Below are positions 1 through 64,000 of a stretch of DNA of 64,000 nucleotides, in pieces. The notes below the pieces were generated by a model that ran no database searches, was not told the DNA's origin, and saw only the letters and a program-made list of their open reading frames with translations. Position numbers and translations under genes: made by a program. The stretch comes from Octopus vulgaris (Eukaryota). Within the stretch, counting starts at the first letter, position 1. Each line of letters opens with the position of its first letter. The stretch spans positions 22,196,001 to 22,260,000 of the forward strand of contig OX597831.1 of assembly GCA_951406725.2 (NCBI GenBank), given 5' to 3'.

Positions 1-45
1 CACACACATACACTCACACACATACACACACACTCACACACACAC

Positions 46-114
<69 letters not shown>

Positions 115-364
115 CTATTGCCTTGGTGCTTCTCTTGTTCATTCTCATATATCTTCAGTTGATCCACTCCCTCTTCTTCTCCCATTCTCACTTGATAGCT
201 ACTTTCTTCGGTACCAAAGTATAAATGTATACACTGCTTTGCCCATATCCCTCTTTCCTTCCTCTTCTTTCTTTCTCTCTTTACAAACATCTTCACCATC
301 AATGTGTTAGTAACGCACGTGCACACTCACACTTGTGTCTATCTATGCCTGTATGTGTCTGTGT

Positions 365-742
365 GGAGGCGCAATGGCCCAGTGGTTAGAGCAGCAGACT
401 CGCAGTCGTAGGATCGCGGTTTCGATTCCCAGACCGGGCATTGTGAGTGTTTATTGAGCGAAAACACCTAAAGCTACACGAGGCTCTGGCAGGGATGGTG
501 GTGATCCCTGCTGTACTCTTTCACCACAACTTTCTCTCACTCTTACTTCCTGTTTCTGTTGCACCTGTATTTCAAAGGGCCGGCCTTGTCACTCTGTGTC
601 ACGCTGAATATCCCCGAGAACTACGTTAAGGGTGCACGTGTCTGTGGAGTGCTCAGCCACTTACACGTTAATTTCACGAGTAGGCTGTTCCGTTGATCGG
701 ATCAACCGGAACCCTTGTCGTCGTAACCGACGGAGTGCTTCC
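365..742 (+). mobile_element. SINE family A (tRNA-Arg-like head), tail type i
   Basis: Head GGAGGCGCAATGGCCCAGTGGTTAG..GGTTTCGATTCCC with A and B boxes. Direct repeat ATGTGTCTGT at 353 and 743. Near-identical to 52061-52442. Confidence 0.85.
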
Positions 743-1007
743 ATGTGTCTGTATGTGCATAAAAGTAATTGAGCAAGCTTCATATGTCACAATACCAAGC
801 ACTCAATATAATGAATATAGATTTAATTTTGCAACCATAGAAACTAATGAAACCACATTATTATTGTGACGTATGCATATATACACAACCCTTTGTTTTT
901 CTCTCTTCACTCTTGTTCCACTCCCAATTTTTTTCTCTTTCAGTTTCACTGTTCACCATCACAATGTATTAAATATCTGTGTCTGTCTCTCTTTCTAACA
1001 ATACCAG

Positions 1008-1124
1008 TTCCTGTAGCCAAGGAGGTGCCCGAGCCGGAACCTGAACAGCCAGCAGAAACAGAGGAAGAGTTCTCTCCCCAAGACAAAGGGATGTGTGTGA
1101 GGGCGTTGTATGACTATCAAGCAG
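1008..1124 (+). CDS. DBNL: Penultimate coding exon of drebrin-like/Abp1 protein (acidic Pro/Glu linker and start of SH3)
   Basis: Pyrimidine tract and CCAG acceptor at 1004-1007 (alternative TAG at 1014-1016). Encodes PVAKEVPEPEPEQPAETEEEFSPQDKGMCVRALYDYQA. Phase-1 donor G|GTTGGT at 1124/1125. ALYDYQA is the SH3 signature. Confidence 0.88.
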
Positions 1125-1509
1125 GTTGGTCTTTTCCTCTCAACTCCCTCTCTTCCTATCTCTCTCTCTCTCTCCTTCCCTCTGTATATGTGTGTGTGAG
1201 TATACACAACAGTCACACACACACACACACATATGAGAAACAGTGTGAGAGGATGAAAACAGCTGTTAGACCTATCTATAAATATTCTAAAAATCTACAC
1301 AGCCTTGGTTTTTTTTTATCTCATTACGAAAAAATACTTTTATATACACACGCTGACATATGACCAACGTTGAACCCTTTATTCGCATAGTCACCAAATC
1401 TGGAACTTAACTATGTTCTATCTATAGCACTTATTCAGCATTACCCGATACCTTTGTGTCTCAACAACACCATTACCTCTCATAACCTCCATATATATAT
1501 ATCATCATC

Positions 1510-1872
1510 ATTATCATCATCGTTTAACGTCTGCTTTCCATGCTAGCATGGGTTGGACAATTTGACTGAGGTCTGGTGAACCAGATGGCTGCACCAGACT
1601 CCAATCTGATCTGGTGGAGTTTCTACAGCTTGATGCCCTTCCTAACGCCAACCACTCCGAGAGTGTAGTGAGTGCTTTTACGTGCCACTGGCATGAGGGC
1701 CAGTCAGGCAGCACTGGCAACGGCCACACTCAAATGGTGTTTTTTATGTGCCACCTGCACAGGAGCCAGTCCAGCGGCACTGGCAATGACCTCACTCGAA
1801 TGTTTTTTCACGTGCCAGTAAGGCGACGCTGGTAACAATCACGCTCAAATGGTGCTTTTTACGTGCCACCTG
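1510..1872 (-). mobile_element. SINE family E in the last DBNL intron
   Basis: Minus strand has GGCGTTAGGAAGGGCATC..CCCATGCTAGCATGGAAAGC.GACGTTAAACGATGATG tail. Related decayed copies lie at about 2900-3005, 3290-3525 and 5850-6025. Confidence 0.7.
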
Positions 1873-2143
1873 CGCACATATATATATATATATATATATG
1901 CTAGCATGGAAAGCAAGAGCATGTGTATAATTCTGGTAGGTGTATTATATGGCTATATTGCATGTACATCCAATATTCCTATGTACCTAAACTTCTTGTT
2001 CTCTCTCCTCCTCTTCATTCCTCTCTCTCTCTTGATATTTTTGTGTGTCTATATATACATATGCACACACATACATCAATGTGTGTATGTGTTGTGACCT
2101 CTGATACTACTTACCTACCTAACTTCCTTTTTTATTCTTCCAG

Positions 2144-2280
2144 CTGATGACACAGAAATTTCTTTCGACCCTGATGACATCATCACCAATGTCGAACAAT
2201 TCGATGAAGGTTGGTGGAATGGTATTTCACCGAGTGGAGAGTATGGAATGTTCCCAGCCAACTATGTAGAGGTTATTTAA
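2144..2280 (+). CDS. DBNL: Terminal coding exon of drebrin-like/Abp1 protein, C-terminal SH3 domain
   Basis: Branch-like CTAAC at 2119-2123, pyrimidine tract and CAG acceptor at 2141-2143. Phase 1 joins the previous exon to give [52 protein letters not shown], closely matching the DBNL/Abp1 SH3 as recalled. Cortactin is the next-best alternative. Too short for the ORF track. Confidence 0.92.
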
Positions 2281-2433
2281 ACCAAACACAACACTTTTCC
2301 ATCTGCAAATGATGATGATGATTATTATGATTAATTTTATTTTTTCTTATTAATATCATCAATATTATTATGCAAAAATCATTATTGTTAATTACCATAT
2401 GATATCATTATTATCATGATCATAATTATTATG

Positions 2434-2466
<33 letters not shown>

Positions 2467-2520
2467 TATAAAATCATGTTATTAAAAGCAGTAGATTTGC
2501 AAAAGCATTGGCGAACATTG

Positions 2521-2526
2521 AATAAA
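2521..2526 (+). promoter_or_regulatory. Candidate proximal polyadenylation signal of the DBNL-like gene
   Basis: AATAAA about 240 nt after the stop codon, followed by T/GT-rich sequence. Confidence 0.5.
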
Positions 2527-3192
2527 ACACCTTGCTGTATTTAGATATTTACCTGCATGTTATGAGTACAGGATTACCCAAGGTCCACTTTCTGCCCACC
2601 AAATTCACTCTCAACACTTTGGTTGGCCTTGAGGCTGTGGCAGAGAGCGCTTCCTTCAGAGTACCCTCTACTATAGCAAACTTCTTAGCCATATCCGTAC
2701 CCCTGTGCCGTGGGTCTGCATCCAGAATCATGAACCATGTCTGTGAAACACAACTAAGGAAGCCTCTTCATAGAAAGAAACATGCTCATTTGTCTGTTTT
2801 ACATCCTTGTTTTCATGCCTGCATGTATTTGAGGAACACATAGTACTGAGGCATTGATTCAAGTATGTATGTATAAATATCCCTGTCTGCTTCTTTGTTC
2901 GATTTACATCTTTTCTTCCGTGCTAGCATTGGTTGGAGGAAAACCTATTTCTAAGGCATCGTTTGACTGCTGGATGCTCTTCCTGTTGCTAACCCTCACC
3001 TGTTTTACAAATGCTGGATTTCTTTTCTTTGTTTTCCCTTTTTTTTTTTTTTTTGCATATATATGCTGTGGTTTTCCAATTCTGTACCCCTGCATTGTTT
3101 AAGGAGTTTGCTAGAGAAGAAATCATTTTAAGCAAGTGCCACCCAAACTTAAGAGTGAATTTGGTAGGCAGATATTGAAAAAGAAACTCATC

Positions 3193-3239
<47 letters not shown>

Positions 3240-4646
3240 CATGTACTTATATATGCATACACACATGTATATATAATGCATGGGCATTTGTGTTTCCTTG
3301 CCTTGGTTCACTCGCTGTCTGTAAACGAGCGTGACTGTCATATTGGCGGTGTCGTTTGTTTTACAATCTTATGTGAAAAAAGGTACAGACATGAGCAAAA
3401 TATTACCATGCTTCGAAACAGATGAAGATTGGCAGCAGATGGAGCCTTGGTCCTTAAAAAATTTGCCGCATTGAATTTTGCCTGACCTGTGCAAGCATGA
3501 CAGAGCAGATGTTGAAATGATGACAGCAATGCATGTCTCCCTTTCTTACTCTGGAAAAAATCTCTCTGAAAATATGACACAAAGGTGGTGCTCCAGCATA
3601 GCCACAGTCAAATGACCGAAACAAGTAAAAGAGTACGAACTCTGTGATTTACATTAAGTCAACCAAACAGAACCCGTCTAATTCCTCTCCTGGCTATGCA
3701 AACAGACCAACAGAAGAAACAACAGTGTTGGTCTCACTCCTTGTATGCTAACGAAGCATTTGTTGATTCTGCTGTGCTCCCACTGACTGCTGCAATTATC
3801 TTCGTACTCCCCGGCACCACTTCTGTTTGGTCTCTTTTCACAACTATTATAATGTTGGCAGAGTTGGTGGGGCATCAAACATAATGCCTTGTGGTATTTA
3901 TGCTTGACTCTTTGCATTCCGAGTTCAAATTTTACCAGGGAATGCCAAGTACTGGTCAGATACTGGGGTTCTTCCCAAAATTTGAGATGTTGCCATATAA
4001 AAATAAATCAGTATTACAATCTAAATGCTGTTCTTTATAAGTAGGATTTGAGAAGTATGCCCTTCTGCTACCCTTCTGCAGTATCTATTTACAGTTAAGC
4101 AGACTGTTCATTTGATAGTTTTGTGTTCCAGCTGTTGGGTTCGGTGCCCCCTTGTGACAGCTTAAAAATGTGTGTAAACCTTTGCAGTACGCAGCGCTGT
4201 ACCGACTGCATCATCTATGACTCCTGTTACCTTTCGTTAAATACATTTATTTGCAGCTGTTCCTGTGGCACCTGTAGAGAATTAGTTTCAAAAACTGAGT
4301 CAAAGAAGTACAGCTCCATGGGTCCACAATTCTTCGGAAACACACTTTTCCTGCCATGCTTATATTTGCCTGTGCGCACACATGCACGCACACATGCACA
4401 CACAGACACATACTCTGGTAGCCATCTTGGACATCCCCTGTACCTCTCCTGTCATTGGGATTCTTATCAGTCTGACAAGAAGGGATTCATTAGGGGCCTT
4501 GAAACTTGAAGTAGCACAGTATCCAAATCAAACGGTTTTGAAAAGTACACGCAAACCAATAAATGTGCTGAGTGCCCTTTCTTTCATTTGACCACTCATA
4601 TATATGTATGTATGTGCATGTGTGTGTGTATGTATGTATGTATGTA

Positions 4647-4871
4647 TGGCATTCAACACATTTAGTAAGATTTACATATTATTTTTAGTAATAGTTTCAC
4701 TCTAAGTTTTGTGGGTGCATAAGACGGACACATCTGATCAGCTACCTGGAGATTCTTCTCCCGATGTCTGTTGAGACAGATCCATCCTATACGCACATGA
4801 AACTTAGAGTGAGCCGAGTGAAACTATTATTAAAGAATATATTTAACTCCCACCAAATGTGTTGATTGCCA
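4647..4871. repeat. Imperfect fold-back repeat
   Basis: TGGCATTCAACACATTT..ATAGTTTCACTC / GAGTGAAACTAT..AAATGTGTTGATTGCCA. Confidence 0.7.
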
Positions 4872-4889
4872 CTTTCTTTTGTATGTCCA

Positions 4890-4949
<60 letters not shown>

Positions 4950-5048
4950 AAGTAATCAGTAATTTCGGAATAGCTAAGATTTTTTGACTGCTATTTCTAA
5001 ACTTCGGTATGTGGTGAAGCAAATCTCTGCTGAACCCTAATTATAAAG

Positions 5049-5080
<32 letters not shown>

Positions 5081-5150
5081 CACACACACACACACACATA
5101 TGCGCAGAGAAAGAGTGTGTGTTGAAGTGATGTACAGATACAGTATTGTA

Positions 5151-5292
5151 TATTAAGGAAAAGGAAGTAGTCAGAATTTTGGATAATTCTTTATTCAGTG
5201 TTTTCATCCATTAACGAGGACTTAAATCTTCACGAATGAACAAAAGCACTAAGGAAGTATTCGAAATTCTGACTGCTTCCTTTTTCTTATAA

Positions 5293-5294
<2 letters not shown>
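5151..5294. repeat. Imperfect fold-back repeat
   Basis: AAGGAAGTAGTCAGAATTT / AAATTCTGACTGCTTCCTT. Confidence 0.7.
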
Positions 5295-5325
<31 letters not shown>

Positions 5326-5498
5326 CCATGGCTTTATGGTTAAGAAGTTCATTTCCTGCCTGCGTGGTTTCAAGCTCAGTCTTGCCCTGTATGGTACCTT
5401 GGGCAAGAGTCTTCTACTATGATTCTAGGCTAACTAAGGCCTTGTGAGTGAATTTAATTAATGGAAACTGAAAGAAGCTTGTCCTATATATGTATGTG

Positions 5499-5534
<36 letters not shown>

Positions 5535-5544
5535 TTTGAGTGTG

Positions 5545-5772
5545 GTCAGCTGGCAGAAACGTTAGCATGCCAGGCGAAATACCTTGTGGTACTTTGTCTG
5601 CTGTTACGTTCTGAGTTCAAATTCCGCTGAGGTCTACTTGGCCTTTCATCCTTTTCAGGGTTGATTAAATAAGTACCAGTTATGCACTGGGGGTCGATGT
5701 AATCGACTTAATCCCGTTGTCTGTCCTTGTTTATCCCCTCTGTGTTTATTCCCCTGTGGGCAATAAAGAAAT
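5545..5772 (+). mobile_element. SINE family B, CpG-decayed
   Basis: GCTGGCAGAAACGTTAGC..TGAGTTCAAATTCC..GCCTTTCATCC..AAGTACCAG..AAAGAAATA. Confidence 0.8.
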
Positions 5773-6588
5773 ATATATATATATATATATATATTTATAT
5801 TTATGTGTTTGTGTGTGCTCTTAATATGTACTAATTGTAAATATCACTGTCACACAAAAGCTGTTGCTTGCTATCTTCTGTGAAAACATGCCTGGCCATT
5901 GTGCTGTTTGCTTGAAAATAGATGAGGGTTGGCAACAGGGAGAGCATCCAGCGATGTAAAATCTGCCTCGGGGAATTTTGTCAGAGCCATGCAAGCGTGG
6001 TAAAGTGGACATTACAGCAACAGTGGTGTCAATTGTTTTTAAATGTTCCATGTGCTCCACATGTCTGTCCACATCTACCGCGTTATATGGGTTCTTAGGA
6101 TGGCTGTCATGGTGGACTACACTCCACGAGAAAGGGTTGCCAGCCCCTAGCTAAATCCTCCCCTATATGTTGGAGGGGTAGGGACACAGTAAGTGGTCCT
6201 AACGACTCTCTAGAAACATGGTTGAAGCAGTTCTGAGAGAGGAAGAGCAGAATCGAACAGAATGTTACTGACCCCGAAACAGATGGAAAGAAAAGTTGTC
6301 TTCAGCAAAGTTTCAACTCATCAAAATGCACCTTGCTGGAAAATAACGCAAGCCAAGTGTCTGCTGCTCTAACAATGCTTCTAATTGACTGCTCTGTGTA
6401 TCAAATTTACATGCACACATACATACATATATTTACATACATATATACATACACTCATACAAATTTGCAACAGCCCCATAACTAACATCTCAGCTATAAC
6501 CTTGGAGCCCTAGTAATCTGTTACAACACTTACCTTGCATACCTAATTGTTTAGATCACCTGTGAACTAAACCCCCATACTTATACAT

Positions 6589-6627
<39 letters not shown>

Positions 6628-7089
6628 TGCATACACTCACACACACATACATTACTTGAAGCCGATGATGCACTTTGTCTTTGTGCATTTATATATACAC
6701 ACATATATATATATATGTGTGTGTGTGTATATATATATGTGTGTGTATGTATATATATATGTGTATATATATATATATAAAAAGCATGAACCTCATATCA
6801 CTCTCACTCTCTCTGTTATATATATATATATATATATAAACTTACCTGAATAATATATACACTTGAACAAAACAATAATATCAGTAAAAATTTTCCTCTC
6901 CGAACAAAACCTTCACATTTTTTCATTTTGTTCATTTTAATTAATTTTAAAATTATTGGGTTTTCTTATTTTCCTCCTCTCTTCATCCCCACCTCTATCT
7001 AGCTGTTGTTTTTTTTTTACCTTAATTTATATATTATGTTCTAAAATTGTATTATTTAAAAAAAAAGATTTATTATGATTGTTATTGCT

Positions 7090-7967
7090 GTTGTTTGTTG
7101 TTGAGTTCAAATCCCATCAGGGGTCGACTTTGCCTTTCATCTTCCAGGGGTCTTCTACTGGCGCCAGTATAATCATCAGTTCCTAACCTCAAAATTTCTG
7201 GCCTTGTTCCTCTGTAAGGAATCATCATCATCATTATTATTATTTTATTATTTTATTATTATGATGAAGGTACTGAGCTGATTGAATCGTGTGTCAGAAA
7301 AAAAATGCCTTGTATTTTTCCCCAGACCTTTATATTCTGAGTTCAAATCCTGTCAAAGTCAGCTTCACCTTTCATCCCTCTGGCACTCTGGAGCCGATAA
7401 AATAAAGCACCCAACAAATACTGGGCTTGATGCAGTCCACTTGCTCCTACCTTCCCTCCAAAAATTTCAAGCCCTTTTGCTTCTAGTAGAAAGAATCCTT
7501 CTTCTTATTATTATTAAGGTGGTGTGAGCTGGCAGAATTGTTAGCACACCAGGCAAAATGCTGCTGAGCGTTTTGCCCATCTTTGCGTCCCATGTTCAAA
7601 TTATGCCGAGGATTGACTTCACCTTTCACCCTTTTTACTCTCAATAAGTACTAGTTGGGTACTGGGGTCAATGGAATTGACTTACCCCTTCCCTCGAGAC
7701 CGCTGGCTTTATGCCAAAATTTGAAATCATGAATATTATTATTATTATTATTAACATGCAAGCAGTGGGCTAGCAGAATCATTAAAATTTTAGGGGAAAA
7801 ATGCTTTATGGCATTCATTCTGGGTTCAAATTCTACTGGGGTCAACTATGCCTATTATACTTTTGGGGTCCGATGAAATGAAGTACCAGTCAAATACTGG
7901 GAATAATGGTATTAAAGAACCCTCTTCCACTCAAAATTAATGGGTTTTTATGCCTAAATCAGAAATG

Positions 7968-7999
<32 letters not shown>

Positions 8000-9225
8000 C
8001 ATTATTATTATTATTATTAAGGTGTTAAGCTGGCAGCATTGTTAGCACGCCCGATGAAATGCTTGGTGGTATTTTACTTGTCTGCCGTTATGTTCTGAGT
8101 TCAAATTCCACCGAGGTCAACTTTGCCTTTCATCCTTTCGGGGTCGATGAAATAAGTACAGTTACGCACTGGGGTCGATATGATCGATTTAATCGTTTGT
8201 CTGTCCTTGTTCGTCCTCTCTGTGTTTAGCCCCTTGTGGGTAGTAAAGAAATAGGTATTTTACCTGTTGCTGCATTCTGAGTTCAAATACCACCAAGGTC
8301 GATTTTTGCCTTTCATCCTTTTGGAGTTGATAAATTAAGTACCAGTGAAACACTGGGGTTGATGGAATTGACTTATCCCTTCCTCCAAAATGGCTGCTCT
8401 TGTGGCAAAATTTGAAATTATTATTATTACTATTATTATTATCATTATTAGGGTGTTGGATTGACAGATTCATAAATAAAAGCATTGAACAAAATGCTTT
8501 GTGTCCTCATATCACGATCATTACGATCACTTTCAACTGCCTTTTTGTAGGTCATTTCTGGTGGTTTATCTTATTTTGAGTTCAATTCCTACCTAGACCA
8601 ACTTGACCATTTTTCTTTCCAGGGTTAATAAGATAAAGTACTAGTCTAGTACTTGACTGATATAATCGACTACTGCCTCCCTGCAAACTTCTGGCTTTGT
8701 GCCTATATAAAAAAATTATTGCTATTTTTATGGTGATGGGGTGATGGAATATGTAGAACGTCGCTTAAAATACTTGATGTTTAGTTACATCTGTTTATAC
8801 TCTAAGCTCTAACCCTTCTGGGTTGACTATGCTTTTAAATTTTTAGAGTTGGTAAATCATAGAACCAGTCAATTATTGGGATTGATATAATCAACTTTAT
8901 TCTTCAACTTTTAACCTCTAAAAAAAAAAAAAAACTTTGGGACTTTGTGCCCCATGTTAGAAACAGGTTATCATCATTACTATGGCGGCAAGCTAGCAGA
9001 AACATTAGCACGCTGGGCGAAATGCTTAGGAGTATTTCGTCTGTCTTTACATTCTGGGTTCAAATTACGCCGAGGTCGACTTTGCCTTTTATCCTTTAAG
9101 GGTCGATAAATTAAGTACCAGTTGCATTCTGGGGTCGATCTAATCGACTGCCCCCCCCCCCCTTCCCTCAAAATTTCAAGCCTTGTGCATAGAGTAAAAA
9201 ACGAATATTATTATTAATATTATTA

Positions 9226-9259
<34 letters not shown>

Positions 9260-9700
9260 GGTGGTGAGCTGGCAGAATCATTAGCATGCTGGGCAAAATG
9301 CTAAGTGGCATTATTTTGTCTCTCTTCATGCTCTGGGTTCAAATTCCACCGAGGTCGACTTTGCCTTTCATCCTTTCGGGGGGTTGATAAATTCAAGTAC
9401 CACTTCCACACTGGGGTCAGTGTAATTAACTAAGTCTCCTCCCCAACAAAATTTCAGACTTAGTAACCTTTAGTAGAAAGGATTATCATTATTAATTAAA
9501 GGTGGTGATCTGTCAGAATTTGTTAGAAGCTGGACAAAATGCTTAGCAGTAATTCTTTCTGCGTTCGACTTCCACCAAGGTCATCTTTCATCCTTTCGGG
9601 GTCAATAAAACCAGTACCAGCTGTTAACTGGGGTTGATATAATCACAATCAACTAGTTCCTTCCCCACAGATATTTCAAGCCTTCTGCCTATTCTAGAAA
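7090..9700 (+). mobile_element. Array of more than ten co-oriented SINE-B copies separated by (TTA)n
   Basis: Recurrent GAGTTCAAAT..CTTTCATCC..AAGTACCAG..CTGGGGT modules, all on the + strand. Confidence 0.85.
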
Positions 9701-9739
9701 AGATTTATATCATTATTATTATTACCATTATTATTATTA

Positions 9740-9776
<37 letters not shown>

Positions 9777-9996
9777 TACTACTACTACTGCTATTACAAT
9801 AATTACCAAATTCTTTTTGGAGCCTACTTATTTCTGTTAGAATTCGATCGAAATACTTGGATTAATAATCAAATCAATTTTATTAATTTGAATTTGGTTT
9901 CATTTGTAACTTTTTTTTTTTTTTGTTTTCAACAAATTTTTTTTCTCTTATTTCAAAACAAACAAAAAAATAATGGAATGTAAAAAAAAATGAATG

Positions 9997-10080
9997 AATA
10001 AATAAATAAATGTTAAAAAATAAAATAAAATAAAATAAAATGATTAATGTTACATTTGTCTGTTTTTATTTATTTTTGAC
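9997..10080 (+). promoter_or_regulatory. Candidate distal polyadenylation region
   Basis: Cluster of AATAAA hexamers (9997-10040) preceded by U-rich tracts and followed by TTTGTCTGTTTTT. Confidence 0.3.
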
Positions 10081-10270
10081 TATTGTAACTGATTAGCATT
10101 GAAACCGGGCCACATCCAGCCAAATTACTCTACCTGTTTTATGTTCAAACCAGCCTCTGTCATCCTTTAAGGGTCGATAAATTAAGTACCAGTTGCATAC
10201 TGGGGTCGATCTAATCGACTGCCCCCCCTCCCCCAAAATTTCAAGCCTTGTGCATAAGAGTAAAAACGAA

Positions 10271-10306
<36 letters not shown>

Positions 10307-10647
10307 GGTGGTGAGCTGGCAGAATCAAAGAATAAAAGAGTAACCTAGTGGTTCGGCAAAAGCGACCAATAGAATAAGTACTAAGCTTACAAAGATTAAG
10401 TTCTGGGGGTGATTTGTTTGACTAAAGGTAGTGCTCCAGCATGGCTGCAGTTAAATGACTGAAAGAAATAAAAGAATAAAAAAGTAGACCTACAATGGGT
10501 TGGGGGACAGTTCTGGCATCACCTTTACAATCATCCTTACATCCTTGACCAATTCTAAAAATGGCCTACTCATCTGTTCAACATGATGTCACTCCTATGG
10601 TAGCCATGAGCAAACCACAGCCCATGAGACTTTCAGTATAGCATGCT

Positions 10648-11020
10648 GAGTGGCTGTGTGGTAAGTAGCTTGCTAACCAACCACATGGTTCTGGGTTCAG
10701 TCCCACTGCGTGGCATCTTGGGCAAGTGTCTTCTGCTATAGCCTCAGGCCAACCAAAACCTTGTGAGTGAATTTGGTAGACGGAAACTGAAAGAAGCCTG
10801 TCGTATATATGTATATGTATGTGTCTGTGTTTGTCTCCCTAGCATTGCTTGACAACCGATGCTGGTGTGTTTACGTCCCCGTTACTTAGCGGTTCGGCAA
10901 AAGAGACCGATAGAATAAGTACTGGGCTTACAAAGAATATGTCCCGGGGTCGATTTGCTTGACTAAAGGCGGTGCTCCAGCATGGCCGCAGTCAAATGAC
11001 TGAAACAAGTAAAAGAGTAA
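10648..11020 (+). mobile_element. SINE family C (CORE-like TTGGGCAAGTG motif, internal (TA)/(TG) tract)
   Basis: tRNA-like head GTGGCTGTGTGGTAAG..GGGTTCAGTCCC. Tail GGCGGTGCTCCAGCATGGCCGCAGTCAAATGACTGAAAC. Confidence 0.85.
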
Positions 11021-11175
11021 TAAAAAAATTACCTTAAATTTTCTTGTATTAGTGCAGCTTGCTTTGATGGTTGTCCATGCCTGGTCTAACATCTACAACT
11101 GCTGCTGCTGGTTGTTGTTGTTGTTGTTAAGCAACAAGACGGGTAAGGGTGATTAGGTGATGGTCTAGGGCTTAG

Positions 11176-11279
11176 GGGCGGGAGACCCCAGACCTTAGGA
11201 AAAAAAAAAAACTTTGGTCGTCTTGTAGGGGCGGGAGACCCCAGACCTTAGGAAAAAAAAAAGACTTTGCTCGTCTTGT
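11176..11279. repeat. Tandem duplication of about 52 bp containing an A-run
   Basis: AGGGGCGGGAGACCCCAGACCTTAGG(A)n..CTTTG.TCGTCTTGT twice. Confidence 0.8.
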
Positions 11280-11796
11280 TGTAGTCGAGGGCTCTTCGTT
11301 GACGCCCGACACCACTGGGAGGTGGCCCTCGAATTTGCTGGAAATGGAGATCTCCAGGTCCAAATTCTTGAGCGGCTGTTGCTGCTAGTGGTGGTGCTAC
11401 TTCAGTATGGATGAAGGGTTTCAGAAATTTACTTCACAACTACAAAGTCCCTGGTTTGATTCTACTGTATGGTGTCCATAGCACTGGATACACTTATACT
11501 TCATAAATATAATTGGCTTGAGGGTAACTGAGCAAGGCATAGCATTTCCTTTTGCACCAGTCTACCCAGCTGTAAATGAGTACCACCTGGCTACTGGGAG
11601 TTAATGTCACATCCTTACTGTTTGGCTGGGAAAGTGCCTGTATCTTCTCACAACTGAAAGGTTCCAAAACCAAATACTGAAAGAATTGTAGATTCTACCT
11701 GGTAGTAATAACTCTTGCTCCTGGGGTATAACTTGGGATATAATTTATATGCTATAATAAGACAAAGTATATATATATATATAAACACACACACAC

Positions 11797-11831
<35 letters not shown>

Positions 11832-11834
<3 letters not shown>

Positions 11835-11971
11835 CGGGAAGGGTTATGAAAATAAATAAAAGACGAAGGCAGGTGGAGTACAAACAAACAAACAAATGTA
11901 TTAGTATGGCGCTCAGGAATAGAAATAGAACAATTTTTTTACGTTTCGAGCCTACGCTCTTCGACAGAAAG
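11832..11971 (-). mobile_element. Family D short element with variant hammerhead (11937-11970)
   Basis: Reverse-complement homolog of 63226-63352, flanked by (TA)n on both sides. Confidence 0.6.
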
Positions 11972-12023
11972 ATATATATATATATATTACACGCGCACTC
12001 GTAAATCACTCCACAGTGTACTG

Positions 12024-12170
12024 GGTGCTTTTTAAGTGGCACCAGCACCAGTGTTTTTTATGTGGCACCATCATCAGTGCTTTTTAAGTGGCACCAGCAT
12101 CAGTATTTTTGAAGTGGCACCAGCACCAGTGCTTTTTTAAGTGGGACCATCATCAGTGCTTTTTAAGTTG
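12024..12170. repeat. About 26-bp minisatellite (5-6 units)
   Basis: Unit GTGCTTTTTAAGTGGCACCAGCACCA; resembles the internal sub-repeat of SINE E. Confidence 0.75.
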
Positions 12171-12769
12171 CTCCAAACAGGTGAGGGTTAGCAACAGGAA
12201 GAGCATCCTGCTGTCAAACGATGCCTTAGAAATAGGTTTTCCTCCAACCAATGCTAGCACAGAAGAAAGGATGTAAATCGAACAAAGAAGCAGACAGAGA
12301 TATTTATACGTACATACTTGAATCAATGCCTCAGTACTATGTGTTCCTCAAATACATGCCGGCATGAAAACAAAGATGTAAAATATTATTTTATTATTAT
12401 GATGAAGGCACTGAACTGATAGAATCATACGTGTCAGAAAAAAAATGCCTTGTATTTTTCCCCAGACCTTTATATTCTGAGTTCAAATCCTGTCAAAGTC
12501 AGCTTCACCTTTCATCCCTCTGGCACTCTGGAGCCGATAAAATAAAGCACCCAGCAAGTACTGGGCTTGATGCAGTCCACTTGCTCCTGCCTTCCCTCCA
12601 AAAATTTCAAGCCCTTTTGCTTTTAGTAGAAAGAATCCTCCTTCTTCTTATTATTATTAAGGTGGTGTGAGCTGGCAGAATTGTTAGCACACCAGGCAAA
12701 CTTGGCACAAACTTGGACAGTATGCAGAACGATGGAGATGAAAGAAGCCTTTCAGATACGGATATTTTG

Positions 12770-13135
12770 CAGATTGAGTAGGATATGCTTCTAGTTTGGT
12801 GATGGTAGGGTCGGGACAAGGTACGACGGTCAGGCGGTAGTAGATGATGGACGCGATGTACGTGTTCGCCACCTCCGCCCGACCTTTTAGGGACAGTTAC
12901 CTCTCAGCCCATTGTCGGGTGAGAGTGACCACCCTACTCGTTATCTCATTCCAGTTCTTCTCCATTTGGAGGTCCGGACCGAACCAGACCCCGAGCAACT
13001 CAACTGGGCCGTCCGTCCAGCGTCCCACGACGGAGGTGCTGGTGGACGGCATGGGCTTGCTTCTCCAGGTGCCGAGCCGCAAGTCCACTGACTTTTCCCC
13101 GTTGATTTTCGCTCCTGTCACCGCTTTGTAGTCTT
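12770..13135 (-). mobile_element. Tx1/L1-clade LINE ORF2 fragment (RT C-terminal region)
   Basis: YKAVTGAKINGEKS..LLGVWFG..NWNE..QWAER*LSLKGRAEVANTYIASIIYYRL. One in-frame stop; GC-rich relative to its flanks. Confidence 0.8.
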
Positions 13136-13589
13136 TCTTCGTCGTGTTTATTCTCCAGTCTCTGCTCAAACCACACAATGGTCAAGTCACTCATCTAACC
13201 GATTGAACAAAATCAGTTTGCACATGAATCCAGGGCCCACCACTTTCATCCCAGTATGACAACCTTCTGGACTTCCCTCCACCCGCTCAAATTAAAAGGA
13301 ACACTAAGTATGGCAGTTTCGTTGTATCAAACAAATACTTTTCAAGGGAAACAACTCGTGCAGATATACACAAGGGAAGTAACTCTTAATGTTGTTAACT
13401 AGAATTATTTAATCTTTATCGGATTGATTATTTTAAATTTGAATAGCCAAATCGGGCAAGCAGGACAGGGATAAAGGATATTGCGATTTAATCGTGATAC
13501 TGATGGTACAGGGTATAGACCTTAGCCGTGCGCGTGCACAAACGTCTTACAATCACCGCACGCAAAATTAATGTCTACATAATGTCTAC

Positions 13590-13817
13590 AGGCGCAGGAG
13601 TGGCTGTGTGGTAAGTAGCTTGTTTACCAACCACATGGTTCCGGGTACAGTCCCACGAGGAGTGGCTGTAGGGTAAGTAGCTTGTTTACCAATCACATGC
13701 TTCCGGGTTCAGTCCCACTGCGTGGGACCTTGGGCAAGTGTCTTCTACTATAGCCTCGGGCCCACCAAAGCCTTGTGAGTGGATTTAGTAGACGGAAACT
13801 GAAAGAAGCCTGTCGTA

Positions 13818-13884
<67 letters not shown>

Positions 13885-14110
13885 ATGTTTGTGTGTCTGT
13901 GTTTGTCCCCCTAGCATTGCTTGACAACCGATGCTGGTGTGTTTATGTCTCCGTTACTTAGCGGTTCGGCAAAAGAGACCGATAGAATAAGTACTGGGCT
14001 TACAAAAGAATAAGTCCCGGGGTCGAGTTGCTCGATTAAAGGCGGTGCTCCAGCATGGCCGCAGTCAAATGACTGAAACAAGTAAAAGAGAAAGAGAGAA
14101 ATAAGAGAAT
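13590..14110 (+). mobile_element. SINE family C with duplicated head
   Basis: Head repeated at 13596-13656 and 13658-13717. Confidence 0.88.
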
Positions 14111-14164
14111 AATGTTCACGCAAAAAAACTTAGTTAACTAAGTTAATGAACTGGTAATTATTAT

Positions 14165-14382
14165 GGGTTTCAAATTTTGGCACAAGGCCAGCAGCTTTTT
14201 GGGGAGGGGTTTAGTCGATTACATCCGACCCCCAATGCTCAACTGGAACTTATTTTATCGACCTCGAAAGGACGAAAGGCAAAGTTGACCAGGGCGGAAT
14301 TTGAATTCAGAACGTAAAAGACGGACGAAATGCCGTTAAGTATTTTGTCCGATGTGCCAACGATTCTGCCAGCTCGCCGCCT
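14165..14382 (-). mobile_element. SINE family B
   Basis: Reverse-complement B consensus ending GCCAGCTCGCCGCC. Confidence 0.8.
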
Positions 14383-14484
14383 CTATTGTTAGTTATCGAT
14401 TCAGAGCGCAGGCGACGAGCTAGTAGAATCTTTGGAGCGTCGAACAAAATGCAATTCATTTATCACTGGTATATCAATCTCTGG

Positions 14485-14712
14485 CGGCGAGCTGGCAGAA
14501 ACGTTAGCACGCCGGGCGAAATGCTTAGCGGTATTTCGTTTGCGTTACGTTGTGAGTTCAAATTCCGCCGATGTCGACTTTGCCTTTCATCCTTTCGGGG
14601 TCGATAAATTAAGTACCAGTTACGCACTGGGGTCGATGTAATCGACTTAATACCTATGTCTGTCCTTGTTTGTCCGCTCTGTGTTTAGCCCTTTGTGGGT
14701 AATAAAGAAATA
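14485..14712 (+). mobile_element. Young SINE family B with 17-bp TSD
   Basis: TSD GGTATATCAATCTCTGG at 14468-14484 and 14713-14729. Confidence 0.9.
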
Positions 14713-14730
14713 GGTATATCAATCTCTGGT

Positions 14731-15049
14731 GGAGGCGCAATGGCCCAGTGGTTAGGGCAGCGGACTTGCGGTCAAACGATCGCGGTTTCGATTCCCAGGC
14801 CGGGCGTTGTGTGTGTTTATTGAGGGAAAACACCTGAAAGCTCCACGAGGCTCCGGCAGGGGGGTGGGGTGGCGACCCCTGTTGTACTCTTTCGCCACAA
14901 CTTTCTCTCAAAATTCTCTTTCTGTTTCTTGAGTAACGCTGCGATGGACTGGTGTCCCGTCCAGCCTGGGTGGGAACACATACGCCGCAGAAACCGGGAA
15001 ACCGGGCCCATGAGTCTGGCTAGGCTTGAAAAGGGTGACGCTTATCGTT
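14731..15049 (+). mobile_element. SINE family A head with tail type iii
   Basis: Same head as 365. Tail GAGTAACGCTGCGATGGACTGG..GAAACCGGG is shared with 55138-55240. Confidence 0.8.
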
Positions 15050-15469
15050 TATATTAATCTCTGAGTTTTTTCAGGAACCAAATTACGTGATAAACCAGGG
15101 TAGATGTAGTATGGATTTACTCATCAATGTTAAGCATTGGCAAACCATCAAGAACCGTTTTAGCATTAACAGTGGTTATGGAATCCATGAGAGGGCATCG
15201 CCTGTGATTTTTCTGAATTTTTCATATTTAGTTGGTTATTCGGTTCTATGGCACAGTCTTTGAGTATTGAGTAAAGCTGTTGTCCGAAACGAGATGATAA
15301 GGCACAGGCGTTTTGGGCGCTGAAAATTGGATGTGGCTGACTGGATATCGCATACATGCAAATATAACTATATGTTCACACACATAAACAAAAGCAGATT
15401 GATTAGTAGATAGGTAGATAAATTGGCGTACAAACGGACGGACAGACAGACAGACAAATAGATAGACAG

Positions 15470-15534
<65 letters not shown>

Positions 15535-15779
15535 AAAACAGACAAACAGACAACATACAGACAGACACACAGACGGACAGACAGATAGATAGATAGATAA
15601 GTTTCTTTATTGGCCACACAGGGCTGCACACAGATGGGACAAATTACAAGGTAGAGCTTTTCTTTTGGGGGATGAAAAAAACAAAAAAAAGTGGCGTAGG
15701 TTTTCGATCAAGAGGGATCGTAAAAGAGAAAAAAGAAAAAAAGAAAAAAGAAAAAAAGAAAAAAAGAAAAAAGAAAAAA

Positions 15780-16395
<616 letters not shown>

Positions 16396-16788
16396 TAGAC
16401 AATATTGCGTTAAAGTTGTAGGTGTTAATTAATTAAACTGAAGGAGTTAATAAGTAGGAGATTGATTCCCCGAGAACACATTATAGACGCAGGCATAGAT
16501 GTGTGGTTCGGAAGCTACCTTCTTGTTCACGTGATGTTAGGTTCAGTCCCACTGCACAACATCTTGGGCAAATATCTTCAACTATAGCCTCGAGTCGACC
16601 AATGCTTGCAGGCGGAAATTCTGTGGAGATAGCTCGTTTATATATATGTAGCTTGGTTCGCAACCACATGGTTCTGGGTTCAATCCCACTGCGTGACACC
16701 TTTGGCAAGTGTTTTCTACTATAGTCTCGGGTCGACCAAAGCCTAGTGAGTGGATTTGGTAGACGGAAACTGAAAGAAGCCCGTCGTA

Positions 16789-16859
<71 letters not shown>

Positions 16860-17038
16860 TTAGAGATAAAACCACTATTAGGCAAATCAAACAGTGAAAA
16901 ACATAAAACAAAACATAGAAATAAAATTAATTAATATAATATACAAAATATATAAAACATAAAATTCAAAATTTAAATTATTTAAATTTTAAGTTAAAAT
17001 TAAAAATTTTTTTTATAATTATTAATTTATACTTATAA

Positions 17039-17073
<35 letters not shown>

Positions 17074-17132
17074 TAAAAAATTATTTTTATTTTTATTATT
17101 ATTTTTTATTTATATACACAATTACACACATC

Positions 17133-17171
<39 letters not shown>

Positions 17172-17175
17172 TATA

Positions 17176-17572
17176 CTAGCAGTATCGCCCGGCGTTGCTC
17201 GGGTTTGTAAGGGAAATAACTATATAAGCATTTTTAGAGAGTTATAGCCAAAAAATAGGAAAAAAATGCATTAAAAATGGAAAAAAAATTCAGGTAAATT
17301 TCTTTTTAAATCGTTGACACATCGTAGATATTTTTAGAGAGTTACTTCCCTTATATAATAGCGAAAAAAATGCATTAAAATGGAAAAATATGATGGTAAA
17401 TTTTTTTAAATCGTAGACTCATCGTAGACGCGCGCTAATACCCAGAAGGGCTCGATATGACTCACGACTATAAGATACCCGGTTTTGGTTACACTGCACC
17501 GCAAAATGTGGGAGTAGTTAGGAATCTAAATCGTAGGAGACAGACACACAACTTCACTCTTATATATAAAGA
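17176..17572 (-). mobile_element. Non-autonomous Helitron
   Basis: Minus strand starts TC (A|TCTTTATATATA) and ends with hairpin CCCGAGCAACGCCGGG plus CTAG|T. No TSD. Three copies in the window. Confidence 0.85.
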
Positions 17573-17680
17573 TATAAGTCACGTAGTTATATACACATAC
17601 TTTGTTATATACACATTCTTAAAAGAAAATGTTATTTTGAATACAACATTTATAAAGAATAAAATATTTTTTGGTTTTTC

Positions 17681-18130
17681 TTAACCCTTTCGTTACTATA
17701 TTTCTGACCAAAATACACCCCTTATGTGTTTCAATTAATTTCTAACGTAATCATAAATTTAGTCTGGTTTCATTAAACAACTATAACTTTTTTATTTATG
17801 AATATATTAATCTGATTTTTGGAAGATAATTTAGTGAAATGTTCTCAACCAATTCTATACTATAATTTTTGTCACAAAGTGACTCTAATTGCAGGTAGAT
17901 ACAGGTAAATTCAACAATATATAAAATTATTAAAATTTTGTTCAAACATCGCTATAGAAAATGGGTTATTAGCTAATATTCAATTGGGTATACAACAAAA
18001 TTTTACGATAGAATTTGTTATTCTGGGTAACTTTCTGATACCCATAATAATATTTATGGCAAAATAGGCCTTAATTTAATTTAAGGTTGTGGGAAATAAC
18101 AAACTATCCTTTCTTTCGCTTTGTTTACGT
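17681..18130 (+). mobile_element. Possible piggyBac-type end
   Basis: TTAA|CCCTTTCG start. No matching right TIR located; a related AAAGGG|TTAA end at 22035-22044 has a different TIR. Confidence 0.35.
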
Positions 18131-18637
18131 TTAGCGTAATGATTTCAAATAGGCTCATTCGAAAAAGTAAAAAGAAATAGTTTAAGGCTTTATACTCTTC
18201 TGGGAAAGTCTGTGGCTTGGTGCAGTTTCTTCAGAAAAATCACCGAAATAAACAGTTTTTAAATTTTCACTCCATTCAGGTACCAATTCATTTTCTTAAT
18301 CGCTGTCGGATTCACTGTTTTCACTTTAATAGCTGCAAACTTGCAAAGACAAAGGAGGAGAAGGGTGATAGCGTCAGTGAAACAGTCGCTCCCTTTGTGT
18401 GTGTGTGCGTTTGCGTGTGGTGTATCCCACATTAAGAAAAACATTTGACATATACACCAGAATGTGAGTTTTCTCTAAATTTTGCTTAATTGGTGTTGAA
18501 ATTTTAAAAACCGGACCTGGCATGACCCGATGCATTCTACTCTTAAAAATGCCAGGTAAATTGTAATTGAAGAAATCCTATATTGTAGATTTCTATAACT
18601 TACAAAGGGAGGCAGATAAAATCTGCCTTTTATAATA

Positions 18638-18681
<44 letters not shown>

Positions 18682-19357
18682 ATATGTGTGTGTATTTGTT
18701 TGTGTGTCTGTTTTTGTCCTCCCCAACATCGCTTGACAACCGATGCTGGTGTGTTTACGTCCCCGTAACTTAGCAGTTCGACAAAAGTGACCGATAGAAT
18801 AAGTACTAGGCTTGCAAATAATAAATCCAGGGGTCGATTTGCTCGACTAAAGGCGGTGCTCCAGCATGGTCGCAGTCAAATGACTGACACAAGTAAAAGA
18901 GTAAAAGAGAAAAGAGTATATATAAAAGAATAAACGACATATATATATATACATACATACACACACATATATAAACGATATATATCTACATATATGTGTG
19001 TGTGTGTACCTCTCTTTCTCTCTATGTATACATACACACACACACATATATATAAACGATATATATCTACATATATATATGTGTGTGTGTACACACACAC
19101 GCACACACACACACATATATAATTGCAAAAGAACTATAAATAAATTACATAACGTGCCATGTATCTCCAAATCTCCAAGCTTCGAGATACTTGGTACCTC
19201 ATATAGATCTGTCAATTTAATGTATCTTAAAGCATGAACCTATTAGTAGCTCTTTTGTAATTGTGTCTATCAAATGATACTTATTTATCACGACATGGAA
19301 TATTCTTTGGTTCGTCTTACCGATAATGGAACTGTAACCACGCACACGCGCGAGCAC

Positions 19358-19413
<56 letters not shown>

Positions 19414-19460
19414 ATAGACAGACAGATAGATTGATAGATATGCGGGTGTATATCTCTTTC

Positions 19461-19803
19461 TCTCTTTTACTTGTTTCAGTCATTTGACAGCGGCCATGCT
19501 GGAGCCATACTGTAAGCCCAGTACTTATTCTATCGGTCACTTTTGCCGAACGGCTAAGTGACGGGGACATAAACACACCAGCATCGCTTGTCAAGCAATG
19601 CTAGGGACACATACACATACATATATATATACATATATACGACAGGCTTCTTTCAGTTTCCGTCTACCAAATCCTCTCACAAGGCATTGGTCGGCCCGAG
19701 GCTACAGCAGAAGACACTTGCCCAAGATGCCACGCAGTGGGACTGAACCCGGAACCATGTGGTTGATTAGCAAGCTACTTACCACACAGCCACTCCTGCG
19801 CCT
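19461..19803 (-). mobile_element. SINE family C
   Basis: Reverse-complement consensus with an internal deletion. Confidence 0.85.
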
Positions 19804-19939
19804 ATTATGTAAGCTTTTGTGTTGGGGGTTTGTCCCCTACCTCGACTTGAAAACCGGCGTAAGTTTGTTTACGTCCTCGTTCGGTAATTGGGGCCGTTAG
19901 AATAAGTACCATACTTAAAGTTTGAGAAAGTAACTAGAA

Positions 19940-20085
19940 ACGCCTGAGGAATTATTTTAATGGCTACAGAACAAATTAAATCAGTGAATAATGTCCTTGT
20001 GAGACGACGACTCGTAAGTCGCAAGCAAACAGCTGCATTAGAATTCTTCGACCAATTCCTGTAAGACTTAAAAATTCTTGGCGAA
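19940..20085 (+). mobile_element. Possible LTR-retrotransposon gag remnant
   Basis: IKSVNNVLVRRRLVSRKQ..EFFDQFL*DLKIL resembles the recalled gag motif (R.Q..ES.DQFL..L..L). Confidence 0.35.
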
Positions 20086-20144
20086 CGGAAATAAAAATCA
20101 ATAACGAATGTTTTATTTCATGAACAATTTAAAGCGAGAAATAA

Positions 20145-20670
20145 TGGTTTCTGTTTTAGACTCCAGGATAGCAATTTTGAAGGGAGGAGCTCTCAAGGAA
20201 TAATTCATTCCAATTTTGGTGCTAGACCAGTAATTTTGAGAGAAGGGGCTTGTCAAGGAATAATTCTTTCTAATTTTGGTACAGTGCCAGTAATTTTGAG
20301 GAGAGGGGGCTTGTCAAAAAACAATTGTTTCTAATTTTGGTCCAGGCTAATAATTTTGATGGGAGGGGCATGTCAAAAAATAATTCGTTCTAATTTTGGT
20401 ACAAGGAGAAGGGCTTGTTAAAGAATAATCCTTTCTAAATTTGGTACAAGGCCAGTCATTTTGAGGGGAGGGGCTTGTCAAAAATAATTCTTAGGCGCAG
20501 GAGCGGCTGTGGGGTAAGTAGCTTGCTTATCAACTACATGGCTCCGGGTTCAGTCCCACTGCGTGGCACCTTGGGCAAGTGTCTTCCACTACAGCCTCGG
20601 GCCGACCAAAGCCTTGTGAGTGGATTTGGTAGACAGAAACTGAAAGAAGCCCGTCGTATGTATGTATATG

Positions 20671-20709
<39 letters not shown>

Positions 20710-21065
20710 TTGTGTGTGTGTGTGCGTGCGTGCGTGCGTTTGTGTGTCTGTGTTTGTTCTCCCCAACATCGCTTCACAACCGATGCTGGTATGTTTACGT
20801 CCCCGTAACTTAGCGGTTCGGCAAAATAGACCGATAGAATAAGTACTGGGCTTACAAAGAATGAGTCCTGGGGTCGATTTGCTCGACTAAAGGCGGTGCT
20901 CCAGCATGGCCGCAGTCAAATGACTGAAACAAGTAAAAGAGTAAAAAGAGTAAAAGAGAATATCAATTTTGGTACAAGGCCAGTTATTGGGAGGGGGGAA
21001 GGACTTGTCAAGGAATAATTCGTTCTAATTTTGGCACACGGCAAGTAATTTTGAGGGCAGGGGCA
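20145..21065. repeat. About 59-bp minisatellite (about 8 units) split by a SINE-C
   Basis: Unit TAATTTTGGTACAAGGCCAGTAATTTTGAGGGGAGGGGCTTGTCAAGGAATAATTCGTTC. Confidence 0.8.
20493..20959 (+). mobile_element. SINE family C inserted in a minisatellite
   Basis: Full-length consensus. Confidence 0.9.
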
Positions 21066-21296
21066 GCTGGATTCTATTGATTCCAGTACTTGACTGATAC
21101 AAGCACTATTCTGGAATCGTAATGGGGAAGGCTGGGGTCTGGTCGATTACATAGCCATCAATGTTCAACTGGAAACCTATTATTATCGACCTTGAGAGGA
21201 TGAAAGGCAAAATTGGTTATAACAAGATGTGGAACTTAATCTTATATTTCTCTTATGTTGGTCGTAGATAAGTATTAAATTAGTCTTACATACATA

Positions 21297-21699
21297 CTAG
21301 CAGTATCGCCCGGCGTTGCTCGGGTTTGTAAGGGAAATAACTATATAAGCATTTTTAGAGAGTTATAGCCAAAAAATAGCAAAAAAATGCATTAAAAATG
21401 GAAAAAAAATTATGGTAATTTTTTTTTTGAATCGTTGACTCATCGTAGACATTTTTAGAGAGTTACTTCCCTTATATAATAGCGAAACAATGCATTAAAA
21501 TGGAAAAAAATGATGGTAATTTTTTTTTTTAAATCGTAGACTCATCGTAGACGCGCGCTAATACCCAGAAGGGCTCGATATGAATCACCACTATAAGATA
21601 CCCGGTTTTGGTTAAACTGCACCACAAAATGTGGGAGTAGTTAGGAATCTAAATCGAAGGGGACAGACACTCACACAACTTCACTTTTATATATAAAGA
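21297..21699 (-). mobile_element. Non-autonomous Helitron (same family)
   Basis: Same termini and A|T insertion site as 17176-17572. Confidence 0.85.
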
Positions 21700-21789
21700 T
21701 AAGACCAAACGTCTGCTAATATTTTGCGTCCTCGCGTTGTTTTATTCTTGTGTTTGTTTTAGGATTTGTGTGTGTGTGTGTGTTTGTTT

Positions 21790-21999
21790 GCAGAAATGTT
21801 CTTGGCTTTGGGTAACAGAAAATACAGGAGGATCAGTTAATTATGATTTTATTCAACATATTCCCCTCTCAGATTCACACACTTATTGGAGCGGCCCTTC
21901 AATTTTTCTAAGCCCCGTGGAAGAACTCGGAAGTTTTGGCCTCCAGCCAGGCCTTTCAAGATACTCTTAACGCCAGGATCTTTTCAGCACAGCCTCGTA
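21790..21999. mobile_element. Mariner-type MITE
   Basis: Ends CCAGGATCTTTTCAGCACAGCCTCG|TA. Homologous to 60955-61173. Confidence 0.6.
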
Positions 22000-22214
22000 T
22001 AATATTTGGGGTTGATACGGCCGGTTTTTATGCTAAAGGGTTAATCCTATTAATTTTATATGTCTTTTATTGGTCTTTTATTAGTTTAATGTTAGTCATA
22101 AATTAGTCTTACAAAAGTCTTAGATTAATCTTACCTTAGACTTATATTAGCCTTAGATTAGTGTTACATCAGTCTATATTAGATGTCGAATGACTATTTT
22201 ATACTAGAGGGGTA

Positions 22215-22545
22215 AAGACCCCTTCGGTCATAAATGACCATTGAACTGCACCTAGAAAGTTGCCCTTGAAGGCACAAGTCCTAGCAAGGTTGTTTATGGA
22301 AGACCAGCATTTATCCATGCATACCAGCTTATCTTCTTAACACCATTGATGTTATCCAAGGGAGAGGCAAAGGCTGATTCGTAGCTTGGCACCAGTGATG
22401 CTGCAACTCATTTCTACAGCTGAGTGAACTGGAACGATGTGAAATAAAGTGCCTTGCTCAAGAACGCAACACGCAGCCCGGTCCGGGAATCGAACTCACT
22501 ACCTCATGATTGTGAGCCCGACGATCTCACCACCGAGTCATGCGT
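22215..22545 (-). mobile_element. SINE family F (tRNA head, TTCTTGAGCAAG core)
   Basis: Homologous over its full length to 55452-55789. Confidence 0.75.
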
Positions 22546-22844
22546 AGACACGTGAGAGACTGTTCAAAGAGAGCTGAGAAAAGAGGACATGCAGTCGCGT
22601 TTTGTATTATTTTTTTTAATGTTTTATAGATTTTTACTTCTTGAAGTCATTGCAATGCGACCATGCTGGGGCATCGATTTGAAACGTTTTAGTTCGTTCT
22701 TTTGAGTCAAGTACATTGGTTGGGGAGGAAGGGGAAGACGAGGAGGAGTGGGAGGAATAGGAAGAACGACAGAATGGGAAGGAGGGAAAGAGAAGGTACA
22801 GACTAAAAAAGGCAAGGCGGGGAATACGAACACACACACACAAA

Positions 22845-22876
22845 TATATATATGTATGCATGTATATATATATATG

Positions 22877-22917
<41 letters not shown>

Positions 22918-23071
22918 TATGTTTATATATACATATGTTTATATATATGTATGTATAACATATATATACATCCTTATATATGTATGATATACATTTGTAT
23001 ATATACATGTATATATATACATGTATATATGTATATATGTACATATATACATGTATATATGTATATATGTA

Positions 23072-23139
<68 letters not shown>

Positions 23140-23157
23140 TATATATATATATGTATC

Positions 23158-23203
<46 letters not shown>

Positions 23204-23263
23204 TAGATATATATATACATATATATGTATATATATATATATGTATCTGTCTGTATCTATCTA

Positions 23264-23300
<37 letters not shown>
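22845..23300. repeat. (TA)n-rich low-complexity tract (one of many, e.g. 25495-25712, 34155-34700, 41090-41530, 45490-45955, 49740-51357, 60638-60779)
   Basis: Seen directly; source of the YIYIYI ORFs. Confidence 0.95.
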
Positions 23301-23301
<1 letters not shown>

Positions 23302-23522
23302 AAATAAGAAAATGGAGAAATACATCTAAATCATTTATCAACTACTAGATAATACCCAATCACATACTTTATTAAACCACTACATAAGAACTTTGGGGTT
23401 AAACATAAAAATATATAACAAAACAGCGTACATGAATGAGTAATACAATACAATAAGAACAATCATTATAAGAGGATATAAATAAATAAATATAAATAGA
23501 TATAAATATAAATATACACTAT

Positions 23523-23649
23523 ATCTTACAGCTGTTTCGGCCTTGCAGATATATATATCTCATTTTACCTATATTAGCCATGTACTGTATGTCAATATGA
23601 AGTTAAAAATGAGACATTTACAAAGATATCTTAAGGCCTCTTCGGAGAT
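23523..23649 (-). ncRNA. Hammerhead-like motif with U4-to-C change and long loop II
   Basis: Minus strand reads ATCT-CCGAAGA-GGCCTT..(about 88 nt)..AAGGCC-GAAA-CAGCTG-TA-AGAT. Palindromic stem III ACAGCTGT. Confidence 0.6.
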
Positions 23650-24510
23650 TCTAAAGTATAAACCAAATTACATATATACTCATATAAGTGTGGGTACATA
23701 CCCATAATAAATCATTTACATATATATATGAGTGCATATACTCATACTCTTATACATACACATATACATATACATAATAATACAAATAATATAAATCAAT
23801 AAAATATATATATATGTTCCATATTCAATGTTTTTCAACTTAATATTAAGATATTACAACGTAGAGAACATAGACATATTCATACTTCAATGCAGATATA
23901 TAGAGTCAGTATTACCTTATATTGATTTACAAAAAGTCATTAATGTTAACATCAATACTGTTATCAACATCATTAATACTACCAATATCATTGTTCTTAT
24001 TTCTAATAACATTAATACTAATAAAACAATACATACATCACATAATTAGCAATATAGTAGCAAAGCTAGGGACCAACATAATACCACAGTATTATGCAAG
24101 GCATTAAATATTTGCACATACATACAAAAAGCAGTCAAGTCAATCAGTTTACATGGTGTTAATTTCCACAGATGCATGTGAATTAATAATTTCTATTGTG
24201 ACACTAATATATTATTAATTTCCGAAATAGTTATGAAACGAACGCCGGAATTTGATTGGCTTATACTTTAAATTTAAATTACAATTGTTTTTTACGGTTG
24301 GTTAGTTGAGAAACATCCACACGCGCACTCTTGCAAACGTGCGCACATACGCACATACACAGCCAAATCACAACATAACATAAGAGATACTAGCCCACAC
24401 TTACACACACATACACGCTTACAAACAGATCCACTCACATATATTCATAAAATTCGTATATTCAATCATACATACATTTATACCCCGATGAAAAATGTAA
24501 ATTATCATAA

Positions 24511-24586
<76 letters not shown>

Positions 24587-24589
24587 AAA

Positions 24590-25500
24590 TTCATTTTTAG
24601 ACTTTCTTCTATCGAAGGCATTCTAACAAAAATGCTTCCGCATAAACGGTGAAAATATTGTCAATTTCCCCAAACAGGGGCACAATTCAATTTTTAAACC
24701 ATTACCAAAGCTCCTTCTCCCAAAGGGGGGGGGTTGCAGTTTACAATTATTTAACAAATGCAATGCAACAACGTGTTTCCCTTACGAGGAACTAACAAAC
24801 ATGATAACAATAGTTAAACAGTAATAATAACAACAACAAACCTTACGGTGAATTAAAAAGCAGTACGCAGTTGAAGCTATAATCCTTTATGTATAAGAAA
24901 TAAAGCACCAGCAGTACTCAGTAGAAGCGGCTGTTCGAGAAAACAGACATTACATACAGCCAAACTTCATATTGATACTTAATGCTAGCTAACTAGCAGA
25001 TAATCTAATGTAAAAGCCGTGGTAAACGGTATGTGCACAGCTCCATCTGGACTATTCCATTTCTGCACACCAATTTTTAAAAAAATTTATTCCCATTCAT
25101 GTGAAACCACTTATTCAAGTTCAAGTCATTGATGCAATTTTATACCAATTGCTATTTTTACTTTTGTTATGTTACGATTATATTATACTTTAGTTTGATT
25201 TTAATTATTACTTACTACATATAATTCAATTGTTATTATTATCTCTAATTTTTATTGTTAAAGTGAAAGTATCTGACATAAAATAGAGAAATGTTTTTGT
25301 TTCACTTTTAACACGTAATACTGAAATAGTGGAGAAGATATGATATTGCTATGGGCTCGCCCCAGGGAAGAAGTTGAACATTTTTTTTGCCCATGAATCC
25401 CTAAGTAAGGCATGTGTAAAATTTGAATGAAATTGGTTGTGTAGTTCTCGAGTTTTAGGGAAATACGCAGACAGACAGACACACATACTCAGTTTTATAT
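24590..25500 (-). mobile_element. Probable Helitron-type element, 5' part
   Basis: Minus strand begins TATATAAAACTGAGTATGTGTGTCTGTCTG, like the Helitron 5' end above. No CTAG 3' end found; bounded by (TA)n. Confidence 0.4.
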
Positions 25501-25587
25501 ATATATATATATATATTTATATACATATATATATATACATAGATACATATATGTATATACATAGATACATATGTATATATATGTATT

Positions 25588-25702
<115 letters not shown>

Positions 25703-26031
25703 TATATATATACGTATATGGAAAACTAGATGGGGAGAATCATTTCAAGAGTGCGGTGGCCTGAAGAACATTATATTAAAATGCAGGCTTCCATACTTGA
25801 AGATATGAGCTGAAAATAATCTTTAATCAATTGGAGATAAGTGCAGGAGACCAATTGATTAGACATTATTTCTGGCTCTCTTCACTATATGTATATGCTG
25901 TGTGTGTGTGTGTGTGTGCGTGTGTGTGTATGTACACGCACAGATACGTACTTGTATGCATATCACAGATACGCGCATGTATGCATGTGTCTTATTTATG
26001 TATGTATGTATATATATATATAATAAAAATG

Positions 26032-26062
<31 letters not shown>

Positions 26063-26181
26063 TGATGATGATGATGATGATAATGATGATGATGATAATC
26101 CTTTCTACTAAAGGTAAAACAAACCATACGCATGCGCGAAATAAAAAATATAAACTCATGACATTTTACCCATCGCACCAC

Positions 26182-26218
<37 letters not shown>

Positions 26219-26728
26219 ATGTGTATCAACGTATGTTAGTCTATATATATATATATACACCGAAACAAAAAATTGTCGATAACCATTAAATTTATGTGTC
26301 TCGAAACAAAATCTTCGGCGCACCTCGAATTTTTTTAGAGATTTCTATCGGTTTGTTTCGAGACGCATAAATTTAATGGTTATCGACAATGTTTTATTTC
26401 CGCGTATCTGGCATTAGAATTTTTCTTCTGCCCTTATCTTGTAAATTATGTATAAATTTTACCTTTAAAGGCATTTTTTGATATGCTGGCCATTGATAAA
26501 ATTCTTTTCTCGAAAAAATTTTTTTATCCTATATTAATTATAAATAGATTAGTGTTCACTTCCGGATTCTGTCACTCTGTGAAAGTTTCTAGTTCGAATC
26601 ACACGTGTCTCGAGGTGCGCCGAAGATTTTTCTATTTTGGATATATTTGGGGTACTTAAGTCTGCTCGGGACTTGGTGCTTGCTTCTTCCGTGGGTATGA
26701 GTAAGTATTTCATTTATATCTCGCGTAT

Positions 26729-26789
26729 TTGCCGCTGAAGAGGGGAAAATTTCTTGTGAATTAACCCCGAAATTGGACCAATACGGTAA
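26729..26789 (+). ncRNA. Type I hammerhead ribozyme motif, canonical core
   Basis: TTGCCG-CTGAAGA-GGGG..CCCC-GAAA-TTGGACCAA-TA-CGGTAA. Stem I 6 bp (one G-U), stem II 4 bp, near-palindromic stem III, AUA triplet. Confidence 0.72.
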
Positions 26790-26990
26790 TAACGAATTTT
26801 TTAGAGATTTCTATCGGTTTGTTTCGAGACGCATACATTTAATGGTTATCGACAATTTTTTGTTTCGGCGTATCTGGCAATAGAATTTTTCTTCTGCCCT
26901 TATCTTGTAAATTATGTATAAATTTTACCTTTAAAGGCATTTTTTGATATGCTGGCCATTGATAAAATTTTTTCTCGAAAAAATTTTTAT

Positions 26991-27044
<54 letters not shown>

Positions 27045-27046
<2 letters not shown>

Positions 27047-27110
27047 ACGGGAAGCTTTATGAAAATAGACAAAAGACGAAGGCAGGTGGAATACAAACAA
27101 ACAATTGTAT
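27045..27110 (-). mobile_element. Truncated family D element
   Basis: AACGGGAAG..AAAGACGAAGGCAGGTGGA..ACAAACAAACAA matches 11832-11900. Cut off by the fold-back at 27111. Confidence 0.55.
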
Positions 27111-27341
27111 TATTAGACAAAAAGAGATAACAAAGCCAAGGCTGTGAGAAGTTTTCAAGATATTTATAAGGAAAGAGATGTAGATAAAGTCTTACAGCTG
27201 TTTCTGGGATATTATGGATATCCCTTCATCAGATCCATAATCTCCTAGAAACAGCAATAAGATTATATCTATATCTCTTCCCTTATAAATGTCCTGAACA
27301 CTCATCACAGCCTTGGCTTTGTTATCTCCTTTTGTCTAATA
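27111..27341. repeat. Fold-back repeat with hammerhead at its apex
   Basis: TATTAGACAAAA.GAGATAACAAAGCCAAGGCTGTGA / TCACAGCCTTGGCTTTGTTATCTC.TTTTGTCTAATA. Confidence 0.85.
27189..27236 (-). ncRNA. Hammerhead-like motif at the apex of a fold-back repeat
   Basis: Minus strand reads CTGATGA-A-GGGATAT-CCATA-ATATCCC-A-GAAA-CAGCTG-TA-AGAC. Stem I is disrupted at the inversion junction. Confidence 0.6.
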
Positions 27342-27351
27342 TATATATATC

Positions 27352-27640
27352 ACCGTGATCACCGTGACCGACCAGGCTATCACATGTTGCTACGCATCGC
27401 TGGTCACCATGCGCTTCGCATTGTTTTAGCCTTCAAATTACGCCACCCAGCTGGCGAAGAAAGAGTGAGAGAAAGTTGCGGCGAAAGAGTACAGCAGGGA
27501 TCGCCACCAACCCTTGCCGGAGTCTCCTGGAGCTTTTAGGTGTTTTTGCTCAATAAACACTCACAACGCCCGGTCTGGGAATCGAGACCGCGATCCTACA
27601 ACCGCGAGTCCACTGCCCTAACCAATGGGCCATTGCGCCT

Positions 27641-27642
<2 letters not shown>
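27352..27642 (-). mobile_element. SINE family A, tail type ii
   Basis: Reverse complement of the 60242-60550 type (tail ..GGTCACGGTGATCACGGTGA), with an internal deletion. Confidence 0.8.
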
Positions 27643-27685
<43 letters not shown>

Positions 27686-28164
27686 TAATATATATGTATG
27701 TATATACATATGCATCCATCCATCCATCCATACATTTACACATACATATACACACACACATACACGCACACACAGGGTGTTCTGGCTATGTCTGACGATT
27801 ATTTCTATTTCTCTCTCTCTTTTTTTTTTATTTTGAACGGCTTGCTGTATTGTTGAACAGTGAATGGCCTTGGAGAGTATAAAGATTAAAGATGTAATGG
27901 ACCAAAAGAAAAAAAAAGAAAGAAGAAAAGAAAAACAAACCAAAAACATAACATCTGAATATTGGAAAAAAATTACCTATTTTACGATGTTTCGTGCCGG
28001 GTGTTACAATGCCGACATCATGGCATCTACTCAGTTCTCTGTGAACAGTGTAAAAGATATATGGCGTGACATGGACAGCTGCAATGTAAAATTACTAAAA
28101 TTCCTATATTATGGATTATATGTAAATGTTTTTATCCTTGAAATGTTGGGCTATTACTCTTTGA

Positions 28165-28496
28165 CTCTTTCACTTGTTTCAGTCATTTGACTGTGGCCAT
28201 GCTGGAGCACCGCCTTTAGTCGAGCAAATCGACCCCAGGACTTATTCTTTGGAAGCCCAGTACTTATTCACTCGGTCTCTTTTGCCGAACCGCTAAGTGA
28301 CGGGGACGTAAACACACCAGTATCGGTTGTCAAGCGATGTTGGGAGGACAGAGACGCACAAACATATACACATACATACATACATACATACATACATACA
28401 TACATACATACGTACATGCATACATACATACATACATACATACATACATACATACAAACATATATACATATATACATACATATATACATATATACA

Positions 28497-28540
<44 letters not shown>

Positions 28541-28695
28541 CGATGGGCTTCTTTCAGTTTCCGTTTACCAAATCCACTCACAAGACTTTGGTCGGCTATA
28601 GTAGAAGACACTTGCCAAAGATACCATGCAGTGGGACCGAATCCGGAACCATGTGGTTCATAAGCAAGCTACTTACCACACAGCCACTCCTAAGC
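28165..28695 (-). mobile_element. SINE family C with expanded (TACA)n
   Basis: Reverse-complement consensus. Confidence 0.85.
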
Positions 28696-28942
28696 CTATT
28701 ATATATTTTAGTAACGTTAACTGGTTTTGTAGGTTATGCTTTACCGTCGAAGTCAAATGTCATTTGGTTTCGGTGGTTTCTTATGACGGTGAGGTTTTGG
28801 TTTATTGGATTTGTGGAGGATTTTCTGTTGATAATGCTACTACTTTGAGTCTATTTTCTCGTTTTCATTTTTTTATTTCCGTCTACGATTGTAGGTTTAG
28901 TAATTTTACAATATGTGATCAGCAATTTTACAATATGTGAAA

Positions 28943-29173
28943 GGCGGCGAGCTGGCAGAAACGTTAGCACGCCGGGCGAAATGCGTAGCCGTATTTCGTC
29001 TGCCGTTACGTTCTGAGTTCAAATTCCGCCGAGGTCGACTTTGCCTTTCATCCTTTCGGGGTCGATTAAATAAGTACCAGTTACACACTGGGGACGATAT
29101 AATCGACTTAATCCGTTTGCCTGTCCTTGTTCGTCTCCTCTGTGTTTAGCCCCTTGTGAGCAGTAAAGAAATA
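28943..29173 (+). mobile_element. SINE family B, full length
   Basis: Consensus head to AAAGAAATAG tail. Confidence 0.9.
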
Positions 29174-29511
29174 GTTTTAACACATCATGATACACATCTT
29201 TCGTGTCCCACCCAGGCGTGGTCTCAGGAATTTTTCGAAGGGAGGGCACAAATTCAGAAGTGAATACAATTCCAGGAGAAAAGGGCGCAATAACATTATT
29301 TAGAAGGTTGCAGTTATTTTCTTGAGGGGGTGAACGTACCCCTCAGCCCCACCCCCTTTTTGGGTCCGCTCCTACCACCGAGCACAAATCCTTTTGTATG
29401 TAACACAATTTTTAATCTTCGGATTTTTTAAAAATATGCTAAGCCACTGGTTTTAATTGATTAATATCAATTTCTACCCTTATTATTTAATTTCATATAT
29501 ACACATATCGC

Positions 29512-29584
29512 GCCCGGCTAGCTCAGTCGGTAGAGCACGAGACTCTTAATCTCGGGGTCGTGGGTTCGAGCCCCACGCTGGGCG
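29512..29584 (+). tRNA. tRNA-Lys (anticodon CTT)
   Basis: 73-nt GCCCGGCTAGCTCAGTCGGTAGAGCACGAGACT-CTT-AATCTCGGGGTCGTGGGTTCGAGCCCCACGCTGGGCG. All four stems pair, A and B boxes are intact, and a T5 Pol III terminator lies at 29590-29594. Confidence 0.97.
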
Positions 29585-29600
29585 TATTCTTTTTCTGTTG

Positions 29601-29665
<65 letters not shown>

Positions 29666-29681
29666 CATACATATATATATA

Positions 29682-29792
29682 TCGATTAAATAAGTACCAG
29701 TTACACACTGGGGCGATATAATCGACTTAATCCGTTTGTCTCTCCTTGTTTGTCCTCTCTGCGTTTAGCTCCTTGTGGGTAGTAAAGAAATA
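29682..29792 (+). mobile_element. 3' half of SINE family B
   Basis: Begins TCGATTAAATAAGTACCAG directly after (TA)n. Confidence 0.85.
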
Positions 29793-29929
29793 AAAAAATA
29801 TGTGATCAGCATAAAAGGATACAGCAGGCTTTCTGACAACGCCCGCACTCCAAAATCCACACGCATACCTTTGGACTGGGCCTTAAGCTCAATTCAGACG
29901 GTGATATGAAGCTGCTGGAGACTGTGGTT

Positions 29930-30448
29930 TTAAACCTTCGTTTTAATTCCCCCGAGGTCAATTTTGGCTTTCATTATTTCGGGGTCGATAAAATAAGTAC
30001 CAATTGAGTACTGGGGTAGATGTAATCGTGTAAACCCCACCCCCAGAACTGCTGGCCTTGTGCCAAAATTTGAAACCAAAGGCAGTGAGCTGGCAGAATC
30101 GTAAGCACGCCGGGCGAAATGCTTAGCGTTATTTTGTCCGTTTCCATGTTCTCAGTTCAAATTCCGCCGAGCTCGACTTTGCCTTTCATCATTTTGGGGT
30201 CATTAAAATAAATACCAGTTGAGTACTGGGGTCGATGTAATCGACTATGCCCCTCCTCTAAATTTCAGGCCTTTGTGCCTATAATAGTAAGGATTCTTCT
30301 TCTTCTTCTTCTTCTTCTTCTTCTTCTTCTTCTTCTTCTTCTTCTTCTTCTTCTTCTTCTTCTTCTCCTCCTCCTCCTCCTCCTCCTCCTCCTCCTCCTC
30401 CTTCTTCTTCTTCTTTTTCTTCTTCTTCTTCTTCTTCTTCTTCTTCTT

Positions 30449-30534
<86 letters not shown>

Positions 30535-31930
30535 GTCGAGGTAGCAGGTTCTTTAAAAATTCTATTGGTGTCTAAATTTAAAACATTATCTAAGATAAAA
30601 ATAAGATTTTAGTTTATGATAGCTGTAACCTGTAGGTACAAATTAAACATTTATGGTACATGTGATAATAGTTCAGCCATCTTGACATAAACTACCCTGA
30701 AAATTAATGAATTTGTATGTAGGTTTCTGGTTTAAATACAAGGCCAGTAATTTTGAGAGAAGGGGTTAGTCTATGCCACCGACTCCAATGCTTGACTGGT
30801 TCTTCATAATTAACCATCGTGAAGGGAGGAAAAACAAAGGTGACTTCGGTGGGATTTGAACTCAGTGTGTAAACAATAAGAACAAATTCCACAAAATATT
30901 TTTTCCGACGCCCTAACGATTCTCCCAGCTTGCTGGTTTTAATATTAGTAGGAATTGAACTTAGAATGTAAACGTAATAAATTCTGCAAGACACTTTTTC
31001 TGACGCTCTAACGTGTCTTATTTCTTTACTGCCCACAAGGGGCTACACACAGAGGGGACAGTTATTCATATTAATAGCGTACAGCAATACCTACAAATGG
31101 CACATTTCAAAACAGCTATTCATATTATTACAACAACAACAACAATAACTATAGGGATTTTTTTTCTGCTCAATGCACAAGGCCTAAAATTTAGTGAGGA
31201 GAGACGAGTCGTGTTCTTTGATCCCAGAGCGCGAATGAAACTGAATTTATCGACCCCACGAAGGATGAAAGGTAAAGTCGATTTCGGCGGTACTTGAACT
31301 CAAAGTAAAACCGGAAGAAATGCCGCTAAGCATTTTGTCCGGCGCGCTAACAATTCTTGTTTCTTTATCATTTCTTTACTGCACAAAGGGCTACATACAG
31401 AGTGGACAAACAAACGGACTAAGTCGATTATATCGACCCCAGTGCGTAACTGGTACTTATTTAATCGACCCCGATAGGATGAAAGGCAAATCGACCTCGG
31501 CGGAATTTGAACTCAGAACGTAGCGGCAGACGAAATACCTATTTCTTTACTACCCACAAGGGACTAAGCACAGAGGGGACAAACAGGGACAGACAGACAG
31601 ATGGATTAAGTCAATTATATCGACCCCAGTGCGAAACTGGTACTTAATTTATCGACCCCAAAAGGATGAAAGTCGACCTCGGCGGAATTTGAACTCAGAA
31701 CGCAAAGACAGACGAAATACCGCTAAGCATTTCGCCCGGCGTGCTAATGTTTCTGCCAGCTCGATGCTCTAACGTTTCTAACATTCAGAAACTCTTAACC
31801 TCGGTGGAATTTGAACTTAGAATTTAAAAGATCGGAAAAAATAATACAATTCTAGCGCTTTAACATTTCTTCCAGCTCGCTAACTTTGATCTCATTGAGA
31901 TTCGAAATCAGAATGTAAAGAGTAAGAATA
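29930..31930. mobile_element. SINE-B cluster: + copies at 29930-30295, - copies at 30720-31930
   Basis: Multiple complete and partial B modules, including head-less tandem units at 31370-31760. Confidence 0.8.
30295..30533. repeat. Compound (TTC)n(CTC)n(TTA)n microsatellite
   Basis: Seen directly. Confidence 0.95.
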
Positions 31931-32695
31931 AATATCGTGTGTGTATAATAAAATAAACAGCAATAATCTAACACAAACTCTGCAGAGTTTTGGTTATCCT
32001 CCGCCACATCAAATAAATAAGCACTAAGTCTTTCTTTACACTGAAAGACTTATCGGCAAAAAAAAAAGACAACAAAAAACGCAATAATCCGCCTCGTTAA
32101 TGCATGGTTATACTGATATCAGAATCAAGATTGAAATATATTCCATAGAAGAAAAAAAATCTAATGCTTTTTTTGGAAGAAGAGATTTAGTTATTAAAGG
32201 ATAAAATTCATTCGATACTGCCAAACCGAGTAAATTTATAAAAATATTTATTACTAATACTATTAAACCAGTTAATAAAAGCTGTGCCATTATTCTAGAA
32301 AGGTAAATCGGTTGTCTGTTTGATTTGGAGAATATTAATGTTTAAGACACTTTTATTCACTATATTCGATCTACAAGTTATATTACTTACAACATGTTTT
32401 TGTTATGGTTCTTAAATGTAATGTAAGGCTTTCTTAAGTCTAAACATTTTAACTCTATCATCTGTTTCCGGTTCAGCTTCTATTTGCTTAGTTCCTAAAT
32501 TAATGAAATTTATTTAATGCCGTTAGTTTTATTATTATTTTTTTTATTGGGATTAGGATATAAGAATTAAAAAAAATTTTTTTTATTAAATGTTACTCAC
32601 ACTCAGAGATTAAAAAAATAATGTTGTTAAGTGCTACAGTTAACAGAATACAAATGTAACGGTAGCGTTGTATCTATTGAAATGACACAGCAGAA

Positions 32696-32736
32696 CATCA
32701 TCATCATCATCATCACCATCATCATCATCATCGTCG

Positions 32737-32817
<81 letters not shown>

Positions 32818-33190
32818 CGATCATAATTATCATCATCGTCATCATGTTCGTCGTCGCCATGATAATCATCTTTGTCATCGTCGTGGTCATCATCATCATT
32901 ATCATCATCATCATCGCCATCGTCATCATCATCGCCATCGTCATCATCATCATCATCATCATCATCGCCATCGTTATCATCATCATCATCATCACCATCG
33001 TCATCGCCATCGTCATCGTCATCATCATCATCATCATCATGATTGTCGTCACCACCACCACCATCAGCACCACCTCCAGCACCAACATCACCACCATCAT
33101 CATCTTCGTCGTGATCATCATCATCATCATCATCACCACCAACATCACCACAGCCTCCAGCACCAACATCACCATCATCCTCACCACCAC

Positions 33191-33240
<50 letters not shown>

Positions 33241-33260
33241 CCACCACCATCACCATCATA
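32696..33260. repeat. Long degenerate (CAT)n/(CAC)n microsatellite
   Basis: Seen directly; explains the poly-Met and poly-Ile ORFs. Confidence 0.95.
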
Positions 33261-33437
33261 ACCGTATCTGTTCTCTCCATGCCGTGGTTTTCGATTCCAT
33301 TGAACAGAGACACAAGCAGAGAATGGTTTTATATTTTCTATAAAAGTACATACAAATCACTCAGCCGTAATATCGAAGTGACTGCATTAATTCTTTGCTC
33401 ACCATTCCGGTGATTGATTCTGACTAGAAGTTACAAT

Positions 33438-33472
<35 letters not shown>

Positions 33473-33742
33473 AAATAATTACCACTCTACTTGTTTTTCT
33501 TTCAATTCGTTCGTTTGCCCCACCCCTTTCTTTCTTTCTTCTTTTCTTCCTTTCTTTCCTCCTCTCTTTCTTTTTCACGTTCTTCTTTCTCTTCATTCAT
33601 TCATTCATTCATTCATTCATTCTTTCCTTCTTTTCACCTGATCTTCATTAGTTCTTTAGTTTGTTTTTCTTGATTTGTTGAATTTTTTTCCTTCGTCCTT
33701 TTTACTTCTTTTTTTCAATCTTCATTTCTTTTTCCATTTTAG

Positions 33743-33861
<119 letters not shown>

Positions 33862-33977
33862 GTCACTTCTTCCCTTCCTTCTCCCCTTCCTCCCCTACCC
33901 CCATCCATATTTACAAACATCATATGTTTGTCTCCTTCATTACTGACATTTGTTCTTCAATTCTTCCCCTTTCATGC

Positions 33978-34008
<31 letters not shown>

Positions 34009-34151
34009 ATTATAATATTTTCTGTTATTGTTATCTTCGCGTTCGTTCTGTATTCGTTATCCATCAGATCAAAGTAAAACTAACATCTATTGGCTCCTTT
34101 CCTAAACACACAACTTAAACAACAAGGACACATTTTGCTTACACACGTATG

Positions 34152-34200
<49 letters not shown>

Positions 34201-34447
34201 GTATATATGTGGATATATATATATATATGTATATGTATGTATATATGTGGATATATATATATATATGTATATGTATGTATATATGTATATATATATATCA
34301 ATATATCAATATATATATATATATATATCAATATATATATAAATATGTTTAATATGTATGTGTGTGTGTATATACATATATACATATATTTATATATACA
34401 TATGTGTGTATATACATACATATGTAAATGTTTGTGCATGCATACTT

Positions 34448-34485
<38 letters not shown>

Positions 34486-34554
34486 TTCCATATAACATAC
34501 ATATATACACGCATAATTATTATGTGTAAATACACACCAGGACTTACGCATTAA

Positions 34555-34603
<49 letters not shown>

Positions 34604-34656
34604 CATATGTATTTATATATACACACATGTGTAAATGTGTGTGCATGCATACTTAC

Positions 34657-34700
<44 letters not shown>

Positions 34701-35639
34701 ATGCATGTATGTATACGTACACACATGCATGTATAGCAAGTCTGCAGAAAATAATGGTAACACCACCATTTATTTAACTGCCTTTTCTATTGGCAACATA
34801 AACTGAACACTCTTCGAGTCTGTTTATTTGTTCGTCTCTTTTATGTATGGCTTCTACTTTGTGTTACAGCTTCTACTTTTCTTTTAAATATATCTATATT
34901 TATATCATTTAAAATGTGCAACTCATTTGATTTTCAAAAAGGACAAAATTTTTTTTTAGCGTGAATGACTGAAGCTTCACTCTTTTGAAGCTGGTGAATT
35001 GTTTACTGTTTTGAAGGTACAATCTTTAATATCACTTTGGCATTCCAAGTCCAAATTAAAACCATGTTCTGGCATACTTAATTCTAGACGGAAGGCAAAA
35101 GCCGCAGAGAGGGACCTCAGAGAGGGGTCTCAGAGCGGGATCACAGAGGGGTCGCAGAGATAGGCCGCAGAATAAGGAATCGTATTGTGTCAAAAATCTA
35201 TCGAACCACGGCGACAAAAGAGATAGCAGATTTAAACCACCACCCTGCAAACTCTGCGTAAATCAAGGCCGTTCGTTGTGGGCTGCATAAAGCTGTAAAA
35301 TATTGATAGCTGCAATCGCTAAACTTCTCCTGTACCCCATCAACCAGGGGTATCACTGGGTTATAAATTGAGGGATGAAGTACATAAAAACTAAATGCCG
35401 TGTCCCATACCAAACAATTTTTAATTCATTGATCATACATTTTATAAAATGTGCTAATTTCATTCGATGTTTCGCTTTGTTTTTTTGTAGGAAACACCTT
35501 GATTCTTCTGCCGTAACCAAGATCCTTCCTTGAACAGATTTGAGGTGTAGCGTTCTCTCGCCATGTAACCGCCAGGTTTACTCACCTCCTTTCACTTCGA
35601 ATAATTATATCTCAGAAGATCGGTCATTTTGGAAGTTGA

Positions 35640-36900
35640 GTTATCAACGTCTCATCTTAAAATGCCTCAAAGTATTTTCTGTTTTTTTAAAAATCTAGTC
35701 TAAGTTTTCATTTATACTTTCAATAACTGCTTCTGAAGTCTGCCCAATACACAAAACTCTTACCTCAGCCTCTGTTTTATATTTGTTGGCTCCATTTGAA
35801 GACAAAGAACTGTCTTTGTTTTTGTTCTATGACTAGTCACTGTTTGTATAAGCTCCCTCCTTTATACTTTATTTTTTTACTAGGAAATTTTTTATAGATA
35901 TTTTATCACAATTATCTATCTGCAGAAGACAAACACTTATCTGTATTCATGGTAAATATATAATATTACTGTGTTGGCTTTCGGGTAGTGAATACTAAAT
36001 GCAGTCATTATTTTCCTCTTCCCACCACCACAGTCTTGTCTTGTTAATTCATTTAACAATCAGTTAAGAAAATTATTTGAGTGCTCTGCACTCTGTCTTG
36101 TTCATTAATTTCTAAGAATTTGTAATTTTCTGGTTGATCTAATTCTCTTATCACCGTTTCTCTATCTAACGTAATAGTAGCAATCTTTTTTTTTTCTTTC
36201 TTAAAATTTGCTTGGCACATTTTTCTAAACCGAATTTCCTGCCAATTTCCCAACAGAATCTGTATCTACTGTGTGTATGCGTAGCAGTGTTTACAATTGC
36301 TTGTGATCCGCTACGAGGAGCAAATTGAAGCCATTCGCATACAAAAGGTCGTTGATTGATTATCGTTCCATAACACTTGTATACCTGCGTCAAGTCCACT
36401 TTAACATATTGGCTAAACGTGTTAAGTACCACGGAGGAAAAAAGAGGAGTGGAAAGGGAAGGGATCCCTTCGGAATAATTCTCTTAAATTCGGGATCCGT
36501 TTCGTATTTACAATTCCTCTTTTGTTTAAACAAGAGAGAATTATTTTCCATTTATTCATGGCGCATTTGATGTTGTTGATTGTTATTGGTTCTACTTTAT
36601 ACATGAGTAATGTTTCCAGGATCCAGGGGCGGCGAAGATCAAACGGTTTCTGGTAATCGATCCATTGCATGCTTAGGACCCTTCTTTCGGTTCCTAATGT
36701 CTTCACTTATCATTTCGTTAATCAGTAACTAATCTTTACAGCCACATGAGACTACTTCATCGCTTTTATTCTGGTCATTCGAAACACTTTATTTTGCTTC
36801 TTATTTTATATCTATTTTATTATCATTTATCCAAAGATTTACGCATTGCGATAATATTCCTGCAACGTTTTGTACACTGTAGACACACAGCTTATAAATA
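35640..36900 (-). pseudogene. Heavily decayed R4/Dong-type reverse transcriptase
   Basis: Scattered motifs on the minus strand: GCKD*LLINEMI (about 36710-36750), WIDYQKPFD..PWILETL (about 36610-36670), RKIMT..HYPKA (about 35970-36020). Confidence 0.7.
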
Positions 36901-37291
36901 TATAATTCCGCGAGTCTGAAGCTTTGTCAAAATTTAGGGTTTTTTTTGTTCTGTTTTATGTTGTTTTCTTTTCTATTCTGATCCAACTCAAGGAATATTT
37001 CTTACCATTTCAATATATTGTTGTATATTTTACAAGTACTTTGAGATTACCGTTTGGATATTTCTCTAAAAAGTTCGGAACTTGATCATTCTTGTATCAT
37101 TCCAATATGTTCATGTTCTAGGTTATTTTTTGTTAATCCTTCTTTTTCATATTACAGGTTATTCCTGGATTATTCTTCCTTGTTCATATTGTTAGGTTAT
37201 TTTACCTTTTTATATTTTGAATTATTTCTTAGTTATTTCAACTTTTTCATATTTTGTTTTATTCTCGCGTTATTCATACTGAACATTTACT

Positions 37292-37650
37292 TTTCGTTTC
37301 GTTCATTTGGTTGCGGCCATGATGGGGCACTGCCTCCAAGGATTTTAGACGAACAGATCGACCCGCTGGACTTACTTTTTAAGCAAAGTACTTATTCTAT
37401 CGTTTCCTTTTGTCGAACCGCTAAGTCACAGGGATGTAAACACACCAACACCGGTTGTCAAGCGGTGATGGAATGGGGGACTACTAACACACTCACACAT
37501 GCACATCTACGACGGGCTTCTTTCAGTTTCCGTCTACCAAATCCAGTCACAAGACTTTAGTCGGCCTGAGGTTATAGCAGGAGAAACTTGTCCAATGTGC
37601 CATCCAGTGGGACTGAACCCGGAACCATGTGGTTGGGAAGCAAGCTTCTG
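37292..37650 (-). mobile_element. Diverged SINE family C
   Basis: Recognisable core and tail motifs. Confidence 0.7.
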
Positions 37651-38297
37651 CACCTACTTGTACATATTCCAGGTTATTCTTTAGTTACTCTTACGATTTC
37701 ATATCCTGGGTGTTATTCCAGTTTACTCATATACTGGGGTTATTTCTAAGTGATTCCTACATTTTCCCATTACTGGGTAATTCATCTCTTATCACTATGT
37801 TTTCATAGTCTTGGTTATTTCCATTTTATTCCTACTTGTTCATATTACTGAGTTATTCTTGGATTATTCTTATTTGTTTATATTCATTATTTCTGGTTGT
37901 CCATATTCTGGGTTACATCGTCACTCGGTTGCCGTATCCATCGAACACAATTGTCCCTGCTCTTAAAATAGTTACTATTATTCTCACCCGTGCTCATCTA
38001 TTCCCTGTTTATACTACCCCCATCTCGACGTCGAAAATTTCCTACATCTGTTTCGATCAGCGCTGTGTTTTTTCCCGTTTTATTTTTAGCTAACTCTTGA
38101 TATGATCATATCTAGCTGGTGCTGAACCGTTTGTGGTATCCTTTCATTTTAGGGACATAAAAGAGTAAGATTGGAAATAAATGAACATGGTGTCGGGAAC
38201 GTACAAAAATAAACTTGGTATTCCTGAAAAAGCGAAACGAAACGAATAAGTAAATGTTTATAAGCAGGATATTAAACATCTTTTTTACATATTTCTG

Positions 38298-39350
38298 TAA
38301 GCTGGCAAAATCGTTAGCACACATTGCGAAAAGCTTAGCGGTCCTCACGTTCTGAGTTCAAGTTCCGCCGAGGTCGAACTTTTCCTTTCATCCTCTAGGG
38401 GTCGATTAAATAAGTACCAGTTATGCACTAGGGATCTATGTAATCGACGTAATTCCTTCCCCAAAATTTCAGGCCTTGTGCCTACAGTAGAAAGGGTTAT
38501 TATATGTTTCTGTATCGCGGTGATACGGGAAAAAATGCTTAGCGGGAATCGCCCATCTTCATGTTCTGAGTTCAAATTCTGCCGAGATCGACTTTGTCTT
38601 TCATCGTTTCGGCGTCGATAAAATAAATACCAGATGACTACTGGGGTCGATGTAATCGACTTACCCCACCACCCGCCCCGAAATTGCTGGCCTTGCGCCA
38701 AAATTTGAAATTATTATTATGTCTTTCTCTAAGGGGCTGAGCTGGCAGAATCGTTAAGCACACGGGACAAAATACTTAGCAGAATTTCTTTACTTTCTGA
38801 TTTCAAATTCCGCGCCGAGATCGACTTTACCTTTCATCGTTTTGTGGGTCGATGAAATAAGTACCAGTTTCCATGTACTGGTGTTCATGTAATAGTCTCG
38901 TCTCCTCCCTCCCCCCCAACCAAATTTCAGGCCTTGTGCCCCTATTGTAGAAAGTGTTATTGCTATTGTAGGTTTCTGTTTAAACTTCAATTTCATTTCA
39001 ATTTCTCAACAGCACCACTTAGTAAATTTGAAGACTGCCTCGTAGGAAATAGATTTTTTTACAAATAAACAAGTAGAGATATATGCAAAAAGCAATTTCA
39101 AATTGACAGCTGACATCGAAAAGTAAACAAAAATTTAATTTGAAAGTTTACGGAAAAGTAATAAATTACTTTTCCGTAAACTCTACTAATTTAAGTACAC
39201 CTGACAAAATGCTTTTACGTTCTGAATACAAATTCTGCCCAGGTTGGCTTTGTCTCTTATCCTTTCTAGGATGATAAATTAAGGACCAGTGAAACACTGG
39301 GGTCGATGTAATCGACTAGTCTTCTCCCTACAAAAAGCTCAGGATTGGTC
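38298..39350 (+). mobile_element. Cluster of co-oriented SINE-B copies
   Basis: Four recognisable B modules. Confidence 0.8.
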
Positions 39351-39362
39351 TTATTCCTGGTC

Positions 39363-39400
<38 letters not shown>

Positions 39401-39420
39401 GTTGTTGTTGTTGTTGTTGA

Positions 39421-39458
<38 letters not shown>

Positions 39459-39664
39459 TATGTTTGACTTTTGCTTTATATTTGTACAAGTTGGCTCCAA
39501 GTCTCACCCAGAGACCTCAAGAGACAACATGTTGGAAGTTCGTGATGTTGTTATGCCTAGTGTGCCATATATTTGGTTTTGTATTTAGTGTTGTACTAGT
39601 GAATGCCTAAAAAAAAAATTATGTTTGTTTTAAAACTTGAGATTACGTAGAAAGTATTTTGCGT
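39459..39664 (-). mobile_element. 5'-truncated 3' end of an R4/Dong-type LINE inside (TAA)n
   Basis: Minus strand reads RKILST-stop, then a 3' UTR with GAGGTCTCTGGGTGAGACTTG, ending in (TAA)n. Confidence 0.6.
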
Positions 39665-39870
39665 ATTATTATTATTATCATATTATTATTGTTGTTGTTG
39701 TTGTTGTTGTTGAGTGAGAGAGCAGTGCATGTCATCAAAATGACACTGGCGTAAAATATACGAAATGCTTATCGGTCCTCACGTTCTGAGTTCCAATTCC
39801 GCCGAGGTCGAACTTTGCCTTTTATCCTCTCGGGGTCGTTTAAATAAGTACCAGTATTATTATTATTATT

Positions 39871-40562
<692 letters not shown>

Positions 40563-40725
40563 TGTTGTTGTTGTTGTTGTTGAGTGAGAGAGCAGTGCAT
40601 GTCATCAAAGCGACACTGGCGTAAAATATACGAAATGCTTATCGGTCCTCACGTTCTGAGTTCCAATTCCGCCGTGGTCGAACTTTGCCTTTTATCCTCT
40701 CGGGGGTCGTTTAAATAAGTACCAG

Positions 40726-40802
<77 letters not shown>

Positions 40803-40864
40803 GAGTGCCATTGTCATCTAGTGAACGATATTTCGACATCTTGTGTGTCTTCAACAGGTTAAAA

Positions 40865-41062
40865 AAAAAATAAAGGAAACGACGGCGGCGATAAAAGGTA
40901 TCACTTCGCAAGAGTTCTAGCACAGCTTCGAACAGTGGAAAAGGAATTTGGGCCGATGCGTTGCATTGAAGAATACTTTGAAGGCGATAAATGTGTAAAC
41001 ATGTAAAGCTAAGTAAATAAAATAATATTGCAAAATTCTGGTTTCTTTTGGGTACGCATGTA
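40865..41062 (+). pseudogene. Mariner transposase C-terminal remnant
   Basis: [38 protein letters not shown] resembles the mariner C-terminus. Confidence 0.6.
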
Positions 41063-41216
41063 TACGCACATTTATATATTTGTGTGTGTGTATGTGTGTG
41101 TGTATATATAAATATATATATACACATACATATATATGTATGTATAATTTATATATGTATATATATACATAAATATATGTATATAAATGTGCATATGTAT
41201 ATGTGTATATATATAT

Positions 41217-41263
<47 letters not shown>

Positions 41264-41814
41264 TGTATATATATATGCATATGTCTATAAAGATATATAT
41301 ATGTATGTATCTATATATGCATATGCGTATAACGATGTATATATATGTACATAAATATATATATGAATATATGTATATGTATATATATATACATACACAT
41401 ATAAAGCGATATATATGTGCTATGATAAATATTTGCATATACATATAAGTTTGTATTTATATATATTTACTTACGTATGCACAAACACGCACAAGCACAC
41501 ATACATACATATATATATATATATATATTATAAAGGTATAATAACATATTTACATATGCCTATGAATGGTGCGAGTGTAAAGACAAAAGTTTGTGTGTGG
41601 GTATGTTTGTACGTTAACGATTCATTAATTATTGATTAAGTTGGAATAGATCAAAGAATACACTTATAAAGTTAAATACTTATTTTGCACAGAGATAAAG
41701 ACAATAGAAGAGGAAGGTGGGTCGAGAAGGTGGAAGTACTATGGCTTGTAGTTTAACATTCATGTTACACGAACACACAAGTATAGACTCACGTAAGCAG
41801 TTATCCTACACTGG

Positions 41815-42760
41815 CCCTCCGTCGGTAACAACGACGAGTGTTCTAGTTGATTCTTATTTCTTTATTGCCCACAAGGGGCTAAACATAGAGAGGACAAACA
41901 AGGACAGACAGAGGGATTAAGTCGATTACATCGACTCCAGTGCGTAACTAGTACTTAATTCATCGATCTCGAAAGGATGAAAGGCAAAGTCGACCTCGGC
42001 GGAATTTGAACTCAGAACGTAACGGCAGACGAAATACCACTAAGCATTTCGCCCGGCATGTTAACGTTTCTGCCAGCTCGCCGCTGGAACTAATACCACA
42101 GAGCATTCTTTCTGATGCCCTACTGATTCTGCTGATGTGCTTCCACCTTGTGGTTGAATGTAGTAGCAGGTGGAGAAACCACAGACGGAATTCTTATTAA
42201 TATATAATGACAGTTGTTTTGGACCCTGTGTTCAAATTGAACTGGTGATAGCTTTGACTTTTATTTCTTTACTGCCCACAAGGGGCTAAACATAGAGGGG
42301 ACAAACAAGGACAGACAGAGAATTTAAGTCGATTACATCGACTCCAGTGCGTAACTGGTACGTAATTTATCGACCTCGAAATGTTGAAGGGCAAAGTCGA
42401 CCTCTGCGGAATTTGAACTCAGAACGTAGCGTCAGACGTAATACCAGCTCGCCGCCTTGTGTTCTAGTCGATTCTATCAACAGAACAGCCTGCTCGTGAT
42501 ATTAGCGTCCAAGTGATTGAGCACTCCATAGGCACGCGTACCCTTAATGTAGCTTTCAGGGAAACTCAACGTGATGCAGGATGTGACTATGCTGGCCCTT
42601 TGAAATGCAGGAAGGATTCATTTTTGCCAACTGAGTGGAGTGTAGCAACGTGAAATAAACTGCTTTTCTCTAAGAGCAAAACGCGCCGCTGGATATCGAA
42701 CTCACAACCTTATCGTGAGCCGAATATCCTAAATACTAACCACTAAGCCACACGTCTTCC
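41815..42760 (-). mobile_element. Old F-core/tail-i SINE interrupted by a SINE-B composite
   Basis: Tail i at 41815-41854 continues at 42459-42610. F-type core and head at 42620-42760. Confidence 0.6.
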
Positions 42761-42774
42761 CTTAATACTCACAT

Positions 42775-43010
42775 GGAGGCACATGGCCTAGTGGGTGAGC
42801 AGCGGACTCGCGGTCGAGGGATCGCGGATTCGAAACTCAGACCGAGCAATGTGTGTGTTTATGAGTGAAACAGCTAAACTCCAAGCAGCTCCTCCTGCAT
42901 CTTGCAGCTCACCTTCGACGGACGGCATCCGGTGCAGGTGTGGAACCTATACGCCAAGGAAACCAGGAAACCGGCCCTAATGAGCCAAAAATGGCTCTAG
43001 AAGGAAGGAA
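42775..43010 (+). mobile_element. Diverged SINE family A with tail type iii
   Basis: Degenerate A head followed by GACGGACGGCATCC..GAAACCAGGAAACCGGCCC. Confidence 0.55.
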
Positions 43011-43058
43011 CAATACTCACATACACACACACACATATACATATATGAATTCATACAT

Positions 43059-43477
43059 AGGCGCAGGAGTGGCTGTGTGATAAGTAGCTTGCTAACCAGC
43101 CACATGGTTCTGGGTTCAGTCCCACTGCGTGGCATCTTGGACAAGTGTCTTCTGCTATAGCCTCGGGCCGACCAAAGCCTTGTGAGTAGATTTGGTAGAC
43201 GGAAACTGAAAGAAGCCTGTCGTATATATGTATATATATATGTATGTGTGTGTATATGTTTGTGTGTCTGTGTTTGTCCCTCTAGCATTGCCTGACAACC
43301 GATGCAGGTGTGTTTACGTCCCGTTAACTTAGCGGTTCGGCAAAAAGAGACCGATAGAATAAGTACTGGGCTTACAAAGAATAAGTCCCGGGGTCGATTT
43401 GCTCGACTAAAGGCGGTACTCCAGCATGGCTGCAGTCAAATGACTGAAACAAGTAAAAGAGTAAAGAGTAAAGAGTA
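43059..43477 (+). mobile_element. SINE family C
   Basis: Full-length consensus. Confidence 0.9.
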
Positions 43478-43834
43478 TACACATAGGGTATTTTCCAGCA
43501 TATAAGTCTACGTGGCTTATAAAGTAAAATTGTACTGCAAACATTCAAACACCGTCTCTATTTTTCGAAATTTTACTGTATGTCGTCTGGAACATTCTAT
43601 TCTCCAAAATGCATGCCAAAAAATAAGAGAGTGAAGTGGAGGAATGAAAACAGACGTGAGATATGCAGGGATATTGTATCTTCAGTTCCATTATTTAGGC
43701 AGAATGGTATACATATAAGATTCCAGTACCTTGTGAGTAAGTTTCAATAGTATTTAAAATTGGTCATTCCAAGCATAGTTTGTAAACAGTATTATTGAAT
43801 CGAGAGTTTTATATAAATATATATATATTTTTGA

Positions 43835-43984
43835 AATTTACAGAAAAACAAAAGACGAAGACAGGTTTATAAACAATAAGCAGGTGCATACGTTTGATGC
43901 TCGGGAAGGTGAGAAAGTCGTTTACGTTTCGAGCCTACGCTCTTCAACAGAAAGGAACACGAGGAAAAAAACAGAGAGAGAATA

Positions 43985-43985
<1 letters not shown>
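43835..43985 (-). mobile_element. Family D short element (diverged subfamily) with variant hammerhead (43921-43953)
   Basis: TTTACGTTTCGAGCCTACGCTCTTCAACAGAAAG on the plus strand. The flanks diverge from the other copies but the motif is conserved. Lies between TA-rich tracts. Confidence 0.55.
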
Positions 43986-44039
<54 letters not shown>

Positions 44040-44155
44040 AATTCAGGGTGAATACTTGATAAATGTAAGCCCCTGTATATGCCAGCTAGTAGCATAGGTG
44101 AGAGGATATATGTATCAAATGAAATAAAATTTGAAAACAGGACACAAAGGATGTC

Positions 44156-44248
44156 GCGGTACATATGTTTCGAGCTTTATAGAACAACTTATTCTTACAT
44201 CAATGCATAATCGACATAACAGATAGTTCAAAAGCCCTCTTCAGCCGC
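44156..44248 (-). ncRNA. Type I hammerhead ribozyme motif, canonical core
   Basis: Minus strand reads GCGG-CTGAAGA-GGGCTTT..AAAGCTC-GAAA-CATATG-TA-CCGC. Stem I GCGG/CCGC, stem II 7 bp, palindromic stem III ACATATGT, GUA cleavage triplet. Confidence 0.8.
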
Positions 44249-44457
44249 ATGCAATTGCTACACCAAAGGCTTGTATCACATCATGAAAGGTTTGAGAAAG
44301 AGCATTTGGTATTATTTATAATGGTAGGTAAACCGAGTATCACTGGGAAAGTATGTTTGTAAATCTTCATAATCAAATAGGCGTACATGGTATTATTAGA
44401 CTCCCAAAAATCGTCCATACCGTTTTCTCACTCAATATAGAGTGAATACTGGGTAGA

Positions 44458-44500
<43 letters not shown>

Positions 44501-44539
44501 TATTCTTTAATTCTTTAATTCTTTAATTCTTTTATTCTT

Positions 44540-44913
44540 TTACTCTTTTACATGTTTCAGTCATTTTGACTGCGGTCATACTGCAGCACCATCTTAAAGA
44601 GTTTTCAGTCGAAGCAATCGATCCAAGAACTTATTCTTTGTAAGCCTAGCACTTATTCTTTCAATCCCTTTTGCCAAACCGTTATGTTACGGGGACGGAA
44701 ACACACCAACATCAGTTGTCAAGTGATGATTGGGGTGGGGAACAAACACAGGCACAGAGATACACACACACATAAAGTATACATACTTATACATATATAT
44801 ACGACGGGCTTCTTTCAGTTTCCGTCAACTAAATCCACTCACAAGGCTTTGGTCAGCCCGAGGCTATTGCAGAAGACACCTGCCAAAGGTGCTACGCAGT
44901 GGGACTGAACCCG
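44540..44913 (-). mobile_element. SINE family C, 5'-truncated
   Basis: Reverse-complement consensus. Confidence 0.8.
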
Positions 44914-45512
44914 CAACAAACGAAAGAAAAATGCTATACACTTTACGAAAGAGAAGTAAAATGATTAAGAGGTGGAAGAGAAAAATATAAAGACGATAGC
45001 GATTCTACGGCGTTTATATACAAACCTACGTATGTGTGTGGGTGTGTGTTTCTGTGTATATATATGTGTATGTATGTATGTGTGTGCATGCATATGCGTG
45101 GATGTGTGGGTGTGTGTGTGTGTATGTGTATACGTACGCATTATCTTAAGCTTTCAAGAACAGAACATTGATCCTTCTTTCTGTTTTTTTTTCTTCCTCT
45201 TTATACATACATACATACATTGATGTGTGTTTGTGTGTATAAATACGCGAGTGTGTGTGTGTATGTGTGTGGTATATGTATATATGTAAATATCTCTGTG
45301 TGTTTCTCTCTATGTATTTGCATGCATCACACGAACAGGTACACGCGCGAGTGCATGTTAACGCGGGGGAGAGAATGTATGGGAGAGCAACAGCTTAGGA
45401 AAAATTTATCAGCTTCTGTTCATTTGTTCGTGTATAAATGCATGCTCTGATACACACACGTGTGTGTGTATGTATTTGTGTGTGTATATATATAAAACTA
45501 TATACTTATGTG

Positions 45513-45570
<58 letters not shown>

Positions 45571-45685
45571 TATATACTTATATGTATATACATATATATA
45601 TTTAAGTGTATACATACATATATATATATATATATACATATGCACATAGAATTTATATACGTGTATATATAATCTATCTATCTAG

Positions 45686-45737
<52 letters not shown>

Positions 45738-45864
45738 ATGTATCTATGTATATATATATATATATACATAGATACGTACAAATATATATATATATACATA
45801 GATACGTACAAATATATATATATACAGAGATACATACAAATATATATATATACATAGATACATG

Positions 45865-45912
<48 letters not shown>

Positions 45913-46633
45913 GATACATACAAACATACATATATATATATATATATATATACATAAATAACGCACATACGCAAACCATTAGACACGCATACTAGCACAT
46001 AATATACGCCGGCACTTACATATTTTATCTACACACAGTCGTGTAAACATATAATTCGACATAGGAATAAACAGGGTGGGGGCAGTGTCTCGAAAGTCAA
46101 AACTTATGGAAAGTTCAGCTAGATACAAACCAATTTACTTATGAATAACCTCGGAGGATTTCTCCATCATAAAGCACAGCAGAGGAAGCTCGTCCTCTCG
46201 AAGGAATACTGGTAGACGAAATGTTTTTACCGATTCTTCTCATATCTTCACATTCGCCATTACTCACCCCACCACGTTGTTGAACGAAAGGCCAAAGCGA
46301 TGGTAGCATACACATGACGTCAGTATCGTCTGCTGGTTATACGTACTAACAACTACACAATGTTCGTTGATTAAAAGGAAGTTGTGCATAGTATTACTAA
46401 TAAGTTTATAGGTAGGGATAGACTCAGTGGCCTTGTTTTTACACGTGCGCACGCAAACACACAGCCACACACACACACACACTGACACTCATGTAAGAAA
46501 CTCACATTCCAATAAACACGCATACATATACATATATATGTACGCACAAACAATCTTACGCTGTGTACACAAACATACATATGTAGGCATTAATATATAT
46601 ATATATATAAAAAGAGAGAGATACACACATATG

Positions 46634-46715
<82 letters not shown>

Positions 46716-46854
46716 TATACATATACATTTATATATATATATATATAAATATATATGCATATATATATACATATATATATATACAAGCATATATATATGT
46801 GTGTGTATCTCTCTCTTTTTCCGTATGTGTATATATATATATCAATATATATCA

Positions 46855-46887
<33 letters not shown>

Positions 46888-46911
46888 TACATACATATAT
46901 ATATATTTTTT

Positions 46912-47226
46912 AATTTTATTTTATTCTATCTAGTTTCAGCTCACGAGCTGTGGCCATGCTAGGGCACCGCCATTTGGTGTTGCTACATGATTTTACTTCA
47001 CGAATGCTTTTTAGCAACTGCCATTTGGTGCACGAGAGAGTTCGATGCAGCTGCCCTCATCTGCACCTCCTGCCGTGAAGTTGGTTCATCTGGGACACCT
47101 GACAGGAAGAGATCCAGTTTTATTTTATAGACATCTGCATCCACCCCATGCAGGTCTCTCAGGTTCTTCGGGGGATATTGAAGAGCTGTGGGCCTTGGAA
47201 GCCCAGGCTATCACAATATCTTGTCC

Positions 47227-47229
<3 letters not shown>
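46912..47229 (-). mobile_element. 3' end of a CR1-group LINE
   Basis: Minus strand SLGFQGPQLFNI/PKNLRDL..KLDLFLSGVPDEP..RAAASNSLVHQ* (one frameshift), then a 3' tail hairpin and (TAAAA)n. Confidence 0.72.
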
Positions 47230-47281
<52 letters not shown>

Positions 47282-47543
47282 ATGTATTTATTCGGTATGT
47301 ATTATGTATGTATATTTGGGGTGGGTGTGCACGCCTGTGTATGCTTACAGAGTGAGAGGGAGAGAGAAAGAGAGTACGAGCAAGGAAGATAGAGAAAGAG
47401 GTATATATTATCGATGGATTGATCTAGCAGTGAGTTCTTACCTAATTTTTGCGTAATGCTTAGAGAACGCAGCTCATTTTTGGTTAGAGAGGGTGCGTCA
47501 AGTATTTAATGACATATTTGGTTACATTATAAAACATCACTAA

Positions 47544-47839
47544 TCTTTATATATAAAACTGAAGTTGTGTGTGTGAGAGTCTGTCTCCTCCGATTTAGAT
47601 TCCTAACTACTCCCACATTTTGCGGTGCAGTTTAACCAAAAGCGGGTATCTTATAGTGGTGATTCATATCGAGCCCTTCTGGGTAGTAGCGCACGTCTAC
47701 GATGATAAAAAAATTTACCATCAGTTTTTCGCATTTTTAATGCATTTTTTGCTCGGTTTATATAAGGGTGTTGCTCTCTAAAAATGCTGATATAGTTATT
47801 TCCCTTAGAAACCCGAGCAACGGCGGGCGATACTGCTAG
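47544..47839 (+). mobile_element. Non-autonomous Helitron (shorter copy)
   Basis: A|TCTTTATATATAAAACTGAAG..CCCGAGCAACGGCGGGCGATACTGCTAG|T. Lacks the internal sub-repeat of the other two copies. Confidence 0.85.
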
Positions 47840-47899
47840 TTTAGCAAAAACATGATGCATTTTAATGAAATTTTTTGCATATGTTCTCGATAAGATTTC

Positions 47900-48620
47900 T
47901 TATGAGATTACTTAATAAATCCACCCTCAGCTTCGGTGATAGCTTCTATGCTGTATCGGAATCATCGAGGATTTCTATACTAAAAGGTCTCTATTCATTT
48001 CGAACACTATCCGGATAAGGGCAACCTTTACTGAAGCGTTGGTATTATGAAGGCGGCGAGCTGGCAGAAACGTTAGCACGCCGGGCGAAATGCTTAGCGG
48101 TATTTCGTCTGCCGTTACGTTGTGAGTTCAAATTCCGCCGAGGTCGACTTTGCCTTTCATCCTTTCGGGGTCGATACATTAAGTACCAGTTACGCTATGG
48201 GGTCGATGTAATCGACTTAATACCTATGTCTGTCCTTGTTTGTCCCCTCTGTGTTTAGCCCCTTGTGGGTAATAAAGAAATAGGTATTATGAAGATTTCC
48301 ATTAGTCTCTCTTTCAAGAACGCTCCTAACCTAGTTGTTTATAGGATTTAAATCTGGCGAGTTTGGAAATCAGAATTACATGATTGTAAGAAACTTTTTC
48401 TATCAGCCATTCTTGGCTTACCTGGGTTTCTGAGAAGGTGCTTAGTCTTGTTGACACACGCAGGGGTCATCCATCCACTGCATATTTCATCGGGTTAGTA
48501 CTTAACAACTGTCTTCAGCACCTCAACATGCATATGACTATAAATTCTAAGAATCTGTAGTAAGATGTAATGTGGCACGATATAACTGGTGAAGGTACAG
48601 ATTGGGAAAGACAATTGCAT
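47900..48620 (-). pseudogene. Decayed Tc1/mariner transposase (C-terminal half)
   Basis: Minus-strand motifs QQD*AP, QEWL, NSPDLNP and terminal IEAITEAEGGFI. Interrupted by SINE-B. Confidence 0.7.
48053..48282 (+). mobile_element. Young SINE family B with 12-bp TSD, inserted in a Tc1/mariner relic
   Basis: TSD GGTATTATGAAG at 48041-48052 and 48283-48294. Confidence 0.9.
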
Positions 48621-48761
48621 CAGCATTCAGCTTGAGTTCATTTCACAAGGAGTAAACAAAAGTACCATGAAATAAAGTCGCCATTCCTAAAGCCATCACA
48701 GTTGCTAGAAACTTAGTGTGAATCACTCTGGTATGTCAGAAGGATCTGTAAATAACCATCA

Positions 48762-49193
<432 letters not shown>

Positions 49194-49735
49194 TATCTGC
49201 AAGTTCGCACCATGGTTTCGGTAATTGCTTCAATTTCCGATTGTCATCGCAAGCAAACATTAGACCGTCTCAGAACCTCTCGTCTTTAATACCATGGCAG
49301 CTGGTGAATGTAGAGATGGGGGGGGGGGGGAAGACAACTGCATCAGCATTCAGCTTGAGTTCACTTCACAAGGAGTAAGCAAAAGTACCATGAAATAAAG
49401 GACACGATGAACCGCCCAGACAAGGAAACGAACACACGACAATAGGATTGTGATCCCAACGTTCTAATAGGTCTCAGTCAAACAAGTACAACCTCCACTC
49501 AAGAAGAATCCTACAGTTCACAGCCTCCCTCCAGGGACTATAATTTCCAGTCATAAAAGAAGCATTAAATTTTCCAATGGCCACAATGAAACTGTTACTC
49601 TGCAAACGTACAGGGTTCTTCCTTTGTGCCTTTGAGGTGCTTTATTCTCCTACCTCTTTACACGTACACACGTACGTACATGCATACGCACAAACACACT
49701 CACATATGTATGTATTTGTATAAATGTGTGTACAT

Positions 49736-49797
<62 letters not shown>

Positions 49798-49874
49798 AGA
49801 GATCAAGAGATCAAGAGAGAGAGAGAGAGAGAACGAGATTTCTATACATTATTGTATGTATGTATGTATGTATG

Positions 49875-49931
<57 letters not shown>

Positions 49932-50060
49932 ATATATATACAGGTTTTGTTGAATTTTCTGCTGCTTTAAATAAAGTATATATATATATACATATATATG
50001 CATATATGCATACATGGAGAGAGCGAGGGAGAGAATGAGATTTCTATACATCATTGTATG

Positions 50061-50092
<32 letters not shown>

Positions 50093-50124
50093 CACACATA
50101 TATATATATATATATACATACACA

Positions 50125-50215
<91 letters not shown>

Positions 50216-50351
50216 ATACATTAGCAAAAAGCCATTCACTTCATAGTATCATGCACACATTCTTGCATATACATACAAACAGAAACATATACATATTTAT
50301 ATGTATGCAAGTATGTATGCATGTATGTATGTATGTATGTATATATGTATG

Positions 50352-50382
<31 letters not shown>

Positions 50383-50952
50383 GAAGGCGTATATATGTGT
50401 GCATATTTGTAAATGAGTACTGAATATATATATGTGTGTGTGTGTATGAATATTCATTTGCACATGTATGTATGCGTGTGTATATACATGTATATAAATA
50501 CATACATACATACATACATATATATATATATGTATGTATATATATATGTATATGTACATGCATATGTATATCATATCTATCTATATATACATATATACAC
50601 ATACGCACGCGCACACATACACATATATATATATGCACATATACATCCGTGAATGCATATAGGTGTACAAAATTTAAATCCGAGATTAAAGAGCCGAATC
50701 TCTTTATGTTTTTATTACCCAATGATGTATTCTTTTGAATTCGCCAGTGCAGTCTCTCATAAAATAGAAGAACATTCTAGTATTGTATATATCAGATAAA
50801 CAGAGCTGAATGGATGGCTGTTTGATTGGGAAGCACGGAATTTGATGTAGATGATACACGGATGGAAGTAGAGAATGAGTGGAAGGCAGAGGAGGAGACA
50901 GAGAGGCATGAAGACAGAAAGATAGGTAAGTTAATAGCTAGATAGATGAAGA

Positions 50953-51074
<122 letters not shown>

Positions 51075-51294
51075 GTACATATATATATACATACATATAT
51101 ATATACATATATATATATGTGTGTGCATCTTTATATATATATATGTACATGTATATATATACATATATATATATAAATATATATATAAACATATGTGTAT
51201 ATATGTATGTGTATATATGTATATATATATACACACATATATACATATATATATATGTGTATATGTATATATATATATATACATGTATATATAC

Positions 51295-51358
<64 letters not shown>

Positions 51359-51448
51359 TCTATCTAGATATTAACTTACCTATTTTTCTGCCTTCATACC
51401 TCTCTGTCTCCTCTGCCTTTCACTCTCTTTCTCCCTCTCCCTCTCCCT

Positions 51449-51532
<84 letters not shown>

Positions 51533-52060
51533 GAAGAAAGGAAGGAATAAAGGTAAAAAAGATAGGAAAGATGGATGGGAAATGGAAAGACAACGAAGAA
51601 AGAAATAAAAAGAAAGAAAGGTGGAATAGAATAAAAGAAGAAAGAAAGAAAAAAGAAAGAAAGAAGGAAGTAAGAAAGAAAGAATGAAAGAAAGAGAGAC
51701 AACGAAGAAAAGAATAAAAGGAACGAAAAAGTAAGGAAAATGGATGAAATAAAAAGTGAAGGCCAAAAAGAATTTTAGAAAGAAAGAGAAGAAGGAAAGC
51801 AAGAATCATAAGCATGAAGATAGAAACCAAAGAAGAAAGAAAAAGAATATAGGAATACAAAAAGAAGGAAAGGAAGAATGAGCAAAAGAGAAGTAAGAGG
51901 AAGAAGAATGAGCTTCAAGATCGCTTTGATTGTATTTACACCAAACTTATCATTTCAAAGCATAAACACAAGATCAGAAAGGACAGTTAATGAACAGATT
52001 CTGTCCATCTCTTCGAGTGTTTTTTTTCTAAATGTAGGCTAGACTGTGCCAGCCACTATC

Positions 52061-52442
52061 GGGAAGCACTCCGTCGGTTACGACGATGAGGGTTCCGGTT
52101 GATCCGAATCAACGGAACAGCCTTCTCGTGAAATTAACGTATAAGTGGCTGAGCACTCCACAGACACTGGTACCCTTAACGTAGTTCTCTGGGATATTCA
52201 ACGTGACACAGAGAGTGACAAGGCTGGCCCTTTGAAATACAGGTACAACAGAAACAGGAAGTAAGAGTGAGAGAAAGTTGTGGTGAAAGAGTACAGCAGG
52301 GATCACCACCATCCCTGCCGGAGCCTCGTGGAGCTTTAGGTGTTTTCGCTCAATAAACACTCACAACGCCCGGTCTGGGAACCGAAACCGCGATCCTGCG
52401 ACCGCGAGTCCGCTGCCCTAACCACTGGGCCATTGCGCCTCC
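52061..52442 (-). mobile_element. SINE family A, tail type i, with 14-bp TSD
   Basis: TSD TGCCAGCCACTATC at 52047-52060 and 52443-52456. Confidence 0.9.
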
Positions 52443-52825
52443 TGCCAGCCACTATCATACGGGTCATGGCTATGACTTTAAATGGCATCGGGATGTAAGG
52501 TTCTGCTTTGGGAGTTTCAAGGATTTGAGAAGTGTGTAACCACCTATTAGGCACTGTTGTTGTCGGGTCTAATCTGATCTCAGGTAGGAAGTAAACACCT
52601 GTAAGTGTCCCTGCTTTTGATTAATTAGCATATTAAGGCTTGACTACCTATGAATGTGAAGACTGGATTCGGTGAACTCTGTGGAAGAAACGTCTATGGT
52701 TCGGCAGAGGGGAAGGCAACCACAGTAATGCATTCTAGAAAAACCACGTGATCTGATGGTCTCAGCGCTGGAGGTGGCAGCGATACATCTCCCCGCTAGC
52801 GATATAAACAAGACAGCAAAATTTC

Positions 52826-53090
52826 TTATTTCTTTACTGCCCACAAGGGGCTACACACGGAGGGGACAAACAAGGAGAGACAAACGGATTAAGTCGATTA
52901 TATCGACCCCAGTACGTAACTGGTACTTATTTAATCGACCCCGAAAGGATGAAAGGCAAAGTCGACCTCGGCGGAATTTGAACTCAGAACGTAGCGGCAG
53001 ACGAAATACCTATTTCTTTATTACCCACAAGGGGTTAAACACAGAGGGGACAAACAAGGACAGACATAGGTATTAAGTCGATTACATCCG
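52826..53090 (-). mobile_element. Tandem head-less SINE-B units
   Basis: Junction GAAATACC-TATTTCTTT at about 53003-53019. Confidence 0.8.
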
Positions 53091-53602
53091 AATATTTGTC
53101 CGAATATTTTTTTATCATACCTAATGCACCTACTATGATAGGAATTGTTTCTGTTTTCAGGTTCCACATTCTAGTTACCTCTATTTCCAGGTCTTTGTAT
53201 TTTGAAAGTTTCTCCATTTCTTTTAGAGACACGTTGTCATCTGCTGGTATTGATACATCAATTAGAAAGCATTTTTATTCTTCATGATCTCTGACAGCTA
53301 TATCTGGTCTGTTGGCCTTAATTTCTCTATCTGTGTGTATTGGCATATCCCAGAGTATGGTTGCTTTCTCGTTTTCTGTGACCTTTTCTGGTGTGTGCCT
53401 ATACCATCTTTTTTCTGTTGTTATTCCATAATGTTGGCATAGCTTCCAGTGTATGTAGGTCCCAAATCTGTCGTGTCCGTGAATATATTCCTTCTTAGCC
53501 AGGACTGGGCAGCCAGAGATAATATGATTTATTGTTTCTTGTCCATCTCCACATATTCTGCAGTTACTTGTTATATTTCTTTTCATTACATGCTTTTGGT
53601 AA
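53090..53602 (-). mobile_element. R4/Dong-clade non-LTR retrotransposon fragment: CCHC finger and restriction-like endonuclease
   Basis: CRICGDGQETINHIISGC (CCHC), HD (R-to-G in RHD), WD, NRPDI..D..IDVSIP and KLSKYKDL..IPIIVGALG, across a frameshift near 53275. Confidence 0.88.
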
Positions 53603-54011
53603 TTATTATTATTATTATTATTATGATTGTAATTATTATCATCATCATCATTAGGGCAGCGAGCTGGACAATATACTTAGTGGCATTTGTCTACCTTTAC
53701 GTTCTGAGTTCAAATTCCACCGAGGTTGACTTTGCCTTTCATACTTTCGGGGGGTCTATGAAATAAGCACCAGTTGAATACTGGGGTCGATGTAATCGAC
53801 TAGGACCCCCGCACTCAAATTTCAAGCCTTGTGTCTATATTAGAAAGGATTATTATTATTATTAGTTTGATTCGGCTCAATGTTTTTAGTTAATAATACA
53901 TAAAATACATGTAACTCCTGCTAAACGTGTTGGGTACCTTTTACTTTCATTTGTCCCCCTCACTCAGATCTATCCGTCTGTCTGTCTGCCTACTTGTCTG
54001 TCTGTCTATAC

Positions 54012-54253
54012 CAGTGATTCCCCAAAATTTCTTGGGCTGCCGTCACCTTGACACCTAATGCTCTCACCCCAACTAACCATCAAAAACATAAACCCCTTTC
54101 TGAAGCAAATTCAAAGCAATTGTAATTCACAAATAAAATTTAACCTAATGAACCCATTATTTTAATAGCCCCACTTTTCTTCAATGCCCCCTTGGAACTT
54201 TCCACCCCACCCCACCCGCTAAAGGAGCGATGCTCCCATATTGGGAACCACTG
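54012..54253. mobile_element. hAT-type MITE with 8-bp TSD
   Basis: TIRs CAGTGATTCCC / GGGAACCACTG. TSD GTCTATAC at 54004-54011 and 54254-54261. Confidence 0.85.
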
Positions 54254-54299
54254 GTCTATACACACACACACACACATATAGAGATAGATAGATTTATAT

Positions 54300-54706
54300 A
54301 CTCTTACTCTTTTACTCTTTTACTTGTTTCAGTCATTTGACTGTGGCCATGCTGGAGCACCGCCTTTAGTCGAGCAAATCGACCCCGGGACTTATTCTTT
54401 ATAAGCCCAGTACTTATTCTATAGGTCTCTTTTGCCGAACCGCTAAGTAACGGGGACGTAAACACACCAGCATCGGTTGTCAAGCAATGCTAGGGGGACA
54501 AATACAAGCACACAAACACATACATATATAAATATATATACATATATACGACAGGCTTCTTTCAGTTTCCGTCTACCAAATCCACTCACAAGGCATTGGT
54601 CGGCCCGGGGCTATAGCAGAAGACACTTGCCCAAGATGCCACGCAGTGGGACTGAACCCGGAACCATGTGGTTGGTTAGCAAGCTACTTACCACACAGCC
54701 ACTCCA
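54300..54706 (-). mobile_element. SINE family C
   Basis: Near-full-length consensus. Confidence 0.9.
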
Positions 54707-54993
54707 TATATATATATATGTGCGTGCGCTTGTTTGTAAATAGGTATGATCTGATGCTGACCATATAACGACGAAAATTTCAACAGCCACCTACGCCATC
54801 TACATATTACAGGTGACATTTGCAAACAAGAGACTGGAATAGATAAATATACATTAAATATATAGTGGCCTATTTCATATACATATAGAATTCACAGTTA
54901 CTTCGCTTGCAATATTATTCGACAGATATTCACATTAATAATGTACAGCAATACCTACAAACGGCACATTTCAAAACAGCTATTCATAATGGT

Positions 54994-55259
54994 GTGGAGG
55001 CGTGTGGATCAGTGGTTAAGATGTCAGCATCATGATGGTAAGATTGTGGTTTCGATTCCTGGACTGGGCGACGCGTTGTGTTTTTGAGCAAAACACTTCA
55101 TTTCACGTTGCTCCAGTCCACTCAGCAGACAAAAATGAGTAACGCTGCGATGGACTGGCGTCCCGTCCAGCTGGGGAACACATACGCCATTGAAACCAGG
55201 AAACCGGGCCCATGAGCCTGGTTAGGCTTTAAAAGGGCGCATTTATTTTTATTTATTTT
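54994..55259 (+). mobile_element. tRNA-derived SINE with F-type core and tail type iii
   Basis: tRNA-like head, then TTGAGCAAAACACTT..CAGTCCACTCAGC core, then tail iii. Flanked by a 117-bp direct repeat. Confidence 0.75.
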
Positions 55260-55451
55260 ATATACATATAGAATTCACTGTTACTTCGCTTGCAATATTA
55301 TTCGACAGATATTCACATTAATAATGAACAGCAATGCCTACAAATGGCACATTTCAAAACAGCTATTCATAATGGTAAATAATGCTTCTTTTCCTTGTCT
55401 TACAATGTAGTAGTAACAACAATAAATATAGTGATTTTTTTTCTGCTAAAT

Positions 55452-55789
55452 GTTGAGACCTCCTTCGGTCATGACTGACCGTAGGATTGCACCTAGAAAG
55501 TTACCCTCCCAAGAACAAGTCCGGGCAAGATTGTTTATGGAAGACCAGCAGTTACCCACGCATACCGGCCTCCTTTCTCCATGCCACTCGTGTTATCCAA
55601 CGGAAAGGCAAAGGCCGATGCAGCTTGGCATCTGTGACGTCGCAACTCATTTCTACAGCTGAGTGAACTGGAGCAACGTGAAATAAAGTGTCTTGCTCAA
55701 GAACACAACACGCAGCCCAGTCAGGGATTCGAACTCACAACCTCACGATCGTAAACTCGACGCTCTAACCACTGAGCAATGCGCCTTCA
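55452..55789 (-). mobile_element. SINE family F with TSD TGCTAAA
   Basis: tRNA-like head on the minus strand (GCTCAGTGGTTAGAGCG..GAGTTCGAATCCC). TGCTAAA on both sides. Confidence 0.8.
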
Positions 55790-57830
55790 CTGCTAAAAGT
55801 ACATGGCCTGAAATTTAGGGAGAAGGGGCACGTGTCGTGTACTTTGATCCCAGAGCGCGAATGGAATTGAATTTATCGACCCCACGAAGGATGAATGGTA
55901 AAGTCGATTTCGGTAGTATTAAAACCGGAAGAAATGCCGCTAAGCATTTTGTCCGGCGCGCTAACAATTCTACCAACCCGTTGCTTTAATAATAATAATC
56001 CTTTCTACTGTAGGTACAAGGCCTGAAATTTGGGGAGAGGGGACTAATCGATTACATTGACTTCATTGTTTCACTGGTACTTAATTTATTGACCCCGAAA
56101 GGATAAAAGGCGGAGTCGACCTCGGAGGGATTTGAAATCAGAACGTAAGGACGAACGAAAGGTCGTTAAGAATTTCGCCCGGCGTGCTAACAATTCTGCC
56201 AGCCCACCGCCAATAATAATAATAATGATAATAATCTTTTCTACTCTAGGATCGAAATATTTGGGGAGGGGGCCAGTCAATTAGATCGATCCCAGTACGC
56301 AACTGGTACTTAAGTTGTCGACCCCGAAAGGATGAAAAGTAAAGTCGACCTCGGCGGAATTTGAACTCAGAACGTAAAGACAGACGAGATACCGCTAAGC
56401 GTTTCGCCCGACGTGCTAACGTTTCTGCCAGCTCGCCGCCTTCCGATTCTAACGATTCTGCCAGAATAATAATACATTCCGTTTGAGTATTACATCACTT
56501 CCGCTATTTTTTCAACGCATACGCAGAAAAAAAACTGATACCGAAAAATTTATGGTAATCACGATCAAATCTGGGGTATTGTTGCTATTGTTATTAATAG
56601 AGTGATGGTAAAATGGTTTGTAGCATTCATTGCAGTTCTTTATGCTCAGAGATCGAATCCCATGGAGGTCAACTTTGCCTTTAATCTCCTTGGAGTTGAC
56701 AAAATAAAGCACCAATCAAGTACTGGGTAGAATTTAATCAACAAACCCACTTTCTCTTTCAAGTCCTGTGCCTGTATTTGAAACAGCTGTTAAAGAGTGA
56801 ACAATTGATAGAATTGTTAAAGACTAAAAAACAAAAAGATTCACCGTAATTATAGAGCATCTCTTTACGTTTTGAGTTCAAATACCACCGAGGTCAGCTT
56901 GGCTTTTCATCCTTTGAGGTTAATAAAATAAAGTATCAAACAAGTATCGGGGTCGATATAATTGACTTACCTCAAATCTTAAATTGGCATTGAATTAAAA
57001 ATAACAATTGTTATTATTATTTGTTGTAGTATAAGCATTGGTAGTGTTAATTTAATTATTAAGCGGTGAAAGCGGCGAGCTAGCAGAAACGTTAGCACGC
57101 CGGGCAAAATGTTTAGCGGTATTTCGTCTGCCGCTACGTTCTAAGTTCAAATTCCGCTGAGATCGACTTTGCCCTTCATCCTTTCGGGGTCGATTAAATA
57201 AGTACCAGTTGCACACTGGGGTTGATACAATCTATTTAATCCGTTTGTCTGTCCTTGTTTGTCCTCTCTGTGTTTAGCCCCTTGTGGGTAGTAAAGAAAT
57301 AGGTATTTCGTCTGCCGCTACGTTCTGAGTTCAAATTCCACCGAGAGCGACTTTGCCTTTTATCCTTTCGGGATCGATAATTAAGTACCAGTTACGCACT
57401 GGAGTCGATGTAATCGACTTAATCCGTTTGTCTGTCCTTGTTTGTCCTCTCTGGGTTTAGCCCAAGTGGGTAGTAAAGAAATAGGTATTTCGTCTGTCTT
57501 TATGTTCTGAGTTCAAATTCCACCGAGGTCGACTTTGCCTTTCATTCTTTCGGGGTCGACAAATTAAGCACCAGTTGCGAAAAGGAGTCGATCTAATCAA
57601 CTGGCCCCTCCCCAAAAATTTATTGTGCCTAGAGTAGTAAAGATTTACTAAAGCGGTAAGTAGAATCGCTGGCGTAGCGAACAAAATGCTTAATGGTATT
57701 TCTTCCGACTCATTACGTTCTGAGTTCTAACTCCACAGAAGTCAACTTCACCTTTTATCCTTTGGAGTCGATAAAATAAGTACCAGCCTTCCCACCCAAA
57801 ATTTCAAGCCTTGTGCTAAAATTCGAAACC
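55790..57830. mobile_element. SINE-B cluster: - copies at 55790-56470, + copies at 56600-57830 including a trimer at 57070-57620
   Basis: Repeated B modules; tandem junctions AAAGAAATA-GGTATTTCGTCTG at about 57300 and 57482. Confidence 0.85.
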
Positions 57831-58342
57831 ATTATTTCTTGAATCAGTCTAAGAATACAGTATCCGATATTCTTTGATAATTTTCCATTCATTTTCTTTA
57901 AATACTTAAATTCTTCTCTGAGGACAATCAACAAAAATTTGATTTCTCCAAACAACAATTTTCAATTTCTATAGTAATTCTTTTCATATTTAATTTAAAA
58001 ATTCCATCACTATAACAAATAAAAAGATATTTATTTACAATTTCATAAAATACTTTCCTTATCTTTCAGAAGATACAATCACCAATAATTACTTCGTTAG
58101 ATTTCTATGAAATTCTTAGAATATTTCAGGCTGTCTGGCTGCGAAGTTTACTTTCCGATAACGTGATTTTGGATTCAGTGTCACTGCGCGGTTCCTGGGG
58201 TAAGTTTTGTTTACTATAATTCCTGGGCCACCAATGCCTGGTCAGTGAATTTGCCAGACGAAAACTGTGAGGAAACCTGTTACTTTCGCACATTTCTTGC
58301 CTTAATTCTGTTCTATAGTTCAAAGTCTTCATTGTATGTAAA

Positions 58343-58773
58343 TAGGCGCAGGAGTGGCTGTGTGGTAAGTAGCTTGCTAACCAACCACATGGTTCCGGGT
58401 TCAGTCCCACTGCGTGGCATCTTGGGCAAGTGTCTTCTGCTATAGCCCCGGGTCAACCAATGCCTTGTGAGTGGATTTGGTAGACGGAAACTGAAAGAAG
58501 CCTGTCGTATATATGTATATATATGTATATGTGTGTATGTGTGTGTGTTTGTATGTGTGTGTTTGTCCCCCTAGCATTGCTTTACAACCGATGCTGGTGT
58601 GTTTACGTCCCCGTTACTTAGCGGTTCGGCAAAAGAGACCGATAGAATAAGTACTGGGCTTACAAAGAATAAGTTCCGGGGTTGATTTGCTCGACTAAAG
58701 GCGGTGCTCCAGCATGGCCGCAGTCAATTGACTGAAACAAGTAAAAGAGTAAAAAAAGAGAGAGAGAGAGAGT
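58343..58773 (+). mobile_element. SINE family C
   Basis: Full-length consensus. Confidence 0.9.
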
Positions 58774-60040
58774 ACCTGTGTTGTTTACTCTCTGTTTTCC
58801 GTAACTGTCTTTGCTTGTTCGTTTTATAAACATCCGCATTCTCCCCGTAACTCATCCTTTTTGCTGTTCGTGATACAGACCCTGTCTTTTTGTACTTGCC
58901 TTATTCTGTCCTTCTTGTTCGCCCATTTATACACCTGCTGCAATTTGCTGTTAACGCCACTGTACTGAACAATATTATTGATAAGGTGTCGAAACGGTAA
59001 TGAGTTTTGGTCGATAGCGGAGAGGAGATCAGCGTGTCCGCTTCCTTTGTGTTATTTTCCCCCCGTTTTCCGTATAATGTTCTTTCGTCGTTTTTCTGTG
59101 CCATATTCACGTAAACGGGCGTTGCAAACAGAGTTGCTGCTACAGAAACAAATGCAACAAATTAATCAAAGATGTATTAAAGGATTTCGTTGTCTTTTTA
59201 TCATTTGGATAAATATTTAATATTCGCCACAGCTACACAACAGTTTTACAGTCGTGAAACCAGGATTTTCCCCTCGCACCGTTTGACAATCGCTGTTACT
59301 CTGTAGAAATACCCGTAACTTTGCCGTTCGGCAAAAAGATACCAACTGAATAAGAACCAAAGTTAAAAAGACACAAATGTAGACTCAGGTCGCGATTTGA
59401 TCGGCTAAACATTTCAAGGAGGTGCCCCAGCATGGTCGGTGCCCAATTACTGAAACAACTAGTAAAAAGTAAAAAAATAAAGAAGAAGAATAACTTTTTT
59501 TTTCTAAGATGTTCTCTTTCACCCCAGGGTCTCAATGATTTGGAACGGAATCATTAAAAAGAAAAGTAGTTTGACTGAAGACACGGCTAATGACGAGTGC
59601 TTAATAAAACTATTACGTTATAAGAAAGAAATATTGATTGAATTTAATCGATAGATATCGATCGAAAAGTGAAATGTTAATGAAGAAGGAAGCGGAACGA
59701 GAAAAGCCATGGCAACGGCGACAGTATATTTGATACTGTAATGAGGGCGGCGGTGGAGATCATGACGAGATGTGGTAGTGATGGAGGTGGTGGTGGTGGT
59801 GGTAGATGTAATGATGATGGTACTGATGGTGATGGTAGTGGCGGCGGTGCTATGTATCGATGAACGAATAAAGATAGAAGGAATAAACAAGGCTGAGTGG
59901 TAAGAAGCTTGCTTCCCAACCACATAGTTCCGGGTTCAGTCCCACTGTGTGGTACCTTGGGAAAGTGCTTTCTACTATAGCCTCGGGCCGACCAAAGCTT
60001 TGTGAGTGGATTTGGTAGGCGGAAACTGAAAGAAGCCCAG

Positions 60041-60086
<46 letters not shown>

Positions 60087-60241
60087 TATATTTCATTTCA
60101 CGTTGCTCCAGTCCACTCAGCCGGCAGAAATGAGTAATCCTGCGACGGACCGGCGTCCCGTCCAGGTGGGGAATTTCTACGTCACTGAAACCAGGAAACC
60201 AGCCCTTATGAGCCTAGCATAGCTTGAGAAGGAACTTTTAT

Positions 60242-60550
60242 GGAGGCGCAATGGCCCAGTGGTTAGGGTAGCGAACTCGCGGTTGTAGGATCGCGGTTTC
60301 AATTCCCTGACCGGGCATTGTGAGTGTTTATTGAGCGAAAACACCTAAAGCTCCACGAGGCTCCGGCAGGGATGGTGGTGATCCCTGCTGTACTCTTTCA
60401 CCACAACTTTCTCTCACTCTTTCTTCTGTTGGCCTGCTCGCTTAGCCAGCGGGGTGGCGTCATTTGAAGGCTAAAACAATGCAAAGCGCATTGTGACTAG
60501 CGATGTGTAGCAACATCTGATAGCCTGGTCGGTCACGGTGATCACGGTGA
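60242..60550 (+). mobile_element. SINE family A, tail type ii
   Basis: A head plus tail ending TCGGTCACGGTGATCACGGTGA. Confidence 0.85.
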
Positions 60551-60633
60551 TGTGTGAATTTCAGAGGAGAATATTTTGAATAAAATCTTAATTAACTGAC
60601 CCTCCTGTATTTTCTTTAAGCCAAAACCAGGAA

Positions 60634-61375
<742 letters not shown>

Positions 61376-61409
61376 AAAATATTCATTTTATATAGTCTTC
61401 AGAGAGTCT

Positions 61410-61431
<22 letters not shown>

Positions 61432-61447
<16 letters not shown>

Positions 61448-61822
61448 TTGTTTCAGTCATTTGACTGCGGCCATGCTGGAGCACCGCCTTTAATCGAGCA
61501 ACTCGATCCCGGGACTTATTCTTTCTAAGCCCAGTACTTATTCTATCGATCTCTTTTGCCGAACCGCTGAGTGACGGGGACATAAACACACCACCATCGG
61601 TTGTCAAGCAATGCTAGCGGGACAAACACAAACATACACGCAGACACACATATATACATATATATATACGACGGGCTTCTTTCAGTTTCCGTCTACCAAA
61701 TCCACTCACAAGGCTTTGGTCAGCCCGAGGCTATAGTAGAAGACACTTGCCCAAGGTGCCACGCAGTGGGACTGAACCCGGAACCATGTGGTTGGTAAAC
61801 AAGTTACTTACCACACAGCCGG
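61432..61822 (-). mobile_element. SINE family C
   Basis: Reverse-complement consensus. Confidence 0.88.
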
Positions 61823-62572
61823 AGAGTCTATATATCTAATAAATATATTTTGAAATTTCATTTCCACTTTACGTTAGTCGGCCCCCAAAAAGATCTGTTT
61901 AAGGTGCCGTTCAGGCGAATCGATCACGGAACAATTTCATTTTCAAGCGAATTTGCCTATCATACAGCTAAGCGCATGTTTGCACTCGCGTACCTAATTC
62001 TGTAATAAAAAAATATAAAATTAACAAAAAATGAATATCAAAAACAAACTATAATCAAAGAAATAGAAGTCAATGAAAGTTACTATAAAATAAATAAAAG
62101 GTATAAAATAGTTCAGTTGAGCATCGATTAATCGAATTCCAATCAGACAATACCTGAAGAAGAGAAATTTGAAAAACAACAATAATAATTATCACTATGA
62201 TGATGAGGAGGAGGATGGCGACGATGATGATGATGATGAAAATAATATCTCTGGTGTGACATCAGCAATTCTGTGGTTGAATAATAAATGACGTAGCGAT
62301 ATTTGCGATCAACGTTGAAAGAAAATGTGCTTCGTTCGAAAAAAAAAAACCCCAAAAAATCAAAAACAACCAAACAAACAGCAACTCAAAAGCAAATACA
62401 AAAAAACAAACAAACAATACACTCGTAGTTATTCGCATTTCTGAAACTGTAGGAGTCAGTATTCCGATAGTATGTATGTATGTGTGTGTGTGTGTGTGTG
62501 GTGGGTGGGTGAGAAAGAGAGCTAGAGAGAGGGGGAGATAGAGAGGAGAGTGTGTGCGCGCACACGTATGTG

Positions 62573-62609
<37 letters not shown>

Positions 62610-63149
62610 TTGTGTGTATATATATATAAACACGGCGTCTTTTAAATATCTTTTTTAATATATGTATATAAAATATATATTTTAATATTTATATAAATAT
62701 ATATATATGTACATGCACAGATTCAAACATATATACATGATATACATACATACATACACACACAGATATAGAAAAAAAATTATACATCAATCCGTGTATC
62801 CACCCATACATACATCCATTTAATCATCCGTCCATCCTTACATACATACGTAATGCATATATACATGCATACATAAATTCATGCATATGTATATACACAC
62901 ACGTAGCTAATCGTGAGTCTACATTATATAGATCTATATTCAAGACAGCAGGGTGTTGCGTAATTTTCGAATTGTGTTTGTTGTGTTGCTGTGAACATGC
63001 GCGAGTGTGTGTCTTTGTTTCTTTGTTGTAACTTTTTCTCTACTTAGTTTCTATTCTTCGTTTGACTTGAATTTCTTAACACACACACACACATAGATAT
63101 GATATATATATTTAAATATATACATATACATACATACCTACATACACAC

Positions 63150-63348
63150 AGAACGCCATGATATCGTTTGCTCTTACACGTATTTTTTTCTCTCCTTGTT
63201 TCTCTCCTTGTTTTTTTTCTGTGTATCTTTCTGTCGAAGAGCGTAGGCTCGAAACGTAAAAGACTTTTTCTATTCCTGAGCGCTATACTAATAGCGTTTG
63301 TTTGTACTCCACCTGCCTTCGTCTTTTGTTTATTTTCGTAAACTTTCC

Positions 63349-63352
<4 letters not shown>
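63150..63352 (+). mobile_element. Family D short element (Penelope-like/retrozyme-like) with variant hammerhead at 63226-63263
   Basis: TCTTT-CTGTCGA-A-GAGC-GTAG-GCTC-GAAA-CG-TA-AAAGA. The 3' end abuts (TA)n. Homologous copies lie at 11832, 27045 and 43835. Confidence 0.6.
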
Positions 63353-63426
<74 letters not shown>

Positions 63427-63431
63427 GAATA

Positions 63432-63750
63432 CAGTGTACATTTAAACACATAAGAGGAATCCGTCATAGATTCCTTTCACGCTAGAAGGAACAGCTAAAG
63501 TAAAAACAACTATTAGAGATAAAACCTCGAAGGGAATGAAAAATAAAAACATTTACCATCTATTTCCTGGAGCATGGTTTCTGACTTTGTTTAGAAAAAA
63601 TAATTTACTAGGAAATAGATGGTAAATGTTTTATTATTCATTCCCTTCGAGTATTTTTTTATCTCTAATAGTGATGTGGACTTTAGCTGTTCCTATTAGC
63701 GTGAACGGAATCGTATGAAGGATATCTCTTATTCATTTAAACGTACACTG
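63432..63750. repeat. Long fold-back element (about 140-bp imperfect arms), TA-flanked; MITE-like
   Basis: TA|CAGTGTAC..GTACACTG|TA. Internal arms such as ACATTTACCATCTATTTCCT / AGGAAATAGATGGTAAATGT. Confidence 0.75.
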
Positions 63751-63822
63751 TATTGACTAACTTTTGTACACGCTAGGCCACAGGTAGTAAACATTTCTAA
63801 AATCTTTATTACCCTGATATTA

Positions 63823-63863
<41 letters not shown>

Positions 63864-64000
63864 TCTGCATTAAGATCTGCAAACAAATCTAAGTGTCGAA
63901 TCCCTAGAAATAGAAAATCTCTCATAAGGAAAATTAAAAGAATCAACATGCTGAAATACTGTCAACAGCAACACACCAACCTGACTGCCATCTCGTCGCT

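What the first reader, a model, noticed from the sequence alone, without database searches (positions are those of the whole stretch)
28932..29805. Intact tRNA-Lys gene carried inside a TSD-bounded SINE-B composite
Seen: AATATGTGA lies directly before the SINE-B head (28932-28940) and directly after a second, head-less B tail (29797-29805). Removing the insert restores a local tandem repeat (..CAATATGTGATCAGCA), and the first B tail (29173) is not followed by this repeat. The enclosed 860 bp is B, about 340 bp of other DNA, tRNA-Lys, (TA)n and a B 3' half. Inference: a break in a resident SINE was repaired by copying from another B copy plus its downstream flank, moving a functional tRNA gene. 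Internal T-runs argue against a single Pol III transcript.
Basis: partly seen in the sequence, partly recalled or inferred. Interest (0 to 1): 0.7.

Follow-up and report, generated by a model that had tools for sequence, protein, structure and literature searches.

The report
tRNA gene copied into broken SINE
An intact lysine tRNA gene and about 340 bases of its upstream DNA sit inside a short jumping repeat (SINE) and match a second locus 7 million bases away on the same contig, likely because a break at the repeat's own insertion hot spot was patched by copying from that look-alike locus, a DNA-level route that would move whole tRNA genes; whether this copy is expressed is untested.

Summary
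Observation confirmed; the predicted donor exists. L002, 7.0 Mb away on the same contig, matches 648/686 nt from inside the SINE through the flank and tRNA into (TA)n. Only these two loci carry tRNA variant C67; 32 of 32 other complete copies have T. The first SINE's tail is donor-type; its front and the head-less half look like one resident copy, with positions 122 to at least 138 duplicated. The right junction (122/123) is the commonest second-strand cut of a hot spot where this SINE inserts into itself (336 junctions). Best reading (0.6): an endonuclease cut in a resident SINE was repaired by one-sided copying of donor DNA, then end-joining at (TA)n. Rivals: an antisense RNA template, a fork switch, or one double-switch retrotransposition; simpler pre-tRNA/SINE chimeras are common here. 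No single-SINE or empty allele was seen (inconclusive). Expression is untested. None of 30 sampled similar junctions was a clear second case. Closest known: repair-mediated duplications (PMC2671141). The scan has no note on this DNA; it noted the hot spot and the chimeras elsewhere in this genome, and a local SINE capture in another genome.

The parts
28699..28909 (+). Decayed cytochrome-b-like NUMT, left flank of the target site
   Evidence: 72-81% identical to L094-L098; L094 translates to Pfam cytochrome b; the window piece itself has no Pfam hit
28903..28940 (+). 22-nt local tandem repeat across the NUMT/old-repeat joint; holds the left copy of the alternative 15-nt TSD (28910-28924)
   Evidence: sequence; origin at the SINE insertion is inference
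28932..28940 (+). Left TSD copy, 9-nt reading
   Evidence: null 3 of 2164
28941..29094 (+). B1 front (family positions 1-154), resident type: 45G/50C subfamily head; lacks donor 66C/78C/109G; 145A and non-T at 154 shared with B2
29062..29078 (+). Self-insertion hot spot of the SINE (positions 122-138), repeated at 29682-29698
29095..29131 (+). Inferred resident-to-donor switch zone (positions 155-191); could be as early as 139 if 145A and 154 are repeat hits or later conversion
   Evidence: 145A in 664 of 8550 subfamily copies
29132..29173 (+). B1 tail, donor type (192C, 196T, 219A, 221C; 0 differences from donor in 42 nt)
29174..29511 (+). Captured donor flank, made of fragments of two other repeat families (about 29208-29373 and 29392-29508); 11 substitutions in 323 columns and 3 indels against donor
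29512..29584 (+). Intact tRNA-Lys(CTT), identical to donor; private T67C turns a G6-U67 wobble into G6-C67
29585..29600 (+). 3' trailer with T5 run (29590-29594), a predicted Pol III terminator; identical to donor
29601..29682 (+). (TA)n, where donor homology ends; joined to B position 122/123 with 1 nt of microhomology; junction unique in G000
29682..29796 (+). B2: resident-type 3' half (positions 122-233) plus A run
29797..29811 (+). Right TSD copy (9 nt to 29805, or 15 nt to 29811)
   Evidence: X1 record 8
29801..29928 (+). Old interspersed repeat fragment, right flank
   Evidence: 39 other matches listed, the six examined 75-81% identical; family not named by any search

Best explanation
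A resident SINE was likely cut at its family's own insertion hot spot, and the broken left end likely copied about 550-590 bases of DNA (SINE tail, flank, tRNA-Lys gene, TA repeat) from the matching locus 7 Mb away before likely rejoining the resident's 3' half. SHOWN: the donor exists and shares private letters; B1 is a resident/donor recombinant; positions 122 to at least 138 are duplicated; the right junction equals the commonest second cut of the hot spot. INFERRED, in order: (1) the partner LINE's endonuclease nicked the top strand after 138 and the bottom strand before 122/123, leaving 3' overhangs; (2) the left end was first extended on resident sequence (sister chromatid or own strand) past 154; (3) it invaded the donor SINE by homology; (4) synthesis ran into (TA)n and was released; (5) it was end-joined with 1 nt of microhomology. 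The outer TSD dates from the SINE's own earlier insertion. The moved gene keeps its internal promoter, 340 nt of upstream context and terminator, so it could be transcribed (untested).
For: Donor: 648/686 nt, starting inside the SINE and ending in (TA)n; 96/96 over tRNA and trailer; unrelated DNA beyond. C67 only in window and donor, T in 32 of 32 other complete rows (3 cut rows dropped). B1 shares 192C/196T/219A/221C with the donor (1, 2, 0 and 2 of about 29 unbiased copies) but not 66C/78C/109G; the donor has no head. B1 and B2 share 145A (7.8% of the subfamily), and both depart from T at 154 (T in 29 of 30). Hot spot: 336 inverse SINE-tail junctions in positions 131-158, 95 of 100 listed exactly after 138; the host resumes at 121-130 in 27 of 41 junctions examined, 12 of them at 122/123 (6 long hits dropped as neighbouring tandem units, 8 unresolved). 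Same contig: 3% of the genome; within 7 Mb, 0.5%. Nine internal T-runs and the missing donor head exclude a single Pol III transcript.
Against: No single-SINE or empty allele seen: one search was swamped by family contigs, and no reads were laid on the left half. B1's head has 0 differences from its subfamily consensus against 2-13 in 24 sampled copies, so the resident cannot be shown to be older than the capture. RT template switches onto other RNAs are common in this genome (L055 and others; unreviewed notes). In PMC2671141, 17 of 29 inspected interchromosomal duplications bore retrotransposition marks. The hot-spot match was found post hoc. Resident letters beyond 138 need an extra step. 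The donor carries about 9 of 11 flank substitutions (P 0.02-0.07), which is unexplained. None of 30 loci sampled from 137 with a 122 junction was a clear second capture.
Confidence: 0.6

Rival explanations
1. Same endonuclease cut in the resident SINE, but the template was RNA: the top-strand 3' end annealed to a minus-strand transcript running through the donor, and reverse transcriptase copied SINE tail, flank, tRNA and (TA)n.
For: Gives the same product and uses the strand geometry of the 336 inverse insertions. An unreviewed note reports a 2.15-kb edited RNA copied into this genome (e1-8823581).
Against: Predicts donor letters from 139, but B1 has resident-type 145A and 154. No A-to-G run on either strand: one T>C private to B1. 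No host gene was established around the donor (inconclusive). The same-contig donor favours DNA.
Confidence: 0.15
2. Replication-fork template switching without an endonuclease: the nascent strand stalled in the resident SINE (hairpin at positions 120-168, or a lesion at 154), jumped to the donor SINE, and came back at 122.
For: The DNA hairpin folds at -11.9 kcal/mol, z -3.0 and brackets both breakpoints. T>A in B1 and a 1-nt loss in B2 at the same base would fit one lost adenine copied twice (inference from the A-rule, recalled).
Against: The return point equals the endonuclease's second cut, which then would be coincidence (about 1-2% by position, post hoc). T154A also occurs in another copy (L205).
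Confidence: 0.12
3. One retrotransposition event with two template switches, and no resident SINE: RT began on a SINE RNA, jumped at 122 to a long donor transcript, then back to SINE RNA.
For: One TSD bounds the whole; the head looks young; pre-tRNA/SINE chimeras exist, and a triple chimera is noted (e1-8866642, unreviewed).
Against: Needs a rare long transcript ending in (UA)n and a second SINE RNA also carrying 145A (7.8%). The chimeras seen here join at the oligo-T end of pre-tRNA, not about 85 nt beyond it, and carry only short leaders. The junction at the hot-spot cut would be chance.
Confidence: 0.08
4. A circle excised from the donor ((TA)n joined to SINE position 122) integrated by crossover into the resident SINE; or unrelated insertions with a chance TSD.
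For: A circle would also duplicate part of the SINE around the insert.
Against: Predicts donor letters in one of the two copies of 122-x, but both have non-donor 145 and 154. A chance TSD is 3 of 2164.
Confidence: 0.05

Closest known systems
Repair-mediated duplications (RDs), Pace et al. 2009, PMC2671141 (read: parts 1-3 of 8, section 15, passages)
   Same: An insert interrupts a transposable element; one other copy in the genome; intrachromosomal; no poly(A/T) on the insert; microhomology plus a target duplication (their MH+TSD class, 3 of 39); size near their upper range (max 619 bp for proximal cases).
   Different: The left junction is long SINE-to-SINE homology, not 2-9 nt. The duplication is 17 to 70 nt (theirs 4-21). 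The cargo is a whole Pol III gene ('tRNA' has 0 hits in their main text). Invertebrate genome; the break maps to an endonuclease hot spot.
Small-RNA/retroelement chimeras, including tRNA/LINE-1 (bioRxiv 10.1101/2025.02.02.635956: abstract and section 21 read; U6 chimeras PMC4476161: search listing only)
   Same: A tRNA and a retroelement 3' part inside one TSD.
   Different: Those carry RNA-sized pieces (mostly tRNA halves, mostly antisense, in LINE-1). Here 338 nt of non-transcribed upstream DNA, a donor SINE tail and about 85 nt beyond the terminator came along, and a SINE head lies in front.
One-sided invasion / SDSA-like duplication guided by repeats (Fiston-Lavier et al. 2007 seen only as cited in PMC2671141, not held; experimental one-sided invasion recalled, no call)
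   Same: One homologous junction in a repeat, one end-joined junction, and flank of the donor repeat copied.
   Different: Short (under 0.6 kb), and tied here to a retroelement self-target site.
tRNA gene turnover and seeding of new loci (PMC4981973, passages)
   Same: New non-local tRNA copies arise continually; many become pseudogenes.
   Different: The passages seen assume tandem duplication or retroposition-like insertion; here a donor and breakpoints are resolved for one copy.

Membership tests
Repair-mediated duplication (Pace 2009) | Insert of 50 bp or more interrupting a TE | tested here: met
   B positions 1-x and 122-233 flank the insert inside one TSD
Repair-mediated duplication (Pace 2009) | Exactly one other, parental copy | tested here: met
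   Only L002 covers the whole 426 nt among 40 scored of 2755 candidates; counts are lower bounds. Parent direction inferred from the TSD.
Repair-mediated duplication (Pace 2009) | Repair marks at breakpoints and no poly(A/T) on the insert | tested here: met
   1-nt microhomology at (TA)n/122 (below their 2-9 nt), SINE homology on the left, target duplication, no poly(A/T)
Repair-mediated duplication (Pace 2009) | Donor within 5 kb (their confident class) | tested here: not met
   7.0 Mb on the same contig; works like an RD but falls in their 'distant' group
Repair-mediated duplication (Pace 2009) | Orthologous site with the uninterrupted TE | tested here: inconclusive
   runs X2, X7, X21 show low depth at 29810-29839 only, and what lies to the left was not listed
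pre-tRNA/SINE template-switch chimera | 5' end at the pre-tRNA leader and 3' join at the oligo-U end | tested here: not met
   338 nt of upstream donor DNA copied; join about 85 nt past the T5 run
3' transduction by a SINE transcript | Source element with its own head, read-through without terminators, poly(A) after the flank | tested here: not met
   Donor SINE is head-less; eight T4+ runs in the donor stretch; the flank is followed by a SINE half, not a tail
Functional tRNA-Lys(CTT) gene | Full cloverleaf, A/B boxes, terminator | tested here: met
   72/73 identical to the majority copy
Functional tRNA-Lys(CTT) gene | Transcribed, processed and charged; under constraint | tested here: inconclusive
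   Expression not tested. 0 differences from donor in 73 nt (P 0.08; Fisher 0.23) or 117 nt (P 0.017, post hoc) against 11/323 in the flank
Octopus tRNA-derived SINEs (Ohshima and Okada 1994) | Match to a published consensus | not testable with these tools
   Paper seen only as a reference; SINEBase supplements not readable. The octopus label is recalled and echoed by unreviewed notes.

The most novel reading that the evidence does not exclude
This is one visible product of a recurrent pathway. The LINE endonuclease keeps cutting this SINE at its own internal hot spot, every such end has thousands of homologous donors, and failed insertions are healed by copying another SINE's 3' flank. This DNA-level mimic of 3' transduction would shuffle flanking DNA and seed complete, expressible tRNA genes with their native context.
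Probability: 0.25. Interest if true: 0.65.

Novelty: new variant of a known kind. Interest (0 to 1): 0.42.

Why it matters
tRNA genes are known to seed new loci continually, but donor and breakpoints are rarely resolved. Here both are, and the copy keeps its upstream DNA and terminator, unlike the RNA-made chimeras common in the same genome. The break coincides with a sharp self-insertion site inside a very abundant SINE, which links retrotransposon cutting to repeat-guided DNA capture and gives a simple genome-wide search signature (SINE 1-x, foreign DNA, SINE from 121-130, one outer TSD). The private C67 variant makes expression of the two loci testable by tRNA-seq. As it stands it is one event in a multi-copy tRNA family (at least 34 copies seen), with no sign of consequence.

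Tried and rejected
Public runs: one search listed 24. laid 29670-29960 on X1, X2, X7, X21; family contigs swamped it, so no allele could be read. The left half and the tRNA have no read support, so the donor's private letters and alternative alleles stay unverified. A DNA search with the B1 head returned nothing because its words are too common. The pattern counts meant to test 122 as a break hot spot (137, 110) were confounded by internal deletions and internal tandem duplications, so they were not used as a rate. Of 30 loci, 3 were inverse nested insertions, 1 (L155) looked like a local duplication, many were small internal deletions or changes and a few 5'-truncated halves; none was a clear second capture. 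B2 as an independent truncated insertion into (TA)n: rejected, because what follows it is the target repeat, not the donor's flank, and the junction is unique. Reverse direction (window as parent): disfavoured, because old repeat fragments would have had to assemble inside a pristine SINE; the mutation asymmetry keeps it open. An open-frame scan of about 59 kb around the donor identified no host gene. Literature: 9 searches listed no report of this locus or of SINE-guided tRNA capture in octopus; subscription papers are not searched. PMC12704002 passages gave nothing on mechanism. The supplements of PMC3531059 could not be read and may hold the SINE consensus.

Full report
1. Observation. AATATGTGA flanks the composite at 28932-28940 and 29797-29805 and occurs only once more in the window, at 28910. 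B1 is a full 233-nt SINE, and B2 is family positions 122-233 plus an A run. The tRNA-Lys(CTT) is complete and (TA)n runs 29601-29682. In 2164 mismatched head/tail pairs only 3 reached 8 nt, and of 42 tails only B2 matches B1's head beyond 5 nt. The local tandem repeat spans the joint between a decayed cytochrome-b NUMT and an old repeat, so it is younger than that joint. It may be a by-product of the SINE insertion, in which case the TSD is 15 nt. Other copies show exact TSDs of 8-17 nt (8 of 18), so either reading fits. One contig of run X1 carries the SINE tail/TSD/right-flank junction with no differences; X1 may be the assembly's own sample.

2. The donor. Searching G000 with 29175-29600 gave one other full-length match among 40 scored candidates: L002 at C18:29.24 Mb, 7.0 Mb from the window on the same contig. 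The alignment is 648/686 nt, from inside the SINE to inside (TA)n. Beyond it the donor has unrelated DNA: a head-less tandem SINE preceded by an A/T-run satellite-like block, and other sequence after (TA)n. tRNA plus trailer are 96/96 identical. Of 37 distinct tRNA-Lys rows in the fetched loci, 3 were cut and dropped, 32 have T at 67, and only window and donor have C. The donor gene itself looks like a dispersed copy: it shares only a 5-nt leader and a 20-nt trailer with L033/L034 and sits in a TA tract.

3. Who gave what. B1's head equals the 45G/50C subfamily consensus (0 differences in 104 free sites, against 2-13 in 24 sampled copies) and lacks the donor's 66C, 78C and 109G. From 192 on it carries the donor's rare 192C, 196T, 219A and 221C. 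B2 has none of 192C, 196T, 219A or 221C. B1 and B2 share 145A, found in 664 of 8550 subfamily copies. Both depart from T at 154 (A in B1, lost in B2; T in 29 of 30 unbiased copies and in the donor). The simplest reading is one resident SINE whose positions 122 to x (x = 155-191) are now present twice, with donor DNA between. This disfavours a donor-derived circle. These are two sites, one of them a CpG, so x = 138 with repeat hits or later conversion is not excluded.

4. Where the break fell. The (TA)n/SINE junction is unique in G000. Among 30 of 137 loci where a 3' half starts near 122, three were inverse SINE insertions into a SINE, duplicating positions 122-138. A genome-wide pattern found 336 such inverse tail junctions within positions 131-158. 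Of the 100 listed, 95 lie exactly after 138, 2 more do so with a 1-nt upstream indel, and 3 lie elsewhere. In 41 junctions from the first 42 listed, the host resumes at 121-130 in 27 (122: 6, 123: 6, 125: 5, 126: 6, others 4); 6 long hits were dropped as neighbouring tandem units and 8 were unresolved. The composite resumes at 122/123. By the standard target-primed model (established knowledge), this site is nicked on the top strand after 138 and on the bottom strand near 122, which leaves a top-strand 3' end on the left, the end that must have copied the donor. I found this before reading unreviewed notes that describe self-nesting of SINEs in this genome. The match is post hoc.

5. Mechanism. 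Best reading (0.6): endonuclease cut in a resident SINE; brief extension on resident sequence; invasion of the donor SINE; copying of about 550-590 nt into (TA)n; end-joining with 1 nt of microhomology. The same product could come from an antisense transcript of the donor copied by reverse transcriptase (0.15), from fork template switching at the SINE's hairpin (z -3.0) or at a lesion at 154 (0.12), or from one retrotransposition with two switches and no resident (0.08). DNA-level readings together come to about 0.72. RNA switching is real in this genome: L055 is a short leader + tRNA + oligo-T fused to SINE positions 176-233 with an 11-nt TSD candidate in TA-rich DNA, and L056, L045, L051 and L058 look similar (no TSD found for L056, L045, L051). 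Those join at the oligo-T end and carry no long upstream DNA. A single Pol III read-through is excluded by the head-less donor and the T-runs.

6. Against, and unexplained. No single-SINE or empty allele was observed, and the pristine head means the resident cannot be dated before the capture. Polarised against family copies, about 9 of 11 flank substitutions and a 12-nt deletion are on the donor side (P 0.02-0.07; part of the polarisation rests on 1-2 outgroups). Local mutation rate, assembly error or an unseen third locus could explain it. No second capture was found in the 30 loci sampled.

7. Function. The gene is structurally intact, and T67C strengthens the acceptor stem. Identity to the donor over 73-117 nt against 3.4% divergence in the flank is at most a weak hint of constraint. 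Expression is untested, so 'functional' is not shown.

8. Known kinds and novelty. It works like the repair-mediated duplications of PMC2671141 (parts 1-3 of 8 and section 15 read) but fails their under-5-kb criterion and has a long-homology junction. In that paper most inspected interchromosomal cases looked retrotransposed, which tempers confidence. It is not a small-RNA chimera of the type in bioRxiv 10.1101/2025.02.02.635956 (abstract and section 21 read) and not a 3' transduction. Nine literature searches listed no report of this case; subscription journals were not searched. The organism is probably an octopus (recalled SINE likeness, not verified by a call). Verdict: real, well resolved, a new variant of a known kind; interest 0.42, and higher only if a genome-wide scan shows the pathway recurs.

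Noticed in passing
G000 genome-wide; L153, L160, L161, L179-L218: This SINE inserts inversely into itself at one base (after position 138): 336 junctions, 95 of 100 listed at that base, duplications mostly 13-17 nt. The target begins GGTA on the minus strand, like many of the family's TSDs and the start of its tandem unit.
   Followed up: yes
L055, L056, L045, L051, L058 (about position 1500 of each): Solitary tRNA-Lys(CTT) copies with a short leader and oligo-T trailer fused directly to the 3' part of a SINE; they look like pre-tRNA template-switch chimeras. L055 shares its leader with L048, L051 with a copy in L041.
   Followed up: partly
L062:950-1050 versus L033, L034: The donor tRNA gene itself appears to be a roughly 100-nt copy of an L033/L034-type gene dropped into a TA tract after another repeat, which would make the window copy the second hop.
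   Followed up: partly
L062:631-955: The donor flank carries about 9 derived substitutions and a 12-nt deletion between CAGG repeats, against 1-2 in the window copy; unexplained.
   Followed up: partly
window 28699-28909; L094-L098: Decayed cytochrome-b NUMT; several much more intact cytochrome-b NUMT-like copies exist elsewhere in G000.
   Followed up: partly
L061:about 7500-9290: About 1.8 kb of A/T-run satellite-like repeat with a few longer tandem units, abutting and truncating the donor's upstream SINE unit.
   Followed up: no
window 29057-29115: The SINE body folds into a nested hairpin (DNA -11.9 kcal/mol, z -3.0); internal tandem duplications of about 32 nt between its two GGGGTCGAT repeats recur genome-wide.
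   Followed up: no
window 851-1363: Open frame holding an acidic/proline stretch and an 'ALYDY' motif, recalled as the start of an SH3 domain (drebrin-like or cortactin-type exon); no Pfam hit at E 0.01.
   Followed up: partly
L155: SINE + 143 nt + SINE 3' half from 122, with a 25-nt flank repeated after both; looks like a local duplication, not examined further.
   Followed up: no
window 57069-57602, 31370-31763, 52827-53088: The SINE often carries tandem copies of its positions 51-233 after the tail.
   Followed up: no
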